A stretch of 63,172 nucleotides of DNA, counting the filler, from Perkinsus olseni (taxonomy: Eukaryota), in the NCBI GenBank assembly GCA_013115125.1. It is 6 parts of 6 records of this genome, joined end to end, with 100 filler letters (N's around TTAATTAATTAA, not from the genome) between each part and the next. Parts side by side here need not be neighbours in the genome. Positions count along the whole stretch, not along the records: positions 31,687 to 42,133 come from JABANN010000876.1; 5 more parts are not named here. One strand, given 5' to 3'. The notes beneath the pieces were generated by a model. It did no database searches and was not told the DNA's origin. It worked only from the letters and a program-made list of their open reading frames with translations. Positions 1 through 63,172 of the stretch are shown in pieces. Position numbers and translations under genes: made by a program. Positions within the stretch are counted from its first letter, which is position 1, and each line of letters starts with the position of its first letter.

Positions 1-620
1 GCGCAACCGTGGGTCGGCGTTTCGCGCACGCGTGCAAGATGCGCATGCGAGATCCACCATGGAGCTGTCAAGGTACCCTTATGACATGTGCATAGGTCAT
101 TTCTCGGCCCATCCCTCCTCACCCGGCACGAGTGCTGTGCACGGCAGTCTGTCTCATCGCGCGGTCTCCATCTGTTGCCGCTAATAATCGTGGGACACTC
201 TGCGCGTACACAACACTTTCACCAACGGGAAACCTCGTTGGTCGGACCCAAGCGCCGCGAGTGAGAGGATTTAACATTCACTTCATGTCCAATATGTCTA
301 GTGTTCTCCCAAGTCGGAGTAGAGCGGGCGGCGAAAGGGGATCGGCAACATTCTATGATGCTTTGGTTTTTTGAATGAGCGAATAAAGGTTCTTCGGCTT
401 CTTCGAGATCGTATTCTCGCGGGCCGCTTGCCGAGGAAGAATCTTGAGTCATGTCAGTGTCTTGTAACCAATAATCACCCTGGTCTCGAGTTCGTCACTG
501 AGTGGGCCAGCTGGACGGCCTAAGTGCGCGAGCGCGTAACCGGCTTAGGGAGGAGGTCATTCTTTGTGCAATGCGTGCATGTGCACGGTAGTAGCTCCAG
601 TCCTCGATGAGAGCCCAATA

Positions 621-1805
621 ATGGAGAATTCCTCGGCCCCGATGCAGCGTCCTTCCTCGCAGCTGCGAGCTGGTCAGGCCGTGCTGCTGATGCCTGGGGA
701 GGAGCTCACGGCTTGGGCTTGTGAGCAGTGCTATCAGCTTTTGCGACGGTGCAGCAGGGCCGCCAACCTATCATTGAAAGATCGTGCGGAGGCTCGGCAT
801 CAGTAGGTGTTGCAGGAAGCCCGCACTGCGCAGCGTGAGTTGTTCTTCAGGGCCGACTTGCACATGAATGCATCAGACCTCCTCCAAGTGGTGAACTGCG
901 CGGTAACTTCATGGTCTTCGGATGCACGCTCGAAGACACTGCAGCTGCTGTGCGACCATCCACCCTCGCCGAGGGAAACCTACAGGCTTCTGTCTGACCT
1001 CCTTGGCGTGGGGGAGCGAGTGGCCTGCTTCGTGGAGAATGGTCAACTTGATGATGGTCCGGAGAGTGCAGCTGCCTTAGTGGAGGTATACGCCTTCCAT
1101 GGTGTTGGTGCACGACTAAAGACCGCACTAGGTAACCTCTCGAAGGGGGAGTATGAGCACCTCCAGTCGATGCTGTACACTGCTGTTAAGAAGCAGGGCA
1201 GCATCATGTTTGCTGACTGGGGTGTCACTAAACAGCGGACTCTCATCGCCAAAGCTCAGAGGGCTGGCCTGCTCGGGGCCACCAGCGCCCTCGCCTTGAA
1301 TGCAGCGGTGAGCGTGTCCCGGTACTTCCCAGGCAGCTCCCATGGGGTATCCAAGCTTATGGAACTGCTAGGCTTCACACCACCACCACCGCTCGAGCGG
1401 CGATCGATAGCGTCGAGGGAACGGAGGTCTTCGCTCCGTATCCTCGACAACGCGCGAGGCACTATTAACGCAGCACCACGGGTGTCAAGAAGGGGGCGTA
1501 AAACGGTTACAGAGGCCGCAAGCAGGGCTGATGGGAAGCATCGGAAGAGTAGGGCACCTGGTCTCACTATCGGAGCCCATTCCTCGTGGGATAGGGCTAC
1601 TGCAGAGGCGGAGCGATCATTGAAGTTGCCACGTTCGTCATCGGGTGTGGAGGTGGAAGGGTGGAGGAAGCCTTCGATGATACTCTCACGGCTCTACTAC
1701 GCCATGCAGGAGATCGTGCTTGGTGATCAAAGTCGGCCCTCGCCTAAGATGCATCCATCACGATTACGGCAACGACAGCAACAAGTAGGCGTGGAACCAC
1801 CATGA
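621..1805 (+). CDS. Hypothetical protein, probably spliced; second copy starts near 10239
   Basis: 332-aa ORF 807-1805 preceded in frame by MENSSAP... (ATG 621). The copy at 10239-10465 differs mostly at synonymous sites in this first part, which supports coding. GTGAGT donor at 835. No family recognised. Confidence 0.45.
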
Positions 1806-2974
1806 TATATCTCCAGCGGGCCAGTTGCTTCTACCGCAAACGTTCAACGATTTTACCACTAGTTTATTGCTCATCATGTTCATGTATTGTTAGTAATATC
1901 ATCGATCTGCCTGTACGATAAGTACAATTCAATAGTACACTATTATCGATATGCTTCGTGTTCGTCAGTACTTTCAGGCCGCTAACAACTGAACGAAACT
2001 CAGCACTGCGTAACGCACTATCGAGAGAGTAACTCAGCCAATGGTCTGCACCTTGTTGTAGTCGTAGTAGTGGACCTAAAGGCGGTGTGTCGTTGATTTC
2101 CGGTGCCCTCTTCCATACCTACCTTAGTCGGGACAGCCGCCTTGCTCTTTTTAGCATCCTCTTTGATGATCTCTAGCAGGCCCTGGTAGGCCCGCGATTC
2201 CTCCAAGTCAGTCTGGCCCAGTATCTGCGAAATTCTTCGTACTGCGCGGCGTATCTTCGACCCTCCATTCCTTATCCTGCCCTATGCGGTTCTTATCAGG
2301 AAGGAGCCACATGCAGTCTATCTTCCCATTGGAGGATTTATACAACGTAATCAGATCCACGTCCCTCGGGCCAACAACTCCGAGGGCCCCGTCCAGCCGC
2401 AGTCCTGGGCGTGGTGACACGATGTGACCGTGGTGCTCGAAGTCGATGCAGTACTCTAGAGCACCTATGGAAGGCCAACACTCGCCGACTCTGAAACCGT
2501 CACTGGCGGCTCACCTTCCTTGTCGGCCTCGAAGTACCACCGCCGGAGCGTCTTTATCTCGAGGTCACTGCCAGACTCTCTGAAGGGAACGCACATCCGA
2601 CCAGCCCGTTCGCCTTCAAGGGGGGTTCAATGAACCGACTCTGCAAGCGCATTCAACGTGTGAAAACCCAATTTTTTCGATGTATTGATTCTGAGTTTCT
2701 GAATTGCTTCATTGAACGGAGGGCAAGTGACTGCTACCTGAAAACGGTCTGGTATCGGGTACGAATATCCCGCAAGTCCTCGAGGATGGGCTTCTTCGTG
2801 TTGGCATCAACCACCTGACCGCAGCATCAAGTACCACTTCGTAAAGTGCCGCGGCCGACCTCTTCTACTCTATTGTCGGTCCTCGATGCTCGATCGGCAC
2901 ATTATTGGGAATCTTCTGGTTGAAGACTTCATCTGTGAAGTTGAGCAGTTGACAGCAGTTGGGGGAGCAGAGGG

Positions 2975-3202
2975 GGCCATCACGCGGATTATGAACTTGG
3001 GTAAGGGTGCAGCAGGGAGTATGAGTAAAATCTGGGAATGAATGATGATATATGGCACCCTGTATATATACGTGTGTATATGAGTGATGAATCTATGTAT
3101 GCTGAATGAAATGCTTATTATATCCACGTGACCGGCCCTGCGGTTGTATGGCTACGCCAACCGAGTGCTGGCTCTAGGCTCTCCACCTCACCCGGCAGAC
3201 CC

Positions 3203-3233
<31 letters not shown>

Positions 3234-3300
3234 GAGCATGTGGTTGATGGTGAGACTCGGCCCGAAGACAAGGTGTTACGCCACCCAGGGTTAGCGTATC
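2975..3300. repeat. Dispersed direct repeat, copy 1 (copy 2 at ~7445-7700), containing a (CAG)n tract
   Basis: About 190 near-identical nt from gtatgctgaatgaaatgc to gccacccag at both sites, plus weaker similarity upstream. Confidence 0.85.
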
Positions 3301-3407
3301 TTTGGGTTCAAAGGCGATATTGGTGAAACAATCTGTGCTATTCTCCTGTGTGTGAATGTGAGGCCTTTCGAAAGCCAATTATACCCAGTCACCAAGATTG
3401 AGTCTTA

Positions 3408-3495
3408 CACCATTTCCCGGTCAAATAAAATGTTTTTGGTTTGATTTAAAAGGGCATGGAAAGGCGAAAACATTTTATTTGCTCGGGAAATGGTG
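3408..3495. mobile_element. 88-bp MITE with ~29-bp TIRs and TA target duplication (Tc1/mariner-like)
   Basis: TA|CACCATTTCCCGGTCAAATAAAATGTTTT ... AAAACATTTTATTTGCTCGGGAAATGGTG|TA; two mismatches between the TIRs. Confidence 0.75.
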
Positions 3496-3639
3496 TAGAG
3501 TCTACACTGTAGACCGCGATATCAGCCTAGGGCATCAGCCATCGAGTTCAGAGCTGCTCACCTTTAGCTGAAATCGATCAAATCAAATCGATCAAATCAA
3601 TGATCAGCAAATCGATCATCGTGCCAGTCGGCAGCGACA

Positions 3640-4082
3640 ACCACGCCAGTCCACAGCGAGGCCAGGAAACTAGGAAGGTCAATCAGGGAGTTCGTGCCCA
3701 CCGCGTCAGCTCTAAACTTCAGAGTCTAAAGATGCTCAGGGGGCTGCGAGGCTGTCGAAATCTCTGGGGACTTAGTTCAGGATAGAGCCGGCTGCGATAC
3801 TGCCGAAGCCGAATTGATGGGGGCAGTGATGAATGTCCGAACTGTGACGCTCAGGTCACGGAGGATGCGATGCATTTTCTGTAGGAGTGCGAGCGATGGA
3901 AGAGTCAACGGGATGCATTAGTTCGAGAAGTGAACCTGCGAGGGCTAACGTGGCCTCCTCAAGGGGAGACTGTCATTAGAAGCCGGGATCTGTCGATGGT
4001 ACTTGCAGGGTTTCTACAAATGACGGACAGGGTCTTCAGAGATTGGTGCCGTCTGCCCAACAGCGAGGATGAGTCATCTTGA
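3640..4082 (+). pseudogene. 3' remnant of a non-LTR retrotransposon ORF
   Basis: The frame of ORF 3600 continues past stops as ECPNCDAQVTEDAMHFL*ECERW, the C-terminal CCHC knuckle typical of LINE RT proteins. Confidence 0.6.
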
Positions 4083-4565
4083 ATGACCGCATGGGAGAAT
4101 TACGGGACGAAATGGAACTTAATTGAGCTGAGACTAACGAGCTGCAGAAGGGTGGCTACAAGAGAAAGCATGGTGGCAGCAAAAGGCCAGAGAATGGCCT
4201 TGCCGCGTCCAAGATAGAGAAGAAGGGGAAAAGCCACTGCCGGGGTTCGAACCTGGGGAATCCCCAGTGGGGATCTCGCGTCGAGCTCAAGCTGCTAGCA
4301 GTGAGACAGACTCAACTCAATGATCACCTCATCACCGGAGAATACAAAAAGTCTGGAGATAAATATAGTTTACTGGGTCGAAAAACGATAGGCCTTAAAC
4401 AATAGACAAGTCTGTGCTAACCCATCATTTTCAAAGTACAAGCCATATGCCGGCCTTCAAGTTAAACGATGCGCGGAGCCCATGTTTGATGGAAAAGTTT
4501 AAGAAAAATTTATCATATTTGCAGCAAGTCCAAACCAGAGACAGCGGAAGCTCAAGGTGGAGGTC

Positions 4566-5357
4566 TTAGACCTCACGTCTACGAAGAATTTCCCGGTCGT
4601 CGTAAGAAAATCCCATGCCATACAGCAGCAGGTCCTCCTCCGTCTGAACGAACCTCAAATGCTTCAATTGTTTCTTGTAATCGTCAAAGTTAGTCCAGAC
4701 AGAACGACACTTCTTCCTGAAGTGCCTGAGGAGACGCCCCACAGAGGGACCAAACGGAGCACGTTTCAGCTTGTAAACTCTGCGGGCATTCCTCGGTGAG
4801 AGATGGTACATCATAAACTCAGTGTAACCTCCACCATCACAGCCGAGCTTCACGTAAACAGTTCCACCTCTAAGAATGTCAAACTGTTGCTTGATAGGTG
4901 AACGCTTATCGGATACGAATGATCCTTGTACGAACGGCGACCATCGGAATCTCCCCACCCTGACCAGGGTGATCTCTTTACCACCCAACAAGGATCTGAT
5001 ACCGCCCTTCTCGACAACAAACTCTTGGAGATCAGGGGATTCGACGGCGATGATGTGACTGCAAGCAGTTCGAAGAGACGCGAGCAGACGCTCGTAGGTG
5101 TGGGTGTCCCTGCTGTGAACCGGAAATTTATGGATAACAGGATTGTCCTCTTCACTCCTACTCAGGTCGAACCAACCCGTTCGGTATCCGCCTCCGCATC
5201 CAACCTCAAGTGCGGCACGACTGGAGTTAATGTCCAAATCCACTTCAATAGCAGGGTCCACGGACTTGTAAGCGTAGTGACCATTTTTCAAACGCGGGAT
5301 GGCGACGACCATGGTGGTGACAGCAACCCAGAGAAGAGTGACGAAGGAAGAAACCAT
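4566..5357 (-). CDS. Secreted hypothetical protein, 263 aa, two similar halves
   Basis: Hydrophobic N-terminus MVSSFVTLLWVAVTTMVVA; repeated (V/L)GC-GG-Y-T motif. Confidence 0.7.
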   Translation of the reverse strand: MVSSFVTLLWVAVTTMVVAIPRLKNGHYAYKSVDPAIEVDLDINSSRAALEVGCGGGYRTGWFDLSRSEEDNPVIHKFPVHSRDTHTYERLLASLRTACSHIIAVESPDLQEFVVEKGGIRSLLGGKEITLVRVGRFRWSPFVQGSFVSDKRSPIKQQFDILRGGTVYVKLGCDGGGYTEFMMYHLSPRNARRVYKLKRAPFGPSVGRLLRHFRKKCRSVWTNFDDYKKQLKHLRFVQTEEDLLLYGMGFSYDDREILRRREV

Positions 5358-6169
5358 TCCAGAATGGAGGCGCTGGAATCCTAGTGAAGAAACTATAAGT
5401 GAGACTGCAATTTAGCATCTGGGGCACCAAGACATTACTGTGTAGTAACGATGAGGGAGCGAGACTGATCGAATCCGCTATGGGTAAGGAGCTACCGATC
5501 AAAAAGCGTGGCGTCACCAGCGAACGAACTCACGACACATCTCAAGCCTCAACGTACTACTGTTGAAACGCAACATAAGTTAGAGATGTCTGCAGGTGAC
5601 GATGCTGTGCAGTAACGGTGTAAAAGCGAGACTGATCAAGTCTGCAATGAACAATTAGCTATCGATCAACAGTCTGGCGTCACAGGTGAGCGAATTGTGC
5701 TGTTGTGCTGCGGCCGTATCCTAATCGATCGATCAGCCGGTCCCTAGAAAAGCTCTCCGACGAGACTTCATCTGGTAGCGTATGACTACCGCTCACAGGC
5801 ATCCCTAGCGCACAGAAGAGAATAATAGGGTAGGGTTTTCCGCACGCTCTTGCAACTGCAAATTCAACTCGACTCATTGCCGACTTATTGCCAGGCTTTA
5901 CGGGCCTTGACCCACAGCCCTATACACGCCCTGCGCAAGCAGCGCCCGAGAAAGCACGACCAGCAGGCTGCTGGCAGCAACACAGAGTCCAACTGCTGAC
6001 TCCAAAATACATTCCAGATAATTCACGACCCACCGTGCCCAAGGACCGAACTCACGACCTTACGAACAACGGTGGGGCGCTCTACCGCTAGGCCATTTGA
6101 TTGGATTTTGGCGGCGACGCCTGTCGGGGTGTAGACACTAGTGGGGTAGCAGACCTTATGCACGGAACG

Positions 6170-6420
6170 CTCGCGGAATCCATTCTAAGAATGCGTTCTG
6201 AGAATGCGATTCGTTGAACACGTTCCGGAATCGATTCTGGAAAACATTCCGAGAATTTGAGAGTAGGATCCTCTGAACACGATTCGAGAATCAATTCTGA
6301 GCATCCATTCTAAGAATATGTTCTGGAATCATTCCTGTGGAATGGATTCCGGCTGATTTCCCTGAGCTTACGTTTTGAATACTTCCTCAAGGCACTGCAG
6401 GCATCCGGAAAAATTCCGAA
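6170..6420. repeat. Degenerate GAATC/ATTC(T)GAGAAT short-repeat cluster
   Basis: Repeated ggaatccattctaagaat / gattctgg / attccgagaat words; origin unclear. Confidence 0.4.
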
Positions 6421-7444
6421 CTTAAGTTTAGTGGTTTTTGGGTTTCTTCTCTACTGTGGCAGAAGGAAAAGAATTGTGGCGGAAAAGAGGATATAAGACC
6501 GTCGCTCAGCGACCTTCTCCTGGTGTAATTTCGCAGGAGATTCGTTCGCAGGAACTGAGCCAGCAGCTGTGACGAGATCCAGCTGCTCCTTCCACGTGCC
6601 AGCATAGCGGCCTCATGTTTCCATGCTACATTTTCTCTGTTTTTGAGATGACTTTCATATCCTCCTGTTTATTACCATTTAATGACTGCCATCCAGGCGG
6701 ACCTGAGGTGTTCTGGTGAAGGCCTGCACTTCATCCGCCTAGTAGTGGTAGTAGTAGCAGTCCATGCACGATATATGTCAATGTGCTTGTCATCTCACCG
6801 TCCCTCCCTTCAGTCGTGTTATCCCCGTTCTCATTGCCATAATCCCGCCGGCCGTATCCTCATCGTGTCAGTCACCCGTTGTTGGAGATAGATTGGTAGC
6901 TTTAGAAGAGCAAGTGAGGAACCTGCAAGTACAGGTAACACTCATACCAAAAATTCCCATACCAAAAATCTCCCTACTCTCATCGTCATCAGTATGAATG
7001 TCTCAGTGAACGCCAGCTCAGTAGGTAGCAGGCCATTGCAGGTGAACAGTCTCCGCGTCTCACAGCCAGCAACAGCCTCAGAAACCGCCCCTGATACCAG
7101 GGCACAGGATGAGAGAGTGCTTTTGGAGATTCAGCAGCTACGCTCTACTGTACTCATCAGACTCGGCCGGTGTCGCGGCTCCCATCGTCTCACTCGCAGG
7201 TCGCCCTACTCTGTGACGAGCTCAAGAGGGTCTCGACTACGGCTCCGCAGCAGTCCGAAGGGGATGTCCCCTGAGCCTCAGGGCCTGAGGGGACTCCCCT
7301 CTTCTCCGACGCCCATCCCAGTTGAGGAGTCTTCTCATGGCAAGAGAAATAAGCCGCGCAAGAAAGACGGCGCTGGAGTGCTGGATGCTCCGGGCAGTGT
7401 CTCTATTAGCGATGGATGCGGTAATTAGTGTGTAGTGGGTGGAG

Positions 7445-7602
7445 TGGGCCATCGTGTGGATTATGAACTTGTATTAGGGATGGAGTAGGAAGTATGTATG
7501 CTGAATGAAATGCTTATTATATCCACGTGACCGGCCCTGCGGTTGTATGGCTACGCCAACCGAGTGCTGGCTCTAGGCTCTCCACCTCACCCGGCAGACC
7601 CT

Positions 7603-7635
<33 letters not shown>

Positions 7636-7700
7636 GAGCGTGTGGTTGATGGTGAGACTCGGCCCGAAGACAAGGTGTTACGCCACCCAGTTTGAGAGTA
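7445..7700. repeat. Dispersed direct repeat, copy 2
   Basis: Matches 2975-3300. Confidence 0.85.
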
Positions 7701-8040
7701 TCTTTGGTCGCCTTGCCTCTCCTTCAGAGCTCTGTGTCTCGTCCTGCCCGATCTAGTATAACTAGCTTGCCGTCGCGGCGGCCTTCCTCAGACGTGAAGG
7801 AGGGGTACAGACGATCCAGGTGGGTAGTGCACCTCCGCAAGGCTTTCGACCCGCACCTTACCATCTCAGTGCGTCGGTCCATCTATCTCCTAGTGGGTCC
7901 ATTGAGCGCCGAGGCTCCCTTGCCCATCAACTCAGCTCCCCCCCCCCGGGTGAAGGGATCCAGAGTAGGCTAGCAGCTGGGGTAGGTAGAGCCCCTTGTT
8001 TCATCAGCTCTTCGTGAGTCCGGAGAACCCAGCATGGGGT

Positions 8041-8600
8041 ATGTCTGCTGCTGGACGATCGTCTCGGAGGACCTCTGCATCATCATCATCAGTAAAGGCG
8101 CGTTCCCACCCCCGCGTTACGCCAGGATCAATGCCCAGTAGGACCACCAAGGGGGGCAGTTGGTGGCACCAACTTGGTGGCATCCGAGCGATGGTGATGT
8201 TACGCAGGTACGGGTCCCTGGGGGCCTGCGTGGAGGCTTTGTGTACGGGAGAGGGAACTTTCGATACATCAACACGGTTCGAGTGCCTCGACTTTGCAGC
8301 CATCATAGAGCAGGTTGGAATGACCCCGAAGGAGGGTTGTCGGCTTTTCCGTATTCTGGACACGCAGAGGGTCGGGCTCGTTTCCCTGGAACACCTCGCC
8401 CTGGCAGCAGCGGGGAAGCTGCCGCGTCGGAGGTCGAGTGTTGGGTTGTCGAGGTCTCCTCCAAGCCGCAGGGGTAGCACTCACTCGCCGCCGCCCACCA
8501 CCACCGCCGTCGTGGCCCAGCAAAGGACGGCGGCGGTGACGATGGAACGGAAGGCTTTCGCGCTGCCTCCGATTGCGCGACCAGCACAATGCTGTGCAGT
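8041..8600 (+). CDS. Exon with degenerate EF-hand-like motif; may be the 5' part of the zinc-finger gene
   Basis: LFRILDTQRVGLVSLEHL resembles an EF-hand helix-loop-helix; pyrimidine-rich acceptor ending at 8640. Confidence 0.4.
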
Positions 8601-8640
8601 GGCCGTAGTGGTTGTTTTCTATTCTTCGTTTTCTTGGTAG

Positions 8641-9930
8641 CTTAGCGAGGACAACCAGTTCTGCTGTACCCTCTGCAATAAGAAGTCCTACGGCTTCAGC
8701 ATTATTATCGAAAGCCACTGTGCTAGTGATAAACACAAGCGTAACGTGGAATGGGCGGCTAGAACTAACCCGCCACCGACAGACAGACAGACGCCTCACC
8801 GACGAGCATACGATGTAAGCCCGGCTGCCTCCAAAACCAGCCTACTCAAAGTGTAAACCTTGGTTCCCAGGGACGGCGGTGACGGCGGTGCGGTTGCCAC
8901 AGCAGAAGGAGAATACATGAGGGCTCAGCGGCTCAAGGTGGCTGACATGCTTTGCTTCTTCCCCTGTTGTGCACTTGTCGCTTCCCTTGTAGAACGAGGA
9001 GGGATGGATAGTCTGTAAGTTGTGCAACAAGAAGTTCCAACAAGCATGAAGAGAACGTGGCCTGGGACGAGGAGTGGGAGGGCAGCTGTGGTGTTGTCGT
9101 GACGTGCCATCCCTCGCCCTGTGTGCTCAGGAACCGTCGCTTGTATAATCCTGAGATAGGGGAGTTGACTGTCGATGGGGAAGACTTCCCGCGCGCGAAC
9201 TATCTAGCAATACCGCCTTGGAAGCGCCTCCTCGCCCCACCATTAATATCAGATGAACGGCACCATGTTCAACTGTCCGTTGTGCGTCAAGCAGTGTTAC
9301 GACATTGGTGAAGCCCGGGTGCACTGCGACAGCAAGGCCCACGTCAAAGCGGTCATATGGTGAATAATCATCATCATCATCATCATCATCATCACCACTC
9401 CGCCCTTCGCACTGCCGTATGGTAGGAAGAATTCGGACAACACTGAGCGGACGGATAAGCCCGACTACGATGCCGCCTACAACAAACAGTTTTACCGTGT
9501 TGAGGACGGTCAGCGGGTCGCCACTGTTGCTGGTGTTATCGGAAGCGATGAGGACAGTGCACCATGCAATTACCCCAACGAACAGGTCAATAACGGCTAT
9601 CTCATCTGCGAGGTGAACAGTCGGTTCAGCAGCCTTTCCACAGGGGTGCCGTGCAGGTGTGCGATGTGACGCCTCAAAGTTGGAGTCAGTGGAAGATCCA
9701 TCTTCATTTTAAGAAGCATCTGAGTAGGCGAGCTGCTCTGGATGAAGAATACGTCTGCTACTGGCAGAAGCTTCATGCTGGAGGGGTGAGGCGAATACCG
9801 TACACGTCTGGTCTGTGAGGGGCCTCCAATTTCAGGTGGCCTACTACTATGAGCACATCTCCCAGATCTGGCAGTGGGGTGAAGTGGCCGATGAATGTAT
9901 GAGAGTGAAGTTTCGCCAGCTTCTGTGAGT
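8641..9930 (+). CDS. Multi-exon protein with matrin/JAZ-type C2H2 zinc fingers and a C-terminal WW-like domain (possibly partly degenerate)
   Basis: Manual translation: CTLCNKKSYGFSIIIESHCASDKH, CKLCNKKF (interrupted), CPLCVKQCYDIGEARVHCDSKAH, CQVCDVTPQSWSQWKIHLHFKKH, then YWQKLHAGG|intron|VAYYYEHISQIWQW. Not captured by the ORF track. Confidence 0.7.
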
Positions 9931-10190
9931 AATGACGATGCCTCTTGAGCCAGCCAATGAGAGTTCTATAATGTATCATCATCAAACTAGTCTCGAGTTC
10001 GTCACTGAGTTGGGCGGACCAGTCTACAAACGACCACAGTTCTGGAGGGTGTTTTCATATCGTCGTAACGAATAGCGTGTTAATGAATCGAGCTCAAGCT
10101 CTCAGTAGTTGAGCAGGCGAAATCAAGTTCCGACTTATTTGGGAGCACGGCATGAGCGCGTCGTCGGGAGAGGGGCGAGTTTCTCCTCCG

Positions 10191-10465
10191 TGTATTATGT
10201 GCATGGTAGTAAGGACAAACTTCAATGAGAGTCCGATAATGGAAAACCCCTCGGCTTCGACTCAGCGCCCGTCTTCGCAGCTGCGAGCTGGTCAGGCCGT
10301 GCTGCTGATGTCGGGCAAGGAGTTCCCGGCTTGGGCTTGTCAACAGTGTCATCAGCTTTTGCGACGGTGCAGCAAGGGCGCCAACCGATCAGTGAAAGAT
10401 CGTGCGGAGGCTCGGCATCAGTAGGTGTTGCAGGAAGCCCGCACTGCGCAGCGTGAGTTGTTCTT
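10191..10465 (+). repeat. Second copy of the 564-845 gene start, cut by the contig end
   Basis: Aligns with 564-845; the upstream word tctcgagttcgtcactgag is also shared (~484 and ~9991). Confidence 0.85.
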
Positions 10466-10565
10466 NNNNNNNNNNNNNNNNNNNNNNNNNNNNNNNNNNN
10501 NNNNNNNNNTTAATTAATTAANNNNNNNNNNNNNNNNNNNNNNNNNNNNNNNNNNNNNNNNNNNN
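10466..10565. other. Artificial contig spacer (44 N + TTAATTAATTAA + 44 N)
   Basis: Stop codons in all six frames; identical spacers at 21028-21127, 31587-31686, 42134-42233 and 52666-52765. Confidence 0.97.
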
Positions 10566-10683
10566 GTGAGCCGCTTTCCGTCCCGCATCCCGCCTTCCTT
10601 CGTAACGGGGCCGTCCCACAATAACTAGAACGCAACCCTGTTCAGTGGAAAACAACCGGTAACTACAGGCTTCTCGAGCCCTC

Positions 10684-10953
10684 TCAAACCGGCGAATCTG
10701 ATCTGCGGCCAGACTGACATTCAGGCAGCCACAGGAAACGGAGGGTAAACTTCAACGACAAGCTGGCTCCGCTACCGCCCGTCAGCATATAGCCCGAGGC
10801 CAGTTTGGCCTTCTCTTCTGAACTTTCATGCAGATACTCCAGCACTGACAGGGATCTCCACCCACCTGCCCTCATGAGCACCGGAGACTCTGCCGGTAGG
10901 GCCTGATGAAGCAGCTGGGCACCTGTACGTCGGAGGGTATGCGTCCCACACTG
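10684..10953 (-). pseudogene. Tyrosine recombinase C-terminus of a DIRS/Ngaro-like retrotransposon
   Basis: QCGTHTLRRTGAQLLHQ...LMRAGGWRSLSVLEYLH contains the HxxR...W...Y catalytic motifs. Confidence 0.8.
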
Positions 10954-12677
10954 TAGGGATGGGCAAATTTACGGTTTCTACTACGGAACGGTACGGACTA
11001 CGGGACCCAAACCGTAGCACGGTACGGTTACGGAAGAAGGGTACGGATTACGGAAACAGCCTGTGACTTGTAATCTGCGGAGTTGATGAACTCGACACTT
11101 ACTGGTCGCAGAAACTCTAGCAAATCACGTCAGCGACACGGAAGTTAAGAAGACACATTAATTAATGTACGGAAGTGGATGCTGATTGCGGTAGGGATGT
11201 CAACGGTTGCGTAAAAGCATCAGTGCGCGTAAGCTGTCCCCAGCTAAACGGGACCGTCTCACCCTGCTCAACGACCCGGCTAGGCTGAAAGCCTCTTCCG
11301 AACTTACGGAAGAGGCTTGCATACAAGACAAGAGCATGGCCACGGTCCTCAGAATGGGCGAAGTTTGTCCGAACCACGACGAGCCAAGCATTGCCGCTGA
11401 TACTTTGCGAACCCCTCCCTATGTGTAGAGAACCACGATAACAACTTGTGGGTACTATTCCAGCTCACCACCACATCCCTAGGTATGATCCGGAACCTAT
11501 GACCATCAGGGAGGGACTCTTCCACGGACTGGTGAAGTAGATCGAACGCGATGTTCGATTGTCTAATGAAGCGGCTATGATTACGGAGCTTCTTCAAGAG
11601 GCTCCCAATGCCTTTGGTCGATTTATTTGTACTCCCATACCATACTCAGTTCTAAGTAGGTCCATAGCGCGGAAGCTGGAACTGGCGCTATCCGTGGTGA
11701 TGGACCGTATCTTCCCCAAGCAACCAACGAGGTGTATATGCACGATGCAATATTAGCACCGGTATGCCTTCCCTTGAGGTCTACGAAGTCGATTAGGCGT
11801 CGTCCGAGGCCTTCGGCATCGGAATAGAAGTGAGCTACGATACCAACGAATGAGCTTCGTGAGCAAACATTACAAGTGATGCCGATATCTGGGACGAAAA
11901 GGAATATATCAGACGAAATATCGTCTGATGACGATATCTGCTCAGCTCATCTGAAGACGAAAAGTACCAGAAAGTACGACTGATGCTTCTCACCTGTGAT
12001 GGCCTGACTGTGATGCTGGACTTTCTTCTTGATCTCTCGGGCGAGTGAACGCCGAGGGGCATCACGAACGATACGCATAAGGACTTCACGAACTTTTGAA
12101 ATGCACTGTTCTCGACCACGTTCAAGGGAAGACCAGCCTCCACCACAAGCTCGATAAGGGTTTCGAGAAACCCTTTCGAATTCCGCCTCGGTCTCAGCTT
12201 CCCGAGCAGACTGCTCGGAGCAGTGCAGGATTTTTCGTGCGCCCTTACACCACTCAAGCTGCCGCGATTCATTTTGATCTTCTTGAAGCAACGAGGGCAC
12301 TCTGCCATCGCAACCTCTTCGCCCTCACCCTCCATGAGATCGACTCTGCGCCACTTCGGGAAATGCTTCTCCAGGCTTGTGGGTCGCTTGCGCGAAGCAG
12401 ATGACATGGTTAATAAACGGTTAAAGCCTTTATGGTGGACTGGCTTAGAATAGCTTCCGAACTGACATCGAACTCAACTAGTCACATCAACAATACGAGA
12501 GTCTCTCGGAGAGACGTTGCGCGCCGTGCAATGGGGTACTTCAATGAACCTCACTTCGCCAGCGTGCGATACACGTTCTACGCTTTTACGGTACCGTAAC
12601 TCGGTACGGTACGGCTTTCGAACCCGTTAACGTTCTTATCAATATACGGACCGTAACCGTATTTTTGCCCATGTGTG
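10954..12677 (-). mobile_element. Degenerate hAT DNA transposon
   Basis: Imperfect TIRs (TAGGGATGGGCAAATTTACGGTT / AACCGTATTTTTGCCCATGTGTG), subterminal TACGG arrays, BED finger (CPRC...H...C), LPLNVVENSAF, GIVAHF...HTGANIA and WNST motifs; 43-nt GT-AG intron at 11951-11993. Confidence 0.85.
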
Positions 12678-13811
12678 GTTGAGCCGTCTGTACATTCAGC
12701 ACTTCCCACACTAGCACGGCCAAGCTGCGGGCTAGCCAATACACCTTTCTGCGAACGGCCAGCAGGCCGTCCTCGATGTAGAGTAGCGACAGGAACTTCT
12801 CGTGGATCAGTATCCAGCGTAATAGAGCTCCGATTAGCCGTACCACCCCGGCGCTCCCCCTACACCAGTGGTATGGGGATCCTGCCGCTCCGAACGGCAA
12901 GGCTTTGCTCTCGAAGACGACTTGGCCTAGGCGGACCGACGTCCGAGGACGCTCGGACTCAGCTAGAAAGAGATGCTTATATGCCCCCGTAATGTCGTGC
13001 TTGAAAAGCAGGAAGTCGTCTTCCTCGTCCGGCTGGGGCGCCGAGCCGTGGCAACCGCATGCCGCAGCCGCCTCTCCGGAACGACCGTCCGACTCAAACA
13101 GATCCCACAACACCGCTTATATATCACAGGCTCTTGGCAGCGAGCAATTCTCTGTAAGCTGGCAGCTCCCATTCAGGGAGCTGGCCGTGTGGCCTTCTAT
13201 TAATCTGCGCGAGCCGTCTCCCTTCCTTAGAAGGGCCATGCGAGCATGTAGGCGGTTGGGGTTCTTCTGGGCCTCGTCTAGCGACATTTCGGTCATCCTT
13301 CCCAGACAGACCTCTTGCCGTAGCAGAGTCAAGCACGTTTCTGGATCGGCCTCCACCGACAGGAAATTCCTGTGGGCCTTTTTCAAGTGAAACACTTCTA
13401 TCTCTCTGTTCACCTGAGCTTTGGACTTGGCCTCTGGGAGGACGCCTGACGGCTTCAGAGGACTTTCGACGCCGAGACTGAGCCCCTCGTCGATTTCCCT
13501 GAAGACCACGGCATCCGGTACCTCGAGCGCTTGACAGAGGGCCCAACCTTACTTAGCGCGGACCGGGCTACCCTAAGCGGCCGTCCTGGGTGAACAACCA
13601 AGGGCTGTACAAAGTCTCGGGACTAGCCGTTCGGCCGCTCTGCCGACGACCTCGGATACCGCTGTGACATCAGCCTCTGTGGCAGAGCCGCAGAGGTGAC
13701 CCAGACCTCTCGACCTCACGGGCTTCGCTGAGGAAAATATTGGCGAGAGTATCACCTGCCGGGCAGCACTTTGTGGCAGCCGTTGCGGAAGGCAGGGCCG
13801 CTAAAACTCTC
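12678..13811 (-). pseudogene. Reverse transcriptase of the DIRS/Ngaro-like element (stops; truncated by the hAT)
   Basis: HDITGAYKHL, LPFGAAGSP, LYIEDG (degenerate YxDD), GLSLGV...PSGV. Confidence 0.8.
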
Positions 13812-14387
13812 GTGCCGTCGCTAAAACCCTGGGGTCCATCTTTCTGCGCCTCAAGTCCAGCCCGGAGCTGTGCAACTCCTCAGCATGACGCTTGAGAGAC
13901 GGGTGCGCCGTAATCTCGTGGCCGCTCCACTGCTTGGCTAGTTCCCCAGGTACCGTGGAGCCGAAGACTCTGTCGCCCGTTGACATCCTCGCCTATGGGT
14001 CCCGCATCCTATCTCTGGTGAGGTCTATGCCCATATCTATAATCCTTATCTACGACGACCGCTACCGTCGTGGCATCGCTCCTCTTACAGCTGGCGGCAC
14101 GGACCTAACACTCCGTCAGTGTTACTTGTCAGACTCGAATCCGGCTCTGCTTGCCGAGGTCGTCAGCTACTCGGTTCGCTCGACGAGTGCTAGAAGAGGC
14201 ATGGGTGGCTCTAGCAGTTCTCGCCGCAATCCCCAGCGCTGGGAGGCCTGCAGGAACTTTGCCAGAGGCACCTGCACTTAGGGCGATAGGTGCAGATATG
14301 CACACGATCTATCTGACAAGCCCACTGGGAGCTCGGTGGAAGCCCCCCAGGGCGGCACGGCGCGCGGTCGGAACCGCTCATCGAAGC
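13812..14387 (+). pseudogene. C-terminal half of the YR-element gag with CCCH finger (continues at 20312-20363)
   Basis: LAYGSRIL...IYDDRYR and CRNFARGTCT*GDRCRYAH. Removing the LTR element gives ...RNRSSKQSDKSTSHVEGKSDA*. Confidence 0.65.
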
Positions 14388-14605
14388 TGCTGTTGGCCCT
14401 CATTCCCCTTGTCCCTCTGACTCCCCTTTGACTGAACACTGGACACCGTAGACATAGTGTAACTATCACAGTTAACAGCAATAGGGAGAGATATAACAAC
14501 AGGAACGCCGTTGGCTGCTAGCTGCAGCCCTCAGCTATAATCGATCAAGCAGCGCAAGATACGGCGATTGAGTGGTCATGGCGACTGGAGCGAGGTATCG
14601 CTTCA
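14388..14605 (-). repeat. 3' LTR (TG...CA)
   Basis: Matches 20094-20311 with four internal substitutions; the terminal dinucleotide also differs. Confidence 0.92.
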
Positions 14606-17600
14606 CGCCCCCCAGCCATGGCCACAGCGCCGTGACTATCCAACCACGAAAGCACTTTCGATGGAAGACGACGCGTTTTAGTAGGCTTAAAGGCACCAAC
14701 AACAGAATTCACATCAATAGTCCAAGTAAAATCAGGCCTTTCACGGACCAACGGACGTTTATAGCAACCTTCACTATCCTTATTAAGCGAGAGAGCTTGG
14801 AGAGTGTCGCCCTCACGGTCCATCACTTCCAAAATATAAAGAGTACGACGCGGCTCCGACGAACTAGACGAGTCAACATCTTCGTCACAGGGGTAGATCA
14901 CGAAGTCACCAGTGGAGATTTCCGCAATCGGAATACCAATATCAGCAGGGAGTCCAAGACGGAAAGTACTCACACTGTAAGCTTGATGTGGTCGCGCAGC
15001 ATGATTAAAGTCCCGCAACTCCTCATCGGAGTGATACGGGAGTAGCTGGCCGAGGGAAACCCACCCTTGAGATCAACCGTCCAAACGGTAGAGAAAAGGA
15101 TTGGACTTATGCAAAGCTGAGATGACAAAAGGGCATCGCAAGGCTCTATGATTGTTCTCCAACCTGCACAGACGAACCATATCACCAACCGCAAAGTTAT
15201 GCAAAGGAACTTGATTGATTACGAAAGGCAGACCAAGAATCATTCAACTTGGTAATAGCATCAGAAATATTAGTAGAAGAATCAAGTAATGCTGGTGATG
15301 GCAAGAAAGGAATATCAATTCCGAAAGCCAATTCACAGGGGCTATAACCAAGAACAGAGATCTTGCTGCCATTATGCACAGCAACAGCACACCGGGCAAC
15401 AACCCACCAGGGTAAGTTGGCAACAGAATTAGTAGAAATAGCCAATTTAATCTCCTTAATAACATTCTCCACTCGACCCTGACACTCCGGGCGACGAGGG
15501 ATACCAAGGGATCGCTTCACCCCCATCACGGTCAAGAAGCGAAACAGCTTATCAGAGCTATGACCGGGGGGGCTATCCAATTGTAACACTGTCGGAGGAC
15601 CAAAGAGAGCACACCATTGTAGCACAGCCGCGATAACAGATGAAACAGAGGTAGATTTGGCAGGACACGCCATACACATTTGAGTCCCGCTATCTACTAG
15701 AACCGCCAGGTAGGAACAACCATTCGGTTCTTCGTCATCAGACGAAGGAGAAACAGGCCCCAAGAAATCAAGCTGCACCTCAGAAAAACGACTAGCACCT
15801 CGGCGAAAGAGAGATGGCTGTACTGGATTTGGCCCACCGACCTTGGCAAGTTGACATATCTTACAGGAACGGGTCCACTTCTTGAGCATCCTTGGCATAC
15901 GTATGAAGTACCATCCTTCAGACAAAGCAGCATCGACACAGCGTGCCGCTGAGCGGTGGCAACCGAGGAGAGGAGAATAGTGAAAACGGTAGAGAATCCA
16001 ATACTGAGAGCGAGGGGTGCAAGCATAGATATACCACGCAGGGTGGAGCTGAATATAACTATACAGTAGAAGCTTGTACTCCTCATCCCATTGGAAGGAC
16101 GCTCGGTCTCCCTCACAGAGAACACGAGCTCCCTTCAACAATTTTCTATCACTCACTTGGTGATCACCAAGCGCCTCAAGAATTGAGAGCAAATTGAGGC
16201 CACGAAACAACAAGACAGTCTTGCAATAATCTCGGTCTCGCAGAGCCTCCTGAAGATGGGCAATGACGTCGTCCCTCGTCATATTACCAACTTGAGTGAG
16301 ATCTGAGTAGGGAGACCCAGTAGCAGTCACTGCTAATACTGGGACTGGAACTACCTCAGAGAAAGAGGATGAGTCCCTCGCTTCATCGAGCGGCATAGTC
16401 TGACGCCACTGCGGATGAAGAAAACGATGACTCGACCACGTTTTATACGTGACAATTGGAAACTCATAAGCATCTGAGACCAACATCAGTGTCGTCGCTG
16501 GTCGAACAGAATTATCCGCCGAGTCACACAGCGGAGGGAAAGACGGGAACAAGGAAGCTTGACGAGAAAGTTCATCAGCTAACTTGTTTTTTGATCCCTC
16601 AAGATATCGAAACTCTAATTAAATACCATATTTTTCACGAATATGCGAAATCAGAGTCGAAAAGATCTATCAAACGCTCAATAACGATGCGATCATAACT
16701 CTTAGTACCAACGACTAACTGAGTCGCCCAGTGGACCGCACTGGAGTTGTCACTGTAGAGAACCACATGTTGAATCTGGGGGGCATGAGGGCTGAAATTA
16801 TTTCAGCCAAATTCCTGACATTTCGCGAATTGGGCATTATTCCTATTTCAGTGAAATAGGACAGGCAATGCTCAACAGAAACACAAGCCTTGTAAAGGAC
16901 AATAGCTTCTTTCCTATCAATGTGCCAACGTTTCTCACGTTCGCGAAGTTGAAAACTTCCAGCACATACCTCAAGCAGAACTCGAGAAGGATCCTCCAAT
17001 TCAGCCCAAAGAGCCTCATCACTCCCGGTTGAATGGATACAGAAGCCATAGCCTAGAGAGCTGGCATCGCAGTGAACAAGTTGGGTCGAATGAGTAGACG
17101 GAACAGAGTCATGAGAACACTCACCAAGGTCATCGTTGGCGATAGCAGAGAGAGCAAAGCAAAAGGCTTGGGCTTGCTGATGATTGAGAAACCGCTTCTT
17201 ATCCCAGGCAGACCGACGGGGGCCGCCTGGAGAAGAGCCAAACCAGTGGCGTAAATAATCGCCCCCCAAGCTCAGCAGACAGTGGCATCGCAAGGGATCG
17301 AAGCTGCGACCAGCGTAGCTAGAAGCCTGACGACGAGAGATTCTCAGGTCATCGCTCTGAAAAATTGAAGGATCGAGGGGATCAGGTTTCACACATCTGA
17401 TTACGAGGCGATCATCATCAATCTCCCACAGCAACCCTAGATGTCGGCAAGGCGCCGAGATAGCCCGAAGATCATCACACTTATTGGCGGGAAACCTCGA
17501 CCCACAGAGAACTGCAGTAACAGAGAGCAGATATCGCATCCGCTGAACTAGAGGTTTAGTACCCAGAGTTATAATATGAAGGTACTCAGAGAACTTGGAC

Positions 17601-18339
17601 CGTGTTTCAGTCCAAAAAGGACTCTATCACTATAAAAAACACGGTTCCCAGTCAAGACCTTAATCACCTTAGGCGACTGTATATGGAGCCTCAGCAAAGC
17701 CTTCTCCAAATCCATAAAACATACATCATACTGTGGGCGGTACCGGGCTCGAACGATAGTGGCTATTGCTCCCACGGTTTTACCGCAATAAGAGGCAGAG
17801 CATAGGGTCCGAGTCAGGACTCGACAATCGCTACAAGGGCGAATCCGTGTCGACTTCAATAATCTCTGGCAAACGGGAAAAGTGCACACTGGAGGAGAGA
17901 TCACCTCAGCGTTAGACGGGAGTGAATCGAACCACCAACCATTATCACGGAACTTCTGAATCTCCCCCCAATATTCCTTTTGGGCTTCCGCTGATAGCTT
18001 CGCCAAAAGGCCGGGGGAAAAGTCATGTACCTTCCCAGGGGGAGCAGCAGTAGAGGAGGACGATGTCGAAGCCCAAGATACTTCAAAAACCCACTTCTGC
18101 TCAGAAGTATCGGACTGATCCGAGGGAGAAATTGGACGAAGGCGGGCAGAGAAATTTGGAGCCCCAACCAGGGGAACCCAAACATTAACCCTGGACCGGA
18201 GGTAATCGGTAGCAGAAGACTCCAACACAGACCGAGATACGTCAGTGGAAGCGGGAGCTTCCACGGAGCGCGGGATGGTAACGTGATCTTGCACCGATCC
18301 GGTCAAGATCACGAAAACCAGCAAGAACCTCGCAGTCAC
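14545..18339 (-). pseudogene. pol (RT, RNase H, integrase), broken by stops and frameshifts
   Basis: FMDLEKA, FGLKHGP, RSFDPL, HCDAS, integrase H..H..C..C, LDFLGP, LDS, GRVE. Confidence 0.85.
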
Positions 18340-20161
18340 AAGACTGCTTCAAGGCATCATCAGCGACCACCAAGCAGTGGAGGCTCACGATACCCTTACC
18401 GACAATAAAGAGACGTATATCAGTCGCCTTCCCGGGACTAGGTTGGTTACCAAGCGAGGTCAGCCGTGTCACATCACTGCTAATTGAGCAACCCAATCTC
18501 TGGGCCAATGAGACAGTAACCAAGTTAACAGAGCTCATAGTATCAAGAGCCACGCTAACAACTTCATCCACACCTTCAGGCTTCTCCGACAGCACTCGGA
18601 GATGGCTTGTTAGGAGGGAGTGAGTTATCTGCAAAGAAACAGCAGTAAGAGGAGTCACACCTTGAACGCTCGAGTTCAGAGCAGCGTTAGGACGAGGCTT
18701 AAGTTCAACAGAAGAGTCACTCTTACTGTCTTTTCTCGAAGGACAGGCATACGCGTAATGTCCTACTTGGCCACACCTATAACAAGTGATGGGCTTTGAG
18801 GAAGTCGGCGGTGGCTTCGATGATGGTAAGGATTGACGTTTATGAGGAGGGCCAGGACGGCGGGAGTTATCAGAAGGCTTGGGTCGAGTAGAGGAAGATG
18901 CCAGGTCACGAGTCGATATGGTACCCTGTGGTTGAGGGGAGTACCAAGACCGATTAGTATTACTCTCATTCCCCGGTTCATTCTTCGAGTCGAACCTTGG
19001 CCTCTTCGCTCCTTGTTGATGACGACGATTACCACCATTATTGGATCGCTGGGACCCTAACTTCAAGAACTTATCAATAGTAGAGAAACCACCATGCTTA
19101 GCAAGCAGGGCCAAATTTGCCACGAACTTATCCGTATCGCCCTCTGTAGAATGTTCTAGGCGATCAATAAAGGCGGCGAACCCAATATCAGAGTCGTTGA
19201 ACAAAGGCGTCGCGCGCAAAAGGGCTCCATAAAGAAGGCGTCTGGTAGACCAAGTCAACGATATACCAGAGGGATGAGAACTTAATCGAGAGTGAATGCG
19301 CCTCTCGCGCTCAATAGTGCGAACCATACTATCACCACGCTCGATGGCTTGAGGAAGGGAAGACCACTGCTTCAGAAGACAAAGAGGATGCCTAAGGTTT
19401 GGAATTTCCAGCTCCTGAACCTCACGAAGCGTTGCCTCCGCCTTGTCAAGCACTGATTGGCAAGCAGTGACATAACGATGGTAGAGCTCCTTAATGTCTT
19501 CAGCAGAAGTAGAATCATCGGCCTCGAAATGGAGTCTCTGAATCCGTCGCCAGGCCATAACATCAAAATCTGCATCCAGCAATTCACCGGCAGGTGCGGC
19601 TTTAGCAAGAAGAGCAGTCTTGATAGCGTCGGCGACGGGCCTTGGCAAAAACCCAGCATAAGCATATAAACGAATCGGAGCAGTACTACCAGTAAACTCG
19701 GAGAGAGACAGCGATAAGGCGCGAGTAAAGCGTTCGTAAGTAAAACGGGGCCCACCACCACCACTTTTAGACTGTACTGCATTCCAAAGAGTAGGGTCAT
19801 GGTAAGCGTCGCGATGAGGAGGGAGGTGCCAGGCAGAGCTGAAACCGGACAATCTGCTCCCCAGCTTGGATCCATTGGTGCCAACGAAGAAAAGATTTTC
19901 TAAGGCAGGAGAGTGGATCGAAAAACCGAGAAGTTCCTCACAAACTTTCACGGGTGGGAGAGCCACTAGCTCTGCTAGGGAGCTAGAAAGCTTCTCCCCT
20001 TCGTCCCCCAAGGTTAGGCGGGCCGCATCGCGCAAAGCCGCAGAAAAGAGTTCAGAGGAGGTTTGAGAGACAAGAAGTCCGGCCGGTGCACCATGCTGTT
20101 GGCCCTCATTCCCCTTGCCCCTCTGACTCCCCTTTGACTGAACACTGGACACCGTAGACAT
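18242..20161 (-). CDS. gag-protease ORF, 639 aa
   Basis: CYRCGQVGHYAYAC knuckle and ALDTMS aspartic protease motif; the ATG lies inside the 5' LTR. Confidence 0.85.
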   Translation of the reverse strand: MSTVSSVQSKGSQRGKGNEGQQHGAPAGLLVSQTSSELFSAALRDAARLTLGDEGEKLSSSLAELVALPPVKVCEELLGFSIHSPALENLFFVGTNGSKLGSRLSGFSSAWHLPPHRDAYHDPTLWNAVQSKSGGGGPRFTYERFTRALSLSLSEFTGSTAPIRLYAYAGFLPRPVADAIKTALLAKAAPAGELLDADFDVMAWRRIQRLHFEADDSTSAEDIKELYHRYVTACQSVLDKAEATLREVQELEIPNLRHPLCLLKQWSSLPQAIERGDSMVRTIERERRIHSRLSSHPSGISLTWSTRRLLYGALLRATPLFNDSDIGFAAFIDRLEHSTEGDTDKFVANLALLAKHGGFSTIDKFLKLGSQRSNNGGNRRHQQGAKRPRFDSKNEPGNESNTNRSWYSPQPQGTISTRDLASSSTRPKPSDNSRRPGPPHKRQSLPSSKPPPTSSKPITCYRCGQVGHYAYACPSRKDSKSDSSVELKPRPNAALNSSVQGVTPLTAVSLQITHSLLTSHLRVLSEKPEGVDEVVSVALDTMSSVNLVTVSLAQRLGCSISSDVTRLTSLGNQPSPGKATDIRLFIVGKGIVSLHCLVVADDALKQSCDCEVLAGFRDLDRIGARSRYHPALRGSSRFH

Positions 20162-20311
20162 AGTGTAACTATCACAGTTAACAGCAATAGAGAGAGATAT
20201 AACAACAGGAACGCCGTTGGCTGCTAGCTGCAGCCCTCAGCTATAATCGATCAAGCAGCGCAATATACGGCGAGTGAGTGGTCATGGCGACTGGAGCGAG
20301 GTATCGCTTGT
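20094..20311 (-). repeat. 5' LTR
   Basis: Matches 14388-14605; followed on the element strand by the PBS. Confidence 0.92.
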
Positions 20312-20370
20312 AAAGCAGTCGGACAAGTCGACTTCCCACGTTGAGGGTAAGTCCGACGCTTGACGGGCAC

Positions 20371-20950
20371 ATGCGGTGCCAGATCTCACGTTGAGAGTTC
20401 TCGTTTCGGCTTCTACGTAGAGGTTAGTGAATGGTGTTGAGTGGGAAGTCATCACTCAAGTCATCGCCAGGTAAACCACACTTCTAAATAATATCCTTGA
20501 GAGGTACATAACAGCCATTACTAGTATTGCTGACAGCGGCGATGACCGAGGCAGACACCCCGTAGAATAGGCTCGGTGGCAAGGGAGTGTAGAAGTTCTT
20601 GACTGACTGGTTGATTATGGCCTTCACTTGAACAGTGGACCTCTGAGACGCAGCGTCAGATTCCGCATGCAGCTTGCGCCTCTTACGGATGACCGAGCCG
20701 ACCTCTTCGGCGAGGGACTCGAGTGTGGCGGCTGCAGCTATAGAGCGTACTAGTGACCCTCGCCATTGAGGCGGAGGAGAGGAAGCCCAGGAGCTGGGCA
20801 GAAGTCAAACCGTTGACACTGAGGGAATGGAATTGACGACCTCGTCGGCAACCTCGGAAGATGCTGCTAACGCTTTGACCATGGCGACGACACCCGCCAA
20901 CAGAACTCTGCGAGAGACAGCCTATCAAAGCACAGTACGTGCATTGTAAG
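20371..20950 (-). pseudogene. Probable N-terminal half of the YR-element gag
   Basis: Protein-like reading with lesions (LESLAEEVGSVIRKRRKL...NGCYVPLKDII); same strand as RT and YR. Confidence 0.5.
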
Positions 20951-21951
20951 CTTTTGTAGCGGGCCGTGTGAACCCCGCTGGGAGCTGAGGTCCAATGAAG
21001 GGCTGAGGCTCAAGATCTTCACCACTCNNNNNNNNNNNNNNNNNNNNNNNNNNNNNNNNNNNNNNNNNNNNTTAATTAATTAANNNNNNNNNNNNNNNNN
21101 NNNNNNNNNNNNNNNNNNNNNNNNNNNGACACCTGGTGTCCCCTCTCGCGGGTTCTGGTTTCGCGTATGCCTCTCCCAACCTCAGCGTCTATGGGTTTCC
21201 GCCCGAGGAGCGCCGGCTTGCGTGTCAGCAAACAGTGGTATCGTCGGCCTACTTGCTGTCGCTCTTCGTCTCTGCCGCTGCTTCTTTGTGAGGATGCTCG
21301 AGGCCTTCCTCTCGATCGCAGCTGTTTAATTCTTCCTTCCTCAATATGAGTTCTAATGATAATGCAGCCGACGATGGAGCTCAGCGTGTTTGGCGAACGA
21401 ATGCTGGGAATTATTATCATGTATTGGACCTGGTCATCACCGATCCTGAGGTTATACCGGGGCGGACGCAGTACTAGGCTCGTTAGGCTCGGGAGGGAGC
21501 GAATCTACTTTCACTGCGGAGCGTCGATGATTCGTGAAGCCAACTCAAGTCGATGCTCCGTGCTGATTCGGTCGGCGTCCTTGGAGTGGTTCCAAGCGAT
21601 CGCCTCTATGATGGCCCATTGCTTCTCTGAATCATGGCAGGTCACTCTGAGAGCCCGGAAAGTCATCCGAGCGACGTTCCTCATCTTCATCACCTTGTGC
21701 GCTAGAGCCCTTCTCCTTTTGGCTGATGGTGAGTCTAATGCTTCTTGCTCCTTCAGTTGCATTTAACTATAGACTTCGACCATTGTTGGGTATTGACCGT
21801 TCTGGTCAGGCCAGCCGCTGATGCAGACTCTAGTGGGCATAGCTTTTGTAGCAGTGATTCCGGCGTTCGGATACTGGGGCGCCAAGAAAGCGTAACGACG
21901 GCGAATTTCTAGATAGGAAAGGGATTTCTTTATCGCAGGTCGCCAACTTTA

Positions 21952-22687
21952 ATGAGCTTGTTCTGTTTGCTGATGCTAATTCATGCATCACACGCCACGG
22001 CCCTTTTGATATACGTGTTGGTCGCCACCTTCACAGATGGATGCATGTAAGCACTTGGGCTCGTTGGTTTCCGACTCCCGCAATGTCGCTTGTGGAACCC
22101 ATCACCAACACCGTACTGGAGTCGATTCCGAAATCGTGTTTGTCGGTCGAAGTGCGCTTAGTTGAGAAATGTTCAGCGTCTTTGTGTGAGGAGTGCAAGG
22201 CTGACGATACGGCCCAAGAGAGTTCGTGTCCCTTCAGAGAGCAGGAGGATCCGAGGCATCCCGGAGTGTTGATTTGCCAGAAGATCGACTGGAACTGGAT
22301 GTTCACTATTGCGGTTATCCTTTTGGCTGTGTGGGCTACCCTCGCCTTCTACGCCTCTTACCAGGGATACAAGCTCTTTGTCAAATTAGCGAGCGGCGAC
22401 CAGGTGATACTAACACGCCTTTCCTCTTGCTGATGGTCAAACTTTGCAGGTTGCGACGACGCAAGAGGCGACGTCGTCAGCTTACGAGATGGAGCCAGGC
22501 AGCGGAGATGTTACGTTCGGCAAGGTAGCTTGGCTTGTCTGATTTGCTTCCAATGGCTTGGTTTGATTGAAGCTTGTTTCAGCCGGTAGCGGAGAGTGCC
22601 ACGCCTAAGTCTAGTGACGACATTGAGATGGGGAAGCCGCAACAACGCCATGGTTCATCAGCCTCTGTGGACAGTGGTGTCCTTTGA
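21952..22687 (+). CDS. Small spliced single-pass membrane protein with Cys-containing N-terminal part (start approximate)
   Basis: TM segment WMFTIAVILLAVWATLAFYASY. Two GT-AG introns (~22404-22449, ~22525-22582) join exons in frame to ...VDSGVL*. Confidence 0.6.
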
Positions 22688-24021
22688 GTTCCCGCCTCGG
22701 TAATAACGTGTTGCTATGCGTATCTTGTAGGCTACTTAGGTGCTTGAAGGGAAACCGCTGAACTTGCTATTCAATTATTCTCTATGCGCGTTATGGATCA
22801 ATTCACAAGTTGAGGCTCGTCAGTGCATGGAAATTGCATTTTGTCATTTTGGACACGCGCAAGGCATTACGATTTTTCTTTTCTTTTGTTGAGGATTTCG
22901 CGAAGTGAATTTGTAGTGAATTTGTAGTCGGTTTTGGGGTGCAGCATAACCGCCTGGTGCCCTGTTCAGGTTGGCCTTTCATCCATCTATGTGTATATCC
23001 GGGCTTCTCGAGTCGCTCACCCAGAGAAGCTTACAATGGGAGACTGTAGATTCCTGAGTGAAGACTAGCTCCTGTGCTGATACTATTTCATTGTGTTTTC
23101 ATTGTGTTGAGTAGTAAGTTGTTAAAAACAGCTGAATGGACTTCCTTGCTGCTCGGGTGCGTCACCGAGATCGGTGGGCTGAGGGCACTGTGGCGAGTCG
23201 ATATCCACCTTTTCTCTCTTGAACACGAGCTCTAGTCAACCAATTGTAAAAGGTGCCCGGACTCGGGCTTTGACTTGGAAAAGGGATGTGCAACTTGGTA
23301 CCCAAGTCTTGGTTCGAACACTCTGTCAATGCTGACGGAGAACTGTAGTCCCACATGCGATGGCATGTTATACACATGAATATCCTTGACTTGAGTCACT
23401 TGAGTATCGAGTCGCTGGCTTCGGCCATTTCTTTGCTCCTTCGTTGCGAAGGTAGAAACTCGCGTTGATCTAGAGTGAATATTTTAATCGAGGCGTCGAG
23501 TTCTTGACTCGAGAGGAATCAAGATAACTCAGTGAGCTCGCAGGAAAGCATTTTCGAAGTCCCTGTCGACTGGGTTCGACGTTTCAGTGAGACATGCACT
23601 GTGGAGGGGGTGCAGAAGGTCGCTGAGCAAAATAGGACCCGAGCAACGCCATATTTCCGCTAAACGATGCGAACATTGACCTTCCCCCTGCAAAGATGTT
23701 CATTGGTTAAAAGCCCTCCAAAAAAGGGTGGCTGGGTTTCGATGAGCTGGCACAGAGTTCGTGTCGCTAATCTGACAGCCGGGGAAGTGGCACTCCTGCC
23801 TAGTCTACCCGAGAATGTAAGAGGGAGTGTTATTTCCGCTCAAGTGCGTTTTTTGGAGAATCTTCACTCACGTGAGAGGATACGGATCATTCTTTGCTCG
23901 CCCGCATCTGACACGGTCAGCTTCGCCGTGCACGATGTCTTTCAGTAAGCATGCCATGGAAGGTGCAGTGTTGCAGTTACAAGTCAACTATATGGTCTCT
24001 AGGTTCTTATTTCCGCTAGAC

Positions 24022-25440
24022 ATGCTTGCTCGTTTGTCTTTCGTGGGCGGCTTGGCTATCTTGGCCACTGGTTCACCAAAGCTCAGGAAGCTCCAGGTCT
24101 CCACAACAACTTCTCCGACTTTCGGTCCAGGCGACCGCCAACGCTGCGATCGATTTTGTCAAAGTGATCTTGCATCGAGCTCGATTGTGGTCACGCTTTT
24201 CTCTTGCAGTTCATAACGGCTCTCCAAGCTACTGCAAGTACTGGTTAACTTCTCCGGTTTGTCATATGGGAAATCAGCCATGCTCGTCGGATGCCTGTGG
24301 CGGTAGGGAGTTCGGGGATGGTCTATTTCGACATGTCTCATAGGCTTGGAGCAACCAGGTCTCTTCTCTTCAGTTCCACCGGGAGCCACCGTCCCACCGT
24401 TGTCCACACCCTCACCCGAGGTCTCTGATAAGTGTACTCGGTACTGTCAAGGTCTGAATGGTCCAGCGAGCTATTGTAAATGGTCACAGTCGCCGGCTGT
24501 TTGTCAATTTGGTAACCAACCTTGTGGAGATATAGCGGTGTGTGATCCCGTATCGTCATCGTCCACAACAGTTCCTTCAACCTCCGCGTCAACAACGTCG
24601 ACCGCCTCTTCTACAACAGGCGTAAGTTCTTCAGCTACAACCCCTACAGCTCCTACTACCACGCCCGCGACTCCTACTTCCACGCCTACAGCTCCTACTA
24701 CCACGCCTGCGGCTCCTACTACCACGCCTGCGGCTCCTACTACCACGCCTGCGGCTCCCACGACCACGCCTACGGCTCCCACGACCACGCCTATGGCTCC
24801 TACCACGTCTGCGGCTCCTACTACCACGCCTGCGGCTCCCTCTACAACGCCCACGACTCCGACCACGACGCCTATGGCTCCAACCACGACTACCACGCCC
24901 TTGGCTCCTACTACCACCCCTGCGGCTCCCACTACCACCCCTGCGGCTCCCACGACCACGGCTGGGGCTCCCACGACCACGCCTACTGCACCTACTACCA
25001 CGCCTGCGACTCCTACGACCACGCCTGCGGCTCCTACTACCACGCCTGCGGCTCCTACTACGACGCCTGCGGCTCCCACTACCACGCCTACGGCTCCCAC
25101 TACCACGCCAACGGCTCCTACTACAACGCCTGCGGCTCCTTCTACCACGCCAACGGCTCCTACTACCACGCCCGCGGCTCCCACTACCACGCCTGTGGTT
25201 CTCACTACCACCCCTACGGCTTTGCCTACCACACGCGCAGCTCTCACTACAACCCCAGTGGCTCCCACACCAACGGTGGCCTCCACATCAACTCTCGCTG
25301 CAACTACCAATGCGGGTCAGACCAGGCCTACGACTCCAACCAGGCCTACGACTCCGACCAGGCCTACGACTCCGACCAGGCCTACGACTCCAACCAGGCC
25401 GACGACTCCGACCAGGCCTGTGACTCCGGGCCGACCCTGA
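24022..25440 (+). CDS. Secreted mucin-like protein: signal peptide, two Cys-rich modules, (APTTTP)n and (PTTPTR)n tail
   Basis: MLARLSFVGGLAILATG; modules CxxxC..NG..SYCK.W..P.VC..GNQPC; two short introns; 18-nt coding repeats. Confidence 0.85.
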
Positions 25441-26422
25441 TGCCCAGTGCAACCATTACTGTATCCTAGTTGAAGGACACGTCTTATCGTAACTGTTGGT
25501 TGACACCTCCTGTTCGTCAAGGAGAAAATCAATTGTATGATTGCCGGACTACGAGACTTCGTTGAATTCATTACCGTGGAACTCAGTCCTTGTTATCACT
25601 TTTCGTATATCTCTAGGTGGGTACCTCACCTTTCATTCATCATCGTTTCTATTCTCATAGAGCCATGTTTGTAACCATGGGATCGTAAATCGACTCACAT
25701 TCACATGCACGCTTAGGGACGATATGTGTTGAGTTCAGTATCTGGGGAAGAAAAGACAAGGTTACACATGCCTGCAGTGCCTTCCTGATTAGTGAGCTTT
25801 TCTGCTTGGCTCACTGAAATGGTTCTGAAGTCAGAGTCGAAATGAAGCTTTTGCAGCTGTGAGGAGTTTGTTGCGATATTCTCCAAGGTGTATCAAAACG
25901 CATGAGATTATGCGCTGAGTCGTCTAGCTGGGCCAAATGATGACACAAAGTGGCGTAACAGACCGAAAGCACTGCCTCTCACTTGGCATGGTCTACTCTC
26001 TCGTGTGCAGAGCGTAGAAACATGAGCTCCGCCATGGCACATATTTTCAGGAATTCAAAGTTCTAAATAGTCTCGTCTGCTCATTCCAACAGCCACTCCG
26101 AGGCATTCCTGAGTGAGTCGCTGTCTTACAGTGGATGCCGTACAATATATTTTTGTAGGTCTTCGTCGAGGTTTACTGCAGCTGCCCATCGACAAACACA
26201 TATTGTTATCGGCGCTTAAGTGCCATCATCGACTAATTCAAGAGGTAAGAGATGCGACCCATTTGGTCTCAAACATTCTGGTATAAGTTGAAGTAGTTAG
26301 CACACTCTTTCTGATTTTCCCTCGTTTCTTTCATTGACGTGTAGATGAGCTCCCTCAAAGTTTACGGTTGCCCTCATAGCACTGGGGCTACGACCCACAA
26401 GTATCCACAAGAATAAAATACT

Positions 26423-26682
26423 GTTCAGCCGGGCGCGGACTGTCGAAGGCTGGATGGACCGTCAGGGAGCGGGCTCCCACCATTCGCGTCACCACAGCTA
26501 CAGCTTCTCATCGAGGCTCTGTTATCCCTGCCGGAAGCTTGACAGAGATCCGCTAGTTCGGTCTCGGTGGGAGCGCCCCCCCTCTTAGTCTCTAACTAAG
26601 GCGGAACCGGCGTTGGACTATAAACTCATACACGCCGCCTCTGGCCATCGACAGCGAAATCGCTGAGATGAACTCCCATTTT
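26423..26682 (+). ncRNA. Candidate ~250-nt structured RNA, unassigned
   Basis: Six or more nested helices; G-U pairs favour the + strand; ends near TTTT. Confidence 0.3.
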
Positions 26683-27786
26683 GAACCTAGGAATTCATGA
26701 GAGTTTATTGATGCGTTGTTCATAGCTTGCATGGTTTATCATCATCAGTTGGAGGTACATGAACGGTTAAGACTTGTCAGCTCTCGCGGAACAGCGAACT
26801 CGAAGTTAGAGAGCTCGCTAAAGAATGCTCGACGGATCCAAGGTCATCTTTCTGCACGGTGCTCGGACTATTCTCATACGCTATGAGGCATGCCAACTGA
26901 GTCTCGTCGGAATATGCTAGTCGCAGTGGTACCCTAACCCAGGGAGATGTTAAAATTCGGTTGATTTTTTGCTCGGGGTTGCGAAGGTTTGCTAGTTGAT
27001 TCCCGGACTCGGAAGATGGTGTATCTTGACTCGGCTAGGGCTTCTCGCGGAAAAGCCTTTCTTTGTTCGATCGGTTCGAAGAGGAGACCCGTAATCGGGC
27101 TTCAAAGGATTCGCAATCAGGCTCGGATACTCCGTCAATGCTCTAGTAAAGGTGCACTCTCACTTACGGTGACATATCGTACATGTGGATATACTTAAGT
27201 TTCGGATCGCTGTCTTCGGGCACGTCTTTCCCCTTTGATCTGCCTTCATCATGAGTGAGTTATTTTCATCGGTAGGTCAAGATTCCTGACTCAACAGGAG
27301 GAAGGTAGTGTTTGCCTTTTACAGGTGTTTGCATCGCGCTGCTCTTGGGTAGCACTGTATGGGATGTTACCATTCGGGGAAGGTACAGTGGTACCCGCGT
27401 AGAGTCCTAAGATGTAAGAATAGCGAGAGCACCAGGAGCACCTCCGAAGTTCCTATCGAATGGACTCCACGAAACTCGCAGGCTATCGGCGAAGTTTCGA
27501 CCTAGGTGGCAGAGAGGTGTGTACACACGTCCGTAACTGAGTGTGCGAACAGAAATATAGGTGCGCGCTGGCCGGCCGGAGAGGTGCAAGAAATGCGGCA
27601 TCTTTGCCCAAGTGCGAGTGGAAATCTTTACTCACGTGAGAGGATATGGCTTAACCTTCGCTCGCCCGCATCTGACACGGTTAGATTCGCCGTGTTCAAT
27701 CTTCCTTACGAACGTTAACATGTTATTTGTAAGATTCAAGTTGCAAGCATTTCCCTTGAAGTTCTAGATTCCTGTCTCTCCTGTCA

Positions 27787-30700
27787 ATGTTTACTCATTC
27801 GATTTGTGGCCTTCTGGGTGTCTTGACTGCCTTAGCTAGTGGTTCAGCGAAGCTAAGGAAGCTCCAAGTATCCACAACCACACCTCCGACTTTCGGCCCA
27901 GGCGATCGCGAGCGCTGTGACCTTTTCTGTCAAGGTAAGATTGTGTCTGACTCGTCCGTCGTACTCTTCATGCTTCTCTGTTGCAGTTCAGAACGGCCCA
28001 CCAAGCTACTGCAAGTATTGGCTATCACCTCCGGTCTGCCAGATGGGAGATCAACCATGCTCGCCTGATGTTTGCGACGGTAGGCATTTTGGTTACGTTC
28101 CATCTCACCATGTCATATGTATGGAGTTGCCAAGCCTTTTTCCCCTCAGTTCCACCGGGAGCCACGGTCCCGCCCTTGTCTACACCTTCACCCGAAGTCT
28201 CTGATAAGTGTGATCGGTACTGTCAAGGTCTCAATGGTTTGGCAAGCTATTGTAAGTGGTGGCAGTCGCCGGCTGTTTGTCAATTTGGTAACCAACCTTG
28301 TGGAGATATAGCGGTGTGTGATCCCGTATCGTCATCGTCTACAACTGTCCCTTCAACCTCCGCGTCAACAACGTCGACCGTCTCTTCTACAACAGGCGTA
28401 AGTCCTACAACTACAACCCCTGCGGCTCTCACTACTACGCCCACGGCTCCCACTACCACGCCCACGGCTCCCACTACTACGCTCACGGCTCCCACTACTA
28501 CGCCCACTACTGGAATCGAGAGATGGGTGGAAAAATTCAGAGTTTTGATCCAACGGATTCTGGAATTTGCATTTTATCCTAGCTGTCTGAAGGAAGCAAA
28601 ACTCATTTTGCTTCCCAAAGTGGGCCAACAAAATATCCAAGAAGAACATAAAAAATGGAGACCGATAAGTCTTCTGAAGTCCATGGCAAAGATAGTGGAA
28701 GCTGTGATGAGAAATAGGATTATGAAATTTGCAGAAATACCACCCTATATACATGGCTACGTCAACAATAGGAGTACAGTTACGGCTCTCCGGAGCTTGA
28801 GCGATGAGGTATTAGACGTGAGAGGGGGAGATAAGGTGTTGATACTATACGATCTGTCAGCTGCATTCGATAAAATCTCGCAAAGATACATCATCAAAAC
28901 ATTTAAAAAGAGAACAAATAGAAGATGGTCGGAGCTAATTCACAGCTACCTGGTTGGACATACCTCCACTCTAGATGGGGTCAAAAGAACAAGATCCCTG
29001 GGTGTGCCACAGGGATCTTGTACAGGACCAGTATGCTTCATGTTGAGCACGGTAGAGTTAGGGGAGTTGTTATCTGTGCCGAATCCGAGATTTAAGAGAA
29101 AGGTGGCTATTTATGCGGATGACATAGCGGTGTCACTGGAAGCTAGCACGGTAGAAGATTTAATATATGCTATAGAAGACACAGATAAAATTATAGAAGC
29201 ATGGGCTGAGAAGACAAACATGCAGGTCAACAAGAGGAAGAACGAGATTTTCGTCAGGGACATTACTCTCAAAAACAATCTGGAGGAAAAATTAATAGAA
29301 CAGGGAAAGAATGAAACTGCAGATATTCTGAAGCACACGGTGAAATGGCTAGGGGTTCATTGGGCGAAAACTTGGACAGTGCATGTTACACACATGATGT
29401 CAAAGGCAACCAAAACGGTGGCAATGTGTAGAGGTTTCTGGCAAAAGAAATGGGGTGGGAGCATAGACACAGCTGTAGCAGTGTGGAATCAAGTAGTATG
29501 CCCACAAGCTCTATATGGAATCGAGGTATATGGAGAAGTACTAAACTATAGATGGCTGATAAATAAATACGAAAGGCTGCAGGCCTCTTTCATGAGGACC
29601 ATTTTTGGGCTGATTAGAAGCACTCCGACAAAGCTTCTCTCATGGTTTCTATCCGCAATGACGGAACCACTGTGGAATAGGGCTGCTGAAAGGTGTGCCA
29701 AAAGATGGCTGCACTGTCCAGAGGTTAGCATTGGAAAGAAGGAGAGGAGGTGTCTGACTAAATGGGGGATATCGATGTCAGTAGATAGGGAAATCACAAG
29801 GGACCTAGGTCAGAACCCAAGAAATCTGCACATCGAGATTGGCGAAGGGAAACCGTGTATGGAAACATCGATAACGAGAAGAAGGGCGATCTACTTCACT
29901 GACGGCTCCTTATCATCGCGGGGCTATATCGGGGCACGGGTGGCTTGCGGGATAGTACGAATAACAAACGTTGAAGGGATTGCAGTCGTACCCGAATCGT
30001 ATCAGTATAGAGGGTATCGACTGCCAGATCACAGTAGCATAATGCAAGCTGAGCAGTGTGGGATATTAGAAGCCATGAGGTGGTTCAACAGTGAAAATGC
30101 CGGTCAGTTGAAGGAAGTAGTAATTAACGTTGATTCTACCAGTGCTATCAAAGTATTAGTCAGAGAAAAGGGCACAGAACTGACAGGACTAATCTGGGAC
30201 GAAATGAGAAAAGCCGAAAGGTTGCATAATGCAACCATCAGAGTGCACTGGGTTCGGGGGCATGCTGGTTCACATGCCAATGAGTGTGCTGACATTAGAG
30301 CAAATTTAGCTAGGATGCGTGACTGTGTGGATCTTAAGTTCGTGAGAGCTCCCGCGTCGTATACCTTGAGGGAGGTGAAGGCCTTCTCAGAGACGCGGGA
30401 CCATGAAGTGTGGAAGAGAGTTAGTAGAAATTTGTTCATAGCAAAATTTGGTCTATCATTGGGTAGGAAGCAAATAAGGAATATCCTCAAAAGCATAAGG
30501 CGGTGGGGTCCTATTGATAGGAGAAGATTTTTCGAATTGATAACAGGGCATAGTCCCACCAGGAAGTTCTTGTATAATTGTGGTCTCTCCCTTGTCAGAT
30601 TGTGTAGGTACTGCTCGATAGAGGACGAGACAATGATTCACCTATGGTGGTGTAGAAATAAAAGAGTTGAAAGATTGAGATGTCGTCTATGGGGGGCATC

Positions 30701-31586
30701 AGCTAAAATAAAAACGAAATACGATGATAGGAGGGAAGAAGGAACTTCATTATTGAAAAATATTCTATTAGATAGGAGAAAAATCCAAAAACTGAAAATT
30801 TTTCTAAATAGCTTTACCCCTGAATGGGGGAAGAAGAAATAACAAATGGGACCGGAATACGGCTGAGGGAACCGGAATACGGTGCGTGGAATCATAGCAA
30901 GTGCGGCTGTGGTGGTTGTGGTGGTCGTGGTGGTTGTGGGGTCGTGGTGGTCGTGGTGGCTGTGGTGGCCAAGTGGTGGTGGTATTGGATATCTCTGGTG
31001 GTGGCTTTTTCGAGTGGGCAACTGGATTGCGAACAGCCGAGAGTTATGAAAGAGTTGAAAGTGGTCAGAGCCTGCCGATGCTCAAAGGCTGGAAGTGGCT
31101 GCCCGAGTGCTGAGACTTCGTAACTGAGTTCTAACTCAGGGGCAACGGGACAATACTAGAAATAGGCCAAGTCCCCGCCCTCAACAACAACAACAACAAC
31201 AACTACGCCCACGGTTCCCACTACTACACCAACGGCTCCCACTACCACGCCCACGGCTCCCACTACTACGCCAACGGCTCCTACTACCACGCCTATGACT
31301 CCCACGACCACGCCTACAGCTCCTACTACCACGCCTACGGCTCCTACTACTACGCCAACGGCTCCTACTACCACGCCTGCGACTCCCACGACCACGCCTA
31401 CGGCTCTGACCGCGACGCCCTCGGCTCCTACTACCACGCCTGCGGCTCCCACTACCACGCCTGCGGCTCCCACTACCACGCCTGCGGCTCCTACGACCAC
31501 GCCTGCGGCTCCCACTACCACGCCTGCGGCTCCCACTACCACGCCTGCGGCTCCCACTACCACGCCTGCGGCTCCTACGACCACGC
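27787..31586 (+). CDS. Paralogous Cys-module/mucin gene interrupted by a LINE; 3' end lost in the gap
   Basis: Same exon structure as 24022-25440; Thr/Pro repeat resumes at 31202. Upstream flank also duplicated (23840-23940 vs 27606-27700). Confidence 0.85.
28508..31201 (+). mobile_element. 5'-truncated non-LTR retrotransposon with RT, RNase H and CCHC domains
   Basis: WRPISLL, YDLSAAFD, GVPQGS, YADD, YFTDGS, HWVRGHAG..NE.AD, CRYC..ET..H...C; ORF open to 30842; (CAA)n tail; 11-bp TSD ACTACGCCCAC at 28497-28507 and 31202-31212. Confidence 0.95.
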
Positions 31587-31993
31587 NNNNNNNNNNNNNN
31601 NNNNNNNNNNNNNNNNNNNNNNNNNNNNNNTTAATTAATTAANNNNNNNNNNNNNNNNNNNNNNNNNNNNNNNNNNNNNNNNNNNNCGCAACTAGTTCGA
31701 GTTGTACGGCGACATATTGGTAGCAGCTCCTTGTTAAACCTAAAGGCCTACTACTCTTCTCTGACGTTATGATCCCCGGCGACGAGGCTGATCCTGTTAC
31801 TCCTCGTTCTCATGATGACCAACGTGAAGGTGATCCCCCTCCCCCGGTGATCGAGCCTCCGCCTGCGGTTCCTCAAGGTCAAGCAAGGCCCCCTCCCGGG
31901 GACCCACCGGTCCCCGCGGGGAATGGGCCCGCGCCCGCTAACAAAGTGGAGTGCAAAGTCTAGGCTAGTGAAGTATGTTCCACTTAAGCCATT

Positions 31994-32048
31994 TGGCCTA
32001 AGTGGTTAACTTGTATACTTGCGAACCGAAAGACCCCGGGTTCAATCC
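31994..32048 (+). promoter_or_regulatory. tRNA-type Pol III A box and B box in the 5' LTR
   Basis: TGGCCTAAGTGG and GGTTCAATCC; 47 nt between the T8- and T54-equivalent positions. Confidence 0.6.
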
Positions 32049-32189
32049 CCAGGTCTGACTGATGCGCTATACTGTCTCCGGCTACAGCTGATAAAGCCAA
32101 TAATCGATCAAGCTAAATTAGCTGTAACACCATTGATTGTACTACTGAAACGGTTAACTCAGTAATCTAGAGATTTCTTGTATTTCCTT

Positions 32190-35100
32190 ATGTCCTCTCC
32201 CGCTTTGCGTTCAATTGGTGCCTAGACTCCTGGCTCTTCGAGTGAGAGTTCTGGTAGCGCGAGTGCACCTCGCGCACACCAACTTCGCCCTCTCTCTGAT
32301 TTCTACAGTGAAGACGAAGATGACGTCAGAGACGTCAGCATTGACCTCGATCACGATGATGACGAGGCATTGCTTCCACTGGACGATGAGTTCGCTCATC
32401 GCAGTGATAGTGAGTTGGATGATAGAGATCCTTCTCAACATAAGGTTGGTGATACCCCTCACCAAGAGGGTGGTACTCCTCCTCAGAAAGGTAAAGCGCC
32501 TGAAAAGCGTAAGGTGGTTTTGGATGATACGAAGCCATCGCCTCTAGCCGGGACTTCCAAAGCTCGGCGGATGATCGAACTTCGTAAGAACGCCGTCAAG
32601 TTCAGCGGTGGTGCCGACGAAGATGTTGAAGAATGGTTGGACAAGCTGGATATGATTGCCGGTCCTGAAGGTTTTAACCTTGACTACTATGATCAGGCTG
32701 TGCTCCTCAAGTTATCGGTGTCTGGTCCGGCGTATCAGGCTGCCAAGATGGTCCCGTGTGAGCAGAAGTCCATCGATCCTTCCAGGAAGCGGTACTTGGC
32801 CCGGCTACGATCCGAACTACGAAAGCGGTTTGGTTCGAGCCCTGACAAGGCTGTTGCCAGCTTGAGAAGTGTCAGCGTCAACGACTACACATCGGTTGAT
32901 GAGTATGCTACTGCCGTAAGTCGCCTAGTGCGACAGAGCTTCAGCAATATTCACATCAGATGCCAGGGTGAGATCATGAAGCTGTTCTTCTACAGTGGTC
33001 TACCACACGATCATCCAGCAAGCTCTGCCATCAAGCCGTTCTGCCTTGACCCTACCAAGTCTTATGAGCAAATCATTACTCGCGCGAGGCTATCATTTGA
33101 TAACCTCAGTCAACCGCGAGTAGCCGCACCTGGTGTGCGAAGATTTGACTCTAAGTCTGGCAAAGGGTGGTAAAGGCGGTAAAGGCAAGGGAAAGAGAAG
33201 CCGTGAAGGAGGCCAATCGGTGAAACGCTGTGAGTTTTGCAATAAGACTAATCACACGATTGAAACGTGTAGATTCCTTGCTAAAGCAAGAATGGCCTTG
33301 AAGGTAAGCAACCTCGGGAAGCGGTTTCATGTATTAGATTCTCCGATGCCGCTGTTACTTCAGACTGAGTATAATCTCATTTGCCTTGTCGATTCAGGAT
33401 CAAGTGACTCAATCATAACTCGATCGGCATTAAGCAAGGTTGGTAGAGGTTGTAGTTCAGTTGAAGGTCACCAGGTTGCATTATCGACCATTAAAGGTCC
33501 TCAGTTGTGTACCATCGCAAAGATCCCTGCTACTGTGTTGAGTTGTAACAATGATATACGGAATACTATGCCTGTGTTAGTCGTTGATGCAGATCACATA
33601 GTACACGTAGGTGACTATAGAGTTGATGTAATTCTAGGATGCGATTGGATAGCGATGCACTCTCCTGTAGTATTCGAGAGCACGCATTACACTGAGCCCA
33701 TAATAGCCGCTTCACCGGCATTAGCCTCTGGCGCAGATTCTCAGATTAGAATAGATGAACAAACTGGGAATAGAATCACAGCTACTATTGATGAACCTGA
33801 TTTCATTGCTCGTAGACTAACTGATGGTGATGGTAAATCTGTTTGGCAAGTGGAATGGAAGTAGATTGATAATAAAGCTCCTCCAGGGGTATTCCGTCCT
33901 CCCACTTATGAAAAGCAGATGGAATCACTGAGTCAATCGCAGTTAGATACATGGCAAACGGAAATCAAGAATTGGGAATCCCAAGGCTTCATACAAGAAG
34001 TCAAAAGATCTGATTTGAAGGGAACGTTGACTTTAATGGGAGTCGCGCAAGAACACAAAATCACAACTCCTTGCCGTCCTGTTATAGACTTCAAGCCTCT
34101 AAATAATCAGATCCATTCATATCCCAATTCGGATGACCATGTTACCGTCGACGATACATTACGCCGATGGAGAGCGAACTATACACGTGATGGTAAATCG
34201 ATAGATAGCTGGGTATTGATAGATATAAAGAAAGCATACCTTTGCGTACGCATGAGCCCTAAATGCGCGGCATATCAAGGCCTCATCATAAAAGATGAGA
34301 AAGGATCAACAAGATACATGCGATTGGATCGCCTAGGATTTGGCATTAATATTGCTCCAAAAGTACTGAGAAGTATCATAAGATATATTCTCTGCGAGGA
34401 AGGTCTCGAAAGCCCGATAGATATGTTCGTAGATAATATGCGAGTACCAACTGAGCATGTAGATCAGTTGCGCGAAGCATTACATAGGAACGGGTTTCCA
34501 ACTAAAGACCCAGAGAGCAGTAGCTCAGCACGTATTTTAGGATTACAAATGACTGGTGCGAATAGATGGAAACGACGAAGTGACATCCAGCCCATTGCTG
34601 GCTTCACCTATCGTGATCTTCGTTCGTGGGTGGCCACGATAGCATCATCTCATTATCCTGTCCTAGGATGGCTCTCGCCAGCAGCCAGAGCGCTGGAGAG
34701 ACTGAGTGTTATTGCCAATCCGAGCGCAACTTCGCCCGATCCTCTGCCTGATGATATTGTGACGAAGGCACATAAATTGTACTCAGACATTGTACTACGA
34801 GGAGATCCAGCTACTGGATTCTTCCGGGTAGATCCCTCGCAGCCATGGTCTTTGTACACAGATGCTTCGGCGGACGCAATTGGTGCATGCTTATATTTTG
34901 GGTCGCAATTAGTCGAAGATAAATCTTGGCTACGAGCCACGAAAGACATTCGGCCTATCGATACAGTAGAGCTAGAAGCAGGCTTGAGAGGTCTGAACGA
35001 CCTAACGGTTCCTTGGATAAGAGCCTTAGGAATTAAAACTGGTCTTGCACTTACAGTGTGTGTCGATAACAAGCCAGTCCTAGGCCAACTTTCTAGGAAG

Positions 35101-36378
35101 AAACTCAGCCATTGGGTTGCATCCAAGGGTCTTGCATCAGGTGCAGCGGAGGTTAGGCTACAAATGATAGACGACCTCGTACAGCTGTATAAAATAGACG
35201 TAACGTTCAGATACATAGCCAGTGGTGAGAACCCTGCGGATGAACGATCACGAATACCTGATTATCTAAAATGGCCCAAACCATCAAGGCGTGAGTTGAA
35301 AGCGAAGCCTGAGTCTCATACTTTAGCAGCAGCTACTCGTTCCCATGAATGGCAGGACGTGAGTACGTGTGAGAATGGCTATCTGATTATCCCGCCTGGT
35401 CACGTGAAACAATTTGTAGAAGATAATCACGACCATGAAGGTGCAGAAGCTCCATATCAAAGACTTCGCAAATGGGTAAAATCAGAACCAGGGTTCCGAG
35501 CAATATGCCGAGAGGTTGTTGCTCAGTGTGACGTTTGTAAACGTGCCAAGGCACATCCGAACCAGAACACGGATGGACTAGATCCTGAGACAGGAAAGAA
35601 GAGGAAACGTGATGACGTTGAAAAACGCGCAACACGCAAGTCTTTCATTCCATTTAATAAAGTCCATATTGATGTAGTCGGAAACTACAGAGTTGTTTCT
35701 GGTAAGAAGTCATTCTTCGTCGTCACACTAGTGGATAGTGCCACTGGATATGCTCTGGGCAAGGCCACGAAATCGGCGCCCGTGGGTGAAGACATAGAGG
35801 TTCTATTGAGCCATATGTTAGAGACCTTTCACACAACCCCTTTGGTTGTCTGGTCTGACTCCGGTGCGAATCTGGTTTCGAAACGAGTTGAGGCATTTCT
35901 GTTGAAACATGATATTTTACATTACACGACTGCGAAGAATACTTCGCTGAGTAATGGAAAAGTAGAAAGGTTTCATAGAACACTCAACGAGTACCTCCGT
36001 ACTCATGCCTCCCACGATGAAATTGGCTGGCCTGAATTCACCAGACCAGTCAAAAAGGGAGTGACGAAGTATAATACAACCCCCTACCATGGCGTGTCTG
36101 CGCATGAGAAGGTATTTAGGTTTTCACCTAACTGTGAACCTTACCGTCCAGTGCAGTCACGCGACGAGTGCGATGAACTTTGTCATGAAAACAAAGAAGA
36201 ATGGGGACGAGGACTGGAACCCGGTACTTGTGTATTTTACCGGAATCCCAGACCGTCGAATAAACTCTCCGATCGCTGGTTGGATGCAGTGATTGAAGAA
36301 CGAGTTGGCCCCAAGGCGTACAAGCTAGAAGGCCTGCCCGGCAAGTTCGACTTGAAGGATATTAAGCTGCTTAAGTGA
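32190..36378 (+). pseudogene. gag-pol of the inner element, nearly intact
   Basis: KFSG..EDVEEWL gag motif, CEFCNKTNHTIETC, VDSGS protease, IDIKKAY/FVDN RT, YTDAS RNase H, integrase HHCC and D,D,E. Lesions: TAG 32223, extra G near 33166, TAG 33862. Confidence 0.9.
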
Positions 36379-36444
36379 AGAGAGAGAAGGGGACGAGTGG
36401 AGTGCAAAGTCTAGGCTAGTGAAGTATGTTCCACTTAAGCCATT

Positions 36445-36498
36445 TGGCCGCGTGGTTAACTTGTATACTTGCGAGCCGAAAGACCCCGGGTTCAATCC
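36445..36498 (+). promoter_or_regulatory. tRNA-type Pol III A box and B box in the 3' LTR
   Basis: TGGCCGCGTGG and GGTTCAATCC; 46-nt T8-T54 spacing, as in standard tRNA numbering. Confidence 0.6.
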
Positions 36499-36639
36499 CC
36501 AGGTCTGACTGATGCGCTATACTGTCTCCGGCTACAGCTGATAAAGTCAATAATCGATCAAGCTAAATTAGCTGTAACACCATTGATTGTACTACTGAAA
36601 CGGTTAACTCAGTAATCTAGAGATTTCTTGTATTTCCTT

Positions 36640-37605
36640 ATGTCCTCTCCCGCTTTGCGTTCAATTAACAACGTGCCGGTTTCTGGTCCTGCCCGGTTGA
36701 CGCTTCCGCTTCAGCTGCCTGAGAAGTTCTCTAACGGTCCTCAGCAACAAGTTCGCGATTGGTTCGACAGCTTCGACCTCTCCGCTGCTGCCGTTAACTG
36801 GACCGTTCAGATGAAGGCGTCCTACTTGGGTTTGTTCTTGGCCGGCGCTCCCTTGACCGTGTGGAGGACTCAGTGTTCGCGGGTTGATTATGAGGCTGCC
36901 AAGGCTCTATTGATTCGCACGTTCGACGGTACGCCCCACCCTGACATGGCTCTGAAGAGGTTCAACGCTTATCAGTGGGATCGTAAGATACCGGTTCTGG
37001 AGTTCGTGGCCAACGCCCACAAATTGTTATGCGAGTACAACGACCTCTTGCCCCCAGACCGTCGCTTGTCCCCGGATGCTACGCAGTCCCTCCTCATCGA
37101 CAAGGTTACGGAGTATGCGTCCGGTGGCGCGAGAGCGGAGATGCGTCGGGCTCGGCCTACAACGCTAGCTGAGGCCTGCGATCTCCTGGCAGTCTACTCT
37201 GATGATGCGCCGCCCAGCTCGGTCGGTGCAGTCGCAGCTGTGAGCCCACTCGAGGATAAGGTCAGAGATGAGATGGTTCTTAAGGCGATCAATGACGGGT
37301 TTTCCCGTGGGTTTGAGAAGGTTGCCGACGTGTTGGAAACTTTTGTTAAGAAAGTGCAGGACGTTATCCAGGTGCAACCCACCGTCATCCCCGGTGCTCA
37401 ACCTCCACATGGCCTCGACCCTGGTTCGTGTGGTAGTTGCCAACAGCAAGACCACGGCACGCTGAGTTGCCCGTTCGAGAAGTTCGACAAGGGTTGTGCC
37501 ATCTGCGGCACGGAAGGACATCTGGCCCGGGCCTGTCCCCGGAACCCGTTTCTTCAGCTGATCAGCACTAACGCCAACGACAAGGAGGCGGCTGCTGGTC
37601 AGTGA
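36640..37605 (+). CDS. Outer-element gag, 3' part (5' part at 31769-31944), now in frame with an ATG in the inner LTR
   Basis: PEKFS...VRDWF motif; two knuckles CGSCQQQDHGTLSC and CAICGTEGHLARAC. Excising the insert restores PAN-NVP. Confidence 0.8.
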   Translation: MSSPALRSINNVPVSGPARLTLPLQLPEKFSNGPQQQVRDWFDSFDLSAAAVNWTVQMKASYLGLFLAGAPLTVWRTQCSRVDYEAAKALLIRTFDGTPHPDMALKRFNAYQWDRKIPVLEFVANAHKLLCEYNDLLPPDRRLSPDATQSLLIDKVTEYASGGARAEMRRARPTTLAEACDLLAVYSDDAPPSSVGAVAAVSPLEDKVRDEMVLKAINDGFSRGFEKVADVLETFVKKVQDVIQVQPTVIPGAQPPHGLDPGSCGSCQQQDHGTLSCPFEKFDKGCAICGTEGHLARACPRNPFLQLISTNANDKEAAAGQ

Positions 37606-40333
37606 GAGAACTAATTGGGCGCTCGTCCATGGCACTCCCGCGACGGGGAGTGCCGCTATCACCCTCGCCTTGCGGACCTTCGGGCAGCCGCAGGGTGTTC
37701 TCCTTCTTGCCCGTATGCCCCTCATATTTCGACTTTTTTTTTCCGTTTGGTGTCATGCCAGCCGAGTCGTTCGACCGTCGCCCTCCCGCTCGAGTTCGCG
37801 CAATGGTTGTTCGGCCCTTCCCTCTTTCGGTGGTCCCTCACGCCGGTCTGTCCATGATCGCGTTGCATCTGTTGCGACGAGTAGGCAGAGCGCCGACCCC
37901 CGAAGGTCCTTGGTGGGAGAACCCCCTCTCCGTCGGTGCGTAGTTCTGTTGCAACAGTGTCTAGTCTTGCTCGTCACGCCGCTCTTCCCTTGGTTCGCCC
38001 TCGTCGAGCGCCGACTCCCACGAGCCCCTGGTGACCGAGCATCCCTGGCCGCTGTTTGAGCGTCAAGTAACGCGTTCGCGCAGCAGTTTGCTACCACCTC
38101 CTCATGTACCATTATCTTCGGACACGTACGTTCCGCCAGCTCTACGACGACCCTCAACGACTCGAGGTTTGTGTGAGCCTGCGTACGAGTCCGCCGCCAC
38201 CTTAGTCGCCGCCACCGACTTCGACGACGTCTGTTCTGATTTTAATTAACGCGCCGTAGCGCGGGTTCTTGGTGGGAGAAGGGGGTGGTGCACCTCTGAC
38301 TTCGGAGTGTTCGTGATCACGTTACAGTTCACTCCTTGTCATGCCCTTTTCTCTCTACGATTGCTCTGTGCTACTCGACATGATGGTTTCGACCAAACCG
38401 TGCTTCCGTGATGCACCGCGGCTCCACGTTACGTGACGTGGGTTGCCGACCCGTTTATCGTTCGCTAGCTGTGTTGCTAGCACAGGCGAATCGTTCGTTT
38501 TCCGTGTTGGACTAGTAGAGCCGTTCGGTGATCCGACCTGTACTCCTAACCGAGAGTTTTATCGTCTACTAGTTTCTTTATCATGGAGGCAGTCTCTAGA
38601 TTTGAGCTGTCTCCCTTGGAGCTCCGTGTCACTTGGCTCCCCGATCGCTAAGATGGTTTTGACCATGTTTGTGCTACCGTGGCGCCACGTTACGTGACGT
38701 GGTTTGCCAAACCGGTTATGATTGGCCGGCAGTTCTCCGGCTCTCGCGCCCTTTGGGCGGATTGTTTGATTGCTGTGATCGTATGAGCCAGTAGGAGCTG
38801 GCTAGCGGCCTCTGTGTGCGTGTTTTAAGCGAATGTCGCTCTCACTTGTATTTGTGCCGTGAAGACAGGGTCCGGGGACGTGTTGTTTCTTCCTTGGGCA
38901 CGTGCTGTCTCCTCTGGGGACCCCAGGCTGGGGTCACCGCTCTATTGTTTTCTCGCCGCTCTGGCGTTTTGGTGCACCCTGCGGTGCTTAAGGATTTGGA
39001 CTCTCGACACGTCACTCAGGTTCGGGCTCCATCGAGAATGTTTCCGTCTCGCTATGCTCGCTGGATAGACTTCTCCTGGTTCGGAGCGCCCTCTTCACAC
39101 GGGTTCTACAGGCCGCTTCTGACTGAGCCTCCTCTCCGTCGGCTGCTTGCGCTATGGAAGCGCTCCCCCGTGAGATCCGACCTGGTGACGTTTGCTTTGT
39201 GCCTGCTCCTGTTCGAGACCTGACTCCTCTATCTCCTCCACGACCCCCGACGAATGATGGTTATGAAGTCTACTACCATTCGTGACGAATGATTCGTCAA
39301 ACAAGCGATCCCCCGCCTTCGACCACTACGCCAGGTATGATTCTAACCCGGGTGCTGTGCCCCCTCTTCCGGCTGCGGCGGTCGAACATGGGCCCCGTTC
39401 GCGCCGCCGTGCGCCGAAACGTGCTGACACTCTCAAGAAGTGTTGCTATTTCATCGAGGTTGCTCGTGGAATTCCTCGACGAGGGTACGGCGGCCAGCAT
39501 CTTGCTAGGTACCGACTCGGTACTATCGAGGTGGTTCGTGCGCAATTACGCGTTACAGCGGAGGTTCTCGGGTTTGCTTATGGTTCTGCAGACTTCGCGT
39601 CTTATGTCCTTCGTCGTGGTTTGACAGGAGTTTTACGTGACGATGAAGCTTGGCTGTTCCGTTCGTCGACCTCAGCTTCCTGGAATTATGGTTCTGGAGT
39701 TACGGTCCCGGTTCCGGTACGGTTCTTCTACGGTCTCCTTGCCGATGGCCGCTCCCCGTCTCCATTTCGATGCTCGCCATGCTGGTTCGCCAAGAGTCAT
39801 TGGGATTGACTAAGCGCTGCTGGCGGATTGATGACGATAGACTTTTTAGTGAAGTATATGCTGCAAGACTTTTTATTATGATGAGCCCATTGCGTACTGC
39901 TACTGTTCGCGCAGCGCGTCTCCACGTGTGTCACGTTTGCGTATGCGTGCGGCTGTCCCTTTTCCGGAGAACGCGATTTTACCCCTGCTGATGTGCCCTT
40001 AGTACGTTCGTGCTTCGCGAGTGTCCGTTGCAGGTGGGAGATATGTGGAAGGAACTCGTGTTACCCTCGCTCGCCTTTTTATTGGTGCAACGGTTCGCTC
40101 CGCTCAAGCTATGTACTTGCGTGCCCCTAAGCTTGGGTTTTCTCCGGAATTGCAGACTTTGAGTAGCCTTTTGATTTTTCCTCGTTCGAGCCTCCTTGAC
40201 TTGAGGTTCGTTCGTCCCGCACTACTGTTATTACCTTCAAGCTCACCCACGGTTGTGTTGCGCAACTAGTTCGAGTTGTACGGCGACAGCCGTTGCTCGC
40301 AGCGCACGGCTCAGAAATGCTACTCAGCAGCAT

Positions 40334-42133
40334 AGTGCACGAGTCGTGCCTGTGTACGAGTTGATAATGTACGAGTTTTCTGCGTACGAGTATTATGTGT
40401 ACGAGTATCATGATGTGCGGGTATTGTGTGTACGAGTCATGAGTGTACGAAAGGACGATGCACGAATCTGAGGAGGGAACGAGTATTCAGTGTACGAATC
40501 GTGTACGAAATGAAAGTGTACGAGTCGTCTGAAACGATTTTTTACTGCGAACCGGTTTAGTGCTCGTTCTATGCTTCTTCAGACCCCTCAACTTATCTGA
40601 GTGATAACACATCCGCTGTAGCTGCAATCCTCTCTACACACTTTCTTCACTTCAACTTTTCAACAACACTCTTTGTCCCCATGAAGAACGGGAGGATCTC
40701 GAACCCGATCGGGTGAAAAACTGGTATAATTTTGGTCGTTTAGCAATCGGACGTTTAACGGGATGCAATGCTGACGGTTCACTCTGACAACCACGTGAGA
40801 CGGATGACGAAGGGTGAGAAGTAGTGCTCTCGGGGACGGGACGAGGCGTCCCCGTAGAGAAAGCGTGGCATGGGACTGCAGGCGAAGGCGAGGCATGAGC
40901 AGAGACATTCTCGCCCGGCGGGCTCCAGTGAACCGAGAGGGAACCCTCTGCATGCACAATTTGGAACCCATCGACCTCCACCTGGAGGTTGACCCCGAAC
41001 CGCCGAAGCCAGTGGTACCGTACCCGAGCAACATGTCCGAAGAAAACCTATCAACAATATAAACGGTCATATCAAATGTAGACGGATGGTCGGCAGTAGC
41101 GAACGGCAACTCAGCTACTGGAACGGCCTTAGGGGAATCGTAAAGAAAGAGCGTTCCACGAGCCGAACCAATAATCGGAAATGCTACAGATGGCGTGGCC
41201 GTAGTGGCCGAAAAGTGTAGAGGTATATTCGGAGTACCGGCGGCAAAAGCTTTTTTACTAACAGTCATACGAGCACCAGTATCAGTCATATCACAAAATG
41301 GAAGTGACATCGAGATATCAGAAGCAATGCGGGCGAAAAGAGAGATGCCCTGCGGTTGCCCGAAAGTCCGCAGAGCGGGGTGCTCGGGGCACTCCGACTG
41401 CCGTAGGTCGGGTGCCCAATTAGTTCCTTGACTGGTCAGCGTCGGGCTCTCTGTCGTCGGCGGTGATGCTGGCTAGCTGAACGAACGGGTTCCGAGGGCA
41501 GGCACGGGCCAGGTGTCCTTCCGTACCGCAGATGGCACAACCCTTGTCGGACTTCTTGAACGGGCAGCTAAGATTGCCATGGTCTCGCTGTCGGCAAATA
41601 CCACACGAACCGCGGTCGGGATCTTAGCGGGGCTGTCCTTCACGACCAAACGGTGGCCTCGGCTGTGGTGGCTGAGGGCCGGCAGCAACAGCTTGCTGCA
41701 CCTGCCAGGTGCAGGTCACCCAGGTGCCACCTGAGCGACCGCCTGAACCTTCTTAACAACGGTTTCCAACACGTCGGTAACCTTCTCCATCTTGCGGTCC
41801 CACTGGTATGCGTTGAACCTCTTCAAAGCCATGTCAGGGTGGGGCGTACCGTCGCATGTGCGAACCAACAGAGCTTTGGCAGCCTCATAATCAACCCGCG
41901 AACACTGAGTCCTCCACGCGGTCAAGGGAGCGCCAGCCAGGAAAAAAACCCGAGTAAGGGGATGTTTACGTTTCGTACACCAAATAGTCGTACATTTTCG
42001 GCTCAAGTCTCCAATACTCATACACTTTCTAATCGTACACCAAATAGTCATACAAGAGATTAGTACATATAGAAGTCGTACACATAGTGCTCGTACACAC
42101 AATATTCGTACGCTTGCAACTCGTACGCGGAAT
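40334..42133. mobile_element. Foldback/MULE-like element with inverted 15-bp-period GTACGA arrays
   Basis: Array 40334-40530 (tgtgtacgag...) and inverted array 41970-42133 (tcgtacac...); right end truncated by the gap. Confidence 0.5.
40550..41945 (-). pseudogene. Internally deleted gag plus protease fragment related to the outer element
   Basis: FLAGAPLTAWRTQCSRVDYEAAKALL matches the gag near 36835; DTGA and DMLLG protease motifs. Confidence 0.8.
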
Positions 42134-43612
42134 NNNNNNNNNNNNNNNNNNNNNNNNNNNNNNNNNNNNNNNNNNNNTTAATTAATTAANNNNNNNNNNN
42201 NNNNNNNNNNNNNNNNNNNNNNNNNNNNNNNNNAAATGGTCGATGGAATGCCGCGCATAGTTCGGGTGGCGTAGAGAGACGTTGCTTTGGCCTGGCATTC
42301 TTCTCTTGGCTGGCTGCTTTTGGAGTTTTTATCGTGGAGCGCACCTAGAACTGACACAGTTTCTTCCCAACGTTTTTGTTACGGATTGGTCGGCTGACTT
42401 TATTCGGCCGGTCCTCAGCGCAGCAACGACCATGAGGGCGCTCAGTCTGCGTACCGACTGAAAAATTCGCTTATCACATCTGTGCAGATCAATGCCGATG
42501 GTGTGACGATGACGAGAGGCACTCCAGCTGATGGAGAGCGTGTCGCTGTGGGGATCCCGGTAGACAAAATGGGAGACAAGCCGTGAGCTAATATACATGA
42601 ATATAGTCGCCCTGGCTTGAGCTTATGCTTTGTAAAAGGCCAGGAGGTCCAAAGATGCGGCCGGCCGGTAATACATTTGGACTTTTTTCTGATTACATCA
42701 TCCTTATCAAGAACCAGTTAGGATCCCTTTTCTGAGCAGTTTTTAGTGTTGTGTGAAGTACAAGTTGTACTGTACAACTTGCAATTACATTCTTTTCTTG
42801 ATTCCTCTTAGCTCTCATCAGATGGAACTAAATAGATTTCCTCTCAGTATCCGACATTTTCACATGCTCCTCGGTCTCCGATAAGGAGAGAATTGAAGCG
42901 TGAGTCAGGGACTGCCAGTCTTAGACTGGTAGGGGTGTGAGCTTGGGTTTGAGTCATCTCATATGAGCCTAAATATCGCGGTTGGAGGGCCCACTGATGG
43001 GCTATGAATGGCCTCATGGTTGCAGCAACCAGGTTGCTGAGTGAGTTATCAGTTTAACTTCCATCACGTGGCGGGAACCAAGCGTACGCATAGGCTGTGC
43101 GTGCGCAGCGATCCTGTCGAGCGAGGATAACTGGCTTAGGACGGGCGACAGCCGGCTTTCTATTGCTGCGTGAATTGTAAAGACATCCAATGTGCATACC
43201 AGCTAGACTAGAGAACTGCGGGCAGCTGCTGATTTTGACGTAAGATCATCGACCGAGGAGTTCCTACAGATGGTTGCAGCCCGCAAGCATTCGTAGGAAT
43301 TCCACGGAACCATTTCCCAAGGATTGCACTCTGCAACTTGCAAGACTACGAGTGTCCGAAGAGCTCATGTGTGGGATGCAGAAGTTTCCTGCATTCTGCA
43401 AGACAGACTTCGGGCGGAGAAAACAATGACGCTTTCCGCTGAGAGCCCTTGCACGATGCTAAGTCACTTTCCTCGATCATCATGATCACCTGGTTACNNN
43501 NNNNNNNNNNNNNNNNNNNNNNNNNNNNNNNNNNNNNNNNNNNNNNNNNNNNNNNNNNNNNNNNNNNNNNNNNNNNNNNNNNNNNNNNNNNNNNNNNACT
43601 CCGCACAGTACG

Positions 43613-44818
43613 ATGACTCTCAGCGGAGTTCAATTGGATCAGCGTTTGAAGGTCACTCATATCGGTGAGCTGATCTGGGAGGAGTTACGCAATCTTTGGG
43701 ATCATCAGGCTGATCTTGGCGCCCGCGATGCCCAGAGAGTCGACCAATGCTATTACCCTAGACGAGTTATCGAAACCGATAAGCAAAAATTGCGGAATTC
43801 TTACAAGAGCTTCTCAATTCCAATACATGCTGAAGCGAGGGCCCCGAGCTGGAAGAATGTCATAAAGCTCTGCTCAGTATCTGGGAGTTGGTACTTGTTT
43901 CTTGGACGGCGAAGTTCCCGAAAGAAGGAAACATTTATCCTCATGTATCCAGTGTTGATGCAAAGAGCCAACGTACAGCGACCTCGACGCCAGCCTTCGA
44001 GGGTTGGCCAAGCTCCAGGCAATCTTCCACAGATTATGGCGAGTGAGAAGACTTTAGTTACACCAATCGCCGCAGTCGACCGTCTCGATGTGGCATCTAC
44101 AGGGGAAAAGAATCTCCCGTTCAGTGGGGTTGAGCCGGAGACCGAAGCATCATCCCCTACTCCCCTCGTGAGAGCACCTTTGCCAGCAGGGTCGTTACTT
44201 AACTACAAACAAGCTGGTAGCCTTCATACAGTATGCCTCACGCTCAGTGCCGAGGATTCTAGCGGTCATCTCCTCGGTACTCTCACTATGTTCTCTACAG
44301 CATCAGGACCGTCCAGCGAATCTTCAAGATACTTTCGGTTCCAAAGCGCAACCAAGGATACTCCCGCTGCCAACGTGCTCGCCCTCCCTGAGATGCGCCT
44401 CGTGATGGGAGGTTGCGATGGCTGCTACATCTTCACGAATGCCGACTCCGAGAGACAGGACAACCTCCATGCCTCACTCAAGGCTGCTGGCCGTGCCTTT
44501 GGCATCAACAACCTCACTCTGAACTCTATCGCACTTCGGAAGACCGGCAATGAACGGGACAATAATCTTTCCCTCGAACTACGGTTGGGGACAAAGACCG
44601 CAAATGGTGATCAGCCGGACTTGACGGTTCGACTTCGTTATGTTCATCCGCCCATTTCAATCGCTGGCAACGTGATAGAATCTCAGTCTCGATCGGCTCG
44701 AGCTCCACAGTCGTGCGGTAGCGGAGAGGAGGCTGACCGGGGCAGGAAGCGTCTGCGTAGTACATCTGACTCAGACGAATGGGCGATTAAAACGGGAAGA
44801 GTACTTAAAAGCCCCTAG
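43613..44818 (+). CDS. Hypothetical protein of a tandem family (true start may be downstream)
   Basis: 401-aa ORF; paralog at 45657-46541. Confidence 0.6.
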   Translation: MTLSGVQLDQRLKVTHIGELIWEELRNLWDHQADLGARDAQRVDQCYYPRRVIETDKQKLRNSYKSFSIPIHAEARAPSWKNVIKLCSVSGSWYLFLGRRSSRKKETFILMYPVLMQRANVQRPRRQPSRVGQAPGNLPQIMASEKTLVTPIAAVDRLDVASTGEKNLPFSGVEPETEASSPTPLVRAPLPAGSLLNYKQAGSLHTVCLTLSAEDSSGHLLGTLTMFSTASGPSSESSRYFRFQSATKDTPAANVLALPEMRLVMGGCDGCYIFTNADSERQDNLHASLKAAGRAFGINNLTLNSIALRKTGNERDNNLSLELRLGTKTANGDQPDLTVRLRYVHPPISIAGNVIESQSRSARAPQSCGSGEEADRGRKRLRSTSDSDEWAIKTGRVLKSP

Positions 44819-45656
44819 TATACTGGGAGATCAGGCGGCTGACAAGCTGATACGGCGTGTTTTACATGCTGTCTCATGCCGCCTGCTTTCATTTTGGTAC
44901 GTTCATCTCCACGGCATCAGTGATAACCAGAATTTTGAGCTGTTACGAAAGTTCATGTTTGTAAATGTTTAAAGGTGTTTTAAGTTTTCGTTGCGTGAAG
45001 TCCTTCGGGAGCATGAAATTGGTTGAGCCATCCTGTTGGTAGCAAACCAACGCCGCCGGTGGTGAAGTGCTCGCCAACATCGGGCGACGATAGGGGTTCA
45101 CTCACAGTCGGACGGACTCACAGACTCTCGAAATCTGTGACTCAGAGTGCTCTTCGGAAGAGAAGGAGAATCCCCGCATACCTTGACACGTGTGAAATCC
45201 AGGATCTGCAAGACAGACTTCGAGCGGAGAAAACAATGAGGCATTCCGTGGAGAGCCACTGCCCGAGACTGAGTAACTTTTCCCGCTCATCGTGGTCACT
45301 TGGTCACCATAGAGATTCCCCAGTGAATGACATTCCCTGTTACTGCGGAAAAACGATTTAATCGGACAATCAATACATTCCCAACATACTCCAGTGATTT
45401 CCCTCCACGAAGAACCGTAACGGGCCCTCTGGACTCTTTCCTTCCTGGACCCTCGACGATGCCAACCGCCCATCTTCATGAATTAGCCCTAGTCTCACTC
45501 CAATTGCTCGTGTTTTCGGGCCAGGCTTCTCGCCCAGTTTTCGAAGCTGGGAACTACGAAGGCCGACTCGGCCGTGAAAGTGCATAAGATAGGCATGGAT
45601 GTTAGTCTGAAAGCGATTGGTGGGACGAGCCCACACAGTACGTCGTACCGAGTACG

Positions 45657-46541
45657 ATGACTCTCATTGAACTAATGAATCAGCGCTTAAAAGTCAATCA
45701 TATAGGTGAGCTGATCCAGGAGGAGTTGTACGAACTGTGGAATCACGAGGCTGATCTGGGAGCTGGCGATGCCAGGAGAGTCGATCAATGCTATTACCCT
45801 AGACATGCCAGCGAGAGCGATGAGAATAAATTGAGGGAGCTCCGCACGAGCTTCTCAATCCCAATACAAGCTAATACGAAGGCCCCGAACGGGAAAAAAG
45901 AGATTAAGCTCTGTTCGGTATCTGGGAGTTGGTACTTGTTTCTTGGGTGACGAAGTTCTCGGAAGATAAGAATCTACATGCTTATGTGTCCAGTGTTGAC
46001 GCACAGAGTCAACGTACTGCGACATCGACAGCTTTCGAGAGTTGGCCAAACTGAAAGCAGTGAATAAGACGGTGTACCAGCTGAGTGGACTACGGACGCA
46101 ACCAATGCCGCTGTCAACCGCGAGGACGCATCGTCAAAAATTAAGAATCTTCTGTTCGGCTCGAGAGAGGTTGGAGTTGTGCCGGAGATGGAAGCGCCAA
46201 CACAAGCCGCACTGGTGAAGATACCGTTGCCAGTAGGGTCGTTAGTCAACTATAAAGAAGCTGATAATCTTCCAAGGGTATGACTCACGCTCAGCACCGA
46301 GACTCTTCAAGATACTTCCGGTTCCACAGCGCAATCAATACTACTCCCGCTGCCAACGTGCTCGCCCTCCCTGAGTTGCGCCTCGTGAGGGGAGGTTGCG
46401 ATCGGTCCTATACCTTCACGAATCCCGACTCCGACCGAAATGCCGACCTTCATGGCATGAAGGCATGAAGTTCATGCCTCACTCGAAGCTGCTTGTCATG
46501 CATTCGGTATCAACAACTTTACATTGAGCTCAGGCGGCGCT
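45657..46541 (+). pseudogene. Degenerate paralog of 43613-44818
   Basis: Shares RVDQCYYPR, KLCSVSGSWYLFLG and SSRYFRF...TPAANVLALPE; contains stops and deletions. Confidence 0.7.
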
Positions 46542-46791
46542 NNNNNNNNNNNNNNNNNNNNNNNNNNNNNNNNNNNNNNNNNNNNNNNNNNNNNNNNNNN
46601 NNNNNNNNNNNNNNNNNNNNNNNNNNNNNNNNNNGCGCTTGCCAACATCGGGCGACAATAGAGGTTCTCTCACAGAGCGCTCTTCTACAAGTCAAGCAGC
46701 AGACATTTTTGTCTCGGGGCGTGAACCATCCATGATCAGCTCCATTACGGAGCCTTCGTAGTCCGCCCGCTTGCTGCTACGGGGTGCAGAG

Positions 46792-47680
46792 CAGGGTGGC
46801 CGATCTTTCTTTCTTTCATTCTTTCCTTCAGAAAGAAAAGCTATTTTTCTCGAAGGAAAGCATGCCTATTTAAAATAGGCTATTTTTCACAGGAAAAATG
46901 AAAAAAAATATAAAATTTTGGGGGAAATTGGCGAAAAAACTGAGAAAAACGAAAGAAAAGGACGAAAAATGAAGAGAGCGAGACGTGATTCAATCACAGT
47001 GATTGATGAGAGCCATGCAGATGTGTCGTAGTTCAGAACTACCAGTTCTGATAGAAGTATGAACTTTCGGGAATTCTAACCAGTCGTTGGATCTCGTCGT
47101 CGGGTCCGACGACGACGTCTCCATAGACAGATTTGCAGGTCCTGCAATGCAGGATCACGCTTCTTCCGACGAACTGAAGAACTCAGAAGCTTCCATACGC
47201 ACGAAACTCGGCCTCATCAGACCAAGATAGCAAATGAGTTCGATGTGCGCTGTTAAGTAGAGCAATTAATCACGAGTGTGGATTGAGCAACTCATCCGGT
47301 AATAGATCTGTACTACAGATGAGTAGGTCTCGTCGTCCTTAAATCATAATTATCGAAGCCCTATGCCTCACGATTGGTCCTCCAATAGCGAATCCCCATG
47401 TTGCATTGCAGTGCCTGCAGAGTCGAAGTGACCACGGAGAGTGAAGGGGCGTTCACAGTTCACTTCATGGGCAGAGCTCCGCAAGACCGACATAACTTGC
47501 AACGGAAGTCGCGTCCAATATGCCGCGCTGTGCTCCCTTGCGGACTTTACCATGAAGTGTAGAAAGCCAGTCGAACCTATTGGATCCATTCCTTTGGCTT
47601 GCGGATCGCTCCTTAGCAAAAATTTTTCTATTTTGCCTGTTTTTCTCTATTTTTCGGCGGGACAAATAGGCATTTGCCAT
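46792..47680 (-). mobile_element. Possible hAT 3' remnant
   Basis: CAGGGTGGCC end, AT-rich subterminal region, weak dimerisation-domain-like QVMSVLRSSA...CERPF. Confidence 0.3.
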
Positions 47681-48664
47681 ATAATGTCGTCATTATCCCG
47701 AATAATAATAATGCGAGTGGTTTTAGCCAAGTTAGTGAACCGTAAGAAAACGTGAAAAATATGCTCAATGTATCCTCGAATCTTCCTCTACCACGAAGCC
47801 TGCGGGTCTGGCATTCTCAGCCCTTGGGTCAATCTCAGGCAGACGCCCTTAATGCTGTTCATGGGAATGGCTACGGCCTGTACTACAGGCCCTGTATCCT
47901 CCATCTCCATTGCGACACCCTGTAGCCTGCAGCTTATGGCAAAGGAGCCTTCACTATGGAGATGGATTCAGACTCAAGTTCAACTTTTCAACGAACATGG
48001 CAACACAATCGACATTGGGTGACTACTGTTTACCCCCTTGGTTAAAGGAAAACGGTCTGATCGCTACTGAGTATCATCATCTGATCAATCATGACTAACT
48101 GAGTCGGCCTCAGTGAGGTTGACGCGTCCTCGCCTGAGGTGAGTCGCCTCGAAAGAGAGCTTCATCTTCGCCGGATGCCTAGCGCCTCGCACACACTCGC
48201 CCAGATGAGGCAGAACGCAACAACATGCCCGCTACCGCTACACCACCACATCACTTTCGAGCCCTCAAGTGACGGGTCTGACCCGTCGGGTCATTAACCA
48301 GGTGGTTCACAATCTTTCAAAGAGATACCGCTTTCATCGTAATGAATGTCGGGCGCAAAGACCATCTGGAATGAACTGGAATGAACCATCTGGTACCAAA
48401 CAGCCCGACAGGGATTGGATTGAAGAAAACAAGAAGAGTCTTATGGTATATGATAATGCTGTCCCTGAAGCTGTGCTCTGGATCGAGCAGGTGGGCTGCA
48501 CGAAGAGATCGAGCCAGAATTGAGACAGCTTGCAGGCTGCGCTGGATATCAGCCGTACAGAGTGCCGCTGAGGAATATCTCGTCAAAAGTGGAGGTCCGC
48601 ACTTCGTCTCCACCGACGTTTCTATATGAACCTTCGGCTCCGAGGTGACCAAAGAAGGTTATCC

Positions 48665-49372
48665 TTATAGGTTATAGAAGAACCTTATGGGGCTCCGGGA
48701 GTACGGCCATAGTGTACCAGCTGGTGAAGTTGGCATATTGACCTGTGCTATGGCCGTAGCGACTACGGCGTAGTCCACGAGACCCATTCCGATAGGAGTG
48801 GCACTTCCTTGAGTGTCCAAGAACGAAGTATTAGTTTGTGGGGTATCGAGATAGACACGAGATTGTAAGTCGATACTGACAGATCCGAGGTTGTCTTGCT
48901 TGTTGGAGATGTGGTCGGTTGGGTTCAAGAACCATTTCACGTACAAACCTTGTCCATACCGCAGAAATAAATAAGCAGAGCCCGTCGTCTCCACGGTGAT
49001 ATTGGGGCTCTCGGCTGTACCGATACGATCCAGATAATTCACCCGCAGTGTCATAACCTTATATCGAGTCAATGGGTAGTTGGAAACGAGATTCATCCCC
49101 TCGGAGGTTTGGTTAACTCCATCAGAGTTCATTCCCCTCCAGACGCTAATGCAAGAGAAGTCCAGCATATGTACAGTGTCACGACTCTCTTCTCTATCTG
49201 GGCCATAAGCGCATCCTTGAGGATGATCAATGGTAACCTCTAGATCCTGGTCGATAGCAGTCACTACATGCACCACGTACACCAAGAACAAAAGTTTGAG
49301 GGGAAGCCAGCTAGAGCCACGCTTCTCAGTAGCAAAGCTGATAGTCGTCGAGGGCATCGAGAAGCGTGCCAA
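48665..49372 (-). CDS. Secreted hypothetical protein, ~230 aa
   Basis: Hydrophobic WLPLKLLFLVYVVHVVTA followed by a Ser/Thr/aromatic-rich domain; start codon uncertain. Confidence 0.6.
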   Translation of the reverse strand: MARFSMPSTTISFATEKRGSSWLPLKLLFLVYVVHVVTAIDQDLEVTIDHPQGCAYGPDREESRDTVHMLDFSCISVWRGMNSDGVNQTSEGMNLVSNYPLTRYKVMTLRVNYLDRIGTAESPNITVETTGSAYLFLRYGQGLYVKWFLNPTDHISNKQDNLGSVSIDLQSRVYLDTPQTNTSFLDTQGSATPIGMGLVDYAVVATAIAQVNMPTSPAGTLWPYSRSPIRFFYNL

Positions 49373-51337
49373 CTGGAATCAGAAATGTGAGTAGCACCTC
49401 AGACGAAACAATCTGAGCGATCTGGGGCTACCCCGGTCAAAGAAGATGATCGGGTTTTAATCTCGGACTGTCCGAGTCGGACGGAGTATTGTACCTTATA
49501 ACCCGATGTGCTCTAATTCTTGAACGATGACCGTTGAAGGCAGAGGTCAGTAAGCGAAGACAGTCTCTATCCGGTAAAGCGGGAGGGAAGAGATTACGCA
49601 TAGCGTGATCCATAGCGTGTGACGCTCGAGCTCGCACGCGAGCCCCAAGGAGCCAGACTGGAGGGACGACATCACCGGACTCTCTCACGAGCAACGCACA
49701 TGGGGAAGCCACGTGGGGAGCCTGAGGCTGACGGCCTCATCCGATAGGAGTGAAGACGGCTGTGGACTGAGCCTCAGCCGACGAGGCTGTGGTTAGCCAA
49801 CTCCGTACATACTCAAGTCACTTGGGCGCGCTCACAAATGTTTACTAAAGACAAGGTGCGAGGTCATCGCCAAGGTGCATCGGATGCACTGCATCCTTGC
49901 CATTCTCTATTGTATCGGGCTCGTGCAGTCCCCAGCGGGCACAGTATCGGGCAATCCTGCAGCACTTACTTAAATCCCCTTAAGGGTCTTGAGCCGAGAC
50001 TAGTTGGACTATACCTTTCTCAAATAGCCATACTGTACTGAGTTACAGTGCACGCTGACAATCAGCGATAACCGATACGGTGTCAGCTCGGAACTGCCGC
50101 GCCCGAGTATCTTCCCATGACACCGAACACCCTTCTATTTCACGTGTATTGTGAGTAGAGGTAGCCGCTGATCATAAGCACGTGATGTCGTTGATTACTC
50201 GACATCCTCACCGCGGTGCTATAAAGGAGCGGTATTTTTCGAATGCCGGCATGAGCACTTCAGAGAGGCGCTTGAGAGCCTCCAGTAAATCATTTCCGTC
50301 AATCCAGCGTATTACTTGGCCGTCGAGTTACAATAGCGGAGACCGATGCACAACGGGAGGTGTCCTCATGAGTGAGTCGTGCATCGCATTGGTGCTGCAT
50401 TGCAATTCTTCCGTACCATTTAGCAATGTTACGTTAAGACTATAGGATAGTCACTATACCGACTCACACACGCCTCCTGAGCTGAGCTGCGAACTTGGGT
50501 TCGTTTCTCTTTCATGCTTGACCGGGCGGTCAGGATCATCTACGGACTACTAACATTTTGGTCGAGGCGCCCGAGACTTGACAGCTTTGTTGTCCGAAAC
50601 AAGATGACCCAGACGGGGGTGTCCGAAGCGACGTACAGCTTAGTATGTGCTAGAATAAAGTGGCCGAGGGCCTTGGCCTAAGACAATACGGAGACGAGGA
50701 TGCCAACGAGCCGTCGATGTCTCGGACTGAGGCTCCCTACGGGGAAGTGTGCAAAGTGACCACTGCAGACCAGCAAGTGTCCGAGTCGGTCTACACCGGC
50801 CGTACGGCGTTATCCGAATTGACGGACCGGATGTGTCCGAAATTTGCAACCTTGAGACGTGAAGAACCGCTCCCACGGACAGTGCCCAGCTTTCAAGTTC
50901 GCGGAGTGTCAACACCATGTCTATGTTCGACATCTATGTAGTTCATCAACTTCGTGAACGCAACAACAAGCGAGTATTTGTGCGAGACCCTAACTCGTTG
51001 TAGTCAGACATAGAAAGTTCGACATAAAAAGTTCATAAAAAGCGGACGCTCCCCAATGAGAGCAAACAGCTATGGGTAACACATAGCGCTGATTAAGGAC
51101 TACCCTAATCCTGATAAAAGGCGAGATGGGCATCCCGTAGAAGGCTATCTTGATAAAGAGAAACGTATCCGGAAAAGCGCAACTGTCAGCAACCTCAATG
51201 ATACTTTCTTGAAGCGGCTTCATTCGTCGTGCTAAGATACGCAGACATTCGGCATTGACTTGTATAAGAGGAGGGCGCGGGATATTTACGGTCATACATG
51301 AGACAACAATAGGGCATTTCCAAGGTAGCAGCGGAAG

Positions 51338-52370
51338 CTAAACTTTCTCGACACCTGGGGGAACTCTCCTTGCTGTACACATAGAACGACAGCCAGCCCA
51401 ACAGCCCCTCCAATCAAGGCTGCGGCATTGAGAAGCGATCTTCCTCGGCAAGCCGGTATACCAGCAAATCGAGAAGAAGAGGAGGAAGTAGCCCAAGTAG
51501 GTGAGGAAGAAGGTGAAGAAGATGCCGTAGAAGGAGTACGAGCCATCGGAGTTGCACCTGTGCTTCAAGATTTTCGAGAGCGCGTAGTAGTATCAGCAGA
51601 CACTTACATCGACATGTTCACACCGAGAGCATTCTCTTCGACCACTTGCAGCGGCCCCACTCCAGTGTCTGGGCATTTTCCCTCATGCCCTTGGGAGACA
51701 GCAGGAACTCCGTAAACGCAGCTGTCGAGGTGGAACTTGTACTGCTTCCCACTGGTGGCTGAAATGAAAGGCTCCGCTAGTACCCATGGTCAGTGGACTT
51801 ACGATCGTGGAGGGACCAGTTCACAGCGTCGAGCAGGACATGACGGAGCAAGTCCATCATGACGGCGACTGTAGCAACCAGTATCATGTAGAAGGGGCCC
51901 CATTTCCTGATGTGGGGAGTGACGTTCTTCCGCTTCCTCAAAGTACCGACGAAGACCTGAGAACGCAGAATGGAGACGACCAGAGGCAGCGAGGAACTTA
52001 CAAATTGACATAAGTTAGTAAAGACTGCAAGAGTAAAGCCGAATGTGATAGAGTGTGCGACGCCGTTGAGCCCTGCTGAGCTTGCCACACCCAGAAGGCC
52101 CAGAACGAGCCCCGGCCAGCATCAGGATCCGACCTGAGTAGAAGAGACTGCCGAGCAGAAAGGCTCGCTGAGTCGGCCTACCAGGGCCGGGATCGACACT
52201 AACATGACCAAGAAGGACACGATGAAGGACTTGACGGCGCCTGCGTTGGATACCTGATAAGCTGGGTGAAGCTCTGAGGGGAGTTTTCTGGAAGCCCCAC
52301 CTCGTTCCCGCTGGCGGGAGCATCATCCTCGGCTAGGAGCACCGGCTTGTCCTGCGGCTCCTGTCATTCA
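51338..52370 (-). CDS. Multi-exon multi-pass membrane protein (ends approximate)
   Basis: TM exons KSFIVSFLVMLVSIPAL, FGFTLAVFTNLCQF, WGPFYMILVATVAVMMDLLRHVLLD and YGIFFTFFLTYLGYFLLFFSICW. Confidence 0.65.
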
Positions 52371-53187
52371 TCGCACTCTTCGTTTTCAGGCCTACGTGCG
52401 TCACCTAAATGACAGAGCACCTCCGAGGATATCGGACATCGGCAGGGGCCTTACGCAGAGACCCGATATCCTCGATTGCCATCAGCTCACTTGCTAGGGC
52501 GCGGTGCTGGGGGTATGAGGGAAAAGGAGGGAAACTCTCCTCAAGCTAGGGCGAATTATCGACAGACGCTCCTTCTTCAACGCGTTACGTCAACCGGCAA
52601 AGCGCTCCCAGAGCGTCGTGCACGCTATGCTTGACCTTAGCGACTGTTATGGGAGTTTGCGTTCANNNNNNNNNNNNNNNNNNNNNNNNNNNNNNNNNNN
52701 NNNNNNNNNTTAATTAATTAANNNNNNNNNNNNNNNNNNNNNNNNNNNNNNNNNNNNNNNNNNNNACCGGTGGCTATAGAAGCACCAACAGTGGATGGCG
52801 GTGCGGTGGCAGCGCTCATATAGAATATACGTGAAAAACCTGTAATCCTAGAGTAATCTCTATTCACCCCGCTAGGCGACCATACTGCAAACTCAGAACT
52901 CATCGTTATAGGGGTGGAATCTTCGTATTTTAGTACCTCTCATAATGGGGAAAGAGTGGTAATGATGGAAAGCTACATAACTGATAGTAAAGCAAGACGC
53001 TAGGGCAGTCGATGATGAGTAATCTGTTGCCGATAAAGAGGATGCTAAACAATACTCGAGCCAAATACCTCACGACAACTTGATCGTCTTCACCGTGACT
53101 AATCCCGAGGCAAAAATCAAACATTAGTAGTCTTAGTAGCTATGGTAGTAGTAGTAGTAGTAGTAGTAGTATAGTATACTTTCGCTT

Positions 53188-55550
53188 TTACCGGCGACCA
53201 GCCTTCTTGAGTTGCTCTAGCATCTCAGAATGACGAGTGCAGATACCACTACGAGATATCTTCTGAGTAGCAGTCATACACTTGTTATCAGAAGTCCAGG
53301 GATCACAGATGAGACCAACAGCAACTATCTTCTCCAATGGTGATAAGTTGCTCTTCTTATGGATCTCCGTCATATCCCTGAGGACCTCCTTATTGGCAGC
53401 GGGGTTGGCGAGTAGATCGTCAGCATCCTTATATTCAATCTTATTATTAGCAGCCCACTTCTCCAGGTTCTTAATATTAACTTGAACAAGGGCGACAGGG
53501 CGATCCATCGTACCATCGCCATATACCATTACACCACCGGCGAGAGCATTAACAAACTCTGAGGAGCCGTAGATGTTCTCCATGTTCTCCATAGCGATAT
53601 ACTCTCCACCCTTCAGCTTCACAAGATTCTTAACGCGATCAATGATACGTAAGGTTCCGTCAGGTAGCCATTCGCCAACATCACCAGTCCTGAACCATCC
53701 ATGTGGAAGATAGGACTTAGCCGTGAGATCAGTTAGCTTGTAGTAGCATCGACTAACACTAGGCCCGCGTATCATAACCTCACCACGACCAAGGCATGGG
53801 CAACCATCAGCATCCATAGTGTCCTTACTGAGATAGGGTAGACCAGCCTTGTCGAGGATCTCAGCTTCGCCATTGGCATCGACACACGAACGTAACATTA
53901 CTTCGATACCGGGTTCCTAAGATAGTGATAAGAAAGCGGTAACAGGCGAGAGACGGAACTTACCGGTGGTCCAACGTTGGAGCCTCGAGTATCCTCCATA
54001 AGAGATATGCAGCCGCCAGCACAGGTCTCAGTAAGACCATAACCCTGGATAACAGGGCACGAGAATACACTGAGGCAGAACTTCTGGACCTCAGGTGAGA
54101 GAGCACCACCTCCGGACAGGACAACGGCAACGTTGCCACCGAAGGCAGCCTTGATCTTATTGAAGAGGACGAGGTCGAATACAGGCGTGCTACGGCCATT
54201 ACTCATAGCGTGATATTTGTACCTGAAGGGGATATAGTGAGGAGATGATTTACAGGAAGTGAAGACTTACTCGAGAGCGGCTGAAGCGAGATCCTTCTTC
54301 CACTCGGAAAGATGAGAGAACTTGGCCTTAGCACCCTTCATGATGACCTCAAAAATCTTGGGTACACCCATAATGAGGTGAGGTTTGAACTCCTCCAACG
54401 CACCAGTAGGACGAGCACCAGCTCTAGTAATGGTATGGGGGTCAGCGTATCCGATGTGACCTCCCATAGAGAGTACACCAACATGAACAGCGAGCTCATA
54501 AATATGAGCCAAGGGAAGGTAGGCCAGATGAGTGAAATGCTCCGGGAAGTAGTCAATAACCAAAGGAATAACGGTAGCAATGGTAAAGCGGATTGACTTA
54601 TGGGGCATGACAACACCCTTAGGCCTACCAGTAGTACCACTAGTGTACATAACTACAGCAACGGAATCCTCAACACACTTGTGCATGGGATGCTTATCAA
54701 CGAGACCTTCACCAATCTTCAAGGCATCGTAATATTCAACAACCGTAATTCCTGAATCCTCAAAGCCGGTAAGATTGTCCTTGCAATCCTTAGGGTCCAC
54801 ATTCCAATTAGTATAAATAATATGCTTCAAGCTTGGCATCTCATCCTTCTTAGCGATAAGCTTACCAACGTTCTTCCTATTACAGAAGATAGTAGTAGCA
54901 CAACTCTCTTGAATAGATTGGGCTACAGCATCAGGACCAAGTGTACCGTATACTGTTGATATGAACATATCTTGGCTCCATGCACCCAAGGCAGTGGTAA
55001 TCCAAGCATCACAAGTATCCTCAAACATGATAACCGAGCAAGGACCTTGGCAGTCATCAGAGTTACCAGTATGAGGTTGAGCATGGTTACCGATACTCAC
55101 GAGATAAGCGCCCATTGCCCTGAGGTTGCATCCTAGCTGACCGAACGTGGTCCAGTTAGTCTTGCCAAACACTTTAACGGGAAATCTCTCGCCAACATCC
55201 TTGTAGCCAAGGAACTCTCGAACACCGAGAGCAGGGAAGTCGGGTTGATTGAGAACGTTAGAGTAGACCAAGTCCAAGCAAGTCTCAGCACCGGGGGCCC
55301 AAAAGCATACGGGCTTGAAGTCCTTCTTACCCGTCATAACACGGATTGGATCGCCATTCTGAGAGGAACGATGATGTACTGACCACTGCTGGTTGTCAAT
55401 GGGTGTTACCTCCTCCCCAACGATCTCAGAGTTATCCTGATCTTCCGGTTTTTTGAAGCTAAGCCTCCTAATCGGGCCTCCTGTAATGGCCCAGACCAGG
55501 ATGTCGAGGAATTTCAACACCCCAGTAGCAATAGATACGCCGATAGACAT
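53188..55550 (-). CDS. ACSL: Long-chain fatty acyl-CoA synthetase, three exons
   Basis: YTSGTTGRPKG, YLPLAHIYE, QGYGLTE, GWFRTGDVG, IIDRVKNLVKLKGGEY; GT-AG introns at ~54223-54271 and ~53917-53962. Confidence 0.95.
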
Positions 55551-56424
55551 CACAAACTACAGCGATAACAAATCTAATACCAAAACATGAGGTAATCTCT
55601 AGCCTGTCGAGTGGGATATGCCCGCTAAGAAAGGCTAGGAATGTAAATCGCGCGCGCCCTGGGGAGCTGCGCAATTTCCAAATCACTTCGTTGTTCTCTG
55701 TTCAACACAACATGAAGTGTCGGAAGGATCCTAGTTCTTCTCCTTGGGTATGCGTGCACTAGCACGCAGCACATTCTCATGGGACGAGTTTAAACCCGTA
55801 AATGATCATTTCTAAGGTCCATCATAACTTGACGGCTGAATATCGAGTCGTAGTGTGCCGTAACAGCGTGGGCACTTGAACTTGATGAGGTGTTTCTCTG
55901 AAGGTTCACGGGACTGTGGACGTTTAATAATGGAAGAAGACACTCCCGCGGTGGGCCCTCCGGCACCTGGAGAGTTAAGACAATCATCGAACATGACACT
56001 GAGCTCCCTCGGAGTATCCGAGGTTCAAGGTGGTGACCAAAACGAGACTGATGGTACGATAATCACTGTATAACAGCAGCGTAGATTGCAGATCCTCAGA
56101 CCCCAACACGCATCCTCGGTACACCGGAAGGACGATGTCGGCTACACCCATGACCAGGCGCTTCCAGAACCTAGTACACGGGGCACAGTCCTTGAGGAGG
56201 TTTTCAGCTGCTGATGCCAACGTCGTACTGAGGTGAGGCAGAAGGCTGGTCTCACGAGTACACACACGATTAGGGTTTAGGAAAAGCCTTCTGGAAAGGA
56301 AGATTATCACTCGGCGCGGTACACTGGATTTCTCATCGGTAGTGGATTCCCTGGTTAGGGGTATGATTAACAAGGAGAGATCAGATACAAAGGAGGACGA
56401 GCTACGGCAATCTCAGCCTTCCTG

Positions 56425-59400
56425 ATGATGATGATGATGATGACAGCACAACAGAGGCTTTGCGTGCGACTGCGCACTACACTATAGAGGACAATAACGA
56501 GCTTCAACCACCAGTGAGGGCAGACGAACAAATACCGTCACATCTCGTCAATCACGAACGTAAGAGGAGAGTAATCGGATTGTTTCTATGTTGAACAGCA
56601 CAGGCACCTTTGGCTTCAACTTCGACAATCGGTATAATCTGGTGTTCTTCCCGGATGGCGACAGATTCGCCTACAGTGTTGGACAGTTTACTAAAGTGTA
56701 GGTCCATAGACGGGCGCAGTTGTAATTATTATCAACCCTCAAGGCGGACTGTATCTCCCAACAACCTGCCGTGATGGGGAACTAGTTCTCCCCGCAATGA
56801 GTTCAAGTTCCCGGCTCACGAGAAACCATCGCCTCCGCTACCAGATACACCTTATCGAATGGTGAACAGCTGTCAATACCCAGCATAGACCAAGGAGGTG
56901 TTGGGGCACTGGCCATCGATCCATCTGGCAGCTATCTTGCTATAGGGGAGAAGTGTCACCATCGCCGCCCTAATGTGTACGATACTCTCATAAACATCGT
57001 GAAGAATGCGTCCTTGTTGTTCAGTTACATATACGACATCACAACGGACTTCCACACCGGGGACCGGTACCCAGCAGCTTTACACAGGATACTCCGGGGA
57101 GGTGACGACTGATAGCTGGGCAGGCGACACCTACCCTCCTTCAGGATCTGAACGTGGATACGCCTCTGTAGACTTCAGCCCGCATGACAAGACACAGATA
57201 TGTAGGGACCTGACGCGCACGCTTCCGTAGTTTAGATGGGAAGCGCAACGCTCAGGCACATTGGGTTGCTCCCCCGACTATTTGTTGTCTATATGGGATT
57301 GGCATTCGGAGAAGGTTCTACTCCGATGCAAAGCTTTTGGGCAGGAAGTCGTTAAATGTGTCTGGGGAAGGTTTCCAGGGACGCTGGTTACATATGGTAG
57401 GACCAGGGGTCGAACCCGGGGCCTTCGGTGTTGAGAGGACCATCTCTTCAGGAGTTGGGCATATACGATTCTGGAAGATGGCCAAGACATTCACTGGTTT
57501 GAAGCTTCAAGGGGATATCGGCAAGTTCGGCCAAGCTGAGCTCAGCGATATTGACGCTTACGTCCAACTGCCTGATGGGAAGGTCGTCACAGGTAGGGGG
57601 CGCGGAGATCGAACCTGGGCCGGTGGAATGGAAATTCTCGGCAGGCAGCGAGTACGGTAAACTGCTACTCTGGGAAGGAGTCTTCGTTAAGTGTGAAATG
57701 GTACGGACGCCGGAGGGAGGCGATACTGCTCGGCCATGCCATGATGGGCCTATCGGAGTGGTGAGGTTGCAGAGTCTATCTCGGACTTCACTTCTGCTGG
57801 GTCCAGGTCTTCATAGCTGATCTCAATACTGATGGGAAGGAGGGCGCGGTCTCGACGGTGGTGACGGGAGGCCACGACGGCTACATACGATGGTGGTCAT
57901 TCGAAGATGTTGATCAAGCTGAGCCTCCCGATGCTGATGATGGACAAGGACTTGATGTAAGGTCTGATATTGCGCATCTTACTACTACTACCTACAGGTT
58001 GGTATTACCATGCTCCAGGAGCTCAGAGTGCCTAGTGATAGTGGCTCATCCAGGTCTAGAATACAGCATATTGAGAGGTAGGTCGACTCTACTGTGGGAA
58101 GGATGATGGTGGTGATGTTGAGCAGGTCCAAGGACTCGACAAAATGGCTGGTACAAGACTCCTATCATGGTGTTATATGGCTGGTAAATATGGAGTCCAC
58201 GGTCCAACCTCAGATACTACAGGTAGGAACCGCTCCTATATATACTGGCTACTTGCCGTTCAGGTTATCAGAGCTCCAGCCGCGCCTCTCACAGGAGTGG
58301 GGCTAGTTATGGATGGCACCCCAGGAGAGCAGCCGACATCGATGGCGGTTGTCGGCGGGGAGGATGGCGCCATCCGTAGGGCTCTCTGGTATGTATCAGG
58401 CCCCTGCATCTCCCGTTATAGGAGCTTACAATGTCACTGTGGATACTCCAACCATGGCTGAGTATTTCCACTATAACCTGGAGTATGATGATGACGAGAA
58501 AGTGGTAAAAGTCACGTCGATGATTATGGTAAGAGGTCTCCCCCTCAGCATAGCAGCACATCATTACTACTGCTCTTCCCTGCTACAGGTGTCCTCCAAT
58601 AGCGTCATCGTTGGCTATGATGACGGAACGGTACCACTGCTCGCGACGGGCAGCAGTGATGGTACTCGCATCAGGTGCGTTGGTTATCCCTGACCTCTAA
58701 GGGCTTCACCCTATGTGGATCGTGGAAGCCTCACTCGAATACCCCAGTCGATATTATCCTCAGTAACCCCTACCATACCTTCTATGCATCTTCAGTCTGC
58801 CCTCTCAGAGTCGGACCACCTCCTCATCACCCTATCGAAGGCTGACTCTACAGCCTTCGGTTTCCGTATAGTCGAGTAAGCATCCATGGTCCATGCTGTG
58901 TCACTGTTATTACTCGACCGTAAGGTCCCCAGCCACTCTTCTTCCCCTCGGATTCATCCAAGTAGAAGACAATAGCATCACATCGGCCGCTCTTGAGGGA
59001 CCTAAGCTGCTACTGGCGCTGAGCGATGGCAGCTTACGGGAGTACGACCTCTCCACAACGGTACGCAATCCTTTTTGTGGCGCGTGACGAATTCAGGCTA
59101 CGTCTCTTCAGATGAGCGCGGACCTAGCAGCGGTCGAGTCCTATAGCTTATCGACGCTGGCGGGTCGTCAGCTCGTACCGGTCATCCCATCGCCTGCTAG
59201 GATTAGGAATATGAAAAGGAGAGAGGCCAAGGTGAGGGCTCAGAGCGAGGAGCCTCGTGATGGGAAGGAGGAGGAGGGAGAGCACGAGGAGGAGAGTGAT
59301 GGTAAGTCACACTGTGGAAGGTCATTATGGAAGGGTATAGTCCCAGATGGATTCATCGAAGAGCCTGAAGTTGAGATGGCTAAGGAGGGTTACGTCACAG

Positions 59401-62400
59401 CCTGCTGCTTGTAAGCTGCTTCTATCCATCCTATGCAACTAGAGCTGATTCAGGTCCCAGCCGAGTGGTCGTCTCCTAGCTGGGGTGGGGCGGTACGGTG
59501 GATATCTGTGGGAGCTCGTCGATGGGGAGGAGGAGGCTATGCCCAGGCTTGGCCTCATGCCGGATGCTCATCCTGGTGGCTTCCTATCCAGGGCCTTCAG
59601 ATTGTTGATCGTCGTCTTGTAGTTCAAATGGTTTGGTCGCCGAGTGGGAGGTTCCTGATCGTTGGATACAACAATGGCCGTGTCTGGCTGGTGAGGTCTC
59701 GGGTTCAATCCCAAGTTGGAGTATTTTTAGAGCAGGTTCCCAAGGACTCATCATTAACTACCTACATTGAGGTGGCCTGTGGTGACGCTATGAGAGGACC
59801 AATAGCAGCAGCGCGATTGTCCGCTGATGATCGATGTTTAGTAGTAGCTTCTCGAGATGGCTCCTTCAGTATACATACTTTGCAAAGGGACAAGGTAGAA
59901 AAGGAGGAACCAGGGATCGAACCAGAGACTATTCGATTGCGAGCAGATCTTCGAGGCCAGCAGGCTATTGGTGGCTCAACAAAGGGAGGGGAAGAGTGGT
60001 ATCGTCGTTGACATGTTCCCGACGCCCGACTGCAGCCTGCGATGCGGTAGTAGTTCACTAACCCTGCGAGCGTCCGCGAAAGTGACCTGTAGACCTACCA
60101 CCAGTGGACAACAGTTGCTGGGAAGTATTAGCTGACAAGGCCGAAGTGCCGGAAGGAATGAAGGTCCGCTTTGCTGCATCCTTGAAATGATATGCTCGGG
60201 ACTTTACCAGGTCATCACAACACGGAGCCACTACTCTGTCGAGGAAGAGAAACTGAAGGCCGAGGAGGAGAAGGCACATGCTGTAGCAGAGGGGCACAAG
60301 GAGGATGTAAGCAGTCACTCGGTGTGGTGGTTAAGGTCCAGATTTCGAATTATAGTAGTCCCGGTTCGATTCCTAGAGCCTCGGCTTTTCTACATAATTT
60401 CTTCGTCAGGTACGGAAGGAAGTGGCGATGCTGAGGCAGCAGTTGGAGGGTATAAGGTCAGCCTTCCACAAGGAGGTGATCATCATCATCTTGGCTCTAC
60501 TTCGCCACCTAACGACTACAGGTTGAAGAAGCCAGCCTACAGCCATTAACTGTCAAGGAGGCTGCGACCTTATTTACAGTTGATGATGAGTATGTGCAGT
60601 CACTGCGTCATCAAATAGATAGCACTGTCGAGGAGGTACGGTCCCACTTGTCCCTTCTGAGACGTTACGACATTCGAGAGTAGGTGAATATCGAAATGGC
60701 TTACGATGTAGAGAAGAGCAAGTTGGGGGTATCTAAGGTTGAAGATCACTTCCTACGGGATGTAGATTGCGAGGCAATCCAGGTCCAGTCCTTCGATCGG
60801 TCTGCATCACCAGTTGGTGGGTTTGATACTTTACAGTAGAGGGCTGCTAGGAGTACTGGTAGGTACCTTCCGTGTCCAGACTTTACCGGAGCACTTTCAT
60901 GAGGAATTGGCGAGACTGAAGGGTCTGCTGGAGCGTTCGGGTAGTAGGAAAGGGTTCACCTATCAGGACTTGAGGTGTTCATAGGGACCACTGGATTACG
61001 GTCAAGGAGGAGGCAAGAAGAGAACAAACCCCCTGGGGCAGCTTCTAGTGGAGATGGCATGAGTGAGTCAGAGAGACCATGGGAAGGAGGGTAGACCCGT
61101 GGTGTAGTTGTGAGCTTGGGAGACCCTGCAGATGGGCAGCAGAGGACACTGACTACAGCGCTGAAGAGGGAGATGAGGAGGGCCAAGCGAGAGCATCGGA
61201 GGAGGCAACTGGAAGAGCTGAAGAATGCCAAGCCTGACGGCAGTATTGATGATGAAAAGGATGTGATGGCTGCTGCACTTCGAAGAACGGAGGGTTTCAG
61301 TACGGGTTTAGGTGGAGGCTATAAAGAGGGCGGAGGCTGGTATGGGTCATTACGTCCTTAGATCCAGTCCAAACTATCAGTTACGTGATAGTGAAAGGTG
61401 ATAATCATCGTCATCACTGCAGTGTTGGTGATGTCGACGGATGTGATGGCATCAGGATGAACACTGATATTAAAAGGAGGCAGATGCTGTTGCTAGAGAA
61501 AGCCTTGCATACCATTCAGTCTGATTTCAATACCGAGGTCAGGCAGCAGAGAGAAAAGGGAGAGATCACTAGTAGTAGCGCAAGGTACTGGAGTTGAGGG
61601 CTCAGAGAAGGAGACTACGGGTGCAGTTCATCGAGGACCTCACCAGGCTGAAGGATATCAGCTCCATACTCAACAGGGAGGAGGATGCCGCCCTTGGTCA
61701 TGCACTAGAGTAAGCCATCGACGTTCGGATTATCACGGCTATCCGGGGCATCTTCTCAGATCAATGTTCCTCAATCAGTGTCGCCTTGCTAGTGTGCCAC
61801 AGCAGCCATCAGATGGGAGTTATACGGCAGTCTTGGAGACGATCATTCAAGCCCTTCGGAAGGACCTGCCAGAGGAATACCCGGACGGCCGATATAATCT
61901 GGTGAGAGCAGAGCGGCTACCGTACTCCGATCGCAGTCGGGCAGGTCACCGAAGGAAGGGCTAGTACGCTGCTTCCCGAACCCCCAAGGGAGCAGGTAAG
62001 AGCAGTGGAGCGGTGCTGATGCTGATCAATGGCCCAGGTATCAGACCTCATACTTGGTGATGATGGGCTGCCCTCAGCGGCTGTCAATCGAAACCAAGCT
62101 AGAAGTAATATCCTGTTGAGCTCGGCGCCTAGGGAACCTCTTTCAGGCTTACTAGAGGACCGTAGCGAGAGTGGAAGAGTGAGAGAGCAGTTGGTGTAGG
62201 ATGATCACATTCCCCTTCTTACTGACACCTCTAGCTATTTCATGCAGCAGGTCCGCACAGAAGGATATATTCTTGAGGGTGAAGTGTGCTGCTGATGCGT
62301 TCAACAAGCGAGTGGCTGCGTTGAGCAATGAGAAGTCTAAGTTGCATGCGGACCTCAAGATGGCGCAAATAAGTCTTATCACATTGTAACGAGAAGGTTG

Positions 62401-63100
62401 CTGCTACTTTCTGGGCCTATCGCTGACTCTCGCTAGGTACGAAGAGCTAGTGCTGCTCAGCAACCTCGAGGAGGCTGATGCTGCATTGTACGCTAAATTG
62501 GATAAGTCCGTCGACGAGATGACGGTGGTGATGCGGTCTATCGAGGAGTGCCAGAAGTCGCTCCTGGACAAGAGGACTGAGATCGATACCTGGCAGGTCG
62601 GAACGCTTCTAGCGCTTACCGAGTCCCTGAGATATGTCAATGATTCAGACAGAGGAGTCCAGACTGCAATCGGAGTTCAGTAGTATCATCAATGACAATC
62701 CGGGAGCAGATCAGTTCTCGGGTGATCTGATGAAGATCTACCGGCGGAAGGTTAAGAGTAAGGGATGGACGAAGGAGGCCTGATGTAGTGTCGATGTTCA
62801 GGGCCGAAGAAAAGGGAGGGAGGGGGAGATGACGATGATGATGAAAGCTTCGATACCGACCTCGATTCCGACAGGTAGCTCTCGTGACGATGACCGTCCT
62901 CTCGAGAGGCGCGGACTGCGGCTGTCCTCTTCTTGGGCGCCTTTGGAAATACTCAACGTGGATTCTTCCTTTCTACCCTGCATCTTGCCCTGGATATCGA
63001 CTATTCCTTGCAGTGATGTTGACAGTAATGCTGAAGAGATCGAAGAACCTGAGGAGGACGTCTGCCCTCCTGGCTGCGATCAGGCGGTCTTCAAAGCGGT
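56425..63100 (+). CDS. CFAP44: Multi-exon WD40/coiled-coil flagellar protein CFAP44 (WDR52); start approximate, 3' end truncated
   Basis: PDYLLSIWDW...KAFGQEV, FWKMAKTFTGLKLQGDIGKFG...LPDGKVVTG, LLLWEG, YSVEEEKLK, ADLKMAQISLITL. Confidence 0.9.
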
Positions 63101-63102
63101 GA

Positions 63103-63103
63103 G

Positions 63104-63171
<68 letters not shown>

Positions 63172-63172
63172 G
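63103..63172. repeat. (GTT)n microsatellite at the contig end
   Basis: Perfect trinucleotide run. Confidence 0.95.

Follow-up and report, generated by a model that had tools for sequence, protein, structure and literature searches.

The window, the whole 63,172-nucleotide stretch of Perkinsus olseni DNA analysed here, contains a gag-pol LTR retrotransposon of 4,722 bp (31945-36666) in which both LTRs carry a degenerate tRNA-derived segment with an A box and a B box at tRNA-like spacing. The element is a recent insertion, and the segment is both typical of its gag-pol family and specific to it. The explanation that we favour, with about even confidence, is that a tRNA-derived relic was captured and now rides in the LTR of a family transcribed by Pol II. 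The features discussed below are as follows:

31940..31944, + strand: left target-site duplication AACAA, found in its empty, joined form in contigs of runs X7 and X11
31945..32216, + strand: 5' LTR, 272 bp, with AGT...ATT termini and ends identical to those of solo LTRs L003 and L004
31980..32005, + strand: hairpin (quasi-palindrome) with the A box as its 3' arm; in the 5' LTR only, 31982-32002 matches the 21-nt Perkinsus spliced leader at 15/21 positions
31987..32058, + strand: tRNA-like segment in degenerate form, with A box, variable loop, T arm and an anticodon arm that does not pair; limits approximate
31994..32005, + strand: A box, a variant peculiar to the 5' LTR (family LTR comparison)
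32039..32049, + strand: B box in a T-arm-like stem (weight matrix)
32174..32212, + strand: pyrimidine-rich LTR end including an ATG at 32190, which is in the gag frame but followed by a stop at 32223-25
32216..32229, + strand: primer-binding site overlapping the final LTR base and pairing with the 3' end of host tRNA-Phe(GAA)
32226..33173, + strand: gag-like open reading frame of 315 aa; the gag regions of sister elements are homologous
32518..32521, + strand: first T4 run on the sense strand, where any LTR-started Pol III transcript would probably end
33124..33864, + strand: stop-terminated frame with an aspartic protease (PF13650, E=0.0014, under the curated cut-off)
33865..36378, + strand: RT-RNase H-integrase frame, 837 aa (rve E=1.5e-8; RT and RNase H matches weak)
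36379..36395, + strand: polypurine tract
36396..36666, + strand: 3' LTR, 271 bp (LTR-LTR comparison)
36445..36455, + strand: A box in the commonest family form, without A14 (family LTR comparison)
36489..36499, + strand: B box of the 3' LTR (weight matrix)
36667..36671, + strand: right target-site duplication AACAA, within a gag-like frame of a multi-copy host retroelement

The two LTRs are 98% identical, and the host retroelement frame at the insertion site has a zf-CCHC match under the cut-off. Solo LTRs L003 and L004 are each flanked by a 5-bp duplication. Pairing of tRNA-Phe(GAA) with the primer-binding site extends over 14 nt including two G-U pairs, and the same primer site was found at 33 loci compared to 4 in controls. 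LTR positions 13-21 are also complementary to 9 nt of the primer site, which would permit self-priming as in the LTR element Tf1, but this was not favoured given the length of the tRNA-Phe pairing and the number of primer-sharing loci. The order protease-RT-RNase H-integrase, priming from a tRNA 3' end and the 5-bp duplication are shared with Ty3/Gypsy (Metaviridae) and BEL/Pao (Belpaoviridae) elements, and the element is probably of one of these types, as judged from a domain order common to both. It differs from them in its termini, which are not TG...CA, and in the overlap of the primer site with the last LTR base, although such an overlap occurs in Drosophila gypsy-like elements. Troyka elements were rejected as relatives, as these require CG...CG termini and a 3-bp duplication. 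A Pfam search with the gag-like frame and a PDB sequence search gave no match. The copy is broken: the stop at 32223-25 separates the LTR ATG from the gag frame, gag and protease lie in different frames, a further stop is found at 33862-64, and the RT active-site motif is non-canonical. The family evolved under coding constraint: of the 33 differences listed against run X7, 20 are at third codon positions (p=0.001).

The presence of both boxes in both LTRs, as originally predicted, was confirmed, with the spacing corrected from 47 and 46 nt to 45 and 44 nt (start to start); 42 of 45 host tRNA genes have an A-B spacing of 43-45 nt. Scored with a weight matrix derived from host tRNA genes, the A+B pairs gave 29.9 bits (5' LTR) and 23.6 bits (3' LTR), compared to 18.6-29.9 bits for host tRNAs; when the 3' LTR was dinucleotide-shuffled 3,000 times, 23.6 bits was never reached. 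The B box scored 16.6 bits, which is at tRNA level. The invariant A14 is found within the family only in the 5' LTR of this element; the A box of the 3' LTR, L003, L004 and L007 reads TGGCCGCGTGG, and those of L005, L006 and L009 likewise lack A14. That the segment resembles a SINE head rather than a tRNA was borne out, its acceptor and anticodon stems being unpaired. No cloverleaf could be folded, ARAGORN made no call on the segment, and Rfam gave no tRNA match in the 5' LTR region up to E=10; a functional tRNA gene was rejected on these grounds. No close parent was found among 22 host isotype/anticodon classes (best score 41 over 75 nt), a partial set in which 63 of 3,889 genome-search candidates were scored, and tRNA-Asn, considered as a parent, did not match.

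In the assembly the family comprises seven solo or partial LTRs and one full element. One copy, L008, lacks the boxes although both of its LTR ends are present, and may represent either an ancestral or a loss form, as the comparison is unrooted. Four full-length sister elements with LTRs of 90-204 bp all lack boxes, as does, for the sense B box, the nearest sister in which gag and an LTR occur side by side (L158/L243, 195-bp LTR). The segment is considered family-specific because none of 29 other Phe-primer loci carries a sense B box within its apparent LTR. The original prediction had named a SINE insertion confined to a single sublineage as an argument against a promoter function, and the observed distribution goes part of the way: one family has the segment, its sister families do not. 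A comparison of the boxes with their flanks showed no higher conservation of the boxes, with substitutions at 11/121 box positions and 63/626 flank positions (p=0.87; six non-independent copies, low power). L006, the most diverged copy keeping the segment (77% identical), retains both box motifs, with changes at 2/22 positions in boxes and 42/233 elsewhere (p=0.39), a direction that selection would also give. Box decay in L005, L007 and L009 says little about function, as it is expected in single dead copies whether or not the boxes work. Relatives outside the genome were limited to 12 homologous proteins without DNA context; none with DNA context was found in the metagenome or viral contigs searched.

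Possible donors are abundant in the genome. Searches for tRNA-derived A/B relic patterns gave 54, 54 and 17 matches compared to 0, 1 and 1 in the respective controls. Among inspected pattern loci, tRNA genes made up 4/30 in one sample and 0/30 in another, and 13 of the set of 17 were A+B elements outside the LTR family (tRNA status assigned by eye). A pattern built on the LTR segment retrieved eight LTR-family matches, the locus L226 and six matches at two mismatches, compared to two in controls. L226 is a free-standing homolog of LTR positions 42-92 with 75% identity and unrelated flanks (E=3e-5 in 764 kb, B box excluded); BLAST finds no second copy of it, and instead of the source it could be a remnant of an old LTR. 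The proposed search for the tRNA-like segment outside LTRs was productive in part, giving one direct homolog and many similar relics. These dispersed relics share with the LTR the variable-loop and T-arm motif, the box spacing and the unpaired stems. Unlike the LTR segment, those inspected lie outside LTRs, often beside splice-site-like motifs and mostly without an A box, and amplification by an LTR element is not known for any of them; we take them to be SINE-head or extra-TFIIIC (ETC)-like sites. B-box-only relics with the variable-loop motif of the LTR are common, and A+B elements are many and heterogeneous. A tRNA-derived SINE would be expected in many free-standing copies with head, body, tail and target duplication; observed was L226 as one homologous head. 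In the non-LTR elements the two boxes persist on either side of a scrambled anticodon arm, a hint that this genome can maintain box pairs.

Concerning the polymerase, the claim of a gag-pol element with a tRNA-type LTR segment held, but Pol III is unlikely to make its genomic RNA, judging from eight sense-strand T4 runs inside the element. Of 91 host tRNA loci, six are followed by T5, 32 by T4 and 53 by shorter runs, so that T4 or less ends 85 of them. Internal T runs, which the original prediction had recognized as adverse, are thus present at host-terminator length. No T5 run occurs on the sense strand (about 3.6 expected), which also holds for two of the four box-less sisters. A depletion of T runs was considered as a Pol III signature (T4 or longer, 8 compared to 14.2 expected, p=0.05), but is not specific, since depletion is stronger in L096, a sister without boxes (p=0.01). 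The LTR contains no T4 run, its longest T run being 3.

Under the favoured explanation, an LTR of the family would have taken up one dispersed A/B-box relic, which would then have become fixed because reverse transcription copies LTR sequence to both ends. As in the sister families that lack boxes, full-length RNA would come from Pol II, either started in the LTR or made by read-through, and the boxes would be passengers. This is favoured by the relic abundance, L226, the box-less sisters, L008, the substitution pattern in the boxes and the T4 runs. Counted against it are the box retention in L006, the lack of a T5 run, the single-copy state of L226 and the rarity of A+B pairs of LTR quality, of which one other was found in 223 kb of unselected DNA, making random capture into a 272-bp LTR an event of about 0.1% per family.

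The captured boxes might alternatively be kept for local work, with Pol II left to make the genomic RNA (a division of labour known from foamy-virus LTRs), either by binding TFIIIC (as a boundary, a nucleosome-free region or an aid to Pol II initiation) or by starting a short Pol III RNA that would run from about 31987 to the first T run. We regard this as possible but rather unlikely overall. The tRNA-level B box, the canonical spacing, the retention of both boxes in L006 and the box pairs present in non-LTR elements agree with local work, and Pol III cassettes are on record in coding retroviral LTRs (PMC3993851). These foamy-virus microRNA cassettes likewise belong to a coding LTR element, in whose LTR predicted internal Pol III promoter elements occur alongside longer Pol II transcripts; they differ in lying in U3, in having produced experimentally shown short hairpin RNAs, and in having a terminator inside the LTR after the promoter, where the Perkinsus LTR lacks even a T4 run (PMC3993851). 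The lack of a significant conservation excess, the missing A14 in the family A box and the sister families that manage without boxes also weigh against a retained function. It is less probable still that the A box is a decayed spliced leader, reverse-transcribed into the LTR from a trans-spliced RNA, with the B box a common tRNA-tail relic; the A box would then mark an RNA 5' end near 31982, and the tRNA-like spacing would be due to chance or secondary. Perkinsus uses spliced leaders including the 21-nt PmaSL2 (PMC3101222), which the 5' LTR matches at 15/21 positions (reached by 21 of 3,000 shuffles), while none of 69 host tRNA 5' halves comes within seven mismatches of either leader. In addition, the core AGCCAT.TGGC is matched at 10/11 positions in most family copies, a clear leader lies 84 nt before the primer site in Phe-primer loci L254 and L266, and B-box-only relics with the shared variable-loop motif are common. 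However, the leader comparison was post hoc, the other eight family LTRs match the leader at only 10-13 positions, and the match of the 3' LTR was equalled by 1,938 of 3,000 shuffles. Furthermore, the 5' LTR variant is closer to the opposite hairpin arm (11/12) than to the leader (7/9), and the box spacing is exactly tRNA-like. Two matches were obtained for a perfect leader with a B box 20-45 nt behind it, both unrelated to the element LTR.

The original prediction itself now seems improbable: initiation by Pol III some 7 nt upstream of the A box, synthesis of a 4.7-kb genomic RNA of an autonomous element by this polymerase, and trans-splicing as the source of a cap for the translated fraction. 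The geometry would permit a 42-nt U3 followed by a box-bearing R-U5, and the lack of T5 runs, the coding constraint and the existence of spliced leaders (PMC3101222) are compatible with it. On the other hand, most host tRNA genes have no more than T4 at their ends, yet the polymerase would have to cross eight such runs, and the 3' LTR provides no terminator. The splice acceptor proposed upstream of the LTR ATG proved weak, since the pyrimidine tract follows the AG at 32170-72 instead of preceding it. Known Pol III-type LTR elements do not exceed 1,263 bp, and Kojima argues for obligatory Pol II use by autonomous partners (PMC10886601). The strongest version, a first autonomous gag-pol LTR element with a tRNA-type Pol III start, leaky T4 read-through and trans-splicing that turns part of the RNA into capped mRNA, and thereby a coding parent form of the Helenus/TRIMp3 design, is similarly improbable. 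Recombination between a Helenus-type non-coding TRIM and its autonomous helper, in which the helper gained the TRIM's LTR, is hardly credible as the origin. The excess of seven solo or partial LTRs over one full element would fit; however, no two-LTR miniature was seen, each of the seven other copies gave one match only, none has element-internal sequence within about 1.5 kb, and the LTR 3' end resembles that of the box-less sister L158. Two LTR-specific words were also missing from the Helenus supplement (PMC10886601), and a search there for a horizontal link to bivalve Helenus using these words and "Perkinsus" gave nothing, by word search rather than alignment.

The design of tRNA-like promoter sequence in LTRs has a precedent in short elements. 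Cassandra had been taken as the recognized exception among LTRs, but Helenus (TRIMp3) TRIMs also carry tRNA-derived LTRs, in non-coding elements of 311-1,263 bp from fungi, animals and one plant, and insertion of a tRNA-derived element into an LTR was proposed as their origin (Kojima 2024, PMC10886601). Both Perkinsus LTRs contain the Helenus box motifs TRGCY and YGG (box A) and GGTTC (box B), and the degenerate segment in two LTRs, the tRNA primer site, the polypurine tract, the 5-bp target duplication (4-6 bp in Helenus) and the solo LTRs are shared. In contrast to the miniature Helenus, the present element is 4,722 bp long, has frames for gag, protease, RT, RNase H and integrase, and resides in an alveolate. 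Kojima proposed that the inability of Pol III to make long RNA limits tRNA-promoter LTRs to short non-coding elements. The same author noted tRNA-like parts in "not a few" Repbase LTRs and analysed only TRIMs; coding cases so far undescribed may therefore exist. The openly searchable literature (Repbase and subscription journals aside) yielded no gag-pol element with a tRNA-derived LTR promoter. The Perkinsus element, with its segment fixed in a coding family of an alveolate, extends the reach of this design and, given the abundant candidate donors, offers a natural test case for both of Kojima's ideas. Should the boxes prove functional, they would reveal the way in which transcription and capping are managed by a retrotransposon of a trans-splicing host; otherwise the case would be a minor example of LTR cargo capture. 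Cassandra and Ajax TRIMs are non-coding and 5S-derived; for Cassandra, Pol III transcripts are validated and the 5S part includes terminators, unlike the Perkinsus LTR with no T4 run; what they share with it is a Pol III-type internal promoter sequence inside the LTRs (PMC10886601).

The coding LTR retrotransposon originally predicted at 31945..36666 was borne out by its LTR pair, an AACAA target duplication, a polypurine tract and the expected frames. It spans 4,722 bp, with LTRs of 272 and 271 bp (98% identity) and termini AGT...ATT, and encodes gag-like, protease and RT-RNase H-integrase frames, the last of 837 aa; the primer site pairs over 14 nt with the 3' end of host tRNA-Phe(GAA). Elsewhere in the genome, two solo LTRs share the ends of the element LTRs, and each is flanked by its own 5-bp duplication. 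The window copy is broken at several places. When compared to sequencing run X7, third codon positions accounted for 20/33 listed coding-region differences (p=0.001; 40 of 179 places listed), and judged from sequence the element family evolved under coding constraint. One P. olseni protein matched the element pol at 61% across one fifth of its length. Bases 31957-31965, at the LTR start, are complementary to 32220-32228 at the primer site over nine bases (8 nt in the sister element L092, none in L090 and L091). The element is inserted within a multi-copy host retroelement, whose uninterrupted form is present in contigs of two other runs that may represent other copies of it; at 36640-37605 the 3' LTR ATG is in frame with the gag-like frame of this host retroelement, which the insertion could thus provide with a new start.

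Both LTRs contain an A box and a B box, as had been proposed, and the tRNA-like segment is real and family-wide. Using a matrix trained on host tRNAs, the pairs scored 29.9 and 23.6 bits, the lower of which was reached by 0/3,000 shuffles. The start-to-start spacing is 45 and 44 nt instead of the predicted 47 and 46 nt, still a tRNA-like distance (43-45 nt in 42/45 host tRNA genes). The view that the segment is not itself a tRNA was upheld; comparison with an incomplete set of 22 host tRNA classes turned up no near parent. A14 is absent from every family copy except the element's 5' LTR, which alone has the high-scoring A box. That A box makes up the 3' arm of a hairpin (31980-32005), and as 11/12 of its positions fit the opposite arm, the variant would most simply be a templated mutation.

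A genome search returned at least nine LTR matches, a number that did not rise when the two most diverged copies served as queries, and the segment is present in eight family copies. The B box has been lost through a 14-nt deletion in L007 and has decayed in L009, and L005 carries one change at an invariant position; L008 keeps both LTR ends around a shorter, unrelated middle lacking the boxes. Substitutions relative to the 3' LTR in six copies were 11/121 in the boxes and 63/626 in the remainder of the first 132 nt (p=0.87), and in the most diverged copy 2/22 in the boxes versus 42/233 over the whole aligned length (p=0.39); as copies are few and non-independent, and inserted copies decay neutrally in any case, these counts neither show nor exclude selection. 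The LTRs of four full-length sister elements are shorter and lack boxes. In the closest sister that joins gag and LTR, the LTR is 195 bp long, resembles the element's at its ends and lacks a B box. The tRNA-Phe primer site is shared by 33 loci, of which 30 were fetched; among the 29 besides the element (12 of them followed by gag-like sequence, 3 truncated on the upstream side), a sense B box was found in one, upstream of its apparent LTR, and antisense matches in two. Because the sister LTRs and the apparent LTRs of these loci lack a sense B box, the A/B segment is, on the sequences compared, specific to the element's own LTR family. The primer is used by many LTR families; a long open frame crosses the primer site in several (L249, L265 and L267), and the latter two have an ATG at the LTR end.

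The suggested search for the tRNA-like segment outside LTRs was successful. The T-arm pattern gave 54 matches in the genome versus 0 in the control (tRNA genes at 4/30 loci inspected), the variable-loop pattern from the LTR 54 versus 1 (0/30 called as tRNA), and the full A+B pattern 17 versus 1, 13 of them outside the element's LTR family. The free-standing homolog L226, single-copy by BLAST, shares 75% identity with LTR positions 42-92 (B box left out; E=3e-5 in 764 kb). In its spacer the similarity exceeds that of 500/500 shuffles, which is not so for its flanks. Dispersed tRNA-derived relics are, from these similarities, the likely source of the LTR segment. B-box (tRNA-tail) relics occur at dozens of loci (G000; L125-L154, L164, L188, L197-L226), many starting at or just after a splice-donor-like GTAA. 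A repeat family of ~290 bp, possibly a true SINE, opens with an A+B box pair (L165, L166, L037 and C2831:9565; copies 86% alike), and in L037 the body is found again next to tRNA genes. Two further relics lie in the window:
60307-60409 (+), A+B relic filling most of an apparent 103-nt intron, GTAAGC to CAG (21.6 bits)
about 59913-59968 (-), tRNA-like A+B relic (26.8 bits)

The most likely reading, with about an even chance of being correct, is that a captured tRNA relic rides in a Pol II-transcribed LTR element. The rarity of equally good A+B pairs, with 1 other in 223 kb of unselected DNA, counts against easy capture. The original proposal that the boxes drive Pol III synthesis of the genomic RNA is very unlikely. 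The sense strand has no T5, a feature common to 2/4 box-less sisters, and contains eight runs of T4, of which the earliest is at 32518 and none is in an LTR. The longest T run within 25 nt downstream of 91 host tRNA loci, including array copies and probable pseudogenes, was 5 in 6, 4 in 32 and shorter in 53; in this host a T4 run is no weaker than the usual terminator, so that Pol III transcription would probably end within gag and would find no stop signal in the 3' LTR. The proposed capping by trans-splicing fared poorly, as the acceptor AG at 32170-72 is followed, not preceded, by its pyrimidine tract; a trans-spliced RNA would lose R and be usable as mRNA only. That the boxes bind TFIIIC locally or drive a short Pol III RNA is unlikely. 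Foamy-virus LTRs illustrate that Pol III cassettes and longer Pol II transcripts can coexist in a coding element (PMC3993851); those cassettes have terminators, whereas the element LTR has no T4 run.

A chimera of spliced leader and relic, which matters as it predicts an RNA 5' end that almost coincides with that of the Pol III model, is distinctly unlikely. The 5' LTR matches the 21-nt leader (PMC3101222, in part) at 15/21 positions across the A box, a level reached by 21/3,000 shuffles, but over its full length the matches of the remaining family LTR copies do not exceed chance; the 5' LTR match is a post hoc lead. A clear spliced leader was confirmed at two other tRNA-Phe primer loci, L254:482-501 (-) and L266, being near-perfect and 84 nt upstream of the primer site in another LTR family. 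The P. marinus 'SL-S-like' genomic repeat primers comprise a short leader, then TG and a further stretch (PMC3101222, table 1, as excerpted); at 31987-32022 the LTR spacer matches this stretch at 10/12 positions, seen by eye and post hoc.

Derivation of the LTR from a TRIM is extremely unlikely. Helenus (PMC10886601) has tRNA-derived LTRs, is non-coding and at most 1,263 bp, and is thought to stem from a tRNA-derived element inserted into an LTR; LTR anatomy and box motifs are alike, but the element, with 4,722 bp and coding frames, is not a member. The author of that paper argues that any autonomous partner would need Pol II, and mentions tRNA-like parts in other Repbase LTRs, left unanalysed there. 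In the literature searched, no gag-pol element with a tRNA-derived LTR promoter was reported, and the sections seen of PMC12859917 and PMC6027434 added nothing on this design. Assignment to Troyka was rejected, as termini and target duplication differ from those given in PMC12440569. The protease-RT-RNase H-integrase order of the element is that of Gypsy or BEL/Pao elements. Dada transposons target Perkinsus tRNA genes (PMC3706591, in part).

Other window features were:
31115-31586, tandem array of 21-nt units coding for a mucin-like stretch rich in Thr/Pro, interrupted by an assembly gap
31631-31642 and 42178-42189, 12-nt TTAA-repeat linker within N gaps, an assembly artefact
41666-41743, ARAGORN tRNA-Gly call on the opposite strand to retroelement gag-like sequence, canonical boxes absent, probably false
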